DNA from: a virus
IMG/VR virus record: IMGVR_UViG_3300037247_001044
Coordinates: 6,831 to 70,830 of that record
Reading direction: 5' to 3' (one strand)
Length of the DNA: 64,000 nucleotides
The notes below the pieces were generated by a model. The model had not been told where the DNA came from, made no database searches, and worked only from the letters and a program-made list of their open reading frames with translations. The translations under genes and the position numbers were made by a program. Positions within the stretch are counted from its first letter, which is position 1. Every line of letters starts with the position of its first letter. Positions 1 to 64,000 of the stretch are shown here, in pieces.

Positions 1-524
1 ATGTCTGCAAGTTCCTGGTTCACCTTGATCGCAACCAGGTCCGCCGCGTTGGGCTCCAACATCGCGGAGTCAACCGGTTCCTCGCAAATGTGCCAGACGC
101 CCTTGAACCCGCCGCCTCGTTTCTTCGGCACCATCAGGTGTTCCCAGCCGACGATCGAAAAGCGGTTGCCGAGCACCAGCCAGTCGCGGATCAGATGGGT
201 GACTGTTGGATTGCGCCGATAGTCTCTGAGGTGATTGCTCATGCACGCTTTACTGGTGGATTGAATCGCCCACGAGCCGACCTTGGCCACATCGGGTTGC
301 TCTATGTCGGTGCGCGAACTATCCCAGTAGGCCAGTACGTCCATGTACCCGAAGAGATCCTTTTTGAAGCCGCCGGCAAACTTCTCCTTTTGCTCCCCGT
401 GGGCAAACGCAACGAATCGCTCACAGACCTCTGCGTGGTAGCCGCGATCTCGCAGTGCCTTCAGCGTGCGTTCGGTGGCCCTTAGTTTCGGCCGTTTGGG
501 TTTTGGGGGTGTTTCCGTTGGCAT
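1..524 (-). CDS. PD-(D/E)XK-type nuclease / Holliday junction resolvase-like protein (3' end outside window)
   Basis: Not in ORF track. ATG at 524 with GGAGG 9 nt upstream; translation MPTETPPKPKRPKLRATERTLKALRDRGY...KDLFGYMDVLAY...AIQST is open to the window edge and resembles phage resolvase motifs. Confidence 0.5.
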   Translation of the reverse strand, partial: MPTETPPKPKRPKLRATERTLKALRDRGYHAEVCERFVAFAHGEQKEKFAGGFKKDLFGYMDVLAYWDSSRTDIEQPDVAKVGSWAIQSTSKACMSNHLRDYRRNPTVTHLIRDWLVLGNRFSIVGWEHLMVPKKRGGGFKGVWHICEEPVDSAMLEPNAADLVAIKVNQELAD

Positions 525-605
525 CCGTTCATTCCTCCAGTCGCCGGTCATCGTCGGCTAGTTTTGGGATTGATATACTTGGGTCACCGGGTTTTGATCG
601 CGACG

Positions 606-1628
606 TCATTCTGGCCCTGATGTGACCGCCTTGGAATTAGGTTGCCTTAATCGGAACATCGGCTCTCCGGACGTATCACACCGGCTCTCGATTATGCCGT
701 CGATTTCCATGATATCTAGCAATATCTCGATGCCTACTTCGTTTTCGTTTGTAACACTAAATTCGCCTGTCAACGCTTTGTTCCATATGCCAAATCGTGA
801 CCCCAGCGTTACACCACCCGACCACATACCCATTTTCCGAAGGCGATTCACCCTCGGACGAACCCATCGCGGACTCCACTCCATCGCGTCGGCTATAATC
901 TGAGTGTCTTGGCTGACGAACCCGACCATGAGCAGTAGCATCACGTCTGCCTCGCAGCCCAGGCACTCGGCCAATTCTACGAAGCCTTCTTTGTAGTCGG
1001 CCAACCACTTTCTAATGCGAAGCGTTACCAAGCCCGTGTCGACCTGTTTTTCCGCGGTGGGCTCCTCTGGGGCAGGTGCCCACCGCGGACTGACGGGGCG
1101 GCCGTCGTCGTCATAGAACACGGGCGTTCCCTTGATGGCCCTGTCTGCACTCATTTCAACCTTTCTGCTATGATATGAGTCGCTGCTTTTTGCTACCGCG
1201 ATGCCATCGAGGGTCCTCAAAAACCATTCATGATTGGTTGCGACCTTCACCGCGTCCGAGGTGATCTCTAAGTCGCTCGCAATCAAGGCGGGTTTTTGGG
1301 GGCCAATTCTGCTTAGATGGTCATAAATTCGGACACGCAACGCATCATCCACCACGGGGGCTGTGTCGGGCTTTTCAGCCGGAGGGGCCGGCAGAATGGC
1401 AGGCTTTTCGCTATGTCGTCTCCCGTTTGTCTCGTACCTAATCGCCGGAGCCGTAGTCTCGATTGATGACGCTAATTGCGTAAGCGTCACATTGAGTTTT
1501 ACGGACTCGATCGCAGTCTTCGCGAGCAACGCCACTGCTGTCCCCTCCCTCCAGCCCATCGCGCCAGAGCGTATATCCTGAATGGTCTCCATAAGTACCT
1601 TTTGGAGGTTGTTAGTATTAGTGGACAT
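606..1628 (-). CDS. hypothetical protein
   Basis: 340-aa ORF, overlaps the upstream gene on the coding strand. Confidence 0.55.
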   Translation of the reverse strand: MSTNTNNLQKVLMETIQDIRSGAMGWREGTAVALLAKTAIESVKLNVTLTQLASSIETTAPAIRYETNGRRHSEKPAILPAPPAEKPDTAPVVDDALRVRIYDHLSRIGPQKPALIASDLEITSDAVKVATNHEWFLRTLDGIAVAKSSDSYHSRKVEMSADRAIKGTPVFYDDDGRPVSPRWAPAPEEPTAEKQVDTGLVTLRIRKWLADYKEGFVELAECLGCEADVMLLLMVGFVSQDTQIIADAMEWSPRWVRPRVNRLRKMGMWSGGVTLGSRFGIWNKALTGEFSVTNENEVGIEILLDIMEIDGIIESRCDTSGEPMFRLRQPNSKAVTSGPE

Positions 1629-2094
1629 TGAATTTCACCATGCGGTACAAATAGTTGACCAGCCGTTCCGGGTTCGTCGCAAGCTGAAATCGTTGGTAGC
1701 ATTCGTTATCGCAAAACTGATGCCGTGTTCTCGCCTTCGAGCGTTGGAATTCACGAGGGCCCAACAAGTGTTTGCCGCAGTAATGGCACATATTGGGCCT
1801 TTGCGCCACCGGCTTTGCGATCTGTTTTTCCAGCAAAGCTGCGCGTCGACTTGTCACGGTAGTTCTCGATACACCAACTGTGTCTGCGACCTTGCGAACA
1901 GACAACCCGTTCTCTAACAATGTCTGTATGTCCCGCTCTTTCCGTTCCCCAATTCTCCCGCGGTACCCCGTGTCTGTAATGCGTGTCGTGGTTTTGTGGC
2001 AACTCTTACAGGCCCAACGCTGGCTGCCTTTGTGGGTGGTCCCATGTCGCTTCACGGCTCCTCCGCAACAAGGACAGCGCGGAATGCTCATCAC
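1618..2094 (-). CDS. InsA-like Zn-ribbon/HTH DNA-binding protein with a second Zn finger
   Basis: CPCCG..VKRHG...GSQRWACKSC, HTH LLENGLSVRKVADTVGVSRTTV, then CHYC...FCDNEC. Confidence 0.6.
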   Translation of the reverse strand: MMSIPRCPCCGGAVKRHGTTHKGSQRWACKSCHKTTTRITDTGYRGRIGERKERDIQTLLENGLSVRKVADTVGVSRTTVTSRRAALLEKQIAKPVAQRPNMCHYCGKHLLGPREFQRSKARTRHQFCDNECYQRFQLATNPERLVNYLYRMVKFNVH

Positions 2095-2134
2095 TTCTCC
2101 TTTGGTGAGCCAAGTAAGTCACTCCCCTAGTTTT

Positions 2135-2788
2135 CTAAAACTCTCCGCTGTGCTGGGCGAACTCCGGAGACTTCGCACCTCGCCCGACAACGAACTCCAA
2201 CAGGTCCGCAGGCTCCTCTGAACGATCAAACGGCATACCTGTGTATGGCAGCATCGTGTCCGGATTAAACACCGGCATGTCCCTCGGCCATTGGTTGGCT
2301 GCCTTGCAAGTACACCGAACCGACCACGAGAAACAAGATTGAGTTCGCATTATCGTCTCGTGTACCGGCTGCCCGTCTCTGGCTGCGCGCATCGCGTACG
2401 GTGTCCAGATTTCGACGAGGCCCTCGTCCTTACACAACAAGCACTCGAAAACTTCCTCGCCGTCGATGTACCGACGCTTCCTCTCACCGGCCACTTGCTG
2501 CGAACTGCCGCGCAGCTTCCGACAGATCTCGCTGATAACCATCGGATGCTTATGCCGGTCGTAGGCTGCCGGCTCAGGCACGTCGACGCCCATCATGTCG
2601 GTCGCCCGCGTGGCGTCGGCAAGGTCGTATCGTCGGAGGGTACGGAACCAGGATGTCATGGTGTCATCGAAGCTTGGCTCGGTGTCGTCCTGGGCGTGGC
2701 GTTTATTGATCTTCTCAAACCACTGGGTCAAGCACGTGAACTTGGCCCGGTGGTAGGTGAGCCATTGATCGAATTCGGAAAGGGTCAT
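2135..2788 (-). CDS. replication-associated protein (helicase-loader-like Zn module)
   Basis: FECLLCKDEG...VRCTCK motif, downstream of the initiator; start set at MTLSEF. Confidence 0.45.
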   Translation of the reverse strand: MTLSEFDQWLTYHRAKFTCLTQWFEKINKRHAQDDTEPSFDDTMTSWFRTLRRYDLADATRATDMMGVDVPEPAAYDRHKHPMVISEICRKLRGSSQQVAGERKRRYIDGEEVFECLLCKDEGLVEIWTPYAMRAARDGQPVHETIMRTQSCFSWSVRCTCKAANQWPRDMPVFNPDTMLPYTGMPFDRSEEPADLLEFVVGRGAKSPEFAQHSGEF

Positions 2789-3138
2789 ATTAGATCTCTT
2801 GGTGGCAGCGGGTGGTTTTTTCGCCGCTGCTTCCATAGGTGAAGACAATAAGGGTGCACACTGACGTACGCTGAACGTCGGGGATGAAATTGCAGCACGG
2901 TTTCATCATCGGACCAGAAGTACGCCTTGATGCTCGCCATTTCCTCCCACGTCGGGCAGCGATCTGGACACGATACCGAGACGTGCTCCCAGCGGTCGTC
3001 GCTTCCGCTGCTGATAACCCTAAGTTGTCCAAGCTCAAAATAACCGTAGTTGGTACCTTTCGGGCTGCTCCCCAAAACAGAATGTGTGCAGCGGAAGTCC
3101 TCAAGTTGTGGATGTATTTGGTCTCTCACGTTCGTCAT
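2785..3138 (-). CDS. conserved phage hypothetical protein
   Basis: WEHVSVS..RCPTWEEM..IK..FW...QFHP....HPYCLHLW motif, widespread in phages. Confidence 0.7.
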   Translation of the reverse strand: MTNVRDQIHPQLEDFRCTHSVLGSSPKGTNYGYFELGQLRVISSGSDDRWEHVSVSCPDRCPTWEEMASIKAYFWSDDETVLQFHPRRSAYVSVHPYCLHLWKQRRKNHPLPPRDLI

Positions 3139-3859
3139 CCTTGATTGTGTAGCCAAGGTTGGGCGGAGGGTCGCCGGCCAGGGCCTGCCCGTCCGGTTCC
3201 CGAATCCCCTGCCAGCCCTTGGCGATCGTATGGTCGATTGCCGCAATGGAACGCTGAATCCCCCAGTCGAGAAACTGTGTCAACTGCTTTTTGGCCGAGG
3301 TGGGCTTCAGCGGCTTCTTGATTTCGCGCCGGTGTTGCTGCCAGTCGGTCCAGGCCCGGACAAAGGCGGGAACATTCAAGGGTCCCGGAATCGGAACCAG
3401 AGAATCCCCCCTGGGGGACCTAGGGGGTTTCTTTTCTTCTCTCTTCTCTTCTCTTCTCTTCTCTTCTCTTGGTGCGCGTTTCGTAACGCTTACCGTAACG
3501 CTGCCAGCGTTACTTTTTGCCCGATGTTTTCGGGCTCTTCTTGCCGTAAGTGCCCGCTGCTTAGCGGTTTCCGAGATATACTCATCAAACTTCGGAAAGA
3601 TTATGCCATTAGTGTTGATTATGAGCCACCCGGCATTGCTCATCGCTTGCGCGAAACCCGTCACAGAAACGTAACGGTCGAGGAACGCTGGCGTAACGCT
3701 GGGAGCGTTACCGTCTATGGTCTGCCGATCGGCCCACGACCAGATCCCATGGAGCTTGCCCACGACATGGTCCTCTTCAATGCCGATCTCGGCCGCAATA
3801 GATATGACTGCCGGATCTTCTGGCAGATCATGCCGCATTTGAATCCAGTCGCCAGCCAT
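3101..3859 (-). CDS. phage replication initiator (replisome organizer-like)
   Basis: MAGDWIQMRHDL N-terminus, low-complexity REEKRREEK linker, C-terminal WTDWQQHRREIKKP...GWQGI. Confidence 0.75.
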   Translation of the reverse strand: MAGDWIQMRHDLPEDPAVISIAAEIGIEEDHVVGKLHGIWSWADRQTIDGNAPSVTPAFLDRYVSVTGFAQAMSNAGWLIINTNGIIFPKFDEYISETAKQRALTARRARKHRAKSNAGSVTVSVTKRAPREEKRREEKREEKKPPRSPRGDSLVPIPGPLNVPAFVRAWTDWQQHRREIKKPLKPTSAKKQLTQFLDWGIQRSIAAIDHTIAKGWQGIREPDGQALAGDPPPNLGYTIKDDERERPNTSTT

Positions 3860-3869
3860 CCGTAAATCC

Positions 3870-4259
3870 TCATTTCCTCGTCTTGTCAATCGCAACGTAC
3901 TCGCCTCGCTTGGCTTTCCGTTCGGAGGTGGCGTAGCCGCGGAAGAGGGCACGCTGGTCGCGGTCCACCTGGTAGACCGCCCACTTTGCGCGGGCGACAT
4001 GAACCGCGTGATAGGGGTTTCCCCACCTCGAATAGGCGTGGGGTTGTCCGTCGAGCGGACCGCCAAAGTGATAGCTACGCAAGAACAGACCTTCCGCTTT
4101 GAGCGACTGTGTTAGGTCCGTGCGATACGGTTTCAGGGTGGCAAGAATGGTATCGCGGGAGATACTGTCTGGTGTCTCGATGAGTAGTTCGTCGTCGAAA
4201 TCCAGGCCAACTTGTACGCCCAGGGCTCTTATGAAGTTGAGTATGTTCATGGTCGCCAT
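3870..4259 (-). CDS. hypothetical protein
   Basis: ORF with AAGGA SD, same strand as neighbours. Confidence 0.55.
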   Translation of the reverse strand: MATMNILNFIRALGVQVGLDFDDELLIETPDSISRDTILATLKPYRTDLTQSLKAEGLFLRSYHFGGPLDGQPHAYSRWGNPYHAVHVARAKWAVYQVDRDQRALFRGYATSERKAKRGEYVAIDKTRK

Positions 4260-4530
4260 CCGTGATCCTTCCTTGTTCCGTCAGTCACCAACCACACGAA
4301 CGTCGCTCGGCTCGACGGTGAATAGGTGGTCGCTCATAGCCTTCCAGGCTTGCCTTGCGACCGTAGGTTTGCTGGTAATGTCAACCCCTCAATAGGGACC
4401 TCTGATATCTCACCACACTCGCAACACTCGATTGCAAACTGCGAGATGAAAATATGTTTCCGCCTGGCATTGCAATCAGGGCACCATGCCATCGTGGAAT
4501 GTACGTCACCGTCACAGGCCTCGACCACCA

Positions 4531-4914
4531 TCACTTCTCCCCCTTCCACGCCGCCACGTCGGCGGCAGTGATTCGATCCGGCCCCCAGCCAATCAAAGCG
4601 TTAAAGGCATCTAGGTCGTAGTCTTTCGGTCGACTCTTTTTCAGCACGGCCAACTGCCGCGACTGGGGCCAGTCTTCGTTTCCGTGAATACGTAACTGGT
4701 GACACGAACAGCACAGCCATAGTACCGCGTACCGCTTGTCTCTTGCCTTGTCGCGAAACGGGCCTCTGGCTATCTCGTGCTGGTGCATCGCCCGAAGTGG
4801 CTCTCCGTACTTCATTCCTGACGGATCGTATCTGCACAGCTCACAGTGTCCGACCTCACGCTTGAGTTGTTCGCGGAACTTACGGGCGGCGGTCTTTTTC
4901 GAGATGCGGCGCAT
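4531..4914 (-). CDS. HNH-like Zn-binding protein
   Basis: CELC...HQHEI...LWLCCSCH..IH pattern. Confidence 0.5.
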   Translation of the reverse strand: MRRISKKTAARKFREQLKREVGHCELCRYDPSGMKYGEPLRAMHQHEIARGPFRDKARDKRYAVLWLCCSCHQLRIHGNEDWPQSRQLAVLKKSRPKDYDLDAFNALIGWGPDRITAADVAAWKGEK

Positions 4915-5549
4915 TAGGCAGACGCCTCCGGCGCCCCAGGCATCCAGCCGAGCTCCACCGCGTCGCCTCGATGCGATTTAGGCGTCAACAGACCGGCCAC
5001 CGAAACACCCTCTTCGTTCTCGCCGGTAATCGCGACGGGCGAGTCATAGTCGGCCACCGCCAAGACAACTTGCTCGACACCCATTCGGCGAAACGTCGCG
5101 AGTGTTTCTTCGAGCACCGCGACGTCGAGCACCACAGCCATAGACTCTTTATCGCGAAAGCCCATAAACATTGAGCGGTAATCTGGAAAGCGGCCGGCAA
5201 GAGGCAGCACATCCAGTGTCGTATTGCACTGCGAAGTCTTCATCGCCAGTGCGACGCGACCCTCATTCGCACTCATCACTACCTCGTTCGTCGTGCCCAT
5301 GGCCATCGCGATGACCTGCTCGCACGCTGATCTTGGGACCACGGCGTTGACGTCCGCCGCATCTTCTTTGCCCCACGTGGCCGCGACCAACCTACGAGCA
5401 TTGGTGGCAACGGCTATCTGCTCGCCGCCGTCACGGTGGAAGTACACGCCGCCGAGCGCGTATCGCAGGACATCCGCGTCGCCCATGGCGTGAAGGTGAA
5501 AAACACTGGGGGGGACAAGCATGAGTTGGTTCCTTTCTTGAATTAACAC
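4914..5549 (-). CDS. DNA polymerase III beta-clamp-like protein (partial, about two domains)
   Basis: RYALGGVYF, AVATNARRL and GRFPDYR match DnaN central-domain motifs. Confidence 0.7.
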   Translation of the reverse strand: MLIQERNQLMLVPPSVFHLHAMGDADVLRYALGGVYFHRDGGEQIAVATNARRLVAATWGKEDAADVNAVVPRSACEQVIAMAMGTTNEVVMSANEGRVALAMKTSQCNTTLDVLPLAGRFPDYRSMFMGFRDKESMAVVLDVAVLEETLATFRRMGVEQVVLAVADYDSPVAITGENEEGVSVAGLLTPKSHRGDAVELGWMPGAPEASA

Positions 5550-5577
5550 CCCAGCCAGCGCGGCCGCTGGGGACTGT

Positions 5578-5802
5578 TCATGTCTTTATCCTGCAATCAT
5601 CTCGCGGCAACATTGAATAACCTTCGGCGTGATAGCACGTTAACCGCGTTTCAGGATGCCAAGAGTACGGGGGCTGCTGCCATGTGCCGACCCGTTGGCG
5701 TTTCACTACTTTTGCGTTGGCAAACTTCCAACATCCGCCCTCGCGGTTGTGATTGTAGTAGTCGTCGCGGCAATCTTGGCAGAGTTCTTTTGTCTTGTCC
5801 AT
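5578..5802 (-). CDS. small Cys-containing hypothetical protein
   Basis: MDKTKELCQDC; coupled to the upstream stop. Confidence 0.55.
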   Translation of the reverse strand: MDKTKELCQDCRDDYYNHNREGGCWKFANAKVVKRQRVGTWQQPPYSWHPETRLTCYHAEGYSMLPRDDCRIKT

Positions 5803-6179
5803 CAGTCGTTCTCCACGCTGTACATTCCCAGCAAGGCACGCCAACGGTTATAGTTGCCCAGCAAGGCACGCCAACGGTTATAGTTGCCTGGCGATGGCAA
5901 GATGCTCTCTTGGGCCATGCCGATTGCCTGCTGCAAAGCGATGGTGCGTTCTTCGCACTTCTTGCGGAGTGTCTTGTTCTCGGCTTCCAGCTTGTCGCGG
6001 ATTGCTTTCGTAGCTATATACTTTTCATTCACAGCCCGGTAGTCGCATTCCAATCGCTCCATCTGCTCAACCGCCCACGTCAAGTCGCTCCGCCGAATCT
6101 CCCCCGCCGCATCGCGCGACACACTTCGCGCAAATCCATCTCGCAGGTCCTTTTTGATCTTCTCGACTCGATTCATCAC
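5802..6179 (-). CDS. coiled-coil hypothetical protein with internal duplication
   Basis: GNYNRWRALL repeated twice. Confidence 0.5.
   Translation of the reverse strand: MMNRVEKIKKDLRDGFARSVSRDAAGEIRRSDLTWAVEQMERLECDYRAVNEKYIATKAIRDKLEAENKTLRKKCEERTIALQQAIGMAQESILPSPGNYNRWRALLGNYNRWRALLGMYSVEND
5827..5888. repeat. 30-bp tandem duplication
   Basis: CCCAGCAAGGCACGCCAACGGTTATAGTTG occurs twice in tandem. Confidence 0.9.
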
Positions 6180-6865
6180 TCGTCCTCCGTTGCTTCAGGA
6201 TTACTCGGCTCCGTAGCGACCTCGCAAATTACAATGTAATCAGCACTCCGCCCAGTGCATCCCCATTGGATTTGCTGGCCGAGCGGAACCCCAATGGCCG
6301 TCTCGCGCGACAAGTTCAACACTTTGCCTTGGTCGCCATATTCACGAATCAAGCCAGCGACGATTCTGTTGATCTGTTCGAGGCCGCTGCAATTTGGGCC
6401 CTCGGGAGTTTGTTGCCACTTCCGTAGCCGGTGGACGTGCCCGCACAGATCGTAAATCAGCCGGTGTGGCTTGTCTTTCCACGTTGCAGCGTGCGGACCC
6501 TCGCCGCCGGGTGCTTGCCGGTACGCTTGCAGGTCGGCGTGCCAATAGTCCGCGTCACAAAAAGCTTTCAACCGCTCGACCTCTTCGGTCTTCGCCTTGA
6601 GTTCCACTCGCAATCGCTCGTACTCCGCCGCCCATCCGTTTTTGCCGTCGATAGCGTCGCGCAGTCGTTGGATTTCTTCAATTCTGGTCATTGGTCGGAG
6701 TGTCTTGTTCTCGGCTTCCAGTTTGGTGAGCCGCTCGATCTCCTTGACTGTCCGCCGCAGCAGATCCGCCGTAAACGCGCTATCGAGGTCGGGTTGACCG
6801 TCATCCTCTTGCGCGTCGGCTTCTTCCCGGAGTTCTTCGGTCAACTCGGTAAGCAAGTCCATCAC
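6176..6865 (-). CDS. coiled-coil hypothetical protein
   Basis: 229-aa ORF; shares KLEAENKTLR with the neighbouring ORF. Confidence 0.55.
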   Translation of the reverse strand: MMDLLTELTEELREEADAQEDDGQPDLDSAFTADLLRRTVKEIERLTKLEAENKTLRPMTRIEEIQRLRDAIDGKNGWAAEYERLRVELKAKTEEVERLKAFCDADYWHADLQAYRQAPGGEGPHAATWKDKPHRLIYDLCGHVHRLRKWQQTPEGPNCSGLEQINRIVAGLIREYGDQGKVLNLSRETAIGVPLGQQIQWGCTGRSADYIVICEVATEPSNPEATEDE

Positions 6866-7221
6866 TCGTCCTTTCCTTAATTAACACCCCAGCCAGCGCG
6901 GCCCCCGGCCTGTGTCGCAGAACCGGAAGTCGAGCCAAGGGAGCGGAGTTTGTCTTCATGGCGAGTCCGTTAGCTTGCGTAATACTGCTTCGGCCATCAA
7001 TCTCACCACGCCAAGAAAGAGTCGTAGCTTAGGTGCGTCAGAATGATCAATCAAGCCGTGCAAAAGATCACGCGACTCAGTAATCGCCTTGTCATCCCGC
7101 AGGCCCGCATCTAGGCGATCGACTTCGGCAAGGGTAAACGCCGCCATCTTCCTCATGTCATTGCCGCTCATCCCGATGCCTCCTGGGCCTTGCTAGTAAG
7201 CCGAAAGTAGGCTCCAAGTCC

Positions 7222-7491
7222 TTATCCTTCAATCGCCGGCAATTGCTTCAGTGCTTCATCACGCGATATGTAGATCGGCGTCAATTCTTCCGCGTAGTTC
7301 TGACAAATCATCTGCACGTCGTCGCGGTCGGCGCACTCGATACAGATTGTGGTGAATCCCCAAGTCGCAGGAATGATGCCTTGATGGGACAAGCAGAACT
7401 CGCGTCCGCAAACGTGGCACTCCTGCAAGCAACCTGCGCGTTTGCAGAAGTCACAAACGTCGCGTTCGTATTCGGGAATACGTATCTTCAC
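7222..7491 (-). CDS. small Zn-finger protein
   Basis: CDFC..CHVC..FCLSH..CIEC; GTG start after AGGAGG. Confidence 0.5.
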   Translation of the reverse strand: MKIRIPEYERDVCDFCKRAGCLQECHVCGREFCLSHQGIIPATWGFTTICIECADRDDVQMICQNYAEELTPIYISRDEALKQLPAIEG

Positions 7492-7985
7492 GCCAACGCC
7501 TCCTGGCCCCATCGGCTCGTGATTGTGTGTTTGCCGTGGTCGACATGGCGAATGTCGTACCTGTGGTAGTTATTGCTCGCTTCGTTGTCCGCTAGCCACG
7601 TATCCACGATCTCGCAGTCAATGTGAATTCCTCCGATGAACACGTAGCATTTTGATAGAGCGTCAATCGTGTTCATTCCGTCCGAATACACCAGCCCACT
7701 GAAATCCACTGGAGTGCCTGGGTCCCACCATTGGCCCGATGCCTCTATCACGCTGCCATCAATCATGGGGATGCTGAACTTACGGCCGCCGAATGCTTGC
7801 CAGTTTGGCCCCGGTTTTTCGTAGCCGTAGAACCCGAAGCAACCCGAGTCGTGGCCCTGCAACCAATTTCTCCCCTTCCTCTCATAGACAAGTTTCGGCA
7901 TCCGGTCGACCACGAGCATTCTCTGCGTGGAGTATTTTCCCCTGTGGTCGATGATATCGACGATGTTTATCAGTGCCTTGGTCAT
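7488..7985 (-). CDS. conserved phage hypothetical protein
   Basis: AFGGRKFSIPMIDG...GQWWD; AGGAGG SD. Confidence 0.55.
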   Translation of the reverse strand: MTKALINIVDIIDHRGKYSTQRMLVVDRMPKLVYERKGRNWLQGHDSGCFGFYGYEKPGPNWQAFGGRKFSIPMIDGSVIEASGQWWDPGTPVDFSGLVYSDGMNTIDALSKCYVFIGGIHIDCEIVDTWLADNEASNNYHRYDIRHVDHGKHTITSRWGQEALA

Positions 7986-8021
7986 CCCAACGCCTCCTGG
8001 CATTTTTAGCTGGGGGTTTCG

Positions 8022-8978
8022 TTACGCTGTCGCCTCCGACAACTCCTTACGCCTCTTCGTACAAAGCCCCGCCACCTCTTTGCGGGACTCAGTTATCAAC
8101 CGCATGTCGGCCCCGGCGTCCTTGGCGATGGGGCCGATAAACCTCACGGCGCTCGCGTTCCCGAGCCGCTTCTCATACTCCTTGATCACCGCGTCTTGTT
8201 CGGCCACATTTGGTCCGGTTGGTTCTGGTGGCGTGTCGTCGAACAACCTCGACTTACGAACCGGTTTGCGCGAGGGCACGTCGATTGCGTCGGCCACGTC
8301 GCCTTCTGGAGTTGGGACGGTGTGGCCGGTTATCAGGTCGTAGATGCCGGCGTATGCTTTACGAGTCGCCTTGCCGAGAATTGCGTCGTCCCCCATTTTC
8401 TCGTTGACCCGAACAACAATACGATCATCGAACTCGCCGCCGCCGGCCAGTCGCTTCTTGCCTCGGTGGCAGCTCATCTCTTCGCCGTCTAGCAACCACG
8501 ACGCCACGTAGGCGACGAACGCGCGACCGCCCTGCCTGTCTGGTATCCCAAGCGAATCCTGAAAGTTAGTCAGCCCGGGGTACGTCCTGACGAGTCGCAT
8601 GAAGCCGGCCTTGCAGCCGTAGAAACGTCCGGCGATGATGTTAAACTCATTGTTCACCGGTCGGAAGCCTCGCACCGTCGCCTCGATAAACGCCGGCCGT
8701 ACAACCTCGACGGGATACCCATCCGGCTTGTCGTCTTTATCGGTTCTGAACCCCAAGGCATGACCGCGAAGGGCCATGACGTCGCTCATCATCTCGGGGC
8801 TGATTAACGAATCTAACTTCTTCGTTAGTTTCGCCAGTGCAAACGCCGAGCCGAATTGTTCCTCGACGTTGGCTAGTTGTGTCCTGCAATCCCTGGCGAC
8901 CGTTTCGAGTTCTCTGAGCTGATTGGCCTCAGCGGGAGTGGGCGCCAGTTCTGTGCTCGTACTCATTCGATTCTCCAA
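8022..8978 (-). CDS. putative single-strand annealing protein (partner of the adjacent exonuclease)
   Basis: Directly downstream of a RecE-like exonuclease; function inferred from synteny only. Confidence 0.4.
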   Translation of the reverse strand: MENRMSTSTELAPTPAEANQLRELETVARDCRTQLANVEEQFGSAFALAKLTKKLDSLISPEMMSDVMALRGHALGFRTDKDDKPDGYPVEVVRPAFIEATVRGFRPVNNEFNIIAGRFYGCKAGFMRLVRTYPGLTNFQDSLGIPDRQGGRAFVAYVASWLLDGEEMSCHRGKKRLAGGGEFDDRIVVRVNEKMGDDAILGKATRKAYAGIYDLITGHTVPTPEGDVADAIDVPSRKPVRKSRLFDDTPPEPTGPNVAEQDAVIKEYEKRLGNASAVRFIGPIAKDAGADMRLITESRKEVAGLCTKRRKELSEATA

Positions 8979-9853
8979 TCGTCATTGTCCCATTTGGGTA
9001 GTGAAATCGTTACAGCTATCCGATCCAAGTCCGACCGCCAGGCATCCTCCCCCAACGCTTCCGTCTTGCCGAGACGCTCGACAATCTCGCCGCGCGCACG
9101 GCGTATTTCCTCCAAGCCGAGTGCGTAGTCTTCGTCATCTAGATCGTAAACGCGACACTCATTCGCGGGCGACTTGTCTGAGGTGATAAAGTAGAAGGCT
9201 CGCACCTCGTAGCCCTGTAGCTTCACCGGCTCTGAATACCATGCTCCTTGCCGGTGGTAACCGAACTTCTTGGCATCTCGGGCAAACTCGCGCGGCGAGA
9301 GGGCCCGTGTCGTTTTGAAGTCGCTGAGAATCATTGCGCCTTTGAAGCCCGAGGCCAAATCGGGCCGCGTCCGCAACGCCAGCCCCGTTTCGTTGTCGGT
9401 CCATATCAGCGTATGCTCGTGATGCAACGCGGACGAGAACAGCTTGCTCGCTACTGGATGCTCGTGCACGCGGCGCACCATTATCCGTGCTGTGTGCATC
9501 TCCTCGGCCTTGAGATAGATGAGTCCAGGGTGTTCCTCCGTCCATTCCTTGTAGGCCTTGCCGTGTTTTGCGCGGGCCTTGCTGAGTTTCTCTTCCGGGA
9601 TTACAATGGCTACGTCGCCGATACTGCCAGGTGACGAGAACAATTGATGGGTTGCCGTACCGAACGCGAATACCGCCTTCTCTTGGCGGGCATACAACGG
9701 CGGCTTGGCCACGTGCATTCCGTAGAAGTAGAGCGGGCCGTGCTTGATGTAATCGCCGCACTGAGAATTCGACAGTTCGGCCCGCGCGTGATAGTCGGCC
9801 ATCGTGCATTCGATGTGCCGGGGCTTGGTGGGTGCTTCGGTGATTTGATTCAC
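8963..9853 (-). CDS. PD-(D/E)XK exonuclease VIII/RecE-like (DUF3799-type)
   Basis: YHA..LSNS, FGTATH, RTRPD, SDFKTT, YHRQGAWY motifs. Confidence 0.85.
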   Translation of the reverse strand: MNQITEAPTKPRHIECTMADYHARAELSNSQCGDYIKHGPLYFYGMHVAKPPLYARQEKAVFAFGTATHQLFSSPGSIGDVAIVIPEEKLSKARAKHGKAYKEWTEEHPGLIYLKAEEMHTARIMVRRVHEHPVASKLFSSALHHEHTLIWTDNETGLALRTRPDLASGFKGAMILSDFKTTRALSPREFARDAKKFGYHRQGAWYSEPVKLQGYEVRAFYFITSDKSPANECRVYDLDDEDYALGLEEIRRARGEIVERLGKTEALGEDAWRSDLDRIAVTISLPKWDNDDWRIE

Positions 9854-10317
9854 GGGGTTTGTCCTTTCGGGTTTACCAGCACGATCCCCTCGTCCGTCCC
9901 ACGCATCACGACCATCTCATCGTAGGGGTCTTTGTACTCATGGTCATCCTGCGGAATCCGCGGTACGTCATATTCGTCTTTCAGTCGCGGGTCGAACATC
10001 TTGAGTTCCGCCAGCCACATCTTGACGCCCTCGTCTGGGCATGTAGGCGCCGATGCTATCCAGTCGTCAAGGCTGGCGATGGCGCGATTACAAGACGCTG
10101 TTGCAAGTTCTGGAAACCACCGATACAACCACGGCCTACACTCGTCTATAAACCGGGGCAGTTGGTGCGTAAATGGCGAGTCGTTCGTCATCCAGCCAAG
10201 TATCTCGTACAAGTCGCCGATTCCGTTGTCATGCTCACCCCGCGGCGCCATCAATAGGCGGCTTGTGGTGATGACGAGGATCACCCGCAGGGGGAAGGTC
10301 TTGGTGATTTGTTTCAC
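9850..10317 (-). CDS. conserved phage hypothetical protein
   Basis: DLYEILGWMTNDSPFTHQLPR; AAGGAG SD. Confidence 0.6.
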   Translation of the reverse strand: MKQITKTFPLRVILVITTSRLLMAPRGEHDNGIGDLYEILGWMTNDSPFTHQLPRFIDECRPWLYRWFPELATASCNRAIASLDDWIASAPTCPDEGVKMWLAELKMFDPRLKDEYDVPRIPQDDHEYKDPYDEMVVMRGTDEGIVLVNPKGQTP

Positions 10318-10489
10318 GGGGTTGTCTCCTTTTCACAGTTCTTTCTCGATTGCTTTTTGCAGGCCATCCCGCTCCTTCTTGGTGGATGACCTGTAGCACA
10401 TCGGGCACAAGACGGGGAACCCATGACATGCCTCGAAGTAGACTCCACACCAAGAGCACACAAGCCCTTCGTAGAGATTTTCCGCAGCT

Positions 10490-13369
10490 TCACCCATTTT
10501 GATGCTTCTCCTCTCTGGCCGCCTCGTCTTCGGGCATTTCTTCGTCGCACTCGCCGCGAATCAGGACGGGACATGTGGGGCCGCAACCTCCCGATAGTCC
10601 CACAACCTCGCAGCCGGACGTTGACAACGGATAGTGGCCATCAATAAGCGCCAGACTATTCCGACAATGCTCGATTTCCGCCTGGGTCCGTACAGGCCTG
10701 ATGGCTGCTCCAAATCCGTCGAACACCTGCTTGCTTGCCGCGACTAGGTCGCGCTTGCTGTAATGGCCCGCCGCACGCCCTTGGCGGGTCAATAATCTGG
10801 TCGCGTAATCCACCAGCCGTTCGATTGGGTGCCACTTACTCACAATCCACCTCCTTCCTGGCCGCTTCGGCGGATTCGCGGGTGGAGAAACATCGTTCCA
10901 CCTCGATGTCATATTGATTGGGCCCACGCGAGTTGTCTGATGGCCATTTGACCGTGACACCCCAACCGGCGTTGTGCCAGACACGCCCACAACGAATTGC
11001 TCCTACTGCATCAATCGACCATACCTGGTCGTCTGGCATCTGTGGCACCCCATCGGCTGTCTTCGGCAGCTTGTCAACGAAGGCCTCCAGCTTCGGCAGC
11101 TTGGCGATGCGATGCGCAAGAGCCTCGTCGTTGTCACAGATAACAATGTTCCGTACGAAGCGGCCCTCGTCGTCCAACTCATCGATTCTCCACCAGGTGG
11201 TGCCGAAGTAATCGTGGTGCGTGGCGATCCAGTTCATGACTCCACCTCGTATTCCGCGCAAGTCATCCCAGAGTCCAGCATAGTGAGCGCATCATTGATA
11301 GCTCTGGTCACAGGCGGCGTGTCCGGAGTGTTCTCGCACGACGAGAACGGGTGAAGAATTTCGCCGGATCGCTTGATACGCTGCCGTAGTGTCTCTAGGT
11401 CTCGCGTCAGGTGGGTAATCTCGACTTCACTCATGATCCGCCTCCTTTCTGGCCGCCTGAAATGCGACCAGAAACCGGCACGTCTGATGGTTACAACACG
11501 GACGAGTGCAACAGGGGGGGCAATGAAGCGGCTTGGCTTCCAGCTCCTCAATCATCCGCACAACCATCTCTGTCGCCACGTCGCGCGGTGTGTCCGGCGA
11601 TGTCAGCAGGGCCTCGGCGAGCTCTGCTGTCGTTGGGTGCTCACTCACGACTCGGTCTCCTTTGCTTTGGCGATAGCAGCCTCCGCTAGTGTTGTCGCAA
11701 CGCCGCCCAGGGCTGAATCGCCTTGCACGGCAGCGTGTACCATTGCTTTGCACGCTTCCACCAAATCGTCATGGGCATTGCACGCGCGGACGATGAATTG
11801 AGCGTTAGCCTCCTCGTCCTCGTCCTCGGCCGTCACCACCTTTGCAACGCAACGGGTCGGTGCCTCAATAACCCAGCACGCAGAAAAGGCGGAAGCGGCA
11901 GTGTGGCGATATGTCCACGGTACTGGCGTATGGTTACTCACGATCCACCTCCTTCTCCCCAGGGCCGCGCCGTCACTTCGGTCCCATACCGCGCTCCCAT
12001 GTCATCCCGCCGTAGCGGTTCTTCGATGGGCGGGTCATCCTCCAGGTCTTCCTCGGGCAACAAATCTTCGAGTTCCCAAATTCGGGACTGGAGCTTCTTG
12101 TGGGTGTCCCGCTCGAGTTTCTTGAGTCGGTCGATCTCCTTTTCGCACCACTTCAGTCTGCCTCGCGTCTCCGCATGGGCACATTTCAAGTCGGACACCA
12201 TCTCGCACACCGGGCAGAGGTCGAGGTTGTGGACGACTTGGCAACCCTCGTGATCACGGCAGGCGCCGGGTATCGTCTCCAATTGCGGTCTGGTGTCGGG
12301 TGAACTAGCCATGGGTTTGCTCCGTGGTTGACAAATCTTTTGGCTCCCAGCCTCTGAACTCCAGCACCGGCATCCGCGAGTCAAACGGCAGGTCGCCGCA
12401 ATAGAGCGCGAGATGATCTGGATGGGCTTCGGACGGCCGGACTGCATAGACCGTACCATTCGGAAAGTGCGATAGTTGTAGTGTGACGATGGCACCGCAC
12501 TCGCGTCCGCCGACCAACTCGCACTCTCTGTAGTCTCGGTCCATGTTCAGGTCCTTTCATTGGCATTGAAACAGCTTCCCTCGATGAGGATTATGATTTT
12601 CATCAACAGCCCAAGTCCACCTGATACCAACCATGCCAGAGTTTGGATCTGGATGTTCAACGTACTCTCCAATCTTCCATTCATGCTGGTCATCTGGGGT
12701 AGGATGCTTGCGGTAAGCGTGAACGTCGCCCCTCCAGCGTTTTCCAATTGCGGTTCTCGTTGGAAGCGAACAAGAGTATTCCGGCAATGCGAATAGCTCT
12801 TCTCGGCTTATAATGGTTTCTTCCATGGTGAGTCAGCTATATCAGTGCCCTTTGTTATGGCGGCCACCGGCGTTGCTTCCTGCGCGGCCGGTTCCACCGA
12901 GTTATTCCGTACGATACGATGCGGGTTCCACCCGCTCCATCGCTCAGCCGTCGTGGCCGGGGCGTCCTTCGGTGACTTGCTCCGATTCGGCCGGGAGCGG
13001 GAGTTCCGTGCCACGTGCCTCACACGCAACCGTTCGCATTTGCCCGATCTCGCCGTCTTCATCGAGTAATTCTTGCACCTCCATGGCCGCCCGCTGTAGG
13101 GCGAGAGCATCGAATGTGCACCAGTGTTTGCCTGCATAGTCCTCAATCATCCCCATCGCGGTTCTGGCCGAGCCCGCGCGGGCAACCAGACAATCGACGA
13201 CTATCGGCTTTGGCGGATCGCTGCCATCAATGCCTCGGATCTCAGCTAGGGCGCGGTAGAATTCCCCGCGTCGGCCAACAAAGAGAAGTACTTGGTGGCC
13301 TCCATGGAAGCCGCTGCCAAATGGGATCGCGTGGACGTTCCTGAACCCTAACTCAGCGTTTGATTTCAT
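10490..13369 (-). other. cluster of short, overlapping early hypothetical genes
   Basis: Chain of 60-160-aa minus-strand ORFs with coupled start/stop codons (e.g. 10836-11237, 11645-11941, 12305-12544, 12557-12826, 12944-13369). Confidence 0.5.
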
Positions 13370-13432
13370 GGTCTCATTCTCCTTTGTCGGGGGAAACAAT
13401 CGCCTAGCCGTCCTGGCCGTCGCGTCCTGATT

Positions 13433-13585
13433 TCAGTCGTCTTCCCATTCGTTATCCTCGTCGTCATCGTCATCCCAGTCGTCGTCCTCGTCGTCATCCT
13501 CCCAGTCGTCATCGTCGTATCGGCCGACGTCACCTGGCTTGATACGACTCTGACGGACGATCCCGAATCCATCTGCAACGGTCAT
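13433..13585 (-). CDS. 50-aa highly acidic peptide
   Basis: Not in ORF track: MTVADGFGIVRQSRIKPGDVGRYDDDDWEDDDEDDDWDDDDDEDNEWEDD, with GGAG SD. Confidence 0.6.
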   Translation of the reverse strand: MTVADGFGIVRQSRIKPGDVGRYDDDDWEDDDEDDDWDDDDDEDNEWEDD

Positions 13586-14325
13586 GATTCACTCCCACGG
13601 CCAACGGCCAGTAAAGGCGTAGTACACCAGCAGGCAGCCTGCGGCTGTAGCCAGGGTGTCTGTACTGATGGCAACGGCGGATATTAGGGAACGCATGGCG
13701 TCTCCTTTGCCTCAAGCCTCAAACTTATACCGCCAGTGCAGAAAAACATCTTATCCAAAGTATCGGGGGCAAGATCTATCTTCGCTCTCAGTGCATCTTC
13801 TATCGACGACACCAAGCCTCGGGGCCCCGACGGGGAACCTCCAACCGTCCGAAGAACTCGCCAAAGTACACAGGCCTCTTCGTGCGACAGGTCGAGCTTG
13901 TAGGTATCTACAGTAACAGTCTCGCGTTTACACTGTGCCATGATTACTCCTTTGCCAAGGGTAAAAGGCCCCGCCGAACTCGACGCCCGGGGTTGTTGCA
14001 GCCGCCACGTAGAAGAAGAAATGCGGCGCGAGCTGGCTCGAACAGCCTGCGACTGCCAGGGGGCAGCCTGCCGCCCTGACGCGGAGACGGTCCCAGCGGA
14101 CCATTGGCTTCCGCGTGTTTTCGCGGTACGCCGCGCAGAAGAAAGTCGCAACGGCTCCCGAGGCCCTGTTATCCGGTAAGAATAACTCCGGGGTTCCGTT
14201 AGGCCGGCCGCCGTCCGCTCGGGCACGGAACGCACACCCGAGGACTTGATTGGCCACGGAGCCGTTGCGAGAGAAGAACCCTATTCGGGGGCGGCATTTC
14301 AGCTTGCGTGTGGCCATCTCGTGTT

Positions 14326-15048
14326 TCACCGCTCTTCCGTGACATTAGGCGCACAGATTTCGAGACACCGCCGGACAGTCGCCAGATCAAACACGCGGGA
14401 AGTTCGGATCCTGGTTTCCATGTCGACCCAGAATCGCCCTTCGCCAGCCGCTTCCGAGATCGCCTGCAATTCGTTTCCGAGGTTATCCGGACCGAGTCCG
14501 CCAGCATAACCAGAGTAGATTCCCGCCATCGCGCTTGGCCACTTGTCCGGCACGACGCCCACTCCTCCCGACTTGTCGTACAAAGGCACTGCGTCCAAGC
14601 CAGCGTCGCGGGCGATCCCCACAAGTTGATCGTTCACTCCGTCGCACTGAAAAATCACCTGCCATCTTTGTTCCCGATATCGTCTCTTTGCAGCGTCAAC
14701 AAAGTTAGGAGCTAGTAAGTGCTGGTGCGCATGGAAATTGAGCTGCACACGCTTGCCAAGATCCAGAAGTGGACCGACGTTGGTGAAGAGTGGCGTCCAG
14801 TTGCCGGCGCAAATCTCACGCACCCACTGTCCGCACACGTGAAACGATAACGGTATAAGGCGGCACCGACGGCATGTGTCGGATAGCCGCGCAAGCCATT
14901 GCAGGGACGGAAATCTGTTGCCACCACCGCTTGAGCCTGACAGAAGAATTCCCCATTCGACGAACGGAAACTCCTCGGATAATTCGACCAGGTTCTTTGG
15001 GTCAACCGAATCGTCTGCACCAGTCATTGTTACGCGGCTGAGCTTCAT
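14326..15048 (-). CDS. phosphoribosylanthranilate isomerase (TrpF)-like TIM-barrel protein
   Basis: VTMTGAD, YDKSGGVG, GYAGGLGPDN, WVDMET motifs. Confidence 0.7.
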   Translation of the reverse strand: MKLSRVTMTGADDSVDPKNLVELSEEFPFVEWGILLSGSSGGGNRFPSLQWLARLSDTCRRCRLIPLSFHVCGQWVREICAGNWTPLFTNVGPLLDLGKRVQLNFHAHQHLLAPNFVDAAKRRYREQRWQVIFQCDGVNDQLVGIARDAGLDAVPLYDKSGGVGVVPDKWPSAMAGIYSGYAGGLGPDNLGNELQAISEAAGEGRFWVDMETRIRTSRVFDLATVRRCLEICAPNVTEER

Positions 15049-15173
15049 GTGTGTTCTCTTCCCTCGGCTTTGGTGAGCCAAGTATGTCAGCCCCTATTTC
15101 AAATCCTCGACCAGCCGCCGTGATCTGCAATGCCGTCCGTGTGCGACGGCTGGCCGAGGGGTTGATTGTCTTA

Positions 15174-15722
15174 CTAAATCCCTCCGGTCATCACCATAGA
15201 TCGGATGTCGATCAGCACGGTCGTGGCCGCGGTCGCCACACGCTTGGCAATCCGCCCAATGGCGTATTTGCTCGCACTGACCGGAGCCACTGACTGACTG
15301 AGCAGGTGAATCGTTTCCTTCCCATCATTCACCTCGTCATGTCCCCCATGCAGTTCATAATCGACGCCCATCATGTCCCCCAGTTCAAACGTGCCGCTGG
15401 GACAGTCGAACTCGAACACGCCGGTGGTGGCCACTCGTACCGGATCCGTATCGCCCGAACGGCTTCGCTGCATGGCCACTCCGAGAAAGTCCTCAGCGAA
15501 TCTTTCCTGCCGAATTACTTCATAGGCCTCGTCTCCCTTGCCGGCTAATTCTGGTCGAGACTCATATTGGACCATCGACGCTGGTTTGGCTGAGGCACCT
15601 AACTCATGGAATTCATGGCGTTCCTGGTAAAGCAGATCGCCGATTTCGATGACGCTCGCCGAATCGACCGCCGAAACGACCGGGTTCCTGTCGCCGTATC
15701 TCCAACGCGTCTTGTCGCTCAT
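15174..15722 (-). CDS. capsid cement/decoration-like protein (second copy, in early region)
   Basis: VIEIGDLL...FLGVAM...VRVATTGVFEF...IGRIAK pattern typical of DUF2190-like proteins. Confidence 0.6.
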   Translation of the reverse strand: MSDKTRWRYGDRNPVVSAVDSASVIEIGDLLYQERHEFHELGASAKPASMVQYESRPELAGKGDEAYEVIRQERFAEDFLGVAMQRSRSGDTDPVRVATTGVFEFDCPSGTFELGDMMGVDYELHGGHDEVNDGKETIHLLSQSVAPVSASKYAIGRIAKRVATAATTVLIDIRSMVMTGGI

Positions 15723-16146
15723 TCCGCTATCCTTTCCAAAGAACCCCAAGGGAAAACAGCCGGCGGCCCGGCCACCCAAGCCGTCGACAACGGTAGGCAG
15801 TGTTACCAAGTGCATGCCCAGGCACGGCTGGGACCGGGAGTGTATCCCAGCATTGCCGCGGCGGCGGGCGTGGCCCTGGGCCGCGGGATCGGCTGTGCTC
15901 ACGTGTAAGCAAAAGTAGACGCGCCTCGGCCACCACACAGCCAGCCGAGGCGCGCAAACAAAACCCCCTCGGGCCGCCATCCTGGTCGAACCAGCGGACC
16001 CTCGGGGGGGATAGGGACAATCATCGCTAACGCGCAGAACGCGCGCTCGACCAGGAGCGTTCATCAGGGGCTTCTTTAGTTAGGGCACCAACTTGGCGCT
16101 CGAGCTACTCGAGCTTAGAGGTGCCAGTGTTTCGCTTATACCGGCG

Positions 16147-16174
16147 ATTGTAGCAAGTACGCTACGCCTGTCAA
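16147..16174 (-). promoter_or_regulatory. sigma70 promoter overlapped by an operator-like palindrome
   Basis: TTGACA-16 bp-TACAAT on minus strand; GTAGC-N6-GCTAC at 16150-16165. Confidence 0.75.
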
Positions 16175-16176
16175 GG

Positions 16177-16422
16177 TCACTTTTTTGGAATTTCTGCAAC
16201 TTGTCGAAGTTGGTCGGTTTCTACGCCCAGGGCATCGGCCAATCTGTAGAGGACATCACTGCTGGGCGTCAGGCGGCCCGTCTCAATGCGTGCAATCGTG
16301 ACCCTGTGCACTTTTACCGTTTTGGCCAAGGCCTCCTGAGAGAGCCCCTGCTGCTTTCTGAGGCGGGGCAGATTTGCAGACAGTGCTTCTCGCAGTCTGG
16401 TTTCGTCAATCATTTCGCTCAT
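16177..16422 (-). CDS. XRE-family HTH repressor
   Basis: LRKQQGLSQEALAKTVKVHRVTIARIETG...LADALGV. Confidence 0.9.
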   Translation of the reverse strand: MSEMIDETRLREALSANLPRLRKQQGLSQEALAKTVKVHRVTIARIETGRLTPSSDVLYRLADALGVETDQLRQVAEIPKK

Positions 16423-16428
16423 CCTGGT

Positions 16429-16457
16429 ATTGTAGCGAATGCGTTACGCGATACAAT
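16429..16457. promoter_or_regulatory. overlapping divergent promoters with second operator
   Basis: ATTGTA...TACAAT gives a TACAAT -10 on each strand; GTAGC-N6-GTTAC at 16432-16447. Confidence 0.6.
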
Positions 16458-16487
16458 AGGAATCGGGGTAGGTGAAAGGAAAGACGA

Positions 16488-16661
16488 ATGAATCCCGACG
16501 ACGCCACGTTTGACCAAGGGGTATTATGGGCCGCCGCGCGATTGGTAGAATTTCACGACCAGCCGGGGATTGCCAAAGAACTGCTACAGCAGTCAGGCGT
16601 CGATGTACTGGAGGCAGACATCACCGACGCGCCATTCATTGCGAAAGCGATGGAAGGATAA
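16488..16661 (+). CDS. 57-aa hypothetical protein divergent from the repressor
   Basis: Not in ORF track: AAAGGA SD, MNPDDATFDQGVLWAAARLVEFHDQPGIAKELL... Confidence 0.55.
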   Translation: MNPDDATFDQGVLWAAARLVEFHDQPGIAKELLQQSGVDVLEADITDAPFIAKAMEG

Positions 16662-17186
16662 TCCCCGCCACGACTTGCGGCAAGAAATGCTCTAGAGTCA
16701 GTCCGCTGACATTGTTTGCAACCCGGAATCGAGGACACTCCAATGACGAAGATCAATTACCCTCCCGGGAAGACCAATATGCCATGGATTTGCGTGGTCG
16801 GCGTGGCGGCCATCGGGTGCGTATTAGTAGCGACTGCCGATTACGACGATCCGCTGAAGATTCCCGCATGCTACTCGACGGTTCTGGATAGGATCACAAT
16901 ATCAATCACACTAAAGTTTGACGACGAGAGCATTTTTCCGTGGCTGACCTGTCGTTCCAATCGCGGACAGATTCTGTTGCGGGCGCGCGTCAATAATCTT
17001 GTGCGAGGTTCTGAAGACCAGCATATCCGTTGTCAGGAGTAGTCTTCGTGCCGGTATGGTATGGCTCTGCTGGCGATCAGTTGGAGTAATCCTTAACAGC
17101 AGAAACCCCCTTTGCGACAGACGCCGAGAGGTCCAAACTCCCGGAGGTCCAAGCGCCGGCCGGAGCTGCTTTAGCCGAAATGAAAT

Positions 17187-17501
17187 ATGGCAGACGCCCA
17201 AAAAGCCGACTTGGAATTCGATCCGCCCTTGGATGCAGGTATTTCCCACGCGGTACTTGCTTTGATCAGCCATGGAGTGGAAACTTTCGAGTCGTGCGAG
17301 GGAGGGCCTGGGCATGCTTACCCAGTGCCAACCGTGCGATTCCACGGAGAGGCCTCAGAAGGTTTCCGTGCTTTGGCGGCGGCAATGAAAGAGGGCTTGC
17401 CCGTCGCGGAACTAAGGCGGGTGTGGTCCATTCAGGACGAAGAACCGACAGGCCCGTGGTGGGAGATCACGTTTGTGAAGATCCCCACCACGGGCCTCTA
17501 G
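17187..17501 (+). CDS. hypothetical protein
   Basis: PPLDAGISHAV..L...GVETFESCEG motif. Confidence 0.6.
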   Translation: MADAQKADLEFDPPLDAGISHAVLALISHGVETFESCEGGPGHAYPVPTVRFHGEASEGFRALAAAMKEGLPVAELRRVWSIQDEEPTGPWWEITFVKIPTTGL

Positions 17502-17766
17502 TCGCACTAGGATGCGGGGGCAGAATTTTAGCGAACAACACCGTGTCCTGATCGATGCCGACCGTATGCCCGGTCGCTTTGCAGATCGCGATCAGGTGGT
17601 GTACGTTCGGCTCTTTCTCGCCGCTCTCCAGCCCGCAGACAAAACGCTGGGACACCCCGATCGCGTCGGCTAGCTCACGCTGAGTGAGCTTCGCTGCCAA
17701 GCGGGCGTCGCGGATTTCTTGGTTGAGAGCGGGGCGGGGGATTTTTCGGGTTTTGCGTTTTGGCAT
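17467..17766 (-). CDS. XRE-family HTH protein
   Basis: IRDARLAAKLTQRELADAIGVSQRFVCGLESG. Confidence 0.85.
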   Translation of the reverse strand: MPKRKTRKIPRPALNQEIRDARLAAKLTQRELADAIGVSQRFVCGLESGEKEPNVHHLIAICKATGHTVGIDQDTVLFAKILPPHPSATRGPWWGSSQT

Positions 17767-17891
17767 GTCAGAAAACCTCGTCAGGGGTCAGTTGCTCAAA
17801 ATCCCACCCCCGGCGGCCAGAACCCGGGGAGTCTAATTCCGGGCAACGGCCATCACCGTAACCCATACGACTAGCCGAGGGGTGGGGAAAT

Positions 17892-18077
17892 CTATATCAG
17901 TCGTAGTGTGGCGACTTCAAACAGAATCGTTTTGTCTGGGCAAAACCGGGCACAAGCTCTCTCGCCCATTATTTTCATGAACTCGTTATGACAGACGATT
18001 GTGTCGCCGTCGGCAGCGTCCGCGATCTTGTCGGCTAGATGTGCTGTCCAGTTGCCCATGGGGATCTCGTGCTTCAT
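17892..18077 (-). CDS. hypothetical protein
   Basis: MKHEIPMG start behind a GAGGAG-containing repeat. Confidence 0.5.
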   Translation of the reverse strand: MKHEIPMGNWTAHLADKIADAADGDTIVCHNEFMKIMGERACARFCPDKTILFEVATLRLI

Positions 18078-18123
18078 TTCAACTCCTCGGGTTAGGGAAA
18101 AGGAAATCCTTGGATCACGACGA

Positions 18124-18399
18124 TTAGTTGTCTGACATGAGTCGAACGAACTCGTCGGCATCCTCGTCTGTGGGAATCCAGTCGGCGTCTTTGTACGCTT
18201 CCCAAAAATAGGTGTCGAACACGTCGGCCAACGAACACTCGTAGTCAGCGTCTGAAGATGGATTGATGCCGGACTCAAGCATCCACTCGGTATCCACTCG
18301 CCGAACGACAGGGTCCATGGGGCAGTCGTCGACGTTTTCATCGTTGTAGTAGTCGCGGGCTGTCCGGTAGACGTCCTGAAATGTTCCAATAGTTCTCAT
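18124..18399 (-). CDS. small acidic early protein
   Basis: D/E- and aromatic-rich, GAGGAG SD. Confidence 0.6.
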   Translation of the reverse strand: MRTIGTFQDVYRTARDYYNDENVDDCPMDPVVRRVDTEWMLESGINPSSDADYECSLADVFDTYFWEAYKDADWIPTDEDADEFVRLMSDN

Positions 18400-18542
18400 C
18401 GTTTCAACTCCTCGGGTTAGGGTTGGAGAAAAAAAGGCTGGCTCCCCGCCGGACGGCCACACGTTGGTTAGCCTCCAGTGGAGGCCCGCCCGGTGCCCGG
18501 TATCCGTCCGCCTGGGCCTGGCGTGGCGGGGAGCCAGGGAGA

Positions 18543-18920
18543 TTAGTCGATGTTGTAACCAGCCGCTTCCAGTTTCGGTCGCAATTCTTCAACCAATGAT
18601 TGCGGAGCTGCTTCTCCTTCCTCCGCCAGGCCCGCAGTGTCCGGCACGCACATCAAGAGACGTTGGCGGCGGATGGGTGGGCCGTACGCGATCAGATTCC
18701 CGCTGCCGAGCGGGTGGAGGGGAAATTCCTCGTCGCCGGCCGGGTCGCTCGGGTCTATCGAGGAATAGTGGCGCATGCCATCTGAGTCGATGGGATAGCA
18801 TTCTGCGTCCGCGGCGCTGATTTCCGCCAGGTGCATATCTACAGCGATCCAGCCGCCTGCGACACTGGCTGCCATGCCGATCCACTCCGCGGTCTTCTGG
18901 TCGATCAATCGGTATTTCAT
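18543..18920 (-). CDS. hypothetical early protein
   Basis: GGGAG SD, MKYRLIDQ start. Confidence 0.55.
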   Translation of the reverse strand: MKYRLIDQKTAEWIGMAASVAGGWIAVDMHLAEISAADAECYPIDSDGMRHYSSIDPSDPAGDEEFPLHPLGSGNLIAYGPPIRRQRLLMCVPDTAGLAEEGEAAPQSLVEELRPKLEAAGYNID

Positions 18921-19007
18921 CTCATTTCTCCCTTTGCCTCCCCCGATTCTGCGGGGGCCAGGTCGAGAGTCACTTGCTCTCGGCAAACTCAAGCCGGCCG
19001 CCCAGGG

Positions 19008-19229
19008 CTAGACCGGCACTCCATCGCTATCCACAAGGCCCTTAGTCACGTTAGCAGCATAGACTGTCACACCTTCAGCCACTTCGTGAATGTTGTTTTG
19101 CAAGAACGTATCTATCGCTTCCGCATCGTCGATCTTATCCCCGTCAAAACTCAGAGTAATCTCAACAGTCAGTTCGATTCGTCTCATCGTTTCGCTCCTC
19201 GTTTCGGGTTGTCGTTGTGTCCTTGTCAT
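19008..19229 (-). CDS. small acidic early protein
   Basis: First ORF after a strong promoter; GAGGAG precedes internal MRRIEL. Confidence 0.55.
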   Translation of the reverse strand: MTRTQRQPETRSETMRRIELTVEITLSFDGDKIDDAEAIDTFLQNNIHEVAEGVTVYAANVTKGLVDSDGVPV

Positions 19230-19235
19230 ACTTGT

Positions 19236-19263
19236 ATTATACCCTCTAGGTCGTCAGAGTCAA
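19236..19263 (-). promoter_or_regulatory. strong sigma70 promoter
   Basis: TTGACT-16 bp-TATAAT. Confidence 0.75.
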
Positions 19264-19356
19264 TATACCCCGTGGGGTTTTCTCGATTATTCCCGAAAAG
19301 GGCAAGAATGGGGGGGCAGGGTTGCCTAGATTGACATGGGGCGGCGAGTCCACTCG

Positions 19357-19896
19357 TCACCCCCCTCGGATCGGCACGTCCTGATGCCCGAGACGATTCA
19401 GCCACGGAAACGGCACGGCGGGAATGGGCCGGTCGAGAAACTGGCACAATGGCTCCCAGTCAGAAGCCAACGGCACGCAAAGGAGCTGGGCCGGCGGAAT
19501 GGTGTTCACGATCGTGTCGTGGTGCCAGTCCCACGCAGTCCGCAGCCCGGCACGATCGGTTGGGCTGCAGCCGAACAATGTGTTCCGATGATACTGATCG
19601 TAGATCATCGGCGACGTCCAGAAGCCCGGTATTCGTAGCAGGCTCCTGCGCCAAGCGCTAAATCGCCGCGTACTCAAGATGAATTTCGAGCGGGGAAACA
19701 TCTCGAGCAGATCCCGCCAATGCGTAGCGATCAGGACGTCTCCGGCCGCGTCGTGTCCCTCAAGCTGATCCCAGTGCCGCGGATTGTCGATCGGGTTCCA
19801 TCCGAGGATGCGGAGCGCTTTCGACAGGCTGGTTGTTCCGCACCGGGGCAGGCTTACAATCCAGACGTGTGGTTTAGCGTTCATGGGCATTCGCAT
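19357..19896 (-). CDS. sulfotransferase-family (P-loop) protein
   Basis: SLPRCGTTSLSKALRILG ... DWEPLCQFLDRPIPAVPFPWLN. Confidence 0.8.
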   Translation of the reverse strand: MRMPMNAKPHVWIVSLPRCGTTSLSKALRILGWNPIDNPRHWDQLEGHDAAGDVLIATHWRDLLEMFPRSKFILSTRRFSAWRRSLLRIPGFWTSPMIYDQYHRNTLFGCSPTDRAGLRTAWDWHHDTIVNTIPPAQLLCVPLASDWEPLCQFLDRPIPAVPFPWLNRLGHQDVPIRGG

Positions 19897-20104
19897 TCAC
19901 CATCAGCGCTCTTTCCGGGCGGCACTGGTGCCTCGCCATACGTCCGGAGCCGTTCCTTCCACGCCGGATTTGCGTAACATTTCGCACATAGTCCTTCGTG
20001 ACCAGGGTGACTAGCTACAAACACCGCTGCGTCACCAGACGTAAACGGCGCATGACAACAACTACAAATGCATTTAATGGGCATCACGGTTTCCTTCGTG
20101 TGGT

Positions 20105-20773
20105 TTAGGGGACATTCTGCTTCTCTTCAAACAGGTGGCGGGCAAGGCCAAAGTCGGCCTGGGTGTCGATGTCGATCGAATCGCCGCGCGACACGTACCA
20201 CGATGGGCGTGCCCCAATATGATAGCCGGTCCGGTCGATGGCGTCGCGGGTGAGAATCGAGAGCGTGAACGGAAACGTGTAGAATTGGGGCAGGTTTTGG
20301 CCGGTGGTATGCCATTCGCCCCACTGCCAACCGATCGGGCGAAAACACTCGTCGAGCAAGTACGCCTTGTGTGGATAGACGACACAAATAGAATCGTAGC
20401 CGTGGGCTTTTGCGTCAGGCCAAGAATCCAGGACCTCGTGGTATTCGTCAAACAACGGATCGCAGACTTGCGACCATATCAAGTCATCGTCTCCCGGCAC
20501 TTGGGCGCAGGTCCATCGAATCCAGTCCCCGAACGATATGCCATTGCTACAGAGTTCAGCGCTACAGAGAATCGGCGTCACACCCCAGCGTTTGTTGAGA
20601 CGCTCCAGCCGTTCGGCGTCCTCACAACTGACGTAGATGTCGGCCGCATCGAGTCCCGCGTTCAGTAGGGCCTCGATGTTGATATCGACCAGCGAAGATT
20701 GATTGTGAAACGGACGCCAGTTTTTATCCGGCACCCGTTTGCTACTTGTTTTTGCGGGGATGATTGCTCGCAT
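20105..20773 (-). CDS. acylneuraminate cytidylyltransferase (NeuA/KdsB-like)
   Basis: IIPAKTSSKRVPDKN ... SIDIDTQADF. Confidence 0.85.
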   Translation of the reverse strand: MRAIIPAKTSSKRVPDKNWRPFHNQSSLVDINIEALLNAGLDAADIYVSCEDAERLERLNKRWGVTPILCSAELCSNGISFGDWIRWTCAQVPGDDDLIWSQVCDPLFDEYHEVLDSWPDAKAHGYDSICVVYPHKAYLLDECFRPIGWQWGEWHTTGQNLPQFYTFPFTLSILTRDAIDRTGYHIGARPSWYVSRGDSIDIDTQADFGLARHLFEEKQNVP

Positions 20774-21353
20774 TGTACCACTCCGTTTTCGTGTTATAGA
20801 GTTCTCGCAATAGCCCGGCCAGCGTTCTCTCAACTCGCGGCCAGACCGACATATCATCGGGCAGTTTGGGTTTACCAACAAGCCCGGGCGCGTATTCCCG
20901 CCCTCCACCACCGGTTCCAATAATCCGAATCCGCTTGTATCCAATCTTGGCCAACCAACTCATGGCGGCTGCCACGGTGTGGTGATGCGCAACGCCGCCG
21001 GTCGAGAGTCGGAAACGCAGGTTATCGGCCATGCAAGAATTGCAGGCGTACCGCAGCCGCTTGTGGGCAGGGAAGTCGGCGGGCAGTTCTTCCGAACCGA
21101 TTAGCTTGGACGGGGACACGAAGCAATCCACGCGAGACCAAAGTGGCCGCATCGGTTCCCCAAATCGAGCGTGGCAGAAAAACGCAAACCGGATCGGCTG
21201 CTGTTTTCGCAATAGCAGCCCGGCCTCGTTGATAATCGCGACGTCAGAACCGGGGCAGGCGTCGATCCACTTCTGGGCGTGGATGGCCGTCGGTCCCTTG
21301 GCGACGATGGTTATGGTGCGGCTCATCGCTAGTCCTCCCACTCGAAGGATCAT
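20742..21353 (-). CDS. putative Rossmann-like sugar transferase
   Basis: TIVAKGPT..AIINEA..GYKRIRIIG pattern; adjacent to NeuA-like gene. Confidence 0.4.
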   Translation of the reverse strand: MILRVGGLAMSRTITIVAKGPTAIHAQKWIDACPGSDVAIINEAGLLLRKQQPIRFAFFCHARFGEPMRPLWSRVDCFVSPSKLIGSEELPADFPAHKRLRYACNSCMADNLRFRLSTGGVAHHHTVAAAMSWLAKIGYKRIRIIGTGGGGREYAPGLVGKPKLPDDMSVWPRVERTLAGLLRELYNTKTEWYNASNHPRKNK

Positions 21354-21435
21354 GGCTTGTTCCTCCGATGCCCCCGAAGCCGGTAACCGAACCAGAATCC
21401 TATATACCAAACGCAAAACACAAATACATATTCGC

Positions 21436-22968
21436 TCATCGTTTTGCCTTTCCGAAGCATCGGCCAGCGGGGGGGCACACGACAAGCCGACCAGTCAGCT
21501 CGGCTATTCGTGCGGCCTGGCGTGAATCGCTTTCGACGTAAAACTTGGGTTGGATCGCGCTGCGTTTCGCGAGGAATGTCTGGAGAGCATCGGCCTTCCA
21601 TGCGGCGACGTCGGAGCCTCGTCGGTCGGCCAACGACTCCCACGGCCCCATGATGAGTTGTTTGGCCTTCACCCCCCAGCGATCCATCCATGCTAGCGTG
21701 TCCGGCCGGTAGCGTTCAAGCCGAGCGGTCACGATTAGCTTGGCGGCTCGCTTGCGGACCAAGTGAAGAGGGGGGGTTTCCTCAAGAAACCGTCGATACC
21801 GTGGCCCATCGTCATCGTCGCCGGGCGCGCAGTCGTGGCAGAGAATCCCGTCGAAATCGAGGGCGAATGAGTCCAGCAAAACCGAGTTGAACAGATTCCA
21901 TTCCAGCAAATGTGGCCATGGTAAGTCCATCGCCCAAATATCTGGCTTGGCAATTGCCGCCGGGTTGACGTAGACGGCCGCGTAGATCTTCTCGCCGGGC
22001 ATCTTCGCAATGACGTTTTTTGTTCTCTTCAGGCTGTTGCCCGTCATCGTAGTATCGTCAATGACAAGGATTTTTCCTTTTCCTTTCGGCGTGCCCTCAT
22101 TCAGTCGCCAACCATTGCCGGCAGGCACCCAATCTCCCTGGTGGTGCCGGATAACGATCATCGGCAGGTGGAGAGCCATCGACAGAAGCGTCCCCGGGGC
22201 AAGCCCAGACCTACTGACGGCGGCGATTTGCGTAATGTCCGGCGGCAATCTCGGAACCAGAGAAAGAGTATCAGACGCCAACCGCTCCGTGGTGATATAT
22301 TCTGGCGTATCGCCGACGGGCCTGAAGGCCGATAGCCAGTTGCCGCGAGGCTTCCATGGGGCGATTTTGCGGATTGATGTGTTGCGACTGGGTGTCTTCT
22401 TGATTGCTTTCTGGACCTTTCTGCGGATCGCCAGCTTCAGGGCCGGTTCTTCCAGTTTCACGACCGAGAATAGACGGCGTAGGAATGGCTGGTTCTCACT
22501 CATCCACTTTTGGGCTCGCGGTAGGATATCAGCGACAATCTGATCGAGCCGACGAACACAGCCTTGTTTGCCCCACCGATCCATCCGTCCAGCCAAATCG
22601 ATACACTCTTGGCAATGAGGCATCCCGGACTTCTCGAACGACTTCAGCAGCATGCTTCCCGGACCCCAGCCGTTTGGTGGAGGAGCACTCACCTTTGATC
22701 TGCTACCTCCACCACCACAAGAGCGGCAACCGCCGGAAGACGGTTTGGATGATTTCGGTTTGGCGGACCCCCTGCGTCCTCCCCTCTTGGGTGCGGGACG
22801 ATTGTCAGCGCCGGAGACAGCAGGCAGTCCCATCCTTTCTCGATAGGCATTCAACTTGCCGATGGGCATATCGGCCGTCCCATCGCAGATAGCACGGGGG
22901 CGACTGCCTTTTGGCCATTGTTCGCAGACGGCGGCCTGGTCGTTTTGCTTCGTCTCTTGTGTGTTCAT
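21436..22968 (-). CDS. multidomain protein: Cys-rich N-terminus + phosphoribosyltransferase + HAD-like domain
   Basis: AVSRSG...ILVIDDTTMTGNS (PRT loop); ALDFDGIL...IVTAR...YVESD (HAD motifs). Confidence 0.75.
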   Translation of the reverse strand: MNTQETKQNDQAAVCEQWPKGSRPRAICDGTADMPIGKLNAYRERMGLPAVSGADNRPAPKRGGRRGSAKPKSSKPSSGGCRSCGGGGSRSKVSAPPPNGWGPGSMLLKSFEKSGMPHCQECIDLAGRMDRWGKQGCVRRLDQIVADILPRAQKWMSENQPFLRRLFSVVKLEEPALKLAIRRKVQKAIKKTPSRNTSIRKIAPWKPRGNWLSAFRPVGDTPEYITTERLASDTLSLVPRLPPDITQIAAVSRSGLAPGTLLSMALHLPMIVIRHHQGDWVPAGNGWRLNEGTPKGKGKILVIDDTTMTGNSLKRTKNVIAKMPGEKIYAAVYVNPAAIAKPDIWAMDLPWPHLLEWNLFNSVLLDSFALDFDGILCHDCAPGDDDDGPRYRRFLEETPPLHLVRKRAAKLIVTARLERYRPDTLAWMDRWGVKAKQLIMGPWESLADRRGSDVAAWKADALQTFLAKRSAIQPKFYVESDSRQAARIAELTGRLVVCPPAGRCFGKAKR

Positions 22969-24746
22969 TCGATTATTGTGACCTGGAGTCGGTAGGCTCC
23001 ATCACTATCAGGACAATCAAGCAAGGTGGTAGCAATCAATTCGCCACTGTCTGCAAAATACGGGTCGCACTCCTCAGTAGCCATTATAACCTCTCCACTT
23101 TGGCCGAATTGATGGCACTCACCCCCAACCACAAGCATCTCTAGTAAGGCGTTACGAAACTCAAACTTGACGAGACAGTCTCCTACCGTCAAGTAACCTA
23201 CGTAGCCACACGAATATTTTATGCCCAGGTCTGCGCCTTCCCACAAGTCTGCGGTCTGCCAGAAATACAACGTCACGTCATAAGTACAGTCCACTGGATA
23301 ACCGGACGTGTCACCAGGTTCCGACCACTCGTGAATATGGACGAATATCTGGTCAGGGTGTCCCCCACACTCTTCGTTGCAAGGTGTCGCTTCATCGCAT
23401 TTCCCGCGAACACAGTCAGGGATCAAAGATGAACCGAAGACCGTGAGCGGTATGCTCACATCGTTCAGCTCGAAACTAAAGAACTCCGACCCTGGATCAA
23501 ATTCGCCCGTCTCAACTTCTGCTGGGGGGCCGCATGAAAATGTTGCCGTGCCTTCAAACGGAGAGTAGAGTTCAGGCATGTCCACGGAAACGACGCATTT
23601 CCCCGGCGCAGAACTAAGAACAAGACGAACACGATCTCCATCGGCGCCCCATCGACGCTCGTCAACGTCCCACACAAGCAGATGATAGGTGGCATCCACC
23701 TCGTCCACCACAACCACACAAATCTCTTCGGGAATACAACGACAGTTGCCACAAAAAAAATGCCAGCAACTGCAATTACCACACCGAACCGTGCTTACAA
23801 TTATTTCACTGTCCACTTCAGTAGCGAACAATTCGTCCAAGCCACACGAACATCCCTGCTCGATGTCGATTACAATAGGCGAAAAAATCTCATTTCCAGA
23901 TGCCTCCAAAGCCGGCGCCAATATGCAATTTCCGTATTCATCCTCTGTTAGATATATCCGCTCATTGAAACTCGTGCCCGGAGGAAGATAGGTCCAACCT
24001 CGTCCCATCTCGTTATCAAACCACTTGAACTCAGCATGTTCAACTTGTCCATGGGCATGACGCTTTCCGTGCAGACATATCCGCGAGCAGACCTGCTCGC
24101 ATTCTCCACACGCACCTTCGTACGATTCACCCAACTCTCTGAATTTGCCTTCCGGAACCTCGGCATCTTCATGTTTTAGATATGGCAAACGAGCTTTGCG
24201 GTGATCATCCAAAAAAAGGGTCCCAAAACAATTCGTCGGGCCTTCCACTCCGGCAATCTCCATCGCAGTCGGGACGGACAAACAGGTGACTTGGTCGTGA
24301 TCGACCTCATATGATTGGTCGAAGATGACAGAATCGTTCTGCGTCGCGACAACATGCCAAACGCAGTTATCGTATTCATCCAGACCGAGATCCACTACGA
24401 CCGAGATGCCAAACATTGAGCCAGAATAGACCGCAGATCGCTCCAAACCACGCGTATGAAACATCAATTCAGCATGGCTTTGGCAGCACGCGTTTTCGAT
24501 ATCATCGGGGATAAATCGAAGATAGATTCCTCGCGGGACACAGCGGCAACAGTAGGCAAGCTGCACCGGCTTATCTTCATGTGTTGGTAGGTTTAGCCGA
24601 ACAAACCTACAGGGGTCACAGCAGCAGCATTGATAAAGACTGCCCAGCCCTTCAGGCAAGGCACCTGACTCATCGTGGAATTCTCTGCATTGCAGATTCC
24701 CTCGACAGCGATCCGGGCCCTGAGATTCCTCTGAATACTGGCTCAT
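22965..24746 (-). CDS. Cys-rich acidic tail/virion protein
   Basis: Many Cys clusters (CCCDPC, CGNCSC); downstream of tape measure. Confidence 0.5.
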   Translation of the reverse strand: MSQYSEESQGPDRCRGNLQCREFHDESGALPEGLGSLYQCCCCDPCRFVRLNLPTHEDKPVQLAYCCRCVPRGIYLRFIPDDIENACCQSHAELMFHTRGLERSAVYSGSMFGISVVVDLGLDEYDNCVWHVVATQNDSVIFDQSYEVDHDQVTCLSVPTAMEIAGVEGPTNCFGTLFLDDHRKARLPYLKHEDAEVPEGKFRELGESYEGACGECEQVCSRICLHGKRHAHGQVEHAEFKWFDNEMGRGWTYLPPGTSFNERIYLTEDEYGNCILAPALEASGNEIFSPIVIDIEQGCSCGLDELFATEVDSEIIVSTVRCGNCSCWHFFCGNCRCIPEEICVVVVDEVDATYHLLVWDVDERRWGADGDRVRLVLSSAPGKCVVSVDMPELYSPFEGTATFSCGPPAEVETGEFDPGSEFFSFELNDVSIPLTVFGSSLIPDCVRGKCDEATPCNEECGGHPDQIFVHIHEWSEPGDTSGYPVDCTYDVTLYFWQTADLWEGADLGIKYSCGYVGYLTVGDCLVKFEFRNALLEMLVVGGECHQFGQSGEVIMATEECDPYFADSGELIATTLLDCPDSDGAYRLQVTIIE

Positions 24747-24754
24747 CGGTTCCG

Positions 24755-25447
24755 CTATGAGGAGTAAATTTCTTCCGTGCAGCAGAGAGTTTGTACCGTC
24801 CACCAGCAAGATGGATCGTACAACATCTCTACACAGTCTGGGATATCAAAATACGGCCCACGCGCCATGTAGACTGCCATGCCTTCCGACAGTTCAAGCA
24901 CGCCAATCGGTATGCTGAACCAACAGCCGGCAGGATCATAGATATCAACTTCATCGCCGGTCTCGAAAGAAGAATTACACGAAACCGCCAATATTTCGGC
25001 ACGGACCCCAGAACATGCTGACGATATTTCCGCTCCGAAAGGCAGCAAATAAAGCACGCGGAAACTAATTATCTCAGTCCCGCTAGATCCTCCCATCTCG
25101 ACGCATCGCGTACCGTGCAACGTCAGTCCGGTTTGGGCATAGATCCCGCCTGTTACGTTCGTAGTTTCGAGATTGAAAACTTCGATTTCTTCGTCGGTCT
25201 CCAGGAGCGTCTTGTCTTCGGCGGTAGAGGTTTCGACAAGCCTCGTGCATATCGCGGAATAGATGGTAGTGCCAACCCTGGCCGGAATTCCGTCTGCGTG
25301 TGTCTTGACGAGTATCTTGTCTCCCCTGGACAGCCTGTTTTGTGGCAGGGGAGAACGGCGACGATGTCCCTCTATGGCGTCCGCGCTGGCAGCCGATTCT
25401 GCCGTCGTGGGCGGGCGAAACGTCTGTCCCTTGCGGTAGCGTCGCAT
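24755..25447 (-). CDS. putative tail protein
   Basis: Position in tail operon, coupled to neighbours. Confidence 0.45.
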   Translation of the reverse strand: MRRYRKGQTFRPPTTAESAASADAIEGHRRRSPLPQNRLSRGDKILVKTHADGIPARVGTTIYSAICTRLVETSTAEDKTLLETDEEIEVFNLETTNVTGGIYAQTGLTLHGTRCVEMGGSSGTEIISFRVLYLLPFGAEISSACSGVRAEILAVSCNSSFETGDEVDIYDPAGCWFSIPIGVLELSEGMAVYMARGPYFDIPDCVEMLYDPSCWWTVQTLCCTEEIYSS

Positions 25448-26310
25448 TATGGCCCACCCCACCCAAACACGGATGCGTAAGCCGTCCATTCACGACCAAT
25501 CGGCCGAATGATTTCTATGCAGTCGATCGGGCGAATCGCCCGTACCAATCCCCCGCCATCCGTGTCAGTGTCCCACTTGTAGACCGGTGAGACGATATCG
25601 AATCCTTTCTTCTCGGCAATCGTGATGCCGCCAACCACCAAATTGGTAACATTGCGCGAAACCTCGAACGAATATTCCGCCGATGCCTCAGCTTCTGATT
25701 CTGTTGCGTTGCCGCCGGCGTAGGCAATCTCGCCGGGATCGTATCCCAAAAATGTATCGTTGTTTGGATGGCCGACCAGTGTTCCGACGGCTCGCAGGTA
25801 TGCGTGATTCAAAAACATCTGTGGATGCCGGTACGAAATAACGATTCGCGTTTGGCCGAACGGGACATCAACCCCGACAACTTCTTGACCGTCAAAGATC
25901 ACGCCTCCGTTATTTGAGCAACTCTCGCCCGGATATCCGCTATCTTCTGGATAGCCTGCAATTCTTTCTCCGGCCGTTGCTTTGGCGGTTCCGGCTGCGT
26001 GTTCAACGCGAACGAGGTATGTTCCTGTTTGGTTGTTGTAGGGCGAGTAGGTCACACTAATTTCGTACAGTTGAGCGTAGTACGATTCGTGCAACTGAAT
26101 GGAATTCCAGAACAACGTACCCATCGGTGTGCTGTAGACCGGGTAGGTCGTCTGGATGAGCCCCATGACCAACGAAGCCACCACATCAAATGCGTCGCCA
26201 CCTCCGATATATGGGAGCGTTCCTTTGACGCGCATCTTGCGAACGATCGTCTGATTATCGCGGTCAAGCGACTGATCCGATCCGGTGATGTCCTCCAGAG
26301 TCAACGCCAT
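25447..26310 (-). CDS. putative tail tip/distal tail protein
   Basis: Immediately after TMP; VGHPNNDTFLGYDPGE motif. Confidence 0.55.
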   Translation of the reverse strand: MALTLEDITGSDQSLDRDNQTIVRKMRVKGTLPYIGGGDAFDVVASLVMGLIQTTYPVYSTPMGTLFWNSIQLHESYYAQLYEISVTYSPYNNQTGTYLVRVEHAAGTAKATAGERIAGYPEDSGYPGESCSNNGGVIFDGQEVVGVDVPFGQTRIVISYRHPQMFLNHAYLRAVGTLVGHPNNDTFLGYDPGEIAYAGGNATESEAEASAEYSFEVSRNVTNLVVGGITIAEKKGFDIVSPVYKWDTDTDGGGLVRAIRPIDCIEIIRPIGREWTAYASVFGWGGP

Positions 26311-29024
26311 CAGTTCACCCTCCACCTGGCGAGAAACTGCTCGGTTGCCGCCAGTTGCTTCGCTGTGTTTTCGGCGATGCGATCTATCCCGGCCAGTTTG
26401 ATCGCCGCTTTGGCCGTGTGTTTGTTGATCCCTGCAAGCTCGGCAACCATTTTCGCCTCGGGGCCAGCGGCACCGGGCTGAAATCCCGAGATTCGCGCGG
26501 CCGCGGCTGAATAGGTCGCGGTCAGAGCGATGCCACGGGGAGCGACCCTTCTTCCAACGTCCGCGTCTGACTGGTCAAGCTGTCTGAGCCGCATGTCGAA
26601 GTGCTTTTGAATAGCATCCAGGTCGGGACCCGTGTCGCCGGTGTCGCGCAAGGCAATCCGCCGCTCGTGCTCTATCAACTTCCGTTGCCGCTCTTTCTCG
26701 TCCGTCGTGCTCATCTCGATTTCCAGGCGTCTGGTCTGGTCGCGGAGGCGTGTGGTTGCGTCCTCACGCAGACCCGCATTCCATTCGGCCTGCTCTTGTC
26801 TTTGCCGGGCGACATTGATCGCGACACCCTCGAGCGCGGCATTGCGAGCGTCTTCAACCAGCCTCAGGCTCGCGCCGAGCTTCTCCGCGTTCTCTCTCTC
26901 GACCGCGTATCGCTTCGAGATCGCCGCGATGGATCGCTGCTCTTCGTCCTCGATCTGTTGAATCCGGTAGTCGCTGATCTCGTCGATGAGGCGTTTATTC
27001 ATCGCAACCGCGTCGTCGGATATTGGTTCCGGCGTTGCGGGGTCGGCTGCCGGTGCGACATCGCCCTCGCCTCGCACCTCACGGTTGTAGAAGGCTACTT
27101 CTGCCGAAGCAGCCCTCCAAGCTTTGCCGAGTGCTGAGAGATTACGAAGCCTGGAATCAATCTCCCTCTGCTGGTTGGCCATGATCTCGGTATTGCTCTT
27201 CCCGATAAATGGCACGTCAAAGCTCTCGGAGTTCGCCACCATCGCGTCCACGAGTTCCTTGATATTCCCCTGCTCCTCAAGGAAGGATGCTTGCAGCTGG
27301 GCTTGTTTCGCTTCCGCCTGCAACTTGTTTACTTCCTCTTGAATCTTTGCAAAACCTTCAAGCTGCCTCGTCGCTTCATTGACCGTCAGCCCGAGATCGC
27401 CGTAGGTATCGGTAAGCGACTGAATAAGCCCCGCCGCAGTGGCCATCTCCACGTTGGTTAATTTTTGCTTACCGGCTAGTGCGGCTAGTGCGGCTAGTCG
27501 GCCTTGCTCTTGCGCTCTTAACTGATCCCCCTTCGCAAGTGCATCACTCATCGCGGAAGTCAATTCTGCCGTCTGGAATGTTAGCCATTGAAACGCCGCG
27601 GCGGCTGCTAATGCCGCAACCGCTACGGCCGTGATCGGATGGGCGAGCATGACGGCGATCAGCGCGTCGGCTGCCGCGGCAGTCACGACAAGGGCAAACC
27701 CGAGTAGCGAGGTGGCCGTCGTCAATACAGTCATCCCCACGGTAGACAACGAGAGCACACCAACCAGCCCCGTTATCGTCGCCTTCAGCACGCCTATCCC
27801 GGCAGCGGCCAAGGTGCTTGCGGCACCAAGTGCCATGAGCGCGACACCTGCCGCTAAGAGCACGACTGCACCGGCAGCTACTGCAACAACCAACTTCTTG
27901 TTGTTCTTCACGAACGTCTCAATCGCTTTCACTGCCGACAGAAAGGCATCCTTATACGGCAGAATCGAGTCCGTAATTGCCTTGCCGATTGCAAGCTTGA
28001 CGTTCCTGATCTGCTCAAGCAACTGGGTCCAAATAAGCAGGGGACCTTTCATTTTCTCAAATGCAGTATTTACGTTGCCTGCCCTGTCCGCCATTGCTTT
28101 AAGGTCATCACTGAATCCCTCCATCTTGGCGATTGCGGGAAAGATACCGCGAAGGGCACGGATGTTTGGAAAGATCTTCGCGACCTCCCCCGGTTTCAGT
28201 TTGCTCAGGCGTTCTAGCACGCCCGTCATGCCGATAGCCTGTAGCGTGCTGGCACCTAGTTCATCGCCGAATTTTTCTGCCCAGAGTGCGGCGCCGGCAG
28301 CCTCTGGTTTTAGAAATGTGGCGGAGATCGCCTGCAACGCCGTCAGGGCTAGCTCGGTCCCGCCGGTAGCCCTGGTTAGGAGAGCCGTAGAAGCACCCAT
28401 GTCTTCGAGCGACGTGCCGGCAGCCTTGGAGACGGCGATAATCCTGCCAAGGTTCTGCGCCAACTCCGGCAGGGTTGTCCGACCTCGCTTGTTGATCGCG
28501 AAAAGAAAGTCCGCCGCATCGGCGGCGTCAGTGAATGAGTCGCCGTAGGTCTCCATCAGGGTATTGAGCACGGAAACCGAAGCGGCGACTTCGGCATTGC
28601 CGGCGGCAGCGAGCTTAGTTGCCGCCGCTAGGCGTTGCATTGCAAGTTCAGGAGGGATCGTTGCAGAGAGGATGTCGAATAGACCCGCAGCAAGATCCGC
28701 TTTTGCCTTGCCAAACTCGACCGACATATCCTTGATGCCCTGCCGAAAATTAGGCAGAAACTGTTCGGGGTTGTCCAGCATCGTGGAGACGTTCCGCATC
28801 GCGTTGTCAAAGTCGGCGAACGACCGTGCAGCGAAAGCGAATGAGGCGGTCACCGCGGTTCCGATGAATCCAACTTGCCTACCTATCATCGAAGCGGACG
28901 TACCGAAGTTGCGTAGCTTTGTTTGCGCAGCCTGCAAAACTCGCACGAGCTGGGCGCTTATGTCGTTCTTGAGGTACAACCGCACAAATGCCCTGCCGGC
29001 TTCTACATCCGCTCTACTCGGCAT
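26310..29024 (-). CDS. tail tape measure protein (TP901-like core)
   Basis: 904 aa, Ala-rich, AGRAFVRL, FADFDNAMRNV, hydrophobic segments. Confidence 0.9.
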   Translation of the reverse strand: MPSRADVEAGRAFVRLYLKNDISAQLVRVLQAAQTKLRNFGTSASMIGRQVGFIGTAVTASFAFAARSFADFDNAMRNVSTMLDNPEQFLPNFRQGIKDMSVEFGKAKADLAAGLFDILSATIPPELAMQRLAAATKLAAAGNAEVAASVSVLNTLMETYGDSFTDAADAADFLFAINKRGRTTLPELAQNLGRIIAVSKAAGTSLEDMGASTALLTRATGGTELALTALQAISATFLKPEAAGAALWAEKFGDELGASTLQAIGMTGVLERLSKLKPGEVAKIFPNIRALRGIFPAIAKMEGFSDDLKAMADRAGNVNTAFEKMKGPLLIWTQLLEQIRNVKLAIGKAITDSILPYKDAFLSAVKAIETFVKNNKKLVVAVAAGAVVLLAAGVALMALGAASTLAAAGIGVLKATITGLVGVLSLSTVGMTVLTTATSLLGFALVVTAAAADALIAVMLAHPITAVAVAALAAAAAFQWLTFQTAELTSAMSDALAKGDQLRAQEQGRLAALAALAGKQKLTNVEMATAAGLIQSLTDTYGDLGLTVNEATRQLEGFAKIQEEVNKLQAEAKQAQLQASFLEEQGNIKELVDAMVANSESFDVPFIGKSNTEIMANQQREIDSRLRNLSALGKAWRAASAEVAFYNREVRGEGDVAPAADPATPEPISDDAVAMNKRLIDEISDYRIQQIEDEEQRSIAAISKRYAVERENAEKLGASLRLVEDARNAALEGVAINVARQRQEQAEWNAGLREDATTRLRDQTRRLEIEMSTTDEKERQRKLIEHERRIALRDTGDTGPDLDAIQKHFDMRLRQLDQSDADVGRRVAPRGIALTATYSAAAARISGFQPGAAGPEAKMVAELAGINKHTAKAAIKLAGIDRIAENTAKQLAATEQFLARWRVN

Positions 29025-29025
29025 A

Positions 29026-29517
29026 TCAGCCTCTCCCGGCTAGCCGCTTCTTTTCTCGATAAGCCGCTTCCAACGCTTCCCGCATCTGTGGCGTGTCTGG
29101 CAGCGGGTATTGTTTGTACTCGGCGACGTTGCCGGTTTTTACAAATCGCTCCGCATCGAACTTCTTTTGCTGCCATATCATCGCTCGTACATCGAGAGCT
29201 AGCGTTCGCCGCGATTCACGAGCAGCAACCGCCATTAGCCAGAGGTCTCTGAGGGCGAGTCCTCTGGGGCTCACTCGGCACTCTCCGGCGAGTCGTCGAC
29301 AGGCGTCGGAGGCATGGCATCCGGGACGTGTACAGACTTCCCGCCCGGCGATAATTGCAAACTCCCACCCTCCGCTATCTCTTGCAGAGCCGCGCTCATG
29401 ACGTCCCGCTGAACTTGCTTGTCCATCTTCGTGAAGGCGACCGCCATTTGCATTTGTTCCGGCGACATCTCCGGTTGATTCCTCCGCGTCGTCAAGGCCG
29501 ATTGCATCGCGGACCAT
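29026..29517 (-). CDS. tail assembly chaperone, downstream (-1 frame) part
   Basis: Overlaps 29271-29816 in the -1 frame, directly before TMP; true start uncertain. Confidence 0.45.
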   Translation of the reverse strand: MVRDAIGLDDAEESTGDVAGTNANGGRLHEDGQASSAGRHERGSARDSGGWEFAIIAGREVCTRPGCHASDACRRLAGECRVSPRGLALRDLWLMAVAARESRRTLALDVRAMIWQQKKFDAERFVKTGNVAEYKQYPLPDTPQMREALEAAYREKKRLAGRG

Positions 29518-29816
29518 TCGGTCGCCGGGAAAAAATCCGCGAGAGCTTCCAGCACTGCCTCCCGTGCCCGTATGAGAGCGTCCTTGCGGATCTGCTTGAT
29601 GAATTCGGCCGGCGACTTACTCCTCTCCTTGAGTTGCTCGGCGCACACGACTGCCAGTACGCGCCCCAAGGCTTTCGCGTCTCGCACAACCGCGAACAGC
29701 CCGCCTGCTGACAAGTCCGCCAAGTCAACTTTGGCTTCCTTATCGACACGGTCCAACAGGAAGCAATCGAATTCAAACTGCCAATCAAGCCCCTTATGGT
29801 CGCTGAACTTACTCAC
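29271..29816 (-). CDS. tail assembly chaperone
   Basis: Position upstream of TMP, AGGAG SD. Confidence 0.6.
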   Translation of the reverse strand: MSKFSDHKGLDWQFEFDCFLLDRVDKEAKVDLADLSAGGLFAVVRDAKALGRVLAVVCAEQLKERSKSPAEFIKQIRKDALIRAREAVLEALADFFPATEWSAMQSALTTRRNQPEMSPEQMQMAVAFTKMDKQVQRDVMSAALQEIAEGGSLQLSPGGKSVHVPDAMPPTPVDDSPESAE

Positions 29817-29909
29817 GATTGTTTTCTCCTAGCCCGATATGGAAAACGCCCCGCCGGGTCGGGCACCGACAGGGCGCGTGTACTGCCCGGGCACAGGGCC
29901 AGCAGACTA

Positions 29910-30554
29910 TTAAGCCGCAACGATTCCGACGACCAGATAAACAGTTGCCTCAAACAGGGAATCATGCGACACCTTGCCCGCCACGATTCTGTTGCCCGTG
30001 TAGATGTTGGTGTCGCCATTCGAGATGTTTGTGATGTTTTCCAGACCGTTTGGTGTTTCGTGAACAAGGTCATGTTCCGCGATCGTCACCGACCCACCAT
30101 CGAGCAAATCCAAGTGTGCCTTGGCACCGGTATCGCTCGGATTGCGATAAAACACACCAACGATCTGTGCGTCATCGCCGTCGAAATTGACCTCCCAGTC
30201 AATCTGCTCTACAACGGCCGCGATAGCAAAATCCTGTGCCGGCAAATCATCACCGGCCCCGCCGTCAATGGTCACGTCGTTACTGGAAACGGTAGCATCC
30301 ATCCCGTACCGCACACCGCCAACCCAGTACACGTCGACGACATTTCCAGTTGTTATCCCGTGGCCGGTAGCCAGTTGGACTATGCCGGTGTCGGCGTCGG
30401 TCCGTGTGCCCAACGCTCCATCAGTCTGGGCCGCCACCAACGCTGGGAGGACCTTGGTGAACTCCAGCACCGACTCAACACTGACGGGCGCCGATTGGTC
30501 GCTGAACGAATATCCCGGTGACGAGAACGACCGTATCGATCTTACTTCCGGCAT
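29910..30554 (-). CDS. virion structural protein
   Basis: Acidic, beta-rich ORF in the morphogenesis operon. Confidence 0.5.
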   Translation of the reverse strand: MPEVRSIRSFSSPGYSFSDQSAPVSVESVLEFTKVLPALVAAQTDGALGTRTDADTGIVQLATGHGITTGNVVDVYWVGGVRYGMDATVSSNDVTIDGGAGDDLPAQDFAIAAVVEQIDWEVNFDGDDAQIVGVFYRNPSDTGAKAHLDLLDGGSVTIAEHDLVHETPNGLENITNISNGDTNIYTGNRIVAGKVSHDSLFEATVYLVVGIVAA

Positions 30555-30565
30555 CGCTTCGCCCC

Positions 30566-30955
30566 TTACGGTGATGCGTCGTATAGGGCCACGCAGTCGA
30601 TTTGCGCGGTTTCACCTGATGCGTTTGTGACGTAAGCTACCGCAATGTCGTCAGTGAACAAAAACGAATCGTATGCGTTCACATGCCAGACGTAGGGAAT
30701 GCCAGCGAGAAGACTGATGGCGGTCCCGCCCGTTGCGTCAATGGCGTTCGTTTCAAATAACACGTCCTGACTGGAGAGCAGGTAGAAACTTTTGCAAGCT
30801 GACACGTCGAGTTCAAAACCGACCTCGAAATCCGTTTCAGCGGTTGCGACGAGTTCCTTATCCAGCAAGGAAACACCCACCTGCGTATTGGCGATCTTTA
30901 TGTCACGGTTTACGCCGGAGCCGTCGACACCAAGTGTTAGCGTATGCGTTGCCAT
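30566..30955 (-). CDS. virion structural protein
   Basis: AAGGAG SD, beta-rich. Confidence 0.5.
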   Translation of the reverse strand: MATHTLTLGVDGSGVNRDIKIANTQVGVSLLDKELVATAETDFEVGFELDVSACKSFYLLSSQDVLFETNAIDATGGTAISLLAGIPYVWHVNAYDSFLFTDDIAVAYVTNASGETAQIDCVALYDASP

Positions 30956-30957
30956 GG

Positions 30958-31227
30958 TTATTTCTCCTTCTCCTTGTCGGTGACGATGACCGCCTTCGCC
31001 GCTTTCGCGGGCTTGCCCGACGAATCTGGCGAAAGGATTGTTTGAATTGACACCTTCTCTTTGGGAGGCTCGTCACCAGCGTCCGCAAAGTGCAGTTCGC
31101 CGTGAAAAAGCCGGTCGGTCATGTGGTATCGACCAATGAAACCCGAGAATACCTTGCCGGAATCTGTATCCAGCTTCCCGACTGCGGCATTGAGTTGCCG
31201 CAGCACGGCTTTCGTTATTTGAACCAT
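30958..31227 (-). CDS. hypothetical protein
   Basis: ORF between tail tube and the next structural gene. Confidence 0.45.
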   Translation of the reverse strand: MVQITKAVLRQLNAAVGKLDTDSGKVFSGFIGRYHMTDRLFHGELHFADAGDEPPKEKVSIQTILSPDSSGKPAKAAKAVIVTDKEKEK

Positions 31228-31241
31228 AACAGCCCTTCTGT

Positions 31242-31673
31242 TTAGGTGAAGCTCCACTTGCGCCCGCCATCGCTGGTCGGGTGAAGCGTGAAATCCACGG
31301 TCTGGCCACTGCTCAATTCTCCGGGCGAGTCGTAATCGATGTAACAATCACCATCAAATTCCACTACGCCCGCGAGGTGACGTTCGACTAAGAACGCGAG
31401 TGGCGTGCCAGCCTGCGAGGCAGCGAGCAACGCTGCCATATGGGCCTCGCCATCTTCGTATTGCATCGTGAAGGTGATATTCGCGACCTGCTTCACGAGT
31501 TGCTCCTCCATCTTTGGAACAGCCGTCCCGTCGCCACGGTCAGTCGTCTCGAAGTACTCGGGGGGATTCGCAACGTTGATATCGGTCACATGCGTATCGA
31601 TGTGCGTTGTTGCCGTCGCTCCCGCCGCATCGCGGTAGATTTTGCGTTCCCAACCTGCTCTTTTTTTAGCCAT
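31242..31673 (-). CDS. major tail tube protein
   Basis: 143 aa, ETTDRGDG..ANITFTM..FDGDC..VDFTLHP; size and position. Confidence 0.65.
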   Translation of the reverse strand: MAKKRAGWERKIYRDAAGATATTHIDTHVTDINVANPPEYFETTDRGDGTAVPKMEEQLVKQVANITFTMQYEDGEAHMAALLAASQAGTPLAFLVERHLAGVVEFDGDCYIDYDSPGELSSGQTVDFTLHPTSDGGRKWSFT

Positions 31674-31687
31674 CGGTCAAACTCCTA

Positions 31688-32104
31688 TCAAATCGCCCCT
31701 TCCCACTCACGGTGGAATCGGGCTAGGTTTCGCTCTAAAGCTGGTGCCATGGTCGGCCGCTTGGGGAATCGCACGCCGCCCCGTCTCTTTCCGTGCTCGT
31801 GTGCTTCTATCGCTTGGTCCATCTTGCCCGCTACGAAACCGACCACTGCGCCCTCTTTGTCGGCACGGAAAAGGAGTGACCCTGGCTGTCTGGCCAGTCC
31901 GCCGCCTTTACCGGTCTTCGTGCGAATAGGCCCGCCTGGCGGTCCAGGTTCACGCCTTGCAAGAATGCTCTTGCGGGCCGATTTGCGAATGCTCGCCGCC
32001 GCATGCGAAAAACTGTTGAAGGCTCCTTTGTCTACAGCTTTTTCCACAGGTTTTGGCGTCGCCTTGAATTTGACCCCAGCTCTGATTTCAAACATCTCAC
32101 CCAC
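31688..32104 (-). CDS. HK97 gp10-like tail completion protein
   Basis: Basic, HEHG...FPKRPTMAPALE. Confidence 0.7.
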   Translation of the reverse strand: MGEMFEIRAGVKFKATPKPVEKAVDKGAFNSFSHAAASIRKSARKSILARREPGPPGGPIRTKTGKGGGLARQPGSLLFRADKEGAVVGFVAGKMDQAIEAHEHGKRRGGVRFPKRPTMAPALERNLARFHREWEGAI

Positions 32105-32459
32105 TCACAATTCGTTTCGTCCTGACGAGCCACGCATAGTCGCCCGCGTGCTGTACCAACTCCGGACGTTTCCCGTCAAGCATCAGTTCCCAGACGTCGC
32201 CATTCTCATCAGTAATCCGGTCACAGGTTTGCGGGGTAACAACAACATCGGCGATCTCATAGTCTGCTTTCTTGACCAGCCATTCGCGAACCCAGTAATT
32301 CGACGCGGCCACCTTGCCGCCGCTGGCATCATCGCCACTATCCACCACGACAGCCGTTATTTCCGTTGTATCGTTCGCCCGCGATAAGGTAACCGTAGGG
32401 CCTGCCGCATCGGAGAGGGTGTCAACCATCGACGCCAGACCATCTGAAAACCAAGTCAT
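32097..32459 (-). CDS. head-tail joining protein
   Basis: PQTCDRITD..WEL...LVRTKRI; position. Confidence 0.6.
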   Translation of the reverse strand: MTWFSDGLASMVDTLSDAAGPTVTLSRANDTTEITAVVVDSGDDASGGKVAASNYWVREWLVKKADYEIADVVVTPQTCDRITDENGDVWELMLDGKRPELVQHAGDYAWLVRTKRIVSG

Positions 32460-32704
32460 TGGCCTTCTTTCGGTGGTTTGGCAGCGATAGCATTTTCCAG
32501 TGGGTCGGCCGCGTCTTCGGCGGGTTCTGCCGGTGGCTCGACTATGACCTCCGCCACGGTCCACCCATCGTCCGTCATGGTCACGTTGTCGAGCGACACC
32601 GTGCCGGCCTTCAACGCGCGCAATAGGGCAAGGGTTTTTCGATAGTTACAACTGATGTTGGAAGCAGCCTCGATTGCGCTCAACTCTTGCATCAACTCGT
32701 CCAC
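32456..32704 (-). CDS. hypothetical protein
   Basis: Coupled to the downstream gene. Confidence 0.5.
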   Translation of the reverse strand: MDELMQELSAIEAASNISCNYRKTLALLRALKAGTVSLDNVTMTDDGWTVAEVIVEPPAEPAEDAADPLENAIAAKPPKEGQ

Positions 32705-32779
32705 GGTATTCCCTTCGTTGTGCGTAGAGCCGGGGCCGCCACGGTTGACGGCCCCGGCATACTAGCGACTGCGCGAACC

Positions 32780-33991
32780 CTATAGGCGGTAGCCCACAAA
32801 GACGTTTGAAGCCCCGCGAACAAATCGGAACGTGCCGGAACTGATGACGTCGGCCCCATCGTCGTCAATTTCCTCCGAACCAACAAACGTGACGCCTGAC
32901 GCGACAGCCATCGTGATGATGTCTCCAGCCCCACCGAGGTTGATTACTGTCAAGTCGAAGAAATCGCCGGTAGCCAACGTGCCGCCAAGCGCAGTTTCGA
33001 TTTGCGTACCCGTTCGCATGGTATACGTGGCAGTTGACGTTGGCGTACCGACAAGAATGCCGCCAAGTATCTGGGCGTCTGTCAACGAGGCAGTATCTGC
33101 TGCCGTTTCGGGCGTGCCCTGTTTGCCAAGCACCTTGGCGCGAAGGTGGATATTGCCAGCAACGCCAGAACCAGACGTCCCGGTAGTTACGACAACGGCA
33201 CCGCCATCGCCCGACCCGGCAGCGGCACCACCGGCAATCCCGACCTCGCCACCGTCACCAGTGCCTTTGCCGGCACCGCCCGTCGCTGTAACAGGACCGC
33301 CAGCGCCATTGGTTGTATTCGCATTAGCTCCACCCGTAACGGTTACGGCTCCACCCGTGCCGCCAACACCTGCTATGGTTGCGCCACCGGCAATGGTAAT
33401 AGCACCGCCGCTTGAGGTCGTTCCGGGGACTCCACCAATCAGAGAGGCGGCGCCGCCCGCGTTGCCAGCAGTTGACGACGTGCCACCCGTGACAGACACG
33501 AGCCCACCTTGTGCGGCGGCGATTCCAAGTATGGCTAGCGTGGAATCGCTGCCCGTAATATCGTCGGCGGTCATGCTTCCGCCAACGCTGGCGATATTCA
33601 GACTCGTGCCGTCGATATCCACGCGGACATACGTATCCGTGGCTGCGGTGTCGGTGGTTCCGTTTGGCTGGAGCGGGACGGCAGTACCGATCAAGTTATT
33701 GCCACCCGCCGTAGCAGTCGCGGCCCCACTGAGAGCGTCGCCGGTGACTGGGGTGCCGTTCTCGTCCCAATACACACGATCTCCCGCCTGGATGATCTCA
33801 GCAGCCTGCGGAATGTCCCATGCACCATCAGAGACGACGGTGCCTAGCGGGTTCAGGCTGAAGTCGATCGCATGAGACACGATCAGCGGGCGGGTGCCGA
33901 CCACGACAACCTCCCCCGCGATCTTGTCGCTACTGGCCAAGTAGGCCAACGCCAACCCCGGTTTTACAAAAAGCACAGGTGTCTGAGCCAT
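32780..33991 (-). CDS. DUF2190-like capsid decoration protein with Gly-rich extension
   Basis: IAGEVVVVG..GAWDIP..AGDRVYWD..NNLIGTAV, then repeated GG-x-V-x-x-x-GG; follows the capsid gene. Confidence 0.75.
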   Translation of the reverse strand: MAQTPVLFVKPGLALAYLASSDKIAGEVVVVGTRPLIVSHAIDFSLNPLGTVVSDGAWDIPQAAEIIQAGDRVYWDENGTPVTGDALSGAATATAGGNNLIGTAVPLQPNGTTDTAATDTYVRVDIDGTSLNIASVGGSMTADDITGSDSTLAILGIAAAQGGLVSVTGGTSSTAGNAGGAASLIGGVPGTTSSGGAITIAGGATIAGVGGTGGAVTVTGGANANTTNGAGGPVTATGGAGKGTGDGGEVGIAGGAAAGSGDGGAVVVTTGTSGSGVAGNIHLRAKVLGKQGTPETAADTASLTDAQILGGILVGTPTSTATYTMRTGTQIETALGGTLATGDFFDLTVINLGGAGDIITMAVASGVTFVGSEEIDDDGADVISSGTFRFVRGASNVFVGYRL

Positions 33992-34059
33992 TTCAGTTTG
34001 CTCCTGTTTTAAGTTTTACGCCGCCTTTGCCGGCAGCCGTGGATTGATTGAAAGGACGG

Positions 34060-36273
34060 TTACACGCCGACCGAAAGCACCGACGCGCGATACTCTGACA
34101 TGGTCACGCCGAAATCGTGGTAGCCACGTGACTGAATGCCGAGCGTATTGAAGTCGGCGTCCGTCGTCTCGATCGTCGGAGACTGCACGCCATTCAAAAA
34201 GCACATTACGGCCGATGCCAAAATTGCCGGATTGGCCAACAGGAACCACTGCGTGATCGAGTAGCCGGTATAGGCGCTGTTACTCACTTCCGGAACGATT
34301 ACCGGCTTGAATCGATTGAAGTGAATGTTATTGACCAGCGTCGTGCCTGAGGCAGTCGAGTCCCGCACTTCCATCGATGTGAAGAGCTTCCGGTTCGTCG
34401 CCTCCAGGTCGGAGCCCGAGAGCAAGAGTGCAGGCTCCAATCCGAGTAGGTTTCCGTCAGGTCCGGACGCATCACGGAAGAGCTTGACTGCTTTGTTGAG
34501 GCCAACTTCTCCGAGTGCGGTGGTGGCCCCAGCCTGACGGTTCCCACGACCCGAGGTCCAGAACGTACCGGCGTCGACAGCAGCCAGCCAAGCGGTCCAG
34601 AACACCTTGTTGAGCTTGACTGCCGCTCCCATACCGAGTCGGTTGCGCAGATCGTTGAACGCACCGAGATCGTCGTTAATAATATCAGTCCTAGTTAGCG
34701 CCAGCATTTTTGCGTACGTATCCGCTTTGATGCTGTAGCTCTCCTGACTGACCGTTCCGTGCTCGATTTCTCCGCCCGGCCCAACCTCTTCGTATTCAAG
34801 GTCAGCGTTCATGCGGTACAACGTGACTGCCTTGAAGTCCGAAACCGATCGCACCTCGGCAACCTGCCGCCACGATTGTGGCAGAAGATTGAAGCCGTCC
34901 AGTAGCAGCTTATTGCCGGAGGTCGTCAGCATCGTGGTGATGGTATGCGTACTGAACGCGGCCTGAATCACCTCGCGGAGGTTGTCATTTCCGATCCGCT
35001 GCCGGCCGCTGTAGCCGTTCTGCGCAGCGAAGGTTAGCAGCAGTTCCTGGATACCGAGGCCACGGTATTTGTCGGCCGCTTCCAGTACTTCCGGCTTGAA
35101 GTGTTTTTCCGGCTCGACCAGCCCGGCCGATAGGCAAAAGGCCGCTTCGATCGCCGGCATCGACACATCTTGGCTACTGGAGTGGATGCCCGGACCCTTG
35201 GGACGTTCTGCAACCATGAGGTCGGCCTTGAATTGTGCGGCGGCCACGATGTATTCCGCCCCCAACCGAGGCGCAGCCCATTTGTCTTTCAGCGCCGTGG
35301 CCATCGCTTCGAGGCCGCCCTTGATGGCGGCGTCATAGAGTTTGTCGAAGTCGTCCTCGGGAACCCTTGTGCGGTAATCAGCGGCCGTTGCCTTGATCGC
35401 CGTCTCATGCTCGGCGTGCGCAAGCTGAACTGCATTGAGGTCGAACTTGGGGACCTCGACAAGAGGCGGTTTATCGGCCGCGTCGATCTTCTTTTGATCA
35501 CCAGACTCAGCAGCTTCCAATTTCGCGAGAACTGCCTTCGCTTCGATAGCTTCGACCTCCGCATCGTACTTCGCCTGAAGATGCTGGAGTTGATCTTCTC
35601 GCAGTTCGGCGACCTCAAACCCCAATGCCTCAATCCACTTGTCAAAGTCCATGTCGGTCTCCTTGTATTGTGCGGCAGACGCCGCTACTTTCGCCGTCGC
35701 TTTGCGATCGGCGCCAATTGCTACGAAACTTGTTTCCCCCAACGTCGACTTACGCGCGACGTATAAGGGGCCGGTGAACGTCTTGCCGTTGACCTTGGTG
35801 GCCACGCCTTCGCCGACGAATTCGAGCTTGTCGGGACGCGCGCCAACTGAAGCTTTCCACGGGAACCCATTCCCGGCGGCGGCTTGCACTTCGGCCGCAT
35901 CGGGACCCGCCCCAGAAACGACCCCAGCGAGCTTGAGGGACGAGTCGCCGATCGTGACCTCGTCCGCATGGCCAACCACGCGAGAGGGTTCGTGGTCGCG
36001 AAGAATAGGTATGGGAGCTTTTGCCTTGAGGCCAGAGAGGTCGATGATGACTGGCGGCCCGTAGTTGTTCACCTGCATGGGGCCGCCGGTGTAGGCGGTC
36101 ATGCTGAACCGTTTGGGCTTCGACTCGCCGTCCGAATCAGCGGCTTGAATCCACTCTACGCTAACGGCCTCCATTAGGATGGGGCCTTGTACAGCCGCCG
36201 CTCGAATCATCGCACGCTGCGATTGATGATATCGGTGGCGTTCCTTGCGCAGTTGTTTTCGTTTCGTCGTCAT
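34060..36273 (-). CDS. fused prohead protease / major capsid protein (Mu gpT-like C-terminus)
   Basis: AYTGG..PILRDH..WKASVG..ETSFVAIGAD (protease); VSDFK..TYAKMLALTRTDIINDDLGAF..DFG (capsid). Confidence 0.9.
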   Translation of the reverse strand: MTTKRKQLRKERHRYHQSQRAMIRAAAVQGPILMEAVSVEWIQAADSDGESKPKRFSMTAYTGGPMQVNNYGPPVIIDLSGLKAKAPIPILRDHEPSRVVGHADEVTIGDSSLKLAGVVSGAGPDAAEVQAAAGNGFPWKASVGARPDKLEFVGEGVATKVNGKTFTGPLYVARKSTLGETSFVAIGADRKATAKVAASAAQYKETDMDFDKWIEALGFEVAELREDQLQHLQAKYDAEVEAIEAKAVLAKLEAAESGDQKKIDAADKPPLVEVPKFDLNAVQLAHAEHETAIKATAADYRTRVPEDDFDKLYDAAIKGGLEAMATALKDKWAAPRLGAEYIVAAAQFKADLMVAERPKGPGIHSSSQDVSMPAIEAAFCLSAGLVEPEKHFKPEVLEAADKYRGLGIQELLLTFAAQNGYSGRQRIGNDNLREVIQAAFSTHTITTMLTTSGNKLLLDGFNLLPQSWRQVAEVRSVSDFKAVTLYRMNADLEYEEVGPGGEIEHGTVSQESYSIKADTYAKMLALTRTDIINDDLGAFNDLRNRLGMGAAVKLNKVFWTAWLAAVDAGTFWTSGRGNRQAGATTALGEVGLNKAVKLFRDASGPDGNLLGLEPALLLSGSDLEATNRKLFTSMEVRDSTASGTTLVNNIHFNRFKPVIVPEVSNSAYTGYSITQWFLLANPAILASAVMCFLNGVQSPTIETTDADFNTLGIQSRGYHDFGVTMSEYRASVLSVGV

Positions 36274-36286
36274 CGTCAAGTACCAA

Positions 36287-36320
36287 TAAAAAAACGGGGG
36301 CACGATCTCTCGCGTCCCCG
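36287..36320 (-). terminator. intrinsic terminator-like hairpin just upstream of the capsid gene
   Basis: CGGGGACGCG-AGAGAT-CGTGCCCCCG followed by a T7 run on minus strand. Confidence 0.55.
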
Positions 36321-36406
36321 TATGGACTCGACGTATACGGCGTCTCGAAGGGCTGGCCAGCCCTGCCGATTGCCGGAACCGCGATTGAACGCGGCCCCCT
36401 AGTTTC

Positions 36407-36646
36407 TTACTTACTCTCTACTGTCAGTTTTCCATCCTTGCTTGTGACCTTGCATGGAGCACATGGAGTGCGAATTCCGACACCAGTTTTGGCCTCATAT
36501 TCGCTGCCATTGACGGAGAATCGTACTACGTAGCCGCCCCAGATACCATCGTAGATGCCATCCGGAAGCCGTTCGACATCCTCTGTTCGTCTCAATCCCG
36601 TTGCCGTCGTTGCCATCTCACCGTCCGTTTTCTTCAGGTAGATCAT
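36407..36646 (-). CDS. hypothetical protein
   Basis: 79-aa ORF between portal and capsid. Confidence 0.5.
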   Translation of the reverse strand: MIYLKKTDGEMATTATGLRRTEDVERLPDGIYDGIWGGYVVRFSVNGSEYEAKTGVGIRTPCAPCKVTSKDGKLTVESK

Positions 36647-36649
36647 GAA

Positions 36650-38161
36650 TCATACGCGAGCACTCCTGTTTCCGTTGCGGCCAGCAGTCGCCAGCCGATT
36701 CCTGCCTTGTGTTGGCGGTGTTGGTAGTGGAGGCGGTTCGGCGGGCGCAGATGCGCCGCTACCAAAGTGAGCCTCGAATAAAGCGGCCCTCATCTCGTCG
36801 GGTGTGATGCCATAGTCCTCAGCCATGCGGGGCAATTCGTCCTCAAAATCCAGACCGCCTGCCGCGAAGACTCGCCGGAGAACAGCAACGCCTGTCGACA
36901 GATTGGTCTTGTTGGCATTGGCGTGTTTGACCTCGTCGATGACCGGCTTCTCGGGCCAGTCCCAACCGTGATTCGGTGCCGGATCGGCCGGCACACGCCA
37001 ACCAAACCGGAGAACAGCCTCGGCGAACCACACCTCGAAGAGCGGATCGAGCACGTCCTCTTCAATATCCTGTTGCTCAACATCGACCGAAACAAAATAG
37101 GTCAAATGATCGAGCTTGCCGCCGGAGAACGAATAGCCGCTGGAGTCGGCCCTTGCGATGTTGTTCGGCATGTTGAGCGGCCGCGCCTGCTCGCCTGCTT
37201 GCTCGCGAATGAATTCTGTGTAGTTTGAAGACGGTTGTTCCGGCTTCGGCTGCCATCCGTCGTAGCCAGCCGGGAAGGCCGTCATCATCCCTTTCTCCAT
37301 CGGATACGTGGAGAAGGGAAGAGCGATGTTGGGTTCGATGCTGGGATCAGCCTGAGTTTTCAGAAAGATCGAAAAGTTAGCGATATTCTCGGCACCTACG
37401 ATAACTGCCTCGCGGTACCGCCTGCCATTCGCGTAGCAGTTAAGCGACGGGGCGACCTCAGAAACGCCGCGATGCTGACCGGCTCGGTCTTCGCGGAAAA
37501 GATGAAGCATGAATCGGGCGGGCACCCGTTCCACTTCTTGCCCCAGCCCGCTCCACTGACTGCCCGGATGCTGCTTGAGCACGTCGTAGAAAAGCACGTT
37601 GCCAAATTCGTCAAACTCGATGCCGTCAATCTTGTTCGGCTCATTGGTCCCAAGGTACGGCGTCGTCACCTGTTCGCATTCGATCGGTTTCAAGCCGAGC
37701 TTGACGCGGTGCCGCATCCTGGGATTCTGCGTAATGATGATGAACGGGTCGCCGTCTGAGACCTTTGCTTTGATGGTGGTGCGAAGCTTCTTTGGCAGTT
37801 TGACTTCCTTTGCCCAGCTCTTCCACGCGGCCTCAACCATCGAATTGAATCCGGGGCTTCCGGTTTGCATTCGCAACTTGGGGCCCCGGCCAACCACATA
37901 ATTTGCCTGGGTGAGCTGGATGCCCTTGCCTAGACCGTTGTTGGCGAATTCGTATCGGGCCCGCTGTGAGATCCGTTGGCGGACGGTCTTGGAGTTGGCG
38001 GAGTCGGCGTCAAGAGCATCAGCGGCAAGCCAGTGCCGGGTGTTCATGCCGGCAAGATCCGCGGCATCGTAGCTGCCACGGATCGGTCGGGGCGTGTCCA
38101 TGTCGACCGTCACCGGCTGGTGGCGAGAGAACGCGCGGCGGATTGCGGCAATCATGCCCAT
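36650..38161 (-). CDS. portal protein, lambda family
   Basis: YDAA, RAR...NN, GIEFDEFG, RAGQHRGVS, DSSGYSFSGG. Confidence 0.93.
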   Translation of the reverse strand: MGMIAAIRRAFSRHQPVTVDMDTPRPIRGSYDAADLAGMNTRHWLAADALDADSANSKTVRQRISQRARYEFANNGLGKGIQLTQANYVVGRGPKLRMQTGSPGFNSMVEAAWKSWAKEVKLPKKLRTTIKAKVSDGDPFIIITQNPRMRHRVKLGLKPIECEQVTTPYLGTNEPNKIDGIEFDEFGNVLFYDVLKQHPGSQWSGLGQEVERVPARFMLHLFREDRAGQHRGVSEVAPSLNCYANGRRYREAVIVGAENIANFSIFLKTQADPSIEPNIALPFSTYPMEKGMMTAFPAGYDGWQPKPEQPSSNYTEFIREQAGEQARPLNMPNNIARADSSGYSFSGGKLDHLTYFVSVDVEQQDIEEDVLDPLFEVWFAEAVLRFGWRVPADPAPNHGWDWPEKPVIDEVKHANANKTNLSTGVAVLRRVFAAGGLDFEDELPRMAEDYGITPDEMRAALFEAHFGSGASAPAEPPPLPTPPTQGRNRLATAGRNGNRSARV

Positions 38162-38364
38162 CAGCCGGCCCCCGGGGCTTTGAGCCTCACGGTCCGGAGA
38201 CCGAAGTGATTCTTTGAGGCAGCGGTCTGGGCCGATTCGTGGCGTTGGACTGCGAGCAACTGGTCAAGGTCGTGAGACTCAACCCGCCCCTTGTCCGTGC
38301 TTACGACCTGCGGGTTGAGTGCGGCTCGTTCGAGCGCGTCGGCTATGGTTGTCGGCGTTGCCAT
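38161..38364 (-). CDS. gpW-like head completion protein
   Basis: 67 aa immediately before a lambda-type portal. Confidence 0.6.
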   Translation of the reverse strand: MATPTTIADALERAALNPQVVSTDKGRVESHDLDQLLAVQRHESAQTAASKNHFGLRTVRLKAPGAG

Positions 38365-38491
38365 GAATGCATGGTAACGCGGCCAAGAGACGCATCAAGG
38401 GAAGAGTGGGCAAGTTGCTATATATGGGAGTTTTGGCCAGATACGGCCAGATTTCTGGGGCAGTTGCCGGATGATAGAGGCCAGCGCATGA

Positions 38492-38524
38492 GTAAGCCCG
38501 GGCACTTGCGGCACCCGGGCTTAC
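38492..38524 (-). terminator. hairpin closing the repeat array
   Basis: Perfect 11-bp inverted repeat GTAAGCCCGGG / CCCGGGCTTAC; no U-tract, so role is inferred. Confidence 0.5.
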
Positions 38525-38534
38525 CTTGAAAGTA

Positions 38535-39070
38535 GGGCACTGTAGCAATCGGTCTCAGTGCGAAGTTCGCCTTGGGCTATGCGGCAATGCCGTTGTCGGT
38601 TTCACGTAAGCCGTCGCCTTGTCTAGGGCAACTCTTGACTCGGTTTCATCTTGCCTGTCGCCGTGGGTTGGGGCAACTCATTCTTCGGTTTCAAACTTAT
38701 CCTCGCCTTGGATTGGGGCGGTGGAGCTTTCGGTTTCATTTGACCCGTCGCCTTGGGATTGGGCTCGGGGGTAATCGGTTTCAATTTTCCGCTCGCCTTG
38801 GGTTAAGGGGCATCGCGTCAATCGGTTTCACGTTCTGGCTCGCCTTGGGCTGGGGCACCGCTGACTTCGGTTTCACAAGAGCAGTCGCCTTGGGTTGAGG
38901 CAATGCTCGGTTCGGTTTCACGAAGAGTATCGCCTTGGATCGGGACACGGGTGCTCTCGGTTTCACATGTCGACTCGCCTTGGATTTTGGCATTATTGCA
39001 GTCGGTTTCACGGGGTCGGTCGCCTTGGGTTGGGGGCAAGCGGCGACTCGGTTTCACTTGGCCTTTCGCC
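38535..39070 (-). ncRNA. TIGR-like dual-spacer array, distal segment (12 units)
   Basis: Minus-strand unit TGCCCCAACCCAAGGCGA-N9-TGAAACCGA-N9; loop repeats at 38549, 38596, 38640, 38685, 38730, 38775, 38822, 38867, 38912, 38957, 39002, 39048. Confidence 0.85.
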
Positions 39071-39078
39071 ATATCTCA

Positions 39079-40155
39079 TCAACCACCGGTCCACGGTTCC
39101 GGTTCAATCCCATCGACTTGAAACACCCATTCCGTCCACAACTCACGCAAGAGCCTTTTCCCCATCAACAGCATCCCGTGGAGGTGAGGCCGCATCACCA
39201 TCACACCACGGCCTGAGCATTTTTTGCACCCGTCTCCGCTCTTGGCCGTGCCGGTGCCTTTGCACGTTGTACAGTCCGGCGTCCACTCCGGGTCTTTCCG
39301 GGCAATCGCTTCGGCTTTCTTCGTAGCATACCGTCGGGCATACGGGCCAGCGTAAATTGCCCCATGCGTCTCAGTTGCCTTTCGGGCCCCGTTGCCTTTC
39401 AGGAGCGATTCGGAAATCACGAACATCACCGACCGGCGCCGTGGACAGTAACCCAGTTCCTCCCACTCGGCCGCAGACAATCCGCCGTTGTGCTTCTTCC
39501 GGCTTCGCCACGTCGAGGGCATGAACGTCTTGCCCTTCGACTCAAACGGGGCGCAGCCCATCCGGCGCCACAGCTTCCCGGGGTTGTCGTAGTTCGATAG
39601 GTCGCCCACTTCGCCGATGATGATGGCCAGCGATAGCCAGCCGAATCCACGCTGATCGGTTAGTGCCATCCACTTGGCTACGGGGAGTTGTTTGGACAGC
39701 TTTCCCATTTCCCGTTCGTAGGCTTTTTCCGTGGCGTGAAAGCCTTCGATCGAGACGGAGCAGGCTTGAATCAGGGGGGCCAGGGCATCTCTGGGCCCGG
39801 TTTCAATGGCGCTCTCGCCCTGGACCTCCCTGATAAGTTTCTTCGCATCGCCAAACCACCTGGCACGCTCGTCTTCCTCCATGCCGGCGTGATACCCGCT
39901 CGCCGTGGCCACCGTGGCAGTCAAACGGTTGTCGATCATGATCCGCGACTTTTGCGTGGTGACCCGCTGGCGTTGGAGTTCACGGATATCGGCAACAAGA
40001 GAAGGCACGGGGGTAGTCGGTTTCACCGGATCATTCGCCTTCTTTTTCGGCACTTCCGTTTTCGGTTTCAGACAGGGGATCGCCTTGTCTTTTGGCACGG
40101 CATCCCTCGGTTTCAGTGGGGGTTTCGCCATGGGTGTTTCAGTTACGGTTGCCAT
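39079..40155 (-). CDS. TasA-like Nop/IS110-related RNA-binding protein without nuclease domain, with CxxCxGxG Zn-finger insertion
   Basis: IRELQRQR..QKSRIMIDNRL coiled coil; RGFGWLSLAIIIGEVGDLSNYDNPGKLWRRMGCAP (IS110/Nop helix-hairpin-helix); no DEDD RuvC or HNH; embedded in array; GAAAGG SD before MATVTE. Confidence 0.8.
   Translation of the reverse strand: MATVTETPMAKPPLKPRDAVPKDKAIPCLKPKTEVPKKKANDPVKPTTPVPSLVADIRELQRQRVTTQKSRIMIDNRLTATVATASGYHAGMEEDERARWFGDAKKLIREVQGESAIETGPRDALAPLIQACSVSIEGFHATEKAYEREMGKLSKQLPVAKWMALTDQRGFGWLSLAIIIGEVGDLSNYDNPGKLWRRMGCAPFESKGKTFMPSTWRSRKKHNGGLSAAEWEELGYCPRRRSVMFVISESLLKGNGARKATETHGAIYAGPYARRYATKKAEAIARKDPEWTPDCTTCKGTGTAKSGDGCKKCSGRGVMVMRPHLHGMLLMGKRLLRELWTEWVFQVDGIEPEPWTGG
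40004..40129 (-). repeat. three array units inside the Tas-like CDS
   Basis: TCGGTTTCA at 40017, 40062, 40107 with exact 9-nt spacers and 45-bp period. Confidence 0.85.
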
Positions 40156-40180
40156 GATGGGCCTTTCGTGGGGTTGAGGG

Positions 40181-40668
40181 GGGACAGTAGGTCTCTCGGT
40201 TTCACGGGGGGGATCGCCCTGGGTTGGGGGCACAACGGTTTTCGGTTTCAGCGTATTGATCGCCTTGTGTTAGGGCAGGCTGGGGTTCGGTTTCACCCAC
40301 GAAATCGCCTTGGTTGGGGGCACCGGAACTTTCGGTTTCGTTCTTGTTGTCGCCTTGAGCAGGGGCATTACTATGGTCGGTTTCATTGCTCCAATCGCCA
40401 TGGTTGAAGGCAATGTCTCATTCGGTTTCAAGTCCGTCCTCGCCTTGGATTGGGGCATCAGCTCGATCGGTTTCACGGTGGCTCTCGCCTTGGGTCGGGC
40501 ACGTGTCTAATCGGTTTCACGTCCGTCCTCGCCTTGGGATGGGGCATTGACCGGGTCGGTTTCACTATTCATCTCGCCTTTGGTTAGGGCACGGGGGTTT
40601 TCGGTTTCATTTCCTTGGTCGCCTTGGATTGGGGCAAAGGCTATCTCGGTTTCACCCACTCAATCGCC
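40181..40668 (-). ncRNA. TIGR-like dual-spacer array, middle segment (11 units)
   Basis: Loop repeats at 40196, 40242, 40287, 40332, 40377, 40422, 40467, 40511, 40556, 40601, 40646. Confidence 0.85.
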
Positions 40669-40670
40669 CA

Positions 40671-41168
40671 CTATTTCTTCACCTTCTGAAACACCTTCGT
40701 CAACTTCGCCAGCGTAAACTTCTGCCGAACGGTCGCCTCGCCCTTTACCGTCTTCGCAAGCTCACGACATAGTCGCGTGTTGAACTCGTGACCGGACGCC
40801 CGCTCGGATTCCGCGTCGGCCGTGGCCACCAGTTCGTCGCCCGTGAGCATCCCGAGAGTTTTGCCCGCGATCAAGTAGGCCATCACGCCTTGAGCAATTC
40901 GGCCAGACGCTTCCCCGGCCGTAACCTTTGCCGGTCCACCGTAATCGCCATGGGCGGTTCGCATCTCTACGTTGATATGATGCCGGGTGTCGTGGATCAG
41001 CTTTGCGATTGCCCGGCGGATCAGCTCGTCTTTCAATGTATCGAACCACTGGACCTTGTTTGCCTTCTTCAGTACGGCCTCGGTCGCGTCCTCGATACTG
41101 TCGGGGTGCTTGTCAACGGCCGCGTCTACTAGCTTTTGCAAACGTTCCATTGCTTTCGGTGATTCCAT
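40671..41168 (-). CDS. array-embedded hypothetical protein (165 aa, helical)
   Basis: AAGGAG SD; flanked on both sides by array units. Confidence 0.75.
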   Translation of the reverse strand: MESPKAMERLQKLVDAAVDKHPDSIEDATEAVLKKANKVQWFDTLKDELIRRAIAKLIHDTRHHINVEMRTAHGDYGGPAKVTAGEASGRIAQGVMAYLIAGKTLGMLTGDELVATADAESERASGHEFNTRLCRELAKTVKGEATVRQKFTLAKLTKVFQKVKK

Positions 41169-41174
41169 TGAGTT

Positions 41175-41589
41175 CTCCTTGGGTCAGGGGGCACTTCCAT
41201 TTTCGGTTTCACCCCCGAAATCGCCTTGGGTTAGGGCACCTAGTCATTCGGTTTCACACTGGGCTTCGCCTTGGATAGGGGCAACCTGACAATCGGTTTC
41301 ACGCTTGCGTTCGCCTTGGGTTGGGGCACCGGGCTTGTCGGTTTCATATTCGCACTCGCCTAGAGTTAAGGCAATGTACCACTCGGTTTCACTCTCTTGC
41401 TCGCCTTTGGGTTGGGGCAACGCATCACTCGGTTTCATGATGAGCATCGCCTTGAGTGGGTGGCACTTTCTTTTTCGGTTTCAGCTCGGTGATCGCCTTG
41501 GGCTAGGGCACACCCTACCTCGGTTTCAGCGGGTATTTCGCCTTGATTTATGCGGCAGTGGGACACTCGGTTTCACAGCTATATTCGCC
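41175..41589 (-). ncRNA. TIGR-like dual-spacer array, promoter-proximal segment (9 units)
   Basis: Loop repeats at about 41203, 41248, 41293, 41338, 41383, 41429, 41475, 41520, 41567. Confidence 0.85.
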
Positions 41590-41693
41590 GCGCAAGCCTT
41601 CCCTTCGGTTTCCACGAAAGGCCGCCCATAAAAGGGCAAGAATTTCCCGAAGGGAAGGGGTATTGTTCATAGAGCCAATCGTGGATAACTGCC

Positions 41694-41722
41694 ACCTTAC
41701 CACCGGTATTACCGATTGTCAA
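41694..41722 (-). promoter_or_regulatory. sigma70 promoter for the array operon
   Basis: TTGACA-17 bp-TAAGGT with extended -10 TG, about 100 bp upstream of the first unit. Confidence 0.7.
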
Positions 41723-41765
41723 CCCCGAAATTCAAAGTGGCCCATTTCCTACCGAATTCCGATGG

Positions 41766-42017
41766 TCATGTCTTGCTGAGGGGTTTGCCGGCAATAGCTT
41801 CACGTCTTTCACGAATGCACTGCTTTGGGATATACATGATTCCGCTAAGCTGCCCGGTATGCTCGTCCCGGGATGATGCAATACACAACACATCGTCGGT
41901 TTCTTGTGCCAAATGGCCGACGGTCGTGATCTTGGCGACTCGCATTTCCAAGCTGTCTTTCTCGGTCCACCCATCATCGGATCGTGAATCCAGCCAATCA
42001 ACTATTTCAAGTGACAT
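41766..42017 (-). CDS. conserved phage hypothetical protein
   Basis: VDWLDS...GW...TVGHL...IPKQCI pattern. Confidence 0.65.
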   Translation of the reverse strand: MSLEIVDWLDSRSDDGWTEKDSLEMRVAKITTVGHLAQETDDVLCIASSRDEHTGQLSGIMYIPKQCIRERREAIAGKPLSKT

Positions 42018-42018
42018 T

Positions 42019-42225
42019 TTATTTCTTCCTCGGAATTTCCTCCGTCCGAAGCAACGACTGCCCGCAGTGCCGACATACCCGGCGGCGATGACGGTTCCCG
42101 CTGGAAACTCGGTAGGTGGAGGTCACCCGCCAATCGCGACAGCCGCAACGCGGGCAAGCCCACGGATCAGGATTCGCTTCGTCCGCCATCTCCTGCAAGG
42201 ATTTGGGGGGCTTCGCGTCTGTCAT
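42019..42225 (-). CDS. Zn-ribbon protein (NrdR/Ogr-like)
   Basis: CPRCG...V.ST....RRRVCRHCG...TEE. Confidence 0.65.
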   Translation of the reverse strand: MTDAKPPKSLQEMADEANPDPWACPRCGCRDWRVTSTYRVSSGNRHRRRVCRHCGQSLLRTEEIPRKK

Positions 42226-42235
42226 CTTTTGGCAC

Positions 42236-42490
42236 TTAGTCCTTATCGGACGGAATGATTCGACCGAGTTGCAGCCACCGTCGAAAGTGAAAGTAAATCC
42301 CCTGATTATCGTCGACCTGCTCCCCCCGAACGTACACTTTTCCATCGTCATCGAACCGGATCATTTCGCGCCCATCTGCCAGCAGGAACACAATGCTCCC
42401 CGATGGCTCGCCGTTGCCTGGGGAGAACGTCACGTTTCCACCAGCGGGAATGGTCGTCACGTTTCCACCATTGCCATTAGCCTCTGACAT
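42236..42490 (-). CDS. hypothetical protein
   Basis: AAGGAG SD, MSEANG start. Confidence 0.5.
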   Translation of the reverse strand: MSEANGNGGNVTTIPAGGNVTFSPGNGEPSGSIVFLLADGREMIRFDDDGKVYVRGEQVDDNQGIYFHFRRWLQLGRIIPSDKD

Positions 42491-42773
42491 ATCAAATCTC
42501 CTTTTGTTATTGCCCCGCCATTTCCGCAAGACTCAGTCACGGCTTCACCACTCGGTCTACGTATCTTGCGATTCCGGAAACCGCTCATACTTCGTGCAGT
42601 CAGTAAAGAGCAACACACACCCTTTGCCTTTGCCCATCCACTTATAGCCACATCTGTAACAGGGGTGGCGTGCATCTACACATATCTCCGACCAGAGGCA
42701 AAGCCGTATCTTGTTCCGTAGTTCATGTTTTCCTGTTGACGGGCCGTCCATGTATTTAGTTTCACGCTTTTCG

Positions 42774-44864
42774 TTATCGCTTGGCCATTTCCGCAAGACT
42801 CATGGGCTTCTTGGTTGCTTTTTCTGCCGATGGAATTGACGATAGCCGCGACAACGACGCGCCAACACGCCCTAACGCCAAGGCATCCAAGTAGTGGTTT
42901 GGACCATTCGGTGGCAGGAATTTCGCCTTCGCCGGGTCCCACTGTTCGCTGATGACATGAGCCCCAAGTTCCCGCTCTTCCTCCAGCGAACTTCGCAACT
43001 GGCGGCCATCGGGACCAGTCCGCGGAGCGTGTAGCCCGAGGCTGCCGGGCGTACCGAAGTCGGCCTTGAACGCTTCCTGTACGCGGGTCTTGTAAACGTC
43101 AGGGTTGACGTCGCACAGCGGCGACCGCGTCCTGCGGTCGATGTGACACTCGTCGAACAGACGGATGCCGATGTGCGGCAACGGCCGACGGTATTTTCCG
43201 AACCCTTTGCACGGCAAGCAGCGTCCAAAACCAACCTCGGAAGCAAACACCGTCACCGGCTGTACCGACCAGCCTTCGTTTTTCCATCCACTATCAAGCA
43301 GCGTCCAATCGGGAAACCAGGCCGATGCTTCCACATCCAGGTCTTCCCGCCATGGCTTGTGGGTCTGAATCCATTGCCACCAATCGCGGAGCCCTTCCAG
43401 GACAGCATTCTCGCAAGCCTCGGGGCGTTGGCCCGCCGTTGCGAATCGCCAGAAATGGTACTCGACAATCGAACCGACGCAGTGTTCGTCCCACGCGACC
43501 GCCACCCAATGCGCCCCAAGCTTTTTGATATCGACGCCGACTGTCAACCGGACCGTCTCCGGTGGCACGACTCGGTAATCAAAGCCACTCCGGGAATCGC
43601 GAATCTGTTCTGACGTCAGATCGAGCAAGCCGAGTTCGTCAGGCGGGTCGTTGTCGAACTCCGTCGCCGTGTTGGCTGGGCCAATCCTCGCAACCCAGCC
43701 GTAATAATGCTCCAACGCCGACACCTCGACCGTTCCACCCTCCGGCCGGATTCGGTGGTCGTAACGGTGCTGATTCGCGACCTCGCCGCCTTCGTCCATT
43801 TCGTCGCGACGAGCCAGGTAGAACTCGTGTGCTATTCGCGGTGTCGGGGCCTCGCGCACATCGCCTTGCTCGGCCACCCACCCCTGCTTGCACAAGTTGA
43901 CGAATTCAGCCCACGCCGTCTGGTTGGTTGGCGGCTTCAACAGGAACCGCATCCGCCGTCCACGGAAAGATGGGTACTTGTCCCGATCGGTCAGTTGATA
44001 CGCAACAGAACACCGGCTCGGGCAAGTACAGAGCACAAGCCGCGATACGGGATTGTGCTGCGAGCCAAGAGCCGCGATGCCGCGATTGATCTTCCGTAGT
44101 AGTTTGGCAGCTTGAACAGGATTATGAATCGTCTCTTCCGTGTCGGGATCGTCAATAATCACCGCTCTCGGTCGACGGTTTTTGATCCGCAGTCCCCGCA
44201 GAGCAGAATCAAGACCTTGTGCGATCACGATAGCACCAGCCGAGGGCGAACCCGGTACGTTTGGAAATACAAGCCGATCGCCCGTCCAATGGAAACTGCT
44301 CGGCGCCAACTCGTATCGCTCGCCGTTGCCGAACCGCTCGCCCTCGACCACTTGGGTCTTCGCCCGCTGGACGGTGCCCTCCAGGGCCCGAACCGGATCG
44401 CAGACCTCCGGGTAATACTGGAAGATTTCGTCATTCTCCCCGATGGCCATCCTGATCGTGTCTAGGATGTCGGCCGCGTTCTTCGCCGTCGCCCCGAGGA
44501 TGACCCATAGGTCTTGCCCGCCACCTTGCAGGATCGCCTTGAGCGTCAGGGCAATTGCTAGGGACGTCTTTCCTTCGCCCCTCGATGCCGCCGTCGCCTG
44601 ATCGCCGCCCTCCGACAACACTCCAGAAAAGTCGGCCACCATCTGCCGCTGCTGAGGCTCAAGGGGATAGTACGTGTCTGGACTGAATGCCGGCCAGTAG
44701 GACTCGATCCAGAGTTCATCATCGGCCTCGCGTCGGAGTCGTTCGGCCAGCTCTTCCGGTGTCAGCGAGCGGACGGTAACCAATCGGCTCTCAAGTCGCT
44801 GTGTGCGTTTCCGAAGTGCGTCGTAGTCGCGTTCTGACATGGCGCCAGTCGGCTCCTTGGCCAT
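42774..44864 (-). CDS. terminase large subunit (GpA-like nuclease domain)
   Basis: Walker A ASRGEGKT, Walker B VIIDDP, TVGVDI, LLDSG, PCKG, NHYLDA. Confidence 0.9.
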   Translation of the reverse strand: MAKEPTGAMSERDYDALRKRTQRLESRLVTVRSLTPEELAERLRREADDELWIESYWPAFSPDTYYPLEPQQRQMVADFSGVLSEGGDQATAASRGEGKTSLAIALTLKAILQGGGQDLWVILGATAKNAADILDTIRMAIGENDEIFQYYPEVCDPVRALEGTVQRAKTQVVEGERFGNGERYELAPSSFHWTGDRLVFPNVPGSPSAGAIVIAQGLDSALRGLRIKNRRPRAVIIDDPDTEETIHNPVQAAKLLRKINRGIAALGSQHNPVSRLVLCTCPSRCSVAYQLTDRDKYPSFRGRRMRFLLKPPTNQTAWAEFVNLCKQGWVAEQGDVREAPTPRIAHEFYLARRDEMDEGGEVANQHRYDHRIRPEGGTVEVSALEHYYGWVARIGPANTATEFDNDPPDELGLLDLTSEQIRDSRSGFDYRVVPPETVRLTVGVDIKKLGAHWVAVAWDEHCVGSIVEYHFWRFATAGQRPEACENAVLEGLRDWWQWIQTHKPWREDLDVEASAWFPDWTLLDSGWKNEGWSVQPVTVFASEVGFGRCLPCKGFGKYRRPLPHIGIRLFDECHIDRRTRSPLCDVNPDVYKTRVQEAFKADFGTPGSLGLHAPRTGPDGRQLRSSLEEERELGAHVISEQWDPAKAKFLPPNGPNHYLDALALGRVGASLSRLSSIPSAEKATKKPMSLAEMAKR

Positions 44865-45315
44865 TCGTGGCTCTTGTGATCGGCGCAACAAAAAACAGCA
44901 CGCCCAATGGTTCCAGCACTGGACTGCTGTTCTTGTTGCGCCTCCGTGTCCACTCGCTGGCCGGCAAGTGGTCGGTGGCCCCGATAAATTGTTAGCTGTT
45001 CGCCTTGAGGATAATCGGCGCCCGTTCCTTCACCCGCCGAAGACTCTTGATCCGGTCTCTGATTTTCACGGCTCGGCTGCTAGGATTAGGGGCACTCGAC
45101 GGGGGGGCTATTGTACTTCCAGTAAACCCTTTCCGCCCACGGTTGCATTGATAGCTGATTCTTAGTCCTCATCTCAGTGCCTCGTATTGCGCGCCACAAG
45201 ATCCACATGGCCTCGCGTATAGTCGGAGGCTGGCACCAGAACGCCCCGTACCCAAAGCCTTGCTCTTCGAGCTGTACGGCGATACCGTGGGCCTGCGTCA
45301 GATCGAGCTTCAGCT

Positions 45316-45597
45316 TCAGGGGAGGCGTCCGTCCCAATAGACAACCCCGGCCTGGATTTCGGAGTCGGCTGATTGGGCTGCAAGGTCTGGACCGCCAACG
45401 CCACCGGTTAGCGTGAAAGCACCGCCGGCTCCTGCAAGGTCTGGCTTGAGGCGGTCGCGTTCGGCCCGTAGGCGTTGCTGACACTTGAGAAGCTCCCGTT
45501 CGTTCCTGATCCATAGATGTTGCCTGATGACAATCGCGGTCGGTAGCAAGGTGGCATAAGCCAGACAAGCAACAATCGCCCAATCAATCCACGTCAT
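45316..45597 (-). CDS. membrane-anchored hypothetical protein
   Basis: N-terminal TM segment MTWIDWAIVACLAYATLL; GGAGG SD. Confidence 0.5.
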   Translation of the reverse strand: MTWIDWAIVACLAYATLLPTAIVIRQHLWIRNERELLKCQQRLRAERDRLKPDLAGAGGAFTLTGGVGGPDLAAQSADSEIQAGVVYWDGRLP

Positions 45598-45912
45598 AAC
45601 GCCCTCCGTTCATTTGTAATGGCTTTGTGAATCACCCCACTAGAAAGACGTTTACCGCCGTCCATCGCAACCAGCACGCCCTCTGGGGCCTTGTGTAGGG
45701 GGCAGGGCCACCGGACGGACTATGTGTGTTTTGCGCGGCGGGCGGGAAATGCCGCGCCTTGGGGGGGGTAGAAAGAACCTATGCCCCTTTGCCGGCCGCT
45801 GCGTCGTCATACACGCGTTTTCGTGGAAAGGTGGGTCATTATTCATCTCCGATTCCGTCGCCTCTGTGCCCCGTCCATACCCGCACTAGCCCCGTGCCCG
45901 CCGTCTGTATCT

Positions 45913-46350
45913 CTACCCTTCCAACGCTTTCAATATCTCCGTCTCGAAGTTCACTGGCCGATGCGAACCGGGGTACGGACGTACCCTGGATGCAGATCTG
46001 AACGCGCAGATGACGCTACAATGACCGTCCTTCGGCTGTGAAACGCTATAATCGACGAATATCAATGCGCGAGCAGAAGCCCGACCAAAACGCCGTTTGT
46101 TGATGGACCCAAAGAGCGGCTTGAGCCGAGCGGCCACATGAAAACCATGAGCACTAGCGGTCGGAATATGCTCAAATCGAAGTGATAGTAGGATCACAGG
46201 GCCTGAATCCATAGTCGTGAGGTTTATCAATTCCGGCCCGTGTACCGTTATGCCGCTCTTCACTATCGGCTTCTGTAGGCCGAACATCCTGGCTCCCCAT
46301 CCCACAATCGGCAGCCCCGCAAGTCCTGCCATGAAGCTACGTCGGCTCAT
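45913..46350 (-). CDS. hypothetical protein with twin-arginine-like N-terminus
   Basis: MSRRSFMAGLAG. Confidence 0.5.
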   Translation of the reverse strand: MSRRSFMAGLAGLPIVGWGARMFGLQKPIVKSGITVHGPELINLTTMDSGPVILLSLRFEHIPTASAHGFHVAARLKPLFGSINKRRFGRASARALIFVDYSVSQPKDGHCSVICAFRSASRVRPYPGSHRPVNFETEILKALEG

Positions 46351-46660
46351 TGGATTCTCTCCTTTTGTGTTGCCATGTTTTACTACTACCCCCCCGCAGT
46401 GGGCTTAGTTCAAAATAGAGCAGCGTCCCCGCTGGAATCGACCGCCCAGTCGTATTGACGATCTTCACACCGTCGAACGGCAAGGTGTATTCAGTTCCGT
46501 CAAGGGTGACGAATACTAGGCGGGTGCTGCTGGAGTTGTCTCTCGCCTCTGGATCATACGGCAGTTGTACCGTTCTCTCGCCATCCGCTCCCGACTTACG
46601 CAGGCCGAACATCGCAGCCAGCCACGCTACGGCCGTTGCCGCGAAACTACGCCGGTTCAT
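46337..46660 (-). CDS. hypothetical protein with twin-arginine-like N-terminus
   Basis: MNRRSFAATAVAWLAA; AGGAG SD. Confidence 0.5.
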   Translation of the reverse strand: MNRRSFAATAVAWLAAMFGLRKSGADGERTVQLPYDPEARDNSSSTRLVFVTLDGTEYTLPFDGVKIVNTTGRSIPAGTLLYFELSPLRGGSSKTWQHKRRESNEPT

Positions 46661-46934
46661 TGGATTCTCCTATTTTGCTGACCAATTCCAGTACGTCCTC
46701 ATCAACCCCTTCCATCACTTTCCCTAGCCCGACAGATAGATCGTATGCGCCCGCGAAGACGTATTCGCATTCACCTCTGCTTCCGATTACGTGGGCCGAA
46801 TGCATCGGGGGATGCACAGTACACCTCACGGCCATGTTTGCCACCACCCCACGCTCCCCGCTTGCCTTGTGGTAGACCGTATCGCCAATCTGAAACTTTG
46901 CTTCACTCATGATACCATCCTCAATAATCCTCAT
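46647..46934 (-). CDS. small SH3-like (HspQ/YccV-like) protein
   Basis: AKFQIGDTVYHK..ERGVV. Confidence 0.45.
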   Translation of the reverse strand: MRIIEDGIMSEAKFQIGDTVYHKASGERGVVANMAVRCTVHPPMHSAHVIGSRGECEYVFAGAYDLSVGLGKVMEGVDEDVLELVSKIGESNEPA

Positions 46935-47693
46935 CCACCCAGTACGCCATCGCAGTAGCCCCGTGCCCTGCGAACCGTATCATCATCGACGGAATAAGAG
47001 CTGGAGATACCCCCAGAACGTTCGACACGGAAATATGGCCTGGGCATCCGCTTGACATCGCTTGAGCACGACCCGGTAATCGGCCAGGGACTGCCCTGGA
47101 GCCCTCACTGGTATACGTGGCGGAATTACGCCCATTAGTCGCCCCTATCCCGTATGGTGTCGCTTACTCTGTCTGGGTCAACAACTCGCCCATTCATGGT
47201 GATCACTTCCCCATCAATAAAGAGCCGCCGTCTGCGTTCTTTGTCAAACTTGTCCAGAGCGGCCTGGATTCTCGCGCCGACCTCACCTTCGATCTCGGTG
47301 CCGTCTACCAAGAATCGCGTTAGACTATACTGGCTCATCCCCTTGGCACCCCTCAATAACCTTCATTCGCTTTTTTCGCACCACAGTAGACGCAGCCTAG
47401 ATCTAGAAATACGTGACCATCGCGGCATCTACTTCCGCGACTAATCAACTTACCTAAGCGTGTGACGTTATCCTCGAATTCTTCGCGCAACGCATTGTCG
47501 CTTACCATCTTTTCCGATAGCTGGGTCTGGTCCTCCCTGATGACCTCGCTCTGGGGCCGGTCGGGCTTTGGAGGCTCGTTGAATTCAACCGAGTCAATCA
47601 TCTCCTTTCGGGTAAGGCCGCACTGCTCAGCGACGTCCGTCGACTCCACCCATTTCGTGAACTGCTCGCGGACGAAGGCATGTTGTGCTGTGT

Positions 47694-47990
47694 TCATGGT
47701 TTCTCCTCGGCCACGGCAAGAGAATACCATTTGCCAACATCGACCAAATACGCCACCCGCTTGGCGTCCATTTCGACGTGTGCCACTGTGAACCCGGCCG
47801 CTCTGACCTGCGTGATGGCCGAGCGAATGGCGGCTTCAAGCGACTCCGCCTGGCGGTCGAACGCAACGTGCGTGATTCCGCCGCGCGTCACCACGGTACC
47901 GTCGTCACAACCGGCCTCGTACAACGCATCGCAGTCGACCTCGGTGATCTTGAGTGCCGAGAGAACGAGGGAAAATTCGTAGGTCTTCAT
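47694..47990 (-). CDS. conserved small protein (possible HicB-like fold)
   Basis: YEFSLVL...DALYEAGCDD...FDRQAESLEAAIRSAI. Confidence 0.55.
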   Translation of the reverse strand: MKTYEFSLVLSALKITEVDCDALYEAGCDDGTVVTRGGITHVAFDRQAESLEAAIRSAITQVRAAGFTVAHVEMDAKRVAYLVDVGKWYSLAVAEEKP

Positions 47991-48540
47991 GGCGTTGATT
48001 TCTAGACTTTCGCTTATCCAGCGGGGCTCAATAGTCCTCATCCACCCAGCCGCTTGTCGTTCAGGTCGTCAGTCACCACCCGTTTAGGTAGTTGCAGCGG
48101 CCTTCCGATTTCACGTAGTCTCTCGGCTCGGTACTCGATATAAGACATTGTTGACTGAAGCTCAGAATCTTCCATCTCGGTTCGCACCTGGTATCCCGCC
48201 GGAAGTTCGACTGTCTGCCCGGGGATAATCGGGAGGTCCGCCAACCTTCGTTCGTCTTTAGGGCCATTCATAGTCTCATGTCCTCCAGTTCTAGTAGTCC
48301 TCATCCACCCAGTATCACATCCAACATGGCACGTTTACGGCGTTCGGCCATGTCTCGACCCAGGGCTTCCATTTTCATCTTCCACCGCTCCATACACTCA
48401 GGACATGGAGTCGGCGATCCTAGCCACTTACGCTCGTCGTGAATCACGAGTCGCCCGGGCCCAACACTCTGACAACTACACGTAGAGCAAATTGGAGAAT
48501 CAGCTTGCGGTTCAACGTTCGTTTGCATCGTATCACCTCG

Positions 48541-49068
48541 TTAGTAGTCCTCATCCACCCAATATGCCACCCGAACTAGCACTGTCTGCTGCCGTTTCTC
48601 CAGCAGATCATTGCTATCCCACAGCACACCTAGCCCGTCCCTGATATCGGGATCGGCCCGCTTGTCTGTCGGCTCGACGTATTCGGCTGTTACGCCACCT
48701 GTCAGCGTCAGGTCCGAATTCGCCTCGGCTGCGAGATAGTTGTCTATTCGTTCGGCCAGATAAACCCGATTGTCCATCGTCGGCAGGTCGTCCCTAACAT
48801 CGTTGGTCAGATGAACCCGTACTAGGATGTCAATCACCACATAGCGACCATAGGTACCATTGGAATTCCTTGCCCGTTTCGTCATCTGAGGGGCCACCAT
48901 AGTGACCACGGAATCGCCGACTTCGTGTAGACCGGTCAGCGTCGTATAGACTCGCTTGGCTCCGATGGTTTCGAGAAATTCATCCGCGGCGTCTGCGACG
49001 TCCAGCAATAACACCAAAGCCTCGCATATTTGCTGCATTCGGCTTGCGGCTACGGTTACGCTCATCAT
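48541..49068 (-). CDS. putative tail terminator-like virion protein
   Basis: 175 aa acidic alpha/beta pattern; no other terminator gene evident in tail operon; inference. Confidence 0.4.
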   Translation of the reverse strand: MMSVTVAASRMQQICEALVLLLDVADAADEFLETIGAKRVYTTLTGLHEVGDSVVTMVAPQMTKRARNSNGTYGRYVVIDILVRVHLTNDVRDDLPTMDNRVYLAERIDNYLAAEANSDLTLTGGVTAEYVEPTDKRADPDIRDGLGVLWDSNDLLEKRQQTVLVRVAYWVDEDY

Positions 49069-49128
49069 CCCCTCCCAATGATTTCACGGAACGATCGTGT
49101 CACCTTCATCGTTGCAGTCTACGTATTC

Positions 49129-49761
49129 TTAGTCGAGAAATCCCACCAATTCCTGCGTACGGCTGGTCTGTTGAAGTTTGCGAATCGCCTTGGCTTCAAT
49201 CTGGCGAATCCGCTCTCGTCCGACCTTGAATATATCTGCGACTTCTTTCAGCGTGCATGACTGCCCATCACCGAGGCCAAATCGCATTTTGACAATCTCC
49301 CGCTCCCGGTATGATAGCGTTTTTACCACTGCCAGCAGTCTCTCTCTCAGTTCCCCTTGATTGGCCGCAAGCTCTGGTGACGGTAACGTCATCCGCTCTT
49401 CGTGCCGCTGCTGGTGGTGTTCTAATGCAAGATAGTCGACTGTGACTCGGGTAACCTTCTCTCGGGGAATATCTGCAAGTTTGTCCCGAACGAACCCTGG
49501 GAAAATTTCCTCAATTGGTTTTCCGGAAAGCTCGACGAGCTTCAAGTACGCGCGTTCTTGTTTCGCTGTGTGCCCTCGGTAACACTGCCGCGGCATGGTT
49601 CGTAGGTTGAGCCAACCGCCAACCGTCGAGTCGGTGACCCCTAACTCCGCTGCCAGAGCCTTGACGCTTCCAAACTGCTGGACAAGGTCCCAGAGAATGC
49701 CGTGCTTGGCTTTGGATTGCACCACAATCTCGAAGTCGTTAGGTACTGTCTTTTCTTCCAC
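49129..49761 (-). CDS. HTH + sigma70 region 4 protein
   Basis: SVKALAAELGVTDSTVGGW (HTH) and LSYREREIVKMRFGL...TLKEVADIFKVGRERIRQIEAKAIRKL (RpoD-like region 4). Confidence 0.85.
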   Translation of the reverse strand: MEEKTVPNDFEIVVQSKAKHGILWDLVQQFGSVKALAAELGVTDSTVGGWLNLRTMPRQCYRGHTAKQERAYLKLVELSGKPIEEIFPGFVRDKLADIPREKVTRVTVDYLALEHHQQRHEERMTLPSPELAANQGELRERLLAVVKTLSYREREIVKMRFGLGDGQSCTLKEVADIFKVGRERIRQIEAKAIRKLQQTSRTQELVGFLD

Positions 49762-49872
49762 TCCCTAGCCCCTCCCAATCACTTCGGCCAGCGGACCTTG
49801 ATGGCAACCCACGTCGACACCAGAACAGCATAGACGGCAATCGCCAAAGTCACCCAATTAATCCACGTCATA

Positions 49873-50094
49873 TTATCCCCTCCCAATCACTTCAACCTCG
49901 GACTCACAATGACAGCACCACGACGGGCCCGGCCTATCCTTGTCTATGTCTTCATGGGGGCATCGCGCGCGAAGAGCGTCAAGTTTTTTGTCTCGCTTGG
50001 CCTTGATTACTGCCTTTGCGTCTATGTAATCATCCATGATTCGCGAGTGCTCATGCTGGACTAACTCGGGGGTTAGTTTGTTTTGAATCGTCAC
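49873..50094 (-). CDS. small hypothetical protein
   Basis: Ends EVIGRG within a direct repeat. Confidence 0.5.
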   Translation of the reverse strand: MTIQNKLTPELVQHEHSRIMDDYIDAKAVIKAKRDKKLDALRARCPHEDIDKDRPGPSWCCHCESEVEVIGRG

Positions 50095-50097
50095 CTG

Positions 50098-50391
50098 TTA
50101 CCCCCTCCCAATCACGTCAGCCAAGTCGGAGAGTCTCCGTGGCTTAACGACACTTGTCCCTCCACGAGTCGTGCAATCTATATGGCAAAACTCAATCGGC
50201 GGGGGGTTTTCTTTTGCCTCAAGCTCGGCCAGTCGGCGTTTCTCCTTCCAGTACTCTACCAAGTAATTGTAATGCCTTTCGCACAAATGCCCGCCGTCGT
50301 GCCACTCGTGCGTTGCCTCATCGTCGCATAACCCAGGCTCGAACCTTTCTGGGGCAACGACAAACTCGCATTTTTGCTTAACTCCAAACAT
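50098..50391 (-). CDS. small hypothetical protein
   Basis: Ends DLADVIGRG within a direct repeat. Confidence 0.5.
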   Translation of the reverse strand: MFGVKQKCEFVVAPERFEPGLCDDEATHEWHDGGHLCERHYNYLVEYWKEKRRLAELEAKENPPPIEFCHIDCTTRGGTSVVKPRRLSDLADVIGRG

Positions 50392-50394
50392 TCC

Positions 50395-53300
50395 TTATTC
50401 CCTCCCAATCACTTCAGCGAGATCGAACGACGTGCCCGACGTCGGCGCCGTGAACGTCTCTGCCGCGGCCTTCGCGGTTCCCCGCCAAATCCTATACCGA
50501 GCTCCATGCGCAATCCCAACGAACTGGACAAGTCCAAGGGCAGAGGATGTCTCGGTCCATACCGTGGAATCGTAGGCGATGCCATCGGTGCCCGGCCCGT
50601 CAATAATCTGGACCCTTATTAAAACACCTTCCTCTAATGCCTGCTCTTCATCATAGACCCTCATCACGCCGGTCGTTGTAGTGGCGCTGGGCGGAAAAGT
50701 GATCGCCTGAAGAGACATAGAGTAGGTTTCCGTTTCGTTTCCATCGACCACCAGCGTCGTTGGGGTGAAGTTGTAGCGGGGCTTGGAAATGGCCAGGGTA
50801 TAGGTGGCGTCGTCAAGAGAGAAGGACACTTCCCCGCTGGCGTCAGTCGATCCTACGAAGGTGTCCCCGTCCCCACTCACACCCTCAGTGAATCGCACGG
50901 TCGCGTTTTCCAGCGGGTCGCTTCCGTCGTTCACCGTCACCGCCACAGTCCGAGCCCCGGTCCCTGTGCCCCCCACGATACCGTCGATCTGGTCGCTTAG
51001 GGTTTCGAGCGTGTCACCATCATCTCCTTGAGGGGCCACCGTGGCAAGGGTCGCTATCATTTCGTCTTGCTTGGCCTCCGTCGCGTCACCCCCAGCACCC
51101 GTTACCCACGCCGTGTTCCCGCGATCAACAGTAGCCTCTTCAGAATCTGTGGTCTCGTCAAACGTGCCACTTCCCGCCCCAGTGGCCCGCACCTCTGTTC
51201 GTGCGGTCGCGTTCCCCACCTGCTTGCCTGCAATCAGTCCAAGCCACTGGGCAAGCGACGTGATTCCGTTAAACAGGGCGGCCGGGATTCGGGTGATCAG
51301 ATTGCCGGTATCTGTCTTGACGGCAGCGATATCAGCCGAAACACTCGCACCGGCCGGCGCACCTACTCGAGCAAAGCTGTCGCCAGTCTGGAGCGTGTTG
51401 CCGGTGTAGGTGGTTAGCGTTCCAACCAGCGTTACGTTTGCCACCGCATCCGCCGTTGGGTCGAAATAGGCCGTTGCCAAGATCGTCCGGGCGTTGAACT
51501 CTGCCACTGTCGGAATGTCGGCGAGTTGCGTGTCAATATTCGCCGATGCCAAGCCGACGGCCGAACGAATACCCGTTCGGCTTATCGCCGCGTCCGGGTT
51601 CAGGCTCGTAGTTGTCCCGTTGTCAGTGATCGACAGGTTTCCTCGCGGAACAACCGTCAGGCTCGTACATGTTGCGTCTATGTCGAGTTGTCCGTCTGCC
51701 TCGAAGGACATAACAGTCGTAGCGACGGCATTAGTGATCTTCATACCACCCGAATAATGCCGGAAGTATACGTTGACATTGGCAACCGAGTTGATATTCA
51801 GAGTGGGAGTACCGGCACCCGCAACCGCTGAGAAGCAGGCATCGAAAGCACAATCATTACGCAACGTTAAACTACCACCATCAGCGATAAGACACCCTAG
51901 AGCCGTGATCTCCATCCCCGTGATAGATGAAAGACAACAGCCTTCGGCTTGACATCGACCTGTGCCGCCCTGGGCACCCGTAAGCAGCAGGTTGTAGAAG
52001 ACTGTCCTGTCCACGTCCTGCGTACCGAAATTAACTATATTCACCGACATTTCGCCGATGCCGACGAACTCGTAATCCTCCATCGTCGCGGCCAAGGTCG
52101 CGGATGAATTGTTTTTGAGATAAACTCGCTCCACGTTGAGGCTGTCAGTGAGAGTCTTCACCGCGACAATCGTGGAAACGGGATTGTCCCAAGTGCCATC
52201 GGTGCCAGGCACCGTATTTGTGTTTGCCGCCGCATCGTCATAATAGACGCCGGGGCCTCGCGGACCTGCGTAGGATGCACCAAAGGTTCCTACCAAAATT
52301 GCTGCAATATCTGAACCCTTCCATGCACCATCTGTATTGACAGTAGGACTTCCGGTCAAGTTATTGACAATACTCTTGTAAGACCCCCTTATCTCAACAC
52401 TAGCGTCTGCACCGTTCAGCGTCACTGTTCCAAGACGGCCATTTATGGTGACTACATCGCCGGCCTCTAATCCAGAAACTGTAATACTGTCCATCCAGTT
52501 GCGCCATTCAGCAGTAATTGCCTGTCCCGCAGTTTTTGTAAAAGTCGGGGCACCAGCTCCCGCAACGTTGCTATAGCAATTATGAAATTCATAATCGCCT
52601 GCAAGAGTCATCGTAACAGTGCCGCTAAATGCACAAAAATCAAAGTGACCTATCTGGACCGACATTGTGCCAACATCACAACCTTCATAATGGACTTCTG
52701 TCGCTGATGTCCCAACGCCTGTTACATGAGCACCCTGAAAATAAGCCCCATCCACATTTTGGTTCTCAAGCTGTAAGGTCCAGTTGTCGCCGAAATACGA
52801 TTCGTTAACCGTGCTTTCTGCCAGCGGGATCGTAGAGCCGTTAATGACATGGAAATCCATCACACCAACCGATGCCGATAAGGTCTTGCCGCTAGCGATA
52901 AGATTTGTAGGATTATCCGCAACCCCATTGACAAACGCTTCGGTCCCGGCCACACCATTGATGGTATCCACCCAAATCCGTCCATTGGCGTATCCAACTG
53001 ACTGCCCTATGTTTACCGCCACAACGACTAGCCTGTCCACTGCGAGGCTACTCGGTGACGTGATCAACGTAGCGAAACGAAGATGCACGTCGCCCAACTC
53101 CGACCCTGTTCCCGTATGCCTACGCAGCATCCCTCCGTCAAGCGCCGCAAACGCAGATCCTCCCGATCCGTTGAGCGTCTCAATCGTCTCCCAAACCGAC
53201 GCGCCAAAGTTGTATGCCTGTACGGCCAACTCGTCACCGTTGCCGTTCAAGTTCGCGCTGCCGGTTGACAATGTGCCCTGTCGTCCACCACCCACATTGT

Positions 53301-54132
53301 AGCTAAGAACGATGTCGATGACGTTGTCCACGTCGTTCATACTGAGCGACGTACCGTCTTCGTTCGCAGTCGAGAGGTATGACCCGGCAGTCACAGTGCC
53401 GGCGAACTCAATCCCCTTTACGGATGAATTGATCGTCTCCGTACCGGCAAACGTCTCAGCGAGGTAGGTCGCCGTGATGACGACTTCGTTTGCCGTCTCG
53501 CTCACGATGTCATACGAGCCATCGTAGTTCGTGGTGTCTGTGATCGTGATTTCGCGGCCCGCTGTGAATGTGTGTCCAGTAACGGGAATGCCGACTAGAC
53601 CACCGCCCTTGTCTACCGCCGCTGCTGCGTCAATGGTGTCTCTTGTGGTGTTGTCTCCGATCGCCTCGATATCAATGCCGCCGCCCGTACCCGCGCCCAG
53701 GCCGGCCGCTTGCGCCTGCGTAGCCGGCATTTGGCTGCTCTCCGTTGCATCGACGAGGATGTCGTTCAGTGCCGAGTTACGGAATCCAATCACCGGTCCG
53801 ATCCACGGCAAAATGCCGGTTGCGAAGCCCGAGAACCATCCGAAACCTTCCGCATCGTTGTTGATCGTTCCGCCACCCGACGCCGGTATCTCGATGTTGT
53901 ACATCCCATTGCCAACATTCACCCAGTCGTAGACTCCAGCGGTATCGGTTGGGGTAACAGCGATTTGAGTCTGAACTCCAGCCGTGGTGACGAAGTTCCA
54001 AACCAGATCAAGACCCGCCTGATCGAACGTGACCGACTCTTCGCGTGTCTTGAAATCCGTATCGTCGATCAACGCGAGTATGTTCACGGGAACCGTAACG
54101 GCCGCATCGACGTCTACCCAGATATTGCCCAT
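50395..54132 (-). CDS. large acidic virion protein (fibre/adhesin-like, C-terminal Ig/carboxypeptidase-regulatory-like domains)
   Basis: 1245 aa, T/G/A/D-rich, duplicated GT..NP..I beta-helix-like module, PLENATV..TDASG. Confidence 0.7.
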   Translation of the reverse strand: MGNIWVDVDAAVTVPVNILALIDDTDFKTREESVTFDQAGLDLVWNFVTTAGVQTQIAVTPTDTAGVYDWVNVGNGMYNIEIPASGGGTINNDAEGFGWFSGFATGILPWIGPVIGFRNSALNDILVDATESSQMPATQAQAAGLGAGTGGGIDIEAIGDNTTRDTIDAAAAVDKGGGLVGIPVTGHTFTAGREITITDTTNYDGSYDIVSETANEVVITATYLAETFAGTETINSSVKGIEFAGTVTAGSYLSTANEDGTSLSMNDVDNVIDIVLSYNVGGGRQGTLSTGSANLNGNGDELAVQAYNFGASVWETIETLNGSGGSAFAALDGGMLRRHTGTGSELGDVHLRFATLITSPSSLAVDRLVVVAVNIGQSVGYANGRIWVDTINGVAGTEAFVNGVADNPTNLIASGKTLSASVGVMDFHVINGSTIPLAESTVNESYFGDNWTLQLENQNVDGAYFQGAHVTGVGTSATEVHYEGCDVGTMSVQIGHFDFCAFSGTVTMTLAGDYEFHNCYSNVAGAGAPTFTKTAGQAITAEWRNWMDSITVSGLEAGDVVTINGRLGTVTLNGADASVEIRGSYKSIVNNLTGSPTVNTDGAWKGSDIAAILVGTFGASYAGPRGPGVYYDDAAANTNTVPGTDGTWDNPVSTIVAVKTLTDSLNVERVYLKNNSSATLAATMEDYEFVGIGEMSVNIVNFGTQDVDRTVFYNLLLTGAQGGTGRCQAEGCCLSSITGMEITALGCLIADGGSLTLRNDCAFDACFSAVAGAGTPTLNINSVANVNVYFRHYSGGMKITNAVATTVMSFEADGQLDIDATCTSLTVVPRGNLSITDNGTTTSLNPDAAISRTGIRSAVGLASANIDTQLADIPTVAEFNARTILATAYFDPTADAVANVTLVGTLTTYTGNTLQTGDSFARVGAPAGASVSADIAAVKTDTGNLITRIPAALFNGITSLAQWLGLIAGKQVGNATARTEVRATGAGSGTFDETTDSEEATVDRGNTAWVTGAGGDATEAKQDEMIATLATVAPQGDDGDTLETLSDQIDGIVGGTGTGARTVAVTVNDGSDPLENATVRFTEGVSGDGDTFVGSTDASGEVSFSLDDATYTLAISKPRYNFTPTTLVVDGNETETYSMSLQAITFPPSATTTTGVMRVYDEEQALEEGVLIRVQIIDGPGTDGIAYDSTVWTETSSALGLVQFVGIAHGARYRIWRGTAKAAAETFTAPTSGTSFDLAEVIGRE

Positions 54133-54276
54133 GCGATTACCCTGTGAGTGCGGTTTGTTGGGCGTATTGGTACCAAGGATTACCGGTTACAGGCACGCCC
54201 GCCGCCGGGAACATCACCAGCCTCAGCTTCAGCCGACGACCATAATCGCGCGGTCGCCGATAGACGTATCGTCGCA

Positions 54277-54720
54277 CTAGATTTCCTCCCAACAAATCCA
54301 ACCGGACATCTCAAACGCGTCCGCCGTATTGCACACCAGGGCAATTCCGGTGCTCACCTCAATTACCGGCCGCATTTCCGGCGTATAGATCATTCCCAAC
54401 GGTCCGAGTTGCTCCCACTGGAATCCCGCCAGAATGTCCCCCGGCGTTCCGGGTGTCGTATCGCCAGCCCGGGCAATACCGGTAATCGCCCCGTCGTCAG
54501 TATCCAACTTCACTTCCGTGAGCGCGGCCCCGACAGACCCGCCGGCAGAGAGCCGTAACAGCGTACACTCCAACAGCGCGGCAGCAATCGAATCACTGCT
54601 GATTTCCCACCCATGGAGAATGAGTTTGTTGGTGGCAGCCGCCATCAGCGACCAGAGGTCTTGGGTTGCGTCCGCACCAATCGTGATGCTATTGAGCGGA
54701 GCTATTACCATGCGTCCCAT
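54277..54720 (-). CDS. putative virion protein
   Basis: 147-aa beta-rich ORF ending WEEI, GGGAG SD. Confidence 0.55.
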   Translation of the reverse strand: MGRMVIAPLNSITIGADATQDLWSLMAAATNKLILHGWEISSDSIAAALLECTLLRLSAGGSVGAALTEVKLDTDDGAITGIARAGDTTPGTPGDILAGFQWEQLGPLGMIYTPEMRPVIEVSTGIALVCNTADAFEMSGWICWEEI

Positions 54721-54725
54721 ATGAG

Positions 54726-55799
54726 CTATCTCCCTATTAAGGCGCTTTGTCTGTCGTTGAATAGTGATCGGTCGCCGCGAAGTAGGCGACGAGAGTGATA
54801 CGGGAATGCCCCACCCGCCGCTACAAACTCATGAGCCCCCATGTCCCACGGATCATTGCTGGGGTCGGTGTCACGGTTCAATCCGTCAATATCGACTTCA
54901 ACGCCGCTTGGCGTCGTACCTAAATCGGTACCAGCGTCGATTGCATCGGCACCGGATTTGAGGTGGAGGTTGACGGGAGAGGTGGAGACGAATTGGTCGG
55001 CAGATGCTTTATTTATGAGAGACCCTGTACCCGAAGCTGTAGCATCAGAGGAGAGATTATGATCCATCGTCGAGTTAGACGGCGAGTCAACCTTAAAGTC
55101 TTCTGCCCCAGTCCCTGTCGTATCAACTACTAAATCATTCTGAACAATAACCGTAGCATCATCCGCATGGGAAATACCATGTACTTGCGAGTTGCCGTCT
55201 GAGTGAACGTCAAAAACTGTGTTGTTTAGAATTTTGACGTTGCCACCGGTTCGCTCAATAGCATTGATCTCAGCACTACCTGTAAAAGTGTTTGTGATGT
55301 CGTACAGTATGTTGTTGCTGATATTATTGTTGGACGAACTACTCCCAAACACTTCTGCTAAAGAACGAGGCCCACCCCTAAATACAGACATACCATGCAA
55401 CAACATATTCTGTATCGAAAATGTGACATCCCCATCAAAGATTCTAATTGGCTCGTCGCCATCGGTCCCACTCGCTGCCGAAAGGTGCAGTTCTAACCAC
55501 TCCAGGTTAATGGTTATCGCTGAGGTATAACCACCAACTTGAATGAACTTTGTTGAACTAATATTGCGTGCCCCAGACCCTGCCGTCCCATCGTGCCGCT
55601 CACCGGCGGCTACCGTCTGTACAATTGAATTGGCATCAAAGTCGATTGTCCACGATTCGTCGAACACCGAATCGTTGTACGCACTGCCCGTGCAATCATC
55701 GTTGCCGAGACCGTCCCCGCCGCCGTCATCCGCTTCCCACAGCGTATGGGTCAAGTAGTCTCGGGTATCGGTCCCGATTGTCTTGTTTATTATGGCCAA
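54726..55799 (-). CDS. parallel beta-helix (pectin lyase-like) virion protein
   Basis: NNILY/NNTVF repeats, LHLKSGADAIDAG...DIDG...WDMGAHEF. Confidence 0.7.
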   Translation of the reverse strand: MAIINKTIGTDTRDYLTHTLWEADDGGGDGLGNDDCTGSAYNDSVFDESWTIDFDANSIVQTVAAGERHDGTAGSGARNISSTKFIQVGGYTSAITINLEWLELHLSAASGTDGDEPIRIFDGDVTFSIQNMLLHGMSVFRGGPRSLAEVFGSSSSNNNISNNILYDITNTFTGSAEINAIERTGGNVKILNNTVFDVHSDGNSQVHGISHADDATVIVQNDLVVDTTGTGAEDFKVDSPSNSTMDHNLSSDATASGTGSLINKASADQFVSTSPVNLHLKSGADAIDAGTDLGTTPSGVEVDIDGLNRDTDPSNDPWDMGAHEFVAAGGAFPYHSRRLLRGDRSLFNDRQSALIGR

Positions 55800-55845
55800 T
55801 GTGCTACAATACCTGTTGGACTATCCCCATTCTGGAGAACAAAAC

Positions 55846-56400
55846 ATGAAGATTGTGAGAAAGGGGCCGAACAGCACGGCTTTCTCGGATATCGTTTGCC
55901 CATCTTGCCATGAGACGTTCCGTGTTTTCGGCAGTCGGAAACATCGATCGCAAACAAAATACTGCTGTCGTGAATGCTGGCGTATCGGGCGTATCGGAGC
56001 AGGCAACCCCCGCTGGCGAAACGGAACGACTCGCCCTGACGGCCGTCGAATGATTCGAGTCGATGGCAAGAATGTATTTGAACATCGTTTTATCATGGAG
56101 CAGGCGATTGGCCGTCCACTGAAACCGTCTGAGGTAGTGCATCACAAGGATGGTGATCCGTCGAACAACATGTTCTCCAACCTTGTTTTGTGTTCGACGC
56201 AGGCTGGACACATGAATAACCATGCAACGACCTACCGAAGCGACACACATAAGCAATGCACCGTATGCCATAAAATCAAAACCCGATCGGAATTTTCGCT
56301 TCAACGCAAACGCCCCTCTCCAGCACTCGACCCACATGACACGCAATGCAAAACCTGTCGGGTTAAAGCACAACGCAAACGACGATCCGAGAGCAAGTGA
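55846..56400 (+). CDS. HNH homing endonuclease
   Basis: EHRFIMEQAIGRPLKPSEVVHHKDGDPSNN..NL..H with flanking Zn fingers; GGAG SD; antisense to neighbours. Confidence 0.88.
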   Translation: MKIVRKGPNSTAFSDIVCPSCHETFRVFGSRKHRSQTKYCCRECWRIGRIGAGNPRWRNGTTRPDGRRMIRVDGKNVFEHRFIMEQAIGRPLKPSEVVHHKDGDPSNNMFSNLVLCSTQAGHMNNHATTYRSDTHKQCTVCHKIKTRSEFSLQRKRPSPALDPHDTQCKTCRVKAQRKRRSESK

Positions 56401-56408
56401 TCCTGCCA

Positions 56409-57386
56409 CTACACTAGGCTCTTGGTTTTCTGAATATCGGCCCGGACAAACGTCTCTTCCGCTCGGATATCCACTCGCGTGGTACGATCTTCCACATCGG
56501 CGATGGTCGCTGAGTTCGACAGACTTGCCGCGATATCCGCCTGCCAGTCGACGTGGTGTTTTCGTTTCTTGATAATTCCTTCGGGATTCTCTGCCGTGAT
56601 GGCGGCCGGGTCCGTCAGAGGGGCAACCAGCTCTTCAGCTTCCGCATCATCGAACTCGTCTACCGTGATCCGAAGAAAATGCCTCGCCTCGCCGCCGCCC
56701 AAGATTGCCGTAACTGAACTGCCCTCAACCGCCGTGCTGTACTTCCTGTTGCCGTCGAAATACTTGATTTCAAACGGCTCGGGTACGCCTAACCCTCTGA
56801 GCCGCTTGGCCTGTCCGGGCAACAAGGCCAGCGTGATCACGGCCGGAGCTGATTCTTCACCCAACGGCATCGAATCGTGATCTACACGCCTCAAAGGTGT
56901 CGCCGCCTCGATGTCATCCCAGATCAACTCAGTCGTCGCCGCGTCTCGTTTCATGCGGTCGCCGTATTCGATTTCCGCCCCAGCAGAGCCAAACAGAGGT
57001 AGCTTCCTGCTCTTGTTGCGAAATGCAAAGTGCTCTTCGACGCGGCAGTAGAACATGTGCCCCGGTCGGTCGGGATCTTCCACGGGCGTTGACCCATAGA
57101 CGATCTCGCCGCCAACCCAGAGGTTCGTCCGCTTGATTGCCGTCCGGCCAACACGTTCCCATTTGTACCGATGCTGCCGTTGGAGATACTTCTCCAGCAA
57201 GGGATACGTGGTGCCGAGTTGCCCGCCAACCTTCTTTCCGCCAACTCGCGGATGGCAAATCATGTCGGCGTGACAGAGCCGAATGTAGCGGCGATTGAAT
57301 GCGCAGAGAATGTCCCCGCCCTGATAACGATCAAGGGTTTGGCTGTCGCCGATTTTCAACGCCCACTCAGCCATTCGCCTCTTCAC
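56409..57386 (-). CDS. hypothetical protein
   Basis: 325-aa ORF in late operon. Confidence 0.6.
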   Translation of the reverse strand: MKRRMAEWALKIGDSQTLDRYQGGDILCAFNRRYIRLCHADMICHPRVGGKKVGGQLGTTYPLLEKYLQRQHRYKWERVGRTAIKRTNLWVGGEIVYGSTPVEDPDRPGHMFYCRVEEHFAFRNKSRKLPLFGSAGAEIEYGDRMKRDAATTELIWDDIEAATPLRRVDHDSMPLGEESAPAVITLALLPGQAKRLRGLGVPEPFEIKYFDGNRKYSTAVEGSSVTAILGGGEARHFLRITVDEFDDAEAEELVAPLTDPAAITAENPEGIIKKRKHHVDWQADIAASLSNSATIADVEDRTTRVDIRAEETFVRADIQKTKSLV

Positions 57387-57434
57387 CTGTAAAAAACCCC
57401 GGCCCGGCTCGCGGCCGACCCGGCGAAACCAAAG

Positions 57435-57713
57435 TCACTTTCCGTTCACAACCTTATCGAAGACCCGCTTTTGCATCTCTTCGAGGCGGCCGAGCGTCTC
57501 ACGCAGATGCTGCTCGTCCCGCTCTTGCCCCTTCTCGTGCACCTGAAGTCGAGTGTCGACTTCACCGGCTTGCTTCTCGGCTGTGTAGCCCTTGGTGACT
57601 GCCCAACCGACGATGAAAAGTATCAGCGTTACGCCAGCGAGGTACGTAGTTACCAGGAAGCGATGCCGCCGCGAACAGCTCTCCCGCTTGACGTAGGCCG
57701 GTGATTCAGTCAT
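57435..57713 (-). CDS. single-TM coiled-coil protein (holin-like candidate)
   Basis: One TM segment followed by coiled coil; GGAGG SD. Confidence 0.4.
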   Translation of the reverse strand: MTESPAYVKRESCSRRHRFLVTTYLAGVTLILFIVGWAVTKGYTAEKQAGEVDTRLQVHEKGQERDEQHLRETLGRLEEMQKRVFDKVVNGK

Positions 57714-58084
57714 CAGTCTGTGTCCTCCCGGCCCTGTTGACAGGAAGGGGGCCACGGAAGGATATTTTCGATTTCTCTGACCGCTGACATCCGTCGCAAT
57801 TCTTCTTTATCTTCTCGCGGGCCTCGGCTGAGGGGAAGCCTAATCCATCAAGGGCATCTATGCGCTCATGAATCCGCGTGGCTTGGTCATCGGTCATCCG
57901 TCCTTGTCCTCCGTCCATTTCTTGAACAGTCTCTTCAGCAGGTCGTTCTCGTTTTCCAACTCGTGTAACCGCTCGCAAGTGCGGTCATGCCGGCTGTTGA
58001 TGACGCCCTTGATATTGTCGGCGGCGAAAACGAGCGCAAGAGACAAGGCCCCCAACCACACGAGCGAAATCCAGTCCCAGGCGT

Positions 58085-58294
58085 TCATCGTCGCCCGCCA
58101 ACAAGACGCAACGCCCGCCGAACGGGACGCCTATTTCCCAGCATGCGGCGAACGGGCCGCACCTTCGCAACCCGCTTCAGTACGCTACGAACCGGCTGCG
58201 CGTCGACGATGCCCACGGCCACCCGAACTGGGGCACCGACAATCGGGCGTTCGACCGGACCGACCAAAACGAAAGCAAGCACTAACTCGATCAT
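58085..58294 (-). CDS. small Arg-rich secreted/membrane peptide
   Basis: Hydrophobic N-terminus then RPVRR repeats. Confidence 0.45.
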   Translation of the reverse strand: MIELVLAFVLVGPVERPIVGAPVRVAVGIVDAQPVRSVLKRVAKVRPVRRMLGNRRPVRRALRLVGGRR

Positions 58295-58325
58295 TGGATC
58301 TCTCTCTTTCTGGTAATAACCAATA

Positions 58326-58569
58326 GTGTCGCTGGTGACGGGATTCGATTCCCGCAATGCCATTTTCCCGATATTTCATTGTTGCGATTATCTTGGGAAG
58401 CTCTCACCTCACGCAACAAACGCTTTAGGGGTCGCTTGAGATGTGTCTGTGTTCAAACATCTCGTTGCCCTCGGACGGTCTCTAACCTTGCTGAACTGCC
58501 ACAAAGCTCAGGCATCCTTCACCACTGCTAATCGTTAATAGGCTTTCTATTCAGCCACACCAACAACAC
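58326..58569 (-). ncRNA. candidate structured RNA with tRNA-like ends and about 170-nt structured insert
   Basis: Closing stem GUGUUGUUGGUG/CACCAGCGACAC, D-arm-like UGGCUGAAUAGAAAGC, T-arm-like GCGGG-AAUCGAAU-CCCGU, several internal helices. Confidence 0.55.
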
Positions 58570-58623
58570 ACGCTATCAGGACATTGACCTCTTTCTGACG
58601 GGAACATCCCGCCGCTATTTGCC

Positions 58624-59145
58624 TCACGTGCTGCCCGTGCATTCAACACAGACGAGCGGGGTTCGATACAAGTACAACGTATGGCCCAATACCTTCACCT
58701 GCCGCGACGGCTTGACGCCGGGTATCGGCTTCTCAAAACAGACGATCCGCGTCCCGGGCGCCAACTGCTTATCGAGCCGACTCTTCAGCTTCTTCAGCAA
58801 ATCGGGCATCAGGTAAAGCGTGACGACGGTGGCTCTGCTGAAGTCGGCCGTCAGCACGTCGCCCTCATAGACCCTCGCCAAATCCCAGAGATTGTTGGCG
58901 TTGACGTTGCGGCTAGCCTTCGCCACACAGTCTGGGTCGATGTCAATTCCCACGCTTCGACAGCCGTAGCGTTGCGAAGCTGCTATGAGCACGCGGCCAT
59001 CTCCGCAACCGAGGTCGTACACGATATCGCTCTCGGTAACCTCGGCCAGCTCTAGCATCACCTCGACCGCCTTGACTGGCGTTGGCGCGTAGAGCGAGAC
59101 GTCGGCGGTTAGGACTTCACAGGCGAGTAGGACGGCCATCATCAT
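58624..59145 (-). CDS. class I SAM-dependent methyltransferase
   Basis: YAPTP..VYDLGCGDGR..GIDID..ATVVTLYL. Confidence 0.85.
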   Translation of the reverse strand: MMMAVLLACEVLTADVSLYAPTPVKAVEVMLELAEVTESDIVYDLGCGDGRVLIAASQRYGCRSVGIDIDPDCVAKASRNVNANNLWDLARVYEGDVLTADFSRATVVTLYLMPDLLKKLKSRLDKQLAPGTRIVCFEKPIPGVKPSRQVKVLGHTLYLYRTPLVCVECTGST

Positions 59146-59313
59146 CGTCTCATTCGCCTCCCGTTGTCACGGAGTCTTCGTATCGTTGCAAAAAGTCGAG
59201 AATGCACCCACGCTCGGCGTCTCTCGTCGACCACCCCGGCCCATTGATTTTGGGGTATTCAGCGTCAAAAAATTGTCGCAACGATTTCACGATCGTTGTA
59301 TCTGGCGTATCGG

Positions 59314-60117
59314 TCATCGTCTCCACCTCCGGAATAGTCCCCGCCGTTGTGGTCGGCTGCTATAGCCACCGCCGGCCTCGTAGCCGATGTAACCCTCGCC
59401 CGACCCGGTGGTACCGACGAAAGACCGATCGTTATGGAGGTTGTCATGCAAATCTGGCCATTGGGCGTAGGTAAGCGAGTGGAGGTAGTTTGTCGACTGC
59501 CCGTGAGTTCCGATCAGGTGGTTCCCCAGGCACATGAGACAACCCATGTGCGGCCACGAATGCGTCGGCCCGGCTCGCCTCGCAAGTACCTCGTCCGCGA
59601 CCGGCTTCTCCAACACGATCCGCACCACATTGCCGTCAGCGTCAGATAACTCATGGACGTCGTAGCCAACCAGCGAGTCGGGTATCGGGGCAGCGTATTC
59701 CCGTTCGGCAGTCGCAATCCTCAATTCTGCAAACCGGCTGTCGGCACGTCCGGCAGATGGCTTGACCCTCGTTCCTTCCGATTCGGCCGCTGCTTCCCGA
59801 AACCAACTCCGCAAGACTTGCGCGCTCTGGCACCCAGACATTTGTTGCCAAGCGTGGCCCTTGATGAGCATCACAAAATGAGGCGTTTCCCACACCTGAC
59901 ACTGTCGGGCAAGGTTACTGTTGCTGGCTACGTCAACGTAATACACGGCAAAGTCATCGGAACGCAACTCTTGAACAATCTCTGAAACGCGTTCACACGG
60001 CTCGGCCCGAAAGATCAGTAGTGCCACATCTTCCGCAACGGGAACAACGACCTCGGAGTGTATCACCTCCGCCGGCGAACCCATTACCAGAAGGCTTGAC
60101 AAAACCAATGCAAACAT
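59314..60117 (-). CDS. secreted thioredoxin-like domain protein
   Basis: Signal peptide, FRAEPC..YVDV..LARQCQV.ETPHFV. Confidence 0.55.
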   Translation of the reverse strand: MFALVLSSLLVMGSPAEVIHSEVVVPVAEDVALLIFRAEPCERVSEIVQELRSDDFAVYYVDVASNSNLARQCQVWETPHFVMLIKGHAWQQMSGCQSAQVLRSWFREAAAESEGTRVKPSAGRADSRFAELRIATAEREYAAPIPDSLVGYDVHELSDADGNVVRIVLEKPVADEVLARRAGPTHSWPHMGCLMCLGNHLIGTHGQSTNYLHSLTYAQWPDLHDNLHNDRSFVGTTGSGEGYIGYEAGGGYSSRPQRRGLFRRWRR

Positions 60118-60129
60118 CGTAGATGTGTC

Positions 60130-61020
60130 CTAGACTGTGCCCCGGGGCAGAACGTCGAATTTGCTTAGGAGCTTTCCGTTCGCATCGAACCACTCAAGAA
60201 TTCCATACTCCACCGGGTTTGGTTCTGTCGGGTCCGTCGGGTCCTGTGGTTGAAACAGCCCGTAGCGTTTTACCACCTCGTCGATATCCCACGAATCCAA
60301 TTCGCGGACACTGGGATCATGGGCGGGCTGCATGATTCCGCGGCCACCATGCGGCAAACCGATGGCGTGCCCCACTTCGTGAGCAATCGTAGTCCACAAG
60401 AGTTGCCAAGCCCACGTGACGCGGCTGTTGTAGCTCTGGCTCAAATGCGTGGCACACGAGTTGTTTGGTAGCTCGCTCCAAGCCAGGATACCGCTTTGTT
60501 CTGCGTTCGCAGTTGCCGATACCCTGGCCTTGGACATACTTTCGATAGAGCTAAGCACCACGCCGGAAACCAGGTTCCACCGCGTAATCCCGTACTCCCA
60601 GGCATCCTGGATTGTTCTGCCTTGGCCGTCCGAAAACCGAAGAGAGCCTATTCGGTGGGCCGTAGTTACGTCGCGCTGGCACGGTTCGGGCCACTCAGAG
60701 AGATTGGCTCGCTTCTCCATAACATCAGGCAGCCCACAACGAAATCCGGCTTCCTGGATTGCACGTTCTTGGGTAACCGGTCCAAAAAAGCCATCCTCAA
60801 CAAGCGGCCGCATCCGTTGGTATGATTTGACGGCAGCCTTGAAGTCCTTGGAGGTCTCATCAACATCTAGAATTGACTCCCAAGGCCGAATGTGAGAAAC
60901 AAACCCGACGACAGGATCATGGAAATGACCCAAATCGAAAAGATATTGCCGGATATCACCAACCGATCTTAGGCCATATCCACTCGACCGTACTGCGCGT
61001 TCGATGAACTCCACGTTCAC
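60130..61020 (-). CDS. M10 (matrixin) metallopeptidase with peptidoglycan-binding-like prodomain; endolysin candidate
   Basis: AVKSYQ...LVEDGFFGPVT, RCGLPD cysteine switch, HEVGHAIGLPH, IMQP Met-turn. Confidence 0.8.
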   Translation of the reverse strand: MNVEFIERAVRSSGYGLRSVGDIRQYLFDLGHFHDPVVGFVSHIRPWESILDVDETSKDFKAAVKSYQRMRPLVEDGFFGPVTQERAIQEAGFRCGLPDVMEKRANLSEWPEPCQRDVTTAHRIGSLRFSDGQGRTIQDAWEYGITRWNLVSGVVLSSIESMSKARVSATANAEQSGILAWSELPNNSCATHLSQSYNSRVTWAWQLLWTTIAHEVGHAIGLPHGGRGIMQPAHDPSVRELDSWDIDEVVKRYGLFQPQDPTDPTEPNPVEYGILEWFDANGKLLSKFDVLPRGTV

Positions 61021-61670
61021 TGGACCACTCCTTTCGCAACCTTTGCGTACGCAACTGCCCATTGGGATTGGGTTACTAGGCGTAGCTCATCGAGAAGATG
61101 AATCGCCACCACGGCGTACCAAGACTGCCAATTGGACCGAAGGGTATCGTCGGCAAAAATACTGGCCTTCGTCGCCTTCATGACCGCATCGGAGCCACGA
61201 AGCTTTCCGGCCTCAATCTGCTTCGTGAGTTGCTTGAAAATCTCAGCAATCTCCGCCCGCTCGATTGGATCTGATTCAACTTTCGCGGTTTGTTCCATGA
61301 CAAATCGCACGAGGCTGTCCGTCTCGCCACCTGGGACGCCTCCTGAATCATCGCCAACCGCAATGCACCAACGGACATCCACCAGACCGTGCTTGGCGTC
61401 GGTCTTGAGGCTCACCGTGAGAGACCCGCCGTACCGGGTCTCCACCACCACGGCACCCTCCTCCGGGAACTCACGCCAGACGGGGTCATAGGGATCGCCG
61501 TCGACATCCTGGCCGGAGACCTCCCACGTGCAAGCAACGTCCGGTGGTGCGTCTAGGATGAGCAACTGGCCCACCTCAACCTGGTCGGGCCAGTCAAGGG
61601 CAGACAGCGACGACGACAGCAGTAGCAGCAGCACGAACACCCACGCAACGGCAATTGTTCGAGGTCTCAT
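61017..61670 (-). CDS. secreted/membrane hypothetical protein
   Basis: N-terminal signal peptide. Confidence 0.55.
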   Translation of the reverse strand: MRPRTIAVAWVFVLLLLLSSSLSALDWPDQVEVGQLLILDAPPDVACTWEVSGQDVDGDPYDPVWREFPEEGAVVVETRYGGSLTVSLKTDAKHGLVDVRWCIAVGDDSGGVPGGETDSLVRFVMEQTAKVESDPIERAEIAEIFKQLTKQIEAGKLRGSDAVMKATKASIFADDTLRSNWQSWYAVVAIHLLDELRLVTQSQWAVAYAKVAKGVVQ

Positions 61671-61680
61671 CTCATGGCTC

Positions 61681-61968
61681 CTACGCACCGGAGGGGGCAA
61701 TCCTAGCGAGATGGACGTCATTCGCATCATCCATCAACGAATCCAGTTCGTCGTCTGATAGCGCCTTGAGATCCGCGATGCCCTCTCTTGCCGCGGCACC
61801 TAGCGCGCGACCGCGAAGATTGGTGCTCTCTCGGAGAACACGTCGCATGGCCAAGTGCTCGCGCAGCTTCGGGCTCCTGAGCCCAGCCCTAATCTCGGCT
61901 TGGTCGCGCCTCTCCTGGCACATTGCGATGAACTCAAGAATCATGTCGAAAATCAACGCCCAATCCAT
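61681..61968 (-). CDS. hypothetical protein
   Basis: AAGGAG SD. Confidence 0.55.
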   Translation of the reverse strand: MDWALIFDMILEFIAMCQERRDQAEIRAGLRSPKLREHLAMRRVLRESTNLRGRALGAAAREGIADLKALSDDELDSLMDDANDVHLARIAPSGA

Positions 61969-62262
61969 TTTCAGACTCCTTGTGAAAGCTTGGAAAACCC
62001 GGCCAGGAATCGGCCGAGGAAAGAAAGCACTCCCCTACATGCGAGGGGTGCGAAGAAGTTACAAACCGCGGGCCCAGAAGAGAGAATGCAACGGGCAAGA
62101 AATGCGGACGGATAGCTCACGCGGCACCAGTTCGGGCGCGGGGCTGTCCACACATCGCCAGTCTAGGGGTAACGTCCGCGGAAGTCAAGAGAAAGCCCAG
62201 CCGGGTCCGTTTTGGCTGTGTGGGCAGCCCCCGCGGCGCGGGTCGGACTCCGGCTGGGTGAA

Positions 62263-63261
62263 TTAGAGCACTTTCGTTTTTGCAAACGGATGCCGGACCG
62301 ACGCCGGCTGCACACCAGCCCGCATCGACATCAGCAGTCCCGCGGCCTCCAGGTAGTTCTCGACCACGGTATGTTCTGGCGTTTGAACGGGGCCACAAAT
62401 CGTGTTCTCTCGAACCGCCATGACCGGGATGCGGTTCGCCATGCACGCTTCGTGAGGCGGTCCCCAGCACTTATAAGGGGAAATCAACACGTCCACGTCT
62501 CGCCACGAAAGCCCTCTGCCGATTCGAGGCGCGCGGTGCAAGCCCTTGAGCACACAATGCAGGTAGCAAGTGGAGATGGCCTCGGCAGCTATTCGAGGCA
62601 CCACCGGGTCCCTTTTGAAGACGAAATACAATTCCTCGTCGTCAGGCGACGTATTCTCCAGTGGTGCATGGGCTACAGGTTTGCCGAGCTTCTCCGAAAC
62701 GATCTTCGACAGCTTGGCCTCGATGCCCCCCCATGGGTTGATGCCGCCGTGCCGGTAGTACGCGAGCGCGACGTCAGGGGAAACTTCGATCGGTGTATGG
62801 ATTGCGAGCGCGTTAAAGTCAAGCTTACCCACGTCTAAAAGCAACTGAGCCACTCCGTCCAATTCGCCGCCAGCCCGAATACCCTGTTCGATTCGAGCGA
62901 CCATCTTCAGTGGTTCGGTTAGCTGCAAAATCTCCACGTGCGCGCCGATCGTGGCACGCGAGGCCGATACCGCATTGATAGTCTCGTTCGTTAGAGGCGG
63001 ATTGGCAACTACCAGAATCCTGTTGTAGGTCCGGACCCGTTCCAGTTCGATCTCGCCCCGCAAGAAGCGGTCGAGCATCGAACCCTCGACGTACAGCACG
63101 TTCTCTGGCATCTCGTTGATATCAGACGCGTTGACCACGTTGGGGTGAGTTATCAGCGTGTCGCAGCAACTTGCGAGCAGTTTCGCAACTGGATTCCCGT
63201 CACCGGCGTTGCCTCCAATGGCAGCCCCCACGCCGGTCGGGATGACGAGTACGGCAATCAT
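62263..63261 (-). CDS. DUF3326-family protein
   Basis: VIPTGVGAAIGGNAGD..LITHPNVVNAS..LYVEGSMLDRF..NYLEAAG. Confidence 0.8.
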   Translation of the reverse strand: MIAVLVIPTGVGAAIGGNAGDGNPVAKLLASCCDTLITHPNVVNASDINEMPENVLYVEGSMLDRFLRGEIELERVRTYNRILVVANPPLTNETINAVSASRATIGAHVEILQLTEPLKMVARIEQGIRAGGELDGVAQLLLDVGKLDFNALAIHTPIEVSPDVALAYYRHGGINPWGGIEAKLSKIVSEKLGKPVAHAPLENTSPDDEELYFVFKRDPVVPRIAAEAISTCYLHCVLKGLHRAPRIGRGLSWRDVDVLISPYKCWGPPHEACMANRIPVMAVRENTICGPVQTPEHTVVENYLEAAGLLMSMRAGVQPASVRHPFAKTKVL

Positions 63262-63262
63262 T

Positions 63263-63637
63263 TCAAATCCTTGTGATAACAGTAAAGTTGACTATCCTGC
63301 CGCCTGTGTATTCGCGCACGAAGTTCCGCACCGCAAACGCGTCAAACGGCTGACATGAGAAGACGTTCAAATACAATCTCTTCAATTCGTCCAGGGAGTG
63401 AATCGTGATGTTGCTCGTCCTGATGAACTGGACGGCCGACGTACCCTTCAGGTGCGGAGGAGCCTTGGCGTAGCCATCGGGGTCGTCATCGTAATCCCAG
63501 AAGTACAGATCCTCGCGGACCATGCCGAGAATTTGGCACAACCCAGCGCAGAACCGTTCAATCGTATCTCGCCCGAAGAGGCAACTATCGTGTACGTCGA
63601 TGATACATTCTCTACCGTATGGTTCGCGTTCTGGCAT
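63263..63637 (-). CDS. speD: S-adenosylmethionine decarboxylase-like proenzyme
   Basis: YG.ECIIDV..GTSAVQFIRTSNITIH..YLNVFSCQPFD. Confidence 0.75.
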   Translation of the reverse strand: MPEREPYGRECIIDVHDSCLFGRDTIERFCAGLCQILGMVREDLYFWDYDDDPDGYAKAPPHLKGTSAVQFIRTSNITIHSLDELKRLYLNVFSCQPFDAFAVRNFVREYTGGRIVNFTVITRI

Positions 63638-63690
63638 TGTCGTTGTCCTTTGTTTATGTATTTCGCGGGTCGGACTCCGGCTGGGCGAAT

Positions 63691-63963
63691 TCAGTTACTC
63701 TCGTGTGACTCTTCCATGCCATTCTTTGCCTTTTTAAGAACGGCCTTAATAACCCCTAACCGAGCGGCATGCTCGGGCGTCCCGGGTGTGTTGCCGCGAC
63801 CAAGATATTCATCCACGGGCATTTTTATGGACCTGAATCGCGACTCGACTCCGTCCCGCCAAAACATGGCACGTAGTTTGCCGTCTCTTTGCTCATTGCC
63901 GATTGCCTTAGCCATGTCGTTCGCTGCCTTTTCGGCAAAGTACAACCTGGCCTCCAGCGACAT
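63691..63963 (-). CDS. hypothetical protein
   Basis: 90-aa ORF on the coding strand. Confidence 0.45.
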   Translation of the reverse strand: MSLEARLYFAEKAANDMAKAIGNEQRDGKLRAMFWRDGVESRFRSIKMPVDEYLGRGNTPGTPEHAARLGVIKAVLKKAKNGMEESHESN

Positions 63964-64000
63964 GATGCACAGTCGTAGCTCTTGCTCCGTACACGGTTCG

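Follow-up and report, generated by a model that had tools for sequence, protein, structure and literature searches.

What is the array of short tandem units, interrupted by two open reading frames, that is found between the terminase and portal genes of this uncultured phage? The preliminary description had read it as a system of the TIGR-Tas kind, a family of non-CRISPR RNA-guided DNA binders first published in 2025 (Faure et al. 2025, PMC12045711). We have analysed the window, i.e., the whole stretch of 64 kb, which belongs to a contig of 70,830 nt in total with an estimated phage genome completeness of 94%. The observation of tandem dual-spacer units next to a Tas-like protein is real. We take the cassette to be a genuine phage-borne TIGR-TasA system set between terminase and portal genes, and assign to this reading, jointly with RNA-guided repression, a probability of roughly 0.87. 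The kind is already known, and what is unusual are details of the branch carrying this locus. The features are as follows.

42774-44891: large terminase gene, flanking the cassette
41694-41722, minus strand: candidate promoter letters TTGACA-17-TAAGGT, read from the sequence
41174-41627, minus strand: sub-array 1, units 1-10, with unit 1 degenerate (unit table, frame counts)
40671-41168, minus strand: 165-aa partner gene, conserved just ahead of tas within one Tas clade (homologues, synteny, tree)
40183-40668, minus strand: sub-array 2, units 11-21, following directly on the stop codon of the 165-aa frame
39079-40155, minus strand: tasA, 358-aa predicted Tas protein without nuclease (AF2 fold, Foldseek, VIA, NCBIfam)
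40004-40129, minus strand: sub-array 3, units 22-24, in frame within the 5' end of tasA and coding for about residues 9-51
38536-39070, minus strand: sub-array 4, units 25-36, beginning 9 nt past the tasA stop, with a truncated edge element at its end
38491-38525, minus strand: terminal hairpin with a 15-bp G+C-rich stem, closing the cassette (folding)
36650-38161: portal gene, flanking the cassette

Both flanking genes and both reading frames have thus been identified where they had been placed. The units have the form GGCGA-N9-TGAAACCGA-N9-TGCC, that is, they are tandem repeats of TGCC-N8-11-GGCGA, nine variable positions, TGAAACCGA and nine further variable positions. The exact frame CGA-N9-TGAAACCGA-N9-TG occurs 31 times in the 64-kb window, always on the minus strand and between 38,585 and 41,587, compared with a chance expectation of 0.01, and none of 100 shuffles reaches 31. 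A search of the complete 70,830-nt contig that tolerates up to two mismatches among the 14 fixed bases yields 36 units in the region (31 exact and five with one mismatch), and a single two-mismatch match lies outside it, at window position 54,854. The 36 units span 38,491-41,627 in four blocks of 10, 11, 3 and 12, all on the tas strand (minus), both flanking and within 39079-40155. The previous count of 35 has to be raised by one: the blocks of 11, 3 and 12 stand, while the first holds 10 units instead of nine, the missed one being degenerate and leader-proximal, with its loop at 41,613 (GGAAACCGA). The described CGA-N9-TG framing of both spacers holds exactly in 31 of the 36 units. A 9-nt loop element with a 9-nt spacer on either side, together with box-like CGA/UG frames, is the anatomy published for TIGR arrays (Faure et al. 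2025, PMC12045711; Xu et al. 2026, bioRxiv 10.64898/2026.09.09.750476).

The last edge element of sub-array 1 (...AAGGAGA) also provides the 165-aa gene with its ribosome-binding site, and the three units inside the 358-aa frame, which had been noticed before, encode the disordered N-terminus of the protein. At the upstream end, the letters of the proposed promoter are present, but its -10 element matches in just three of six positions, and a promoter scan of 38,200-42,100 called zero sites. At the downstream end, the proposed hairpin is well supported by folding (15-bp stem, -34.1 kcal/mol, z -2.89; one of 200 shuffles folds equally well); it has no U-tract, and a terminator scan made no call there.

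Could the cassette be the decaying, non-functional remnant of such a system? Degeneration is seen in the first unit and in several edge elements, and the spacer pairs have no match at 0 or 1 mismatch on the phage's own 70.8-kb contig. Nevertheless, we consider decay improbable, given that both reading frames are intact, every fixed base is kept in 31 of the 36 units, the window protein keeps the near-invariant residues of its family, and relatives share the layout with different spacers. In loci L081-L083, with Tas proteins 64-81% identical, the repeats are kept and the spacers are wholly different.

The tasA frame codes for 358 aa from an ATG, or for 384 aa from an upstream GTG. The AF2 model of the 358-aa protein (pLDDT 90.3) consists of a disordered segment at residues 1-49 (pLDDT 46-68), a coiled coil at 50-154, and a Nop-type domain at about 160-348. 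A zinc ribbon of the CxxCxGxG type is inserted in the Nop domain at about 294-317, and a CxxC...CxxC pattern occurs in 55 of 120 homologues. In the Foldseek search, the best 10 matches are all TasH or TasR chains (E 7e-5 to 9e-4), followed by the IS110-type IS621/ISCro4, Nop5 and Prp31. VIA-align against 48,161 chains gives TaTasR (9mty) with Z 15.8 (194 aligned residues, rmsd 3.1), TasH (21kl) with Z 15.1 and ISCro4 with Z 12.1, and the next match, a coiled coil, drops to Z 8.6. At the family level, NCBIfam NF052498 (TIGR_Tas_endo) is matched with E 5.2e-17 over model positions 2-214 of 215, at a score of 62.5 bits that lies below the model cut-off of 100. Searches of PDB sequences with a profile of 120 homologues return none at E < 0.45, and the single sequence matches 9mty no better than with E 0.68. 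The fold searches and the NCBIfam match support the earlier assignment of a nuclease-less protein of the Nop/IS110-like type.

That the nuclease is absent can be seen in several ways. The fold of the model begins with the coiled coil, after the disordered residues 1-49. The structural alignments begin at residue 50-52 of the TasA model, compared with residue 111 of TaTasR and 66 of TasH, which means that TasA covers only the part after the nuclease domains of these proteins. In addition, no nuclease family is matched in TasA in Pfam at E <=1 or in NCBIfam at E <=0.1. Judged by its predicted model, the 358-aa protein belongs to the Tas proteins that have no nuclease, i.e., to the TasA subtype.

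We have also weighed whether the locus is a mobile element of the IS110 transposase type with bridge-RNA-like repeats. The protein indeed matches NCBIfam IS110 (E 5.8e-8) and PHROG 4285 'transposase' (E 1.8e-6), its weak Pfam matches are DnaJ_CXXCXGXG and Transposase_20 (E 0.19), and ISCro4 is among its structural neighbours as given above. On the other hand, the NCBIfam IS110 match is confined to model positions 117-263 of 343, an N-terminal DEDD/RuvC-like domain is missing (the fold begins at the coiled coil, after the disordered residues), Tas chains rank above IS110 chains in both fold searches, and the locus has 36 tandem guides instead of one bridge RNA. We hold a transposase to be very unlikely here, and keep to the TIGR-TasA reading.

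The edge elements tell more about the branch. Between adjacent units, 26 edge lengths have been measured: 18 nt in 18 cases, 19 nt in four, 20 nt in two and 17 nt in two, which agrees with the 17-20-nt repeat described before, and the unit period is 44-47 nt. TGCC and GGCGA are fixed in all 18-nt edge elements, and the middle positions are conserved in 9-17 of 18. The middle is thus a degenerate repeat and not the free variable loop that had been proposed. The proposed GCC/GGC mini-stem is better read as a short closing helix that would join the two ends of one processed unit: in relatives, the partner of a 5' arm is the 3' arm belonging to its own unit, and this pairing shows heavy covariation.

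These relatives share the CGA/UG frames, with strongly covarying unit-closing stems. Pairing between arms of the same unit averages 5-9 bp, compared with 1.5-4 bp for the neighbouring arm of the same edge element and 2-4 pairs for arms of other units. In 112 units from 10 stem-loop loci related to the window locus, 79.2% of the cells are paired versus 53.9% in shuffles, and the covariation score is 0.630 versus 0.164 shuffled (none of 500 shuffles reaches 0.630; slid controls stay at or below 0.176). As the arms covary in a way that keeps Watson-Crick pairing, this result indicates selection on a folded single strand. In the window, the mean is 3.4 same-unit pairs versus 3.3 cross-unit pairs; that is, the extended unit-specific palindromic stem of the stem-loop class is not found there, and three pairs are invariant, so that covariation can be demonstrated in the relatives rather than in the window itself. 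In the window locus and its two closest relatives, the stem is shrunk to three fixed pairs within the 17-20-nt edge repeat, and the period is 44-45 nt.

The same data bear on whether the repeats act as DNA (iterons or centromere-like protein sites) or encode repetitive peptides, instead of serving as guide RNAs. A 45-nt period equals 15 codons, several ORFs of 50-108 aa cross the arrays, and the fixed motifs could in principle bind a protein. However, the window also has periods of 44, 46 and 47 nt, the close relative L082 keeps a strict period of 44 nt, a length not divisible by 3, the tas strand carries all 36 units, and the arms flanking the spacer pairs in relatives covary for Watson-Crick pairing. 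We regard such a role as highly improbable compared with that of guide RNAs.

Based on the above analyses, a mechanism can be proposed for the TIGR-TasA cassette. A single minus-strand transcript probably runs from about 41.7 kb down to the 38.5-kb hairpin, and would hold the four sub-arrays, the 165-aa partner gene and tasA. The precursor would probably be cut within the 17-20-nt edge elements, giving guides of about 45 nt in the form (linker)GGCGA-spacerA-UGAAACCGA-spacerB-UGCC(linker). In such a guide, the CGA/UG frames may represent box C/D-like nucleotides gripped by the Nop domain of a putative TasA dimer, and the closing helix would consist of three pairs, the C of CGA with the G of UG and then GG:CC. 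At an 18-bp DNA target, each of the two 9-nt spacers would pair with a different strand, and the complex, having no nuclease, may bind this DNA and block transcription or replication. For comparison, published TasA RNPs bind matching DNA and repress reporters (Xu et al. 2026). Going by this published work, the role of the system is probably that of an RNA-guided repressor.

How such precursors would be processed is a point where this branch departs from the published marks, which are a Y/H dyad in an extended C-terminal loop for the dual-repeat class and CUU at the stem base for the stem-loop class. By sequence inspection, the dyad is absent after the last helix of TasA (321-348), where ten residues follow without Y or H. 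CUU is not enriched either: the first 20 nt behind spacer B contain CTT in 0.16 of 32 window units versus 0.13 in the background, compared with 0.82 versus 0.17 in locus L008.

The second gene of the operon may be of interest in this respect. Its 165-aa product has 25 homologues, with identity down to 43%, and in 25 of 111 related loci the gene lies upstream of tas on the same strand, with a gap of 57-702 nt containing units. In a quick tree, the window Tas belongs to a clade of 30 entries (SH-aLRT 100) where covarying stems are found in most of the other members, and 24 of the 25 partner-positive entries fall within this clade; none of 500 label shuffles is equally clustered. We did not find the gene described in the available parts of Faure et al. 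2025 and Xu et al. 2026. It is conceivable, though doubtful, that the family is an obligatory second protein of one large TasA clade, adding a function missing from its Tas, and that within this clade homogenisation of the stems has turned stem-loop arrays back into repeat-type ones. The partner would then be integral to a two-protein TIGR system going beyond passive repression, such as a factor for pre-tigRNA processing, an effector recruited by TasA on bound DNA, or a factor for spacer renewal. The conserved position and clade, the ribosome-binding site built from an edge element, the Tas without Y/H tail and the array without CUU mark all point in this direction. On the other hand, the 165-aa protein (AF2 model with pLDDT 74.6) gave no match in searches of fold, family and nuclease motif, just R62, G106 and G126 are invariant across 31 aligned members, six entries of the 30-member clade have no partner by tblastn, and published TasA proteins bind and repress in E. 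coli without such a partner (Xu et al. 2026). We therefore treat the two-protein system as a tentative proposal beside the TasA repressor. If it is true, 'single-protein' TIGR-TasA systems are partly two-component. For the processing or effector step that is missing, the partner gene offers the lead most open to testing.

The TIGR-Tas family, compact and PAM-free in its RNA-guided targeting of DNA, is under development as a tool, and its natural roles, the maturation of stem-loop guides and spacer renewal are named as open questions in Faure et al. 2025 and Xu et al. 2026. To this family the locus adds a natural cassette of 36 guides with clear limits, carried by a phage genome, together with a clade-wide partner gene.

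Among known systems, the window locus is to be compared with stem-loop TIGR-TasA, represented by PlTasA (Peromyscus leucopus gut contig), BlTasA of Bifidobacterium longum and MbTasA of Minisyncoccota (Faure et al. 2025; Xu et al. 2026; Guan et al. 2026, bioRxiv 10.64898/2026.08.11.744272). Common to both are a nuclease-less protein of coiled coil and Nop domain with a short C-terminal tail lacking the Y/H dyad, two 9-nt spacers in box-like frames with a 9-nt loop element, and sub-arrays upstream, downstream and within tas, including in-frame units in the disordered region, for which intragenic tigRNAs have already been published (Xu et al. 2026). Furthermore, the window Tas nests among relatives with unit-specific closing stems. 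The window differs in that the closing stem retains just three fixed pairs, a repeat of 17-20 nt forms the inter-spacer element and gives a regular period of 44-47 nt, CUU is not enriched at the stem base, the Nop domain has a zinc ribbon, and the operon contains the conserved 165-aa gene.

The second class is dual-repeat TIGR, with FpTasA (Flavonifractor plautii), TaTasR (PDB 9mty) and SpTasH (PDB 9w03/21kl) as examples (Faure et al. 2025). It resembles the window in that its tandem units are regular and conserve both edge and loop repeats, in a short element of base pairs linking the unit ends, and in an array end with truncated edge repeat and hairpin, and it provides the best structural matches of the window Tas. 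However, its published units are 36 nt with repeats of 8-12 nt (Faure et al. 2025), compared with about 45 nt and edge elements of 17-20 nt here, and the window Tas has neither the Y/H processing loop after the last helix nor the nuclease domain of TasR and TasH.

The TasParB-TasA operons of Faure et al. 2025 likewise have a second gene operonised with tasA, and units upstream, downstream and between the genes. For the window partner, no ParB signal was obtained in these searches: with PF02195 the contig gives no match at E up to 10 (the control responds in 11 of 14 genomes), Pfam ParB matches none of 31 partner-family members at E <=1, and no ParB chain is listed in two fold searches. With the IS110/IS621 bridge-RNA recombinases and the archaeal box C/D Nop5 RNPs, the window shares the RNA-binding fold of coiled coil and Nop domain and a two-part guide logic, while it lacks a DEDD recombinase domain and has neither fibrillarin nor L7Ae as partner, and its guides are arrayed. 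Overall, taken by itself, the cassette is an ordinary TIGR-TasA system of the published kind, and its array form bridges the two published architectures, with dual-repeat regularity inside a stem-loop Tas clade and the innermost stem pairs alone being kept.

The cassette had been placed between the terminase and portal genes in the preliminary description, and the flanking genes named by the PHROG scan bear this out. The features needed below are the following.

Features of the cassette and its flanking genes (window coordinates)
42774-44891, large terminase (PHROG scan)
40671-41168, minus strand, gene of the 165-aa protein, upstream of tasA
40,004-40,129, minus strand, units 22-24, in frame inside tasA (about residues 9-51, disordered stretch)
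39079-40155, minus strand, tasA, 358 aa
36650-38161, portal (PHROG scan)
34060-36303, minus strand, prohead protease fused to the major capsid protein, 747 aa (PHROG 4523, E 1.4e-60)

The record is a single linear IMG/VR virus contig of 70,830 nt, most of which is covered by the window, and CheckV estimates it to be 94% complete. Among the sequencing runs listed for this DNA none is of RNA; the one DNA run bears the label marine sediment metagenome and may be where the contig comes from. Almost all long ORFs of the window are on the minus strand, GC stays at 53-60% throughout, and the tRNA scan found no tRNA gene in the window. With the capsid-protease fusion as query, GenBank phages yielded only distant relatives, whose hosts are many. 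In the gap between terminase and cassette, a 110-aa ORF (42019-42351, minus strand) carries two CxxC pairs (CPRCGC...CRHCG) and matches PHROG families of unknown function weakly.

Tabulated round every loop repeat, the units read on the minus strand as TGCC-N8-11-GGCGA, 9 variable nt (spacer A), TGAAACCGA and 9 variable nt (spacer B). The 32-nt frame CGA-N9-TGAAACCGA-N9-TG, which has 14 fixed bases, occurs in 31 exact copies in the window, all of them within 38,585-41,587 of the minus strand, against 0.01 expected; none of 100 shuffles reached 31. When up to 2 mismatches were allowed over the whole contig, 36 units appeared in the cassette region, 31 of them exact and the other 5 with a single mismatch, in blocks of 10, 11, 3 and 12, so that the earlier count of 35 had missed the degenerate first unit. 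The sole unit-like frame outside the cassette, at window position 54854 (minus strand), departs from the 14 fixed bases at 2 positions and is probably due to chance.

The edge elements, that is, the repeats between the spacers of adjacent units, are 17-20 nt long (18 nt in 18 of 26 measured). Besides the fixed TGCC and GGCGA, their middle has the consensus C/T-C/T-A-A-C/T-C-C-A-A with a conservation of 9-17 of 18, and therefore what had been taken for a variable loop is a degenerate repeat rather than a free loop. At its 3' end the cassette closes with an edge element that is cut short and with a hairpin of 15 bp (-34.1 kcal/mol, z -2.9), which lacks a U-tract. The letters of the promoter proposed earlier are indeed present in the sequence, but the promoter scan called no promoter-like site. 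An Rfam search of 38,200-42,000 at E up to 1 gave one chance miRNA match and nothing else.

Units 22-24 lie downstream of the tasA ATG at 40,155, which has GAAAGG upstream. Intragenic tigRNAs (TIGR guide RNAs) that preserve the reading frame and fall within disordered regions are described in Xu et al. 2026 (bioRxiv 10.64898/2026.09.09.750476), and the likeness of units 22-24 to them is exact in both respects. Judging from the sequence, a GTG near residue 47 may be an alternative start of tasA.

For the 358-aa protein, the NCBIfam model TIGR_Tas_endo gave E 5.2e-17 over model positions 2-214 of 215 (62.5 bits, the cut-off being 100), and the NCBIfam IS110 model gave E 5.8e-8, but only over positions 117-263 of 343. 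PHROG 4285 ('transposase') matched at E 1.8e-6, and the Pfam matches were weak (DnaJ_CXXCXGXG, E 1.2e-3; Transposase_20, E 0.19); the Pfam tag PF27659 is precomputed on some of its homologues. The family is large: a word-indexed search returned 146 matches, and an exhaustive search limited to E up to 1e-3 found 2,118 representatives. Among GenBank phage records, MW960032.1 (Rhizobium phage RHph_X2_25) is the sole one to match by tblastn, at 25086-25472, in a gene annotated as a hypothetical protein; the match is weak (E 1e-6, 31% identity, residues 122-256). PADLOC had no match for this protein or the 165-aa one. Since sequence searches of the PDB were also weak, with 9mty at E 0.68 for the single sequence and nothing under E 0.45 for a profile of 120 homologues, a fold search was required.

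The AlphaFold2 model, computed from the alignment of 120 homologues, has a pLDDT of 90.3 and a pTM of 0.83. It shows a disordered stretch (residues 1-49), a long helical hairpin (50-154) and a helical domain up to residue 348 with a beta-rich insertion at ~286-320. The comparison with Tas, Nop5 and IS110 folds suggested in the preliminary description was run on this model: in Foldseek against the PDB, chains of TasH and TasR took all ten top places (E 7e-5 to 9e-4), and IS621/ISCro4, Nop5 and Prp31 came next. VIA-align against 48,161 chains gave Z 15.8 for TaTasR 9mty (194 aligned, rmsd 3.1), 15.1 for TasH 21kl (210 aligned) and 12.1 for ISCro4, with the coiled-coil background reaching up to 8.6. 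As the structural alignments start at model residues 50-52, facing residue 111 of TasR and residue 66 of TasH, the 358-aa protein corresponds to the portion after their nuclease domains. On the predicted fold, it is thus a TasA in the nomenclature of Faure et al. 2025 (PMC12045711). A zinc-ribbon pattern is found in 55 of the 120 homologues. After the last helix come ten residues with no Y or H, so the Y/H processing loop, which dual-repeat Tas proteins bear according to Xu et al. 2026, is absent in this TasA.

We compared the array with those of 111 related Tas loci (80 viral, 4 metagenome and 27 genome), many of which have TG[A/T/C]AACCGA loop elements and the same CGA/UG frames at variable spacing. 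Pairing was measured as the number of uninterrupted pairs, counted from the C(CGA):G(UG) pair towards the outside. In the relatives, the arms of one unit form 5-9 pairs, against 1.5-4 for the arms of the same edge element and 2-4 for arms of other units, and the period of the stem-loop relatives is 48-114 nt. In the window, in L081 and L082, and also in L018, all three arm comparisons give 3-4 pairs, and there is a fixed 44-47-nt period.

When 112 units of 10 stem-loop loci were aligned without gaps, 79.2% of cells were paired vs 53.9% in shuffles, and 401 cells were doubly changed vs 151. The covariation score is 0.630 vs 0.164 when shuffled (0 of 500 shuffles reached 0.630), with the C:G and G:C box pairs fixed beforehand by the selection pattern. 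The structure was defined from the same sequences, a point addressed by the slid controls, in which slid partners scored at most 0.176. This covariation reveals that, in the guides of the Tas family, selection at the RNA level maintains a helix that closes the unit, as in published tigRNAs. Of that helix the window retains the three innermost pairs only, which are the most conserved ones in the relatives (GC at 88 and 66 of 112). CUU at the stem base, the processing mark in the published accounts, is enriched in several relatives (0.82 vs 0.17 in L008) and shows no enrichment in the window (0.16 vs 0.13), L081 or L082.

L081-L083, whose Tas proteins are 64-81% identical to that of the window, retain the loop repeat as well as an edge repeat of 17-18 nt, and share no spacer with the window. 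This is how a guide array looks when its spacers turn over. A further locus, L018, contains at 1252-2440 a strictly regular array with a 47-nt period, a 20-nt edge repeat and a 4-bp closing helix. Considering that it is separately placed in the Tas clade, homogenised edges may have arisen more than once.

Within the window array, near-identical spacers recur more often than in shuffles (3 A-A pairs vs 1.15, 6 B-B pairs vs 1.1), among them spacer A in units 10/19 and 14/16 and spacer B in units 10/23 and 24/31. Unit 10 thus has its spacer A as in unit 19 and its spacer B as in unit 23, which hints at array growth by unit duplication or recombination. As for targets, spacer pairs searched on the contig in both orders (A + rcB and rcB + A) gave no match at 0-1 mismatch. 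With 38,480-41,700 masked and up to 3 mismatches, the A + rcB order gave 6 matches vs 2.1-2.3 in shuffles, a marginal excess (6 matches also arose in 2 of 100 mononucleotide shuffles and, when spacers were re-paired, in 5 of 100 cases) from which we draw no inference; the rcB + A order gave 2 vs ~2.2 expected. At up to 2 mismatches, both orders together gave 2 matches on the contig vs ~0.3 expected. Spacer A + rcB of unit 25 (39039-39065), the first unit after the tasA stop, agrees at 16 of 18 positions with the tasA coding strand at 39,232-39,249, within the codons of the zinc ribbon, and each half has one mismatch. This could reflect autoregulation, or could be chance, and we take it as a lead only.

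The gene upstream of tasA is the least ordinary part of the locus. For its 165-aa product, 25 homologues with identities as low as 43% were found, several of which share contigs with close Tas homologues. By tblastn this partner was detected in 25 of the 111 loci (one contig being counted twice, as L002 and L085). It invariably lies on the same strand as tas and 57-702 nt upstream of it, with units in the gap. From the window and the 111 loci, 106 Tas rows with at least 220 residues were kept, 96 of them distinct; in a quick maximum-likelihood tree of these, 24 of 25 partner-positive rows (window included) fall into one 30-row clade (SH-aLRT 100), a clustering matched by none of 500 label shuffles. 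Six clade loci are partner-negative; for L008 and L018 the upstream flank is limited to ~1.5 kb.

The partner is predicted to be helical, at moderate confidence (pLDDT 74.6, low at residues 76-93), and only R62, G106 and G126 are invariant across 31 aligned members. Fold searches gave no Foldseek match under E 1.4 and no VIA row over Z 5.5, Pfam scans of 25 and 31 family members gave nothing consistent, and the ESM Atlas gave no usable match. In a PDB search with the 31-member profile, residues 66-107, the lowest-confidence part of the model, weakly resemble the GW/SH3-like repeats of Listeria Lmo1076 (5jqc, E 0.0045). A complex prediction of TasA 50-358 with the partner, run without controls, scored 0.00 (mark 0.32) and gave no verdict, so it counts neither for nor against a complex. 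Because ParB_N has no match anywhere on the contig, the partner cannot be equated with the published TasParB. We found no description of such a gene in the accessible main-text literature on TIGR-Tas; supplements may bear on it, as Table S1 or fig. S14 of Faure et al. or the TIGRSafari list of Xu et al. may include the contig, the array form or the partner gene.

Overall, the interpretation of the locus as TIGR-Tas holds, as every element maps onto published TIGR-Tas biology. According to that literature, TIGR-Tas systems are prevalent in phages and their dual spacers act on opposite strands; TasA without nuclease, together with stem-loop and 'intermediate' arrays, appears in Faure et al. 2025 (PMC12045711), and repression by TasA as well as intragenic units in Xu et al. 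2026 (bioRxiv 10.64898/2026.09.09.750476). Taken strictly, neither of the two published array classes includes the window locus. Its Tas protein belongs with the stem-loop clade, and its array is like the dual-repeat ones, although with a longer edge repeat. That is, the locus is intermediate between the dual-repeat and stem-loop classes, and it adds another member to TIGR-Tas, of a kind already published.

What the first reader, a model, noticed from the sequence alone, without database searches (positions are those of the whole stretch)
40004..40155. Guide units embedded in-frame in the tas-like coding sequence
Seen: three intact units lie downstream of the likely ATG (40155, GAAAGG SD). The 45-bp period equals 15 codons and gives the repeats LKPRDAVPKDKA / LKPKTEVPKKKA / VKPTTPVP. 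The edge-repeat loops here have diverged to Lys-rich codons while the CGA/TG and GCC/GGC anchors are kept. Inference: the mRNA is dual-use, so processing or binding of these guides would cut or occlude the protein's own message, giving negative feedback.
Basis: partly seen in the sequence, partly recalled or inferred. Interest (0 to 1): 0.8.

Follow-up and report, generated by a model that had tools for sequence, protein, structure and literature searches.

The report
Guide-RNA units inside phage tas gene
A phage gene for an RNA-guided DNA-binding protein (TasA) carries three complete copies of its own guide-RNA repeat unit in frame at its 5' end, a layout first described in a 2026 preprint and possibly a means of self-limiting expression, though that is untested.

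Summary
The minus strand of 38513-41590 is a phage TIGR-Tas locus. It holds three 45-bp arrays (loop repeat TGAAACCGA, 9-nt spacer, 18-nt edge repeat TGCC-N9-GGCGA, 9-nt spacer), a conserved 165-aa gene and a nuclease-less tasA-like gene (39079-40155). Inside that ORF, 40004-40129 holds three architecture-complete units in frame. A covariance model of 28 array units scores them 34.7, 26.3 and 20.7 bits (background maximum 12.8). They encode residues 9-51 of a predicted disordered tail.

Homologues keep an M[AS]T start and carry 0-5 such units. Repeat-coded residues are as conserved as the core. Spacer-coded residues are randomised. The residue after KP almost always has a codon that can start with A, which points to conservation at the nucleotide level.

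Translation from 40155 is likely but not proven. An open frame alone is weak evidence, because 14 of 28 non-coding units are also translatable.

The feedback idea is untested here; both tools for sequencing runs were unavailable or unused. In-frame intragenic tigRNAs in disordered regions of tas were reported by Xu et al. (bioRxiv, September 2026). This is therefore a new member of a known kind.

The parts
40004..40129 (-). Embedded TIGR mini-array inside the tas ORF. [quoted passage not shown]
40072..40116 (-). Embedded unit 1 (loop repeat, spacer, edge repeat with A-rich loop, spacer). Encodes LKPRDAVPKDKAIPC.
   Evidence: Covariance model 34.7 bits, E 5e-8
40027..40071 (-). Embedded unit 2. 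Encodes LKPKTEVPKKKANDP.
   Evidence: Covariance model 26.3 bits, E 1e-5
39981..40026 (-). Embedded unit 3. Its loop repeat, spacer and box C are intact; the 3' half of the edge repeat is replaced by conserved coding sequence (VKPTTPVPSLVADIR). Its GTG (40024-40026) is an alternative start codon.
   Evidence: Covariance model 20.7 bits
39079..40155 (-). tasA-like gene, 358 aa. It has a disordered tail (residues 1-49), long helices, a Nop-type domain, and a CxxCxGxG zinc knuckle at about residues 295-317. No nuclease domain was found.
40162..40167 (-). Shine-Dalgarno-like GAAAGG, 6 nt before the ATG at 40155. It lies in a degenerate array unit.
   Evidence: Shine-Dalgarno use in this phage
40158..40668 (-). 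TIGR array A2: 10 canonical units plus one degenerate unit (40158-40205, 17 bits). It runs from the stop codon of the 165-aa gene up to the tas start.
40671..41168 (-). Conserved 165-aa helical partner gene lying between arrays A1 and A2.
41169..41590 (-). TIGR array A1 (about 9 units). Its last edge repeat reads AAGGAGA, a Shine-Dalgarno sequence 5 nt before the ATG of the 165-aa gene.
38513..39070 (-). TIGR array A3 (about 12 units). [quoted passage not shown]

Best explanation
The 5' end of this phage's tasA gene is a live piece of TIGR array.

Shown:
- 40004-40129 holds three units with the full architecture of the flanking arrays: box D, 9-nt spacer, loop repeat, 9-nt spacer, box C. [quoted passage not shown]
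- The units are in frame with a Tas protein whose folded part starts right after them.

Inferred, likely (about 0.75): translation starts at the conserved MATV codon (40155). The units are then read as a disordered Lys/Pro-rich N-terminal tail.

Inferred (about 0.6): the repeat parts are kept at the RNA level, so TasA dimers still recognise these units on the tas message. That message is probably the same long transcript as the pre-tigRNA of array A2.

Inferred, weakest (about 0.35): binding over the units, or cleavage in the two embedded edge repeats, occludes the start region or separates it from the ORF. Abundant TasA would then lower its own synthesis while releasing three more guides.
For: Units are real and complete: covariance-model scores are far above background, and the exact GGCGA-N9-TGAAACCGA-N9-TG architecture is present.

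The pattern along the DNA is not a simple decay from the array into the gene. Scores run 43.1 bits (40206-40251), 17.0 (40158-40205, holds the Shine-Dalgarno-like site), no hit (40117-40157, holds the ATG), then 34.7, 26.3 and 20.7.

The protein is a Tas: Foldseek against TasH 9vzx_B gives E 7.5e-5 and TM 0.64 on the target; TasR 9mty_A gives E 2.7e-4. Residues 1-49 are coil with block pLDDT of 39-74, and a helix starts at residue 50.

Start codon:
- The 16 closest homologues all contain an M[AST][TR] start. In one of them (P0003) the gene call begins further upstream, in frame.
- L060 has MATV directly after the array, an in-frame stop just upstream, and synonymous changes in three conserved codons.
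- L061 has GGAG 5 nt before its ATG. Its array period is 44, but its embedded loop repeats are 54 apart.
- In four related loci, 5 of 5 spacings between embedded loop repeats are multiples of 3 and differ from the local array period (which repeats count as embedded was my post hoc choice).

RNA-level constraint in homologues:
- The residue after KP can have an A-initial codon in 38 of 42 cases, against 316 of 815 at other tail positions (Fisher p 1e-11). After K[AT] it is 30 of 36.
- In the six closest homologues, repeat-coded residues are identical in 99 of 120 cells, spacer-coded residues in 5 of 90, and the core in 1560 of 1830.

No terminator-like site lies on the minus strand between the arrays and tas.

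Precedent: intragenic tigRNAs of BlTasA were seen by small-RNA sequencing, and TasA acts as an RNA-guided repressor (Xu et al. preprint, sections 5, 11 and 12).
Against:
- An open frame is weak evidence. Of 28 non-coding units, 14 are translatable in the same frame, and gene callers often run tas ORFs into arrays.
- Unit number varies down to zero in close homologues (P0010, P0015), so any feedback is dispensable.
- In more distant loci the embedded units have lengths unlike their arrays (54 against 44; 39, 45, 63, 75). That fits translated relics better than working guides there.
- The embedded edge loops differ from all 29 array edges and may no longer be cut.
- Conservation of the repeat parts could come from recombination with the arrays rather than from selection.
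- The GAAAGG site is a weak Shine-Dalgarno sequence.
- MFE folding of the units shows no structure beyond shuffles (z -0.8 to -1.3).
- No self-target of the embedded guides was found.
Confidence: 0.5

Rival explanations
1. Translated relic. An upstream shift of the start codon captured the gene-proximal end of array A2. The units are read as a tolerated, disordered tail and have no RNA-level role. Their repeat parts look conserved because they are young or are homogenised by recombination with the flanking arrays.
For: - The number of units ranges from 0 to 5 among close homologues.
- In L061, L015, L023 and L004 the embedded units have lengths that differ from the local array period but keep the frame.
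- The tail is predicted to be disordered.
- The third unit has already lost its 3' half to coding sequence.
Against: - In this window the two full units keep the exact geometry: 9-nt spacers, an 18-nt edge and both boxes.
- They score higher than the two units upstream of them.
- In homologues whose spacer-coded residues are randomised, the nucleotide after KP and after KA is still A-compatible in 38 of 42 and 30 of 36 cases.
Confidence: 0.3
2. Not coding. Translation starts at the GTG of the last loop repeat (40026) or nearby. Units 1 and 2 are then simply the last units of array A2, or a 5' leader, and the long ORF is an artefact of a stop-free repeat with a 3n period.
For: - Half of the non-coding units are translatable in this frame.
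- 11 of 120 homologues are called with an MKP/VKP start in the last loop repeat.
- L001 starts at such an ATG.
- Arrays of this window yield many spurious ORFs.
Against: - The conserved M[AS]TV..P start lies upstream of a variable number of units and shows synonymous change in L060.
- GGAG precedes the upstream ATG in L061.
- Embedded spacings are 3n where the array period is not.
- The two units between A2 and the embedded set have been remodelled into a Shine-Dalgarno-like site plus ATG.
- Even on this reading, the third unit overlaps the start codon, so the message stays dual-use.
Confidence: 0.15
3. Protein-level function. The Lys/Pro-rich tail (KPxxxVPKKKA) is selected as a basic, disordered nucleic-acid-binding arm of a DNA-binding repressor. 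The RNA motifs are incidental. This reading can coexist with the others.
For: - The embedded edge loops are more A-rich (Lys codons) than all 29 array edges.
- PKKKA / PKDKA recur in P0001-P0007.
- The Xu et al. preprint notes extended disordered N-terminal regions in TasA clades.
Against: - Homologues at about 65-70% identity lack the tail (P0010, P0015).
- The residues after KP and KA are chemically diverse (K, I, T, N, R, S) and share only an A-initial codon. That points to the nucleotide, not the amino acid.
Confidence: 0.2

Closest known systems
Intragenic tigRNAs in tas coding sequences (Xu et al., bioRxiv 10.64898/2026.09.09.750476, Sept 2026; sections 5, 10, 11, 13 and passages read)
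   Same: TIGR units lie inside the tas CDS, here at the 5' end. They do not break the frame and they map to a disordered protein region. The authors suggest a link between tigRNA maturation and Tas translation. The effector is a TasA without a nuclease.
   Different: [quoted passage not shown] Here both repeats are conserved in sequence (a dual-repeat type) with a 45-nt unit.
- Its tested case (BlTasA) has the unit in the wedge loop, not in an N-terminal tail.
- No RNA data exist for this locus.
- The word 'autoregul' does not occur in that text.
- Its supplements and the TIGRSafari resource could not be seen, so this very locus may already be listed there.
Dual-repeat TIGR arrays and TasA (Faure et al. 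2025, Science, PMC12045711; passages read)
   Same: - Alternating edge and loop repeats with two 9-nt spacers per unit.
- Repeats start with UG and end with C-G/C-A.
- Arrays lie upstream and downstream of a Nop-domain gene.
[quoted passage not shown]
- The locus is phage-borne.
   Different: - The unit is 45 nt, not 36.
- The edge repeat is 18 nt with a GCC/GGC stem and a 9-nt loop, instead of 8-12 nt.
- No terminator-like site follows the arrays.
tasParB-tasA operons (Faure et al. [quoted passage not shown]
   Same: There is an upstream partner gene, with arrays before it, between it and tas, and after tas.
   Different: The 165-aa partner shows no ParB match in Pfam. Its model has no PDB fold match at E <= 0.001, the best being 1.5.
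RNA-binding proteins that repress their own mRNA through a copy of their RNA ligand (archaeal L7Ae and k-turns, ribosomal proteins; recalled, no call), and the coding link of RGG motifs and G-quadruplexes (PMC11789052; search listing and abstract only)
   Same: It would work like these: the protein's own message carries its binding motif.
   Different: Here the motif is a complete guide unit that could also be released as a working guide. Nothing has been tested.

Membership tests
TIGR array (Faure et al. 2025) | Two alternating repeats with two spacers per unit | tested here: met
   Alignment of 28 units shows an invariant GAAACCGA and TGCC...GGCGA separated by variable stretches. The three embedded units have the same layout.
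TIGR array (Faure et al. 2025) | Spacers of about 9 nt | tested here: met
   33 units fit GGCGA-N9-TGAAACCGA-N9-TG, including all 3 embedded units.
TIGR array (Faure et al. 2025) | Both repeats start with UG and end with C-C/G-A (box C/D) | tested here: met
   TG and CGA are invariant or at least 90% conserved in both repeats. They are kept in embedded units 1 and 2. In unit 3 the last CGA is part of GCCGA.
TIGR array (Faure et al. 2025) | [quoted passage not shown] | tested here: met
   The embedded set runs from GGCGA at 40125-40129 to TGCC at 40004-40007. A2 and A3 start the same way.
TIGR array (Faure et al. 2025) | 36-nt unit with repeats of 8-12 nt | tested here: not met
   The period is 45 and the edge repeat is 18 nt. 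This makes it a long-edge variant, intermediate towards stem-loop arrays.
TIGR array (Faure et al. 2025) | Processed into unit-length RNAs bound by Tas | not testable with these tools
Tas protein, TasA class | Nop-type RNA-binding domain fold | tested here: met
   Foldseek top 10 hits are all TasH or TasR chains (E 7.5e-5 to 2.2e-3), followed by IS621 and Nop5. The model has mean pLDDT 89.7. There is no sequence-level PDB hit.
Tas protein, TasA class | No nuclease domain | tested here: met
   Pfam gives only weak zinc-knuckle and Transposase_20 hits. The region before the helices is a 49-residue coil.
Tas protein, TasA class | Y/H dyad on a C-terminal loop for self-processing (dual-repeat systems) | not tested
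   Y272 is invariant and H324/H326 are at least 90% conserved, but no residue-level superposition on TasH was made.
Intragenic tigRNA (Xu et al. 2026) | Units inside the tas CDS, in frame | tested here: inconclusive
   The units are in frame with the ORF from 40155. The start codon is inferred from conservation, not measured.
Intragenic tigRNA (Xu et al. 2026) | Units correspond to a disordered region of the protein | tested here: met
   Residues 1-49 have no secondary structure and low pLDDT.
tasParB-tasA operon | Partner gene is ParB-like | tested here: not met
   No ParB family is found in Pfam at E <= 1. Foldseek gives 0 hits at E <= 0.001. The HHpred route used by the authors was not available.

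The most novel reading that the evidence does not exclude
The embedded units are working guides, and the tas message is a self-consuming precursor. TasA cuts the two edge repeats that lie inside its own ORF, releasing three extra tigRNAs and destroying the template, so the protein level is set by guide demand. In addition, the tail's unit number (0-5 among close relatives) and its randomised spacer-coded residues would mean that whatever process renews TIGR spacers also rewrites the N-terminus of the effector protein.
Probability: 0.2. Interest if true: 0.7.

Novelty: new member of a known kind. Interest (0 to 1): 0.4.

Why it matters
How tas expression and tigRNA maturation are coupled is an open point; the 2026 preprint raises it without a test. 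How TIGR arrays gain or lose units is also open.

This clade offers a natural series: close homologues with 0 to 5 in-frame units behind one conserved start. The locus also has canonical 45-nt geometry, which is compatible with the reading frame. That makes both a feedback test and a start-site test simple to design.

For annotation, gene callers will often mis-place tas starts, because these arrays are open in two frames.

Tried and rejected
- Pfam, PHROGs and a PDB sequence search did not name the protein. They gave weak zinc-knuckle and Transposase_20 hits and a PHROG 'transposase'. The fold search did name it.
- Rfam found nothing relevant. The only match was mir-1249, E 0.43, far below its gathering score.
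- MFE folding of three embedded and three array units gave z-scores from -1.3 to +1.0, so it is uninformative.
- The sigma-70 scan found 0 promoter-like sites in 38000-42400. All 10 terminator-like sites were on the plus strand.
- Self-targets: 33 units, 2 geometries and gaps of 0-4 were searched against the 70.8-kb genome with at most 2 mismatches. This gave 4 hits, all with exactly 2 mismatches and none from an embedded unit. One hit fell inside array A2 itself. My own estimate of the chance expectation is about 1. The target geometry was guessed, because the papers' text did not state it.
- Close relatives at the DNA level were scarce. The viral scan gave 59 loci, none above 42% identity. 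The metagenome scan gave 4 loci, two of them useful (L060, L061). The genome scan gave 4 loci at 29-32% identity.
- One search used tblastn start coordinates that were not always in frame, so its N-terminal read-outs are unreliable. One search replaced it.
- In one search the string search for L060 failed and printed a wrong region. One search replaced it.
- The 165-aa partner as a ParB: rejected. The protein atlas gave no usable hit.
TIGRSafari and the supplementary tables may already list this locus.

Full report
What is there.

The window is most of a 70.8-kb virus record that CheckV estimates to be 94% complete. Nearly all of its genes lie on the minus strand. Between the large terminase (42774-44891) and the portal (36650-38161) the minus strand carries 45-bp repeats.

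An alignment of 28 units gives the consensus (N)TGAAACCGA - N8 - (N)TGCC-CCAACCCAA-GGCGA - N8. That is a 9-nt repeat and an 18-nt repeat, both starting with TG and ending with CGA, separated by two 9-nt variable stretches.

This matches the TIGR array of Faure et al. 2025 (PMC12045711, passages read). [quoted passage not shown] Here the short A-rich repeat is the loop repeat and the long one is the edge repeat.

There are three arrays:
- A1, about 41169-41590.
- A2, 40158-40668.
- A3, 38513-39070.

Two genes lie between them:
- A 165-aa ORF (40671-41168).
- A 358-aa ORF (39079-40155).

The 358-aa protein is a Tas protein.

Sequence libraries do not name it. An AlphaFold2 model built on 103 homologues has mean pLDDT 89.7. 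Its ten best Foldseek matches in the PDB are TasH and TasR chains, with E from 7.5e-5 to 2.2e-3 and TM up to 0.64 on the target. IS621 recombinase and Nop5 follow.

It has no nuclease domain, so it is TasA-like. It also has a CxxCxGxG zinc knuckle that some homologues lack.

The observation.

Three more loop repeats lie inside this ORF at 40115, 40070 and 40025, spaced 45 and 45. A pattern search for the full architecture (GGCGA, 9 nt, TGAAACCGA, 9 nt, TG) finds 33 units in the locus, and all three embedded units are among them.

[quoted passage not shown] Faure et al. describe arrays as beginning and ending this way, and A2 and A3 begin this way here.

A covariance model built only from the 28 array units gave these scores:
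- Training units: 38.9-53 bits.
- Two array-end units not used in training: 35.0 and 31.8.
- The three embedded units: 34.7, 26.3 and 20.7.
- Best hit elsewhere in 64 kb: 12.8.

The profile along the DNA is not a simple decay from the array into the gene:
- 40206-40251: 43.1 bits.
- 40158-40205, which holds the GAAAGG: 17.0 bits.
- 40117-40157, which holds the ATG: no hit.
- The three embedded units: 34.7, 26.3 and 20.7 bits.

The two complete embedded edge repeats keep TGCC, GGCGA and the 9-nt loop. They have 7 A of 9, against a mean of 3.79 and a maximum of 6 in the 29 array edges.

Is it translated?

The open frame alone says little. In the same frame, 14 of 28 non-coding units are of 3n length and stop-free. 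The arrays also produce many spurious ORFs. Other evidence is stronger.

First, the start is conserved. Among the 146 homologues found (120 listed), the 16 closest all contain a start of the form M[AST][TR]. In P0003 it lies inside a longer in-frame call. Ten of them read MATV/MSTV-x-[ED]-x-P. Between that start and the conserved core (LPSLvAeIRELQRQR) they carry from 0 to 5 units of the form xKPxxxxPxxKAxxx.

Second, locus L060 has no unit. Its MATV follows the array directly, an in-frame stop lies just upstream, and three conserved codons differ synonymously from the window.

Third, locus L061 has an array period of 44 (7 spacings), which would break a reading frame. Its two embedded loop repeats are nevertheless 54 apart, and GGAG lies 5 nt before its ATG.

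Fourth, I looked at four related loci in which loop repeats lie after a plausible start. All 5 spacings are multiples of 3: 75, 54, 45, 39 and 63. None equals the local array period. By contrast, repeats that merely lie in an open stretch upstream of the likely start rotate through the frames: 59 and 46 in L001, 52 three times in L010, and 55, 57 and 59 in L012. Which repeats count as 'after the start' was my own reading of the peptides, made post hoc.

Fifth, Shine-Dalgarno-like 4-mers precede 19 of 56 minus-strand ORFs of at least 150 aa, against 13% of random positions. The AAGG before 40155 is therefore meaningful but weak.

I put translation from 40155 at about 0.75.

The main alternative is the GTG of the third loop repeat (40026). 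Eleven of 120 homologues are called with an MKP/VKP start at that place. Conserved residues begin at about P46 and the first helix at residue 50, so a start downstream of 40004 is excluded.

Are the units kept as RNA?

In the six closest homologues (70-86% identity), identity to the window's protein is:
- Repeat-coded tail residues: 99 of 120 cells.
- Spacer-coded tail residues: 5 of 90 cells.
- Core: 1560 of 1830 cells.

The residue after KP can have an A-initial codon (I, M, T, N, K, S, R) in 38 of 42 cases in P0002-P0022. At other tail positions the figure is 316 of 815 (Fisher p 1e-11). After K[AT] it is 30 of 36. Over P0002-P0120 the figure after KP is 76 of 87.

These residues are chemically mixed and share only the first base of their codon. 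That is what conservation of AAACCGA and GGCGA as nucleotides predicts. It holds whether or not the tails are translated. It could also reflect recombination with the arrays rather than selection.

Against a working-guide role in the wider family, embedded units in L061, L015, L023 and L004 have lengths unlike their own arrays. In the window the geometry is exactly canonical.

Mechanism.

No terminator-like site lies on the minus strand anywhere from A1 to A3. The last edge repeat of A1 has become AAGGAGA, 5 nt before the ATG of the 165-aa gene. In L061 the last edge repeat has become GGAGA before tas.

The genes therefore seem to be read from the array transcript. If so, the tas message carries three complete TasA binding units just after its start codon.

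In dual-repeat systems the Tas protein is needed for processing. TasH cuts within the edge repeat by a Y/H dyad (PMC13421893 passages; Xu et al. section 10). If this TasA, or a host RNase guided by it, does the same, then cuts at 40080-40097 and 40035-40052 would sever the start from the ORF. Binding alone would sit on codons 9-51.

The A-rich embedded edge loops might block cutting and leave binding only, or they might serve the protein as Lys codons. I cannot tell which. None of this is measured. I rate feedback at about 0.35.

What is known.

Xu et al. (bioRxiv 10.64898/2026.09.09.750476, 11 Sept 2026; outline, sections 5, 10, 11 and 13, and passages read) make these statements:
- Such units typically fall in disordered regions.
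- Small-RNA sequencing shows BlTasA tigRNAs embedded in the coding sequence.
- TasA clades have extended disordered N-terminal regions.
- TasA acts as an RNA-guided transcriptional repressor.

The kind is therefore already described.

In the searched library, 'intragenic tigRNA' occurs in that preprint alone, and 'autoregul' does not occur in it. The Asymmetric-targeting preprint has no mention of intragenic units.

What this case adds:
- A sequence-conserved, long-edge (45-nt) array type.
- A 5'-terminal mini-array with canonical ends.
- A homologue series with 0-5 units.
- The mosaic conservation pattern.

Limits.

No expression data could be had. Close homologues' DNA could not be fetched. 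Supplements were not seen.

Noticed in passing
window 40671-41168 (-): The 165-aa ORF between arrays A1 and A2 is a conserved partner of this tas clade. tblastn finds it just upstream of tas, on the same strand, in 21 of 67 other loci held. It is absent mainly from the distant loci. Its model is all-helical (mean pLDDT 80.8, pTM 0.47) and has no PDB fold match (best E 1.5). Pfam, PHROGs and the protein atlas give no family. It does not look like the TasParB partner described by Faure et al.
   Followed up: partly
window 41174-41180 (-); L061 about 478-484: The last edge repeat of an array is changed from AAGGCGA to AAGGAGA (window, before the 165-aa gene) or to GGAGA (L061, before tas). This gives a Shine-Dalgarno site 5 nt before the ATG. 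The array ends appear to supply the ribosome-binding sites of the downstream genes.
   Followed up: partly
window 38559-41590 (-), spacers listed: By eye, several 9-nt spacers are near-twins (8 of 9 bases):
- spacer A of units 40519 and 40430;
- spacer A of units 41211 and 40295;
- spacer B of embedded unit 3 and of unit 38783;
- spacer B of embedded unit 2 and of unit 41211.
This would fit unit duplication or exchange between the arrays and the embedded set.
   Followed up: no
window 38500-41600, both strands: The arrays are stop-free in two of three frames on the minus strand and give many spurious ORFs of 50-110 aa on both strands. In homologues, gene calls often run into arrays in either frame, giving KP-type or ETE/ETD-type tails.
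   Followed up: partly
window 39079-40155 (-), residues about 295-317: A CxxCxGxG-type zinc knuckle is inserted near the C-terminal end of the Nop-type domain. It is present in the close homologues and missing in P0032, P0035, P0037 and P0040. Whether it replaces the Y/H processing loop of dual-repeat Tas proteins was not examined.
   Followed up: no
window 36650-44891 (-): The whole TIGR-tas locus sits inside the head-morphogenesis block, between the large terminase (42774-44891) plus small ORFs and the portal (36650-38161). It is on the same strand as these genes.
   Followed up: no
window 13437-13518: A degenerate tandem repeat based on TCGTCA (periods 3 to 30), probably an acidic low-complexity coding stretch on the minus strand.
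   Followed up: no
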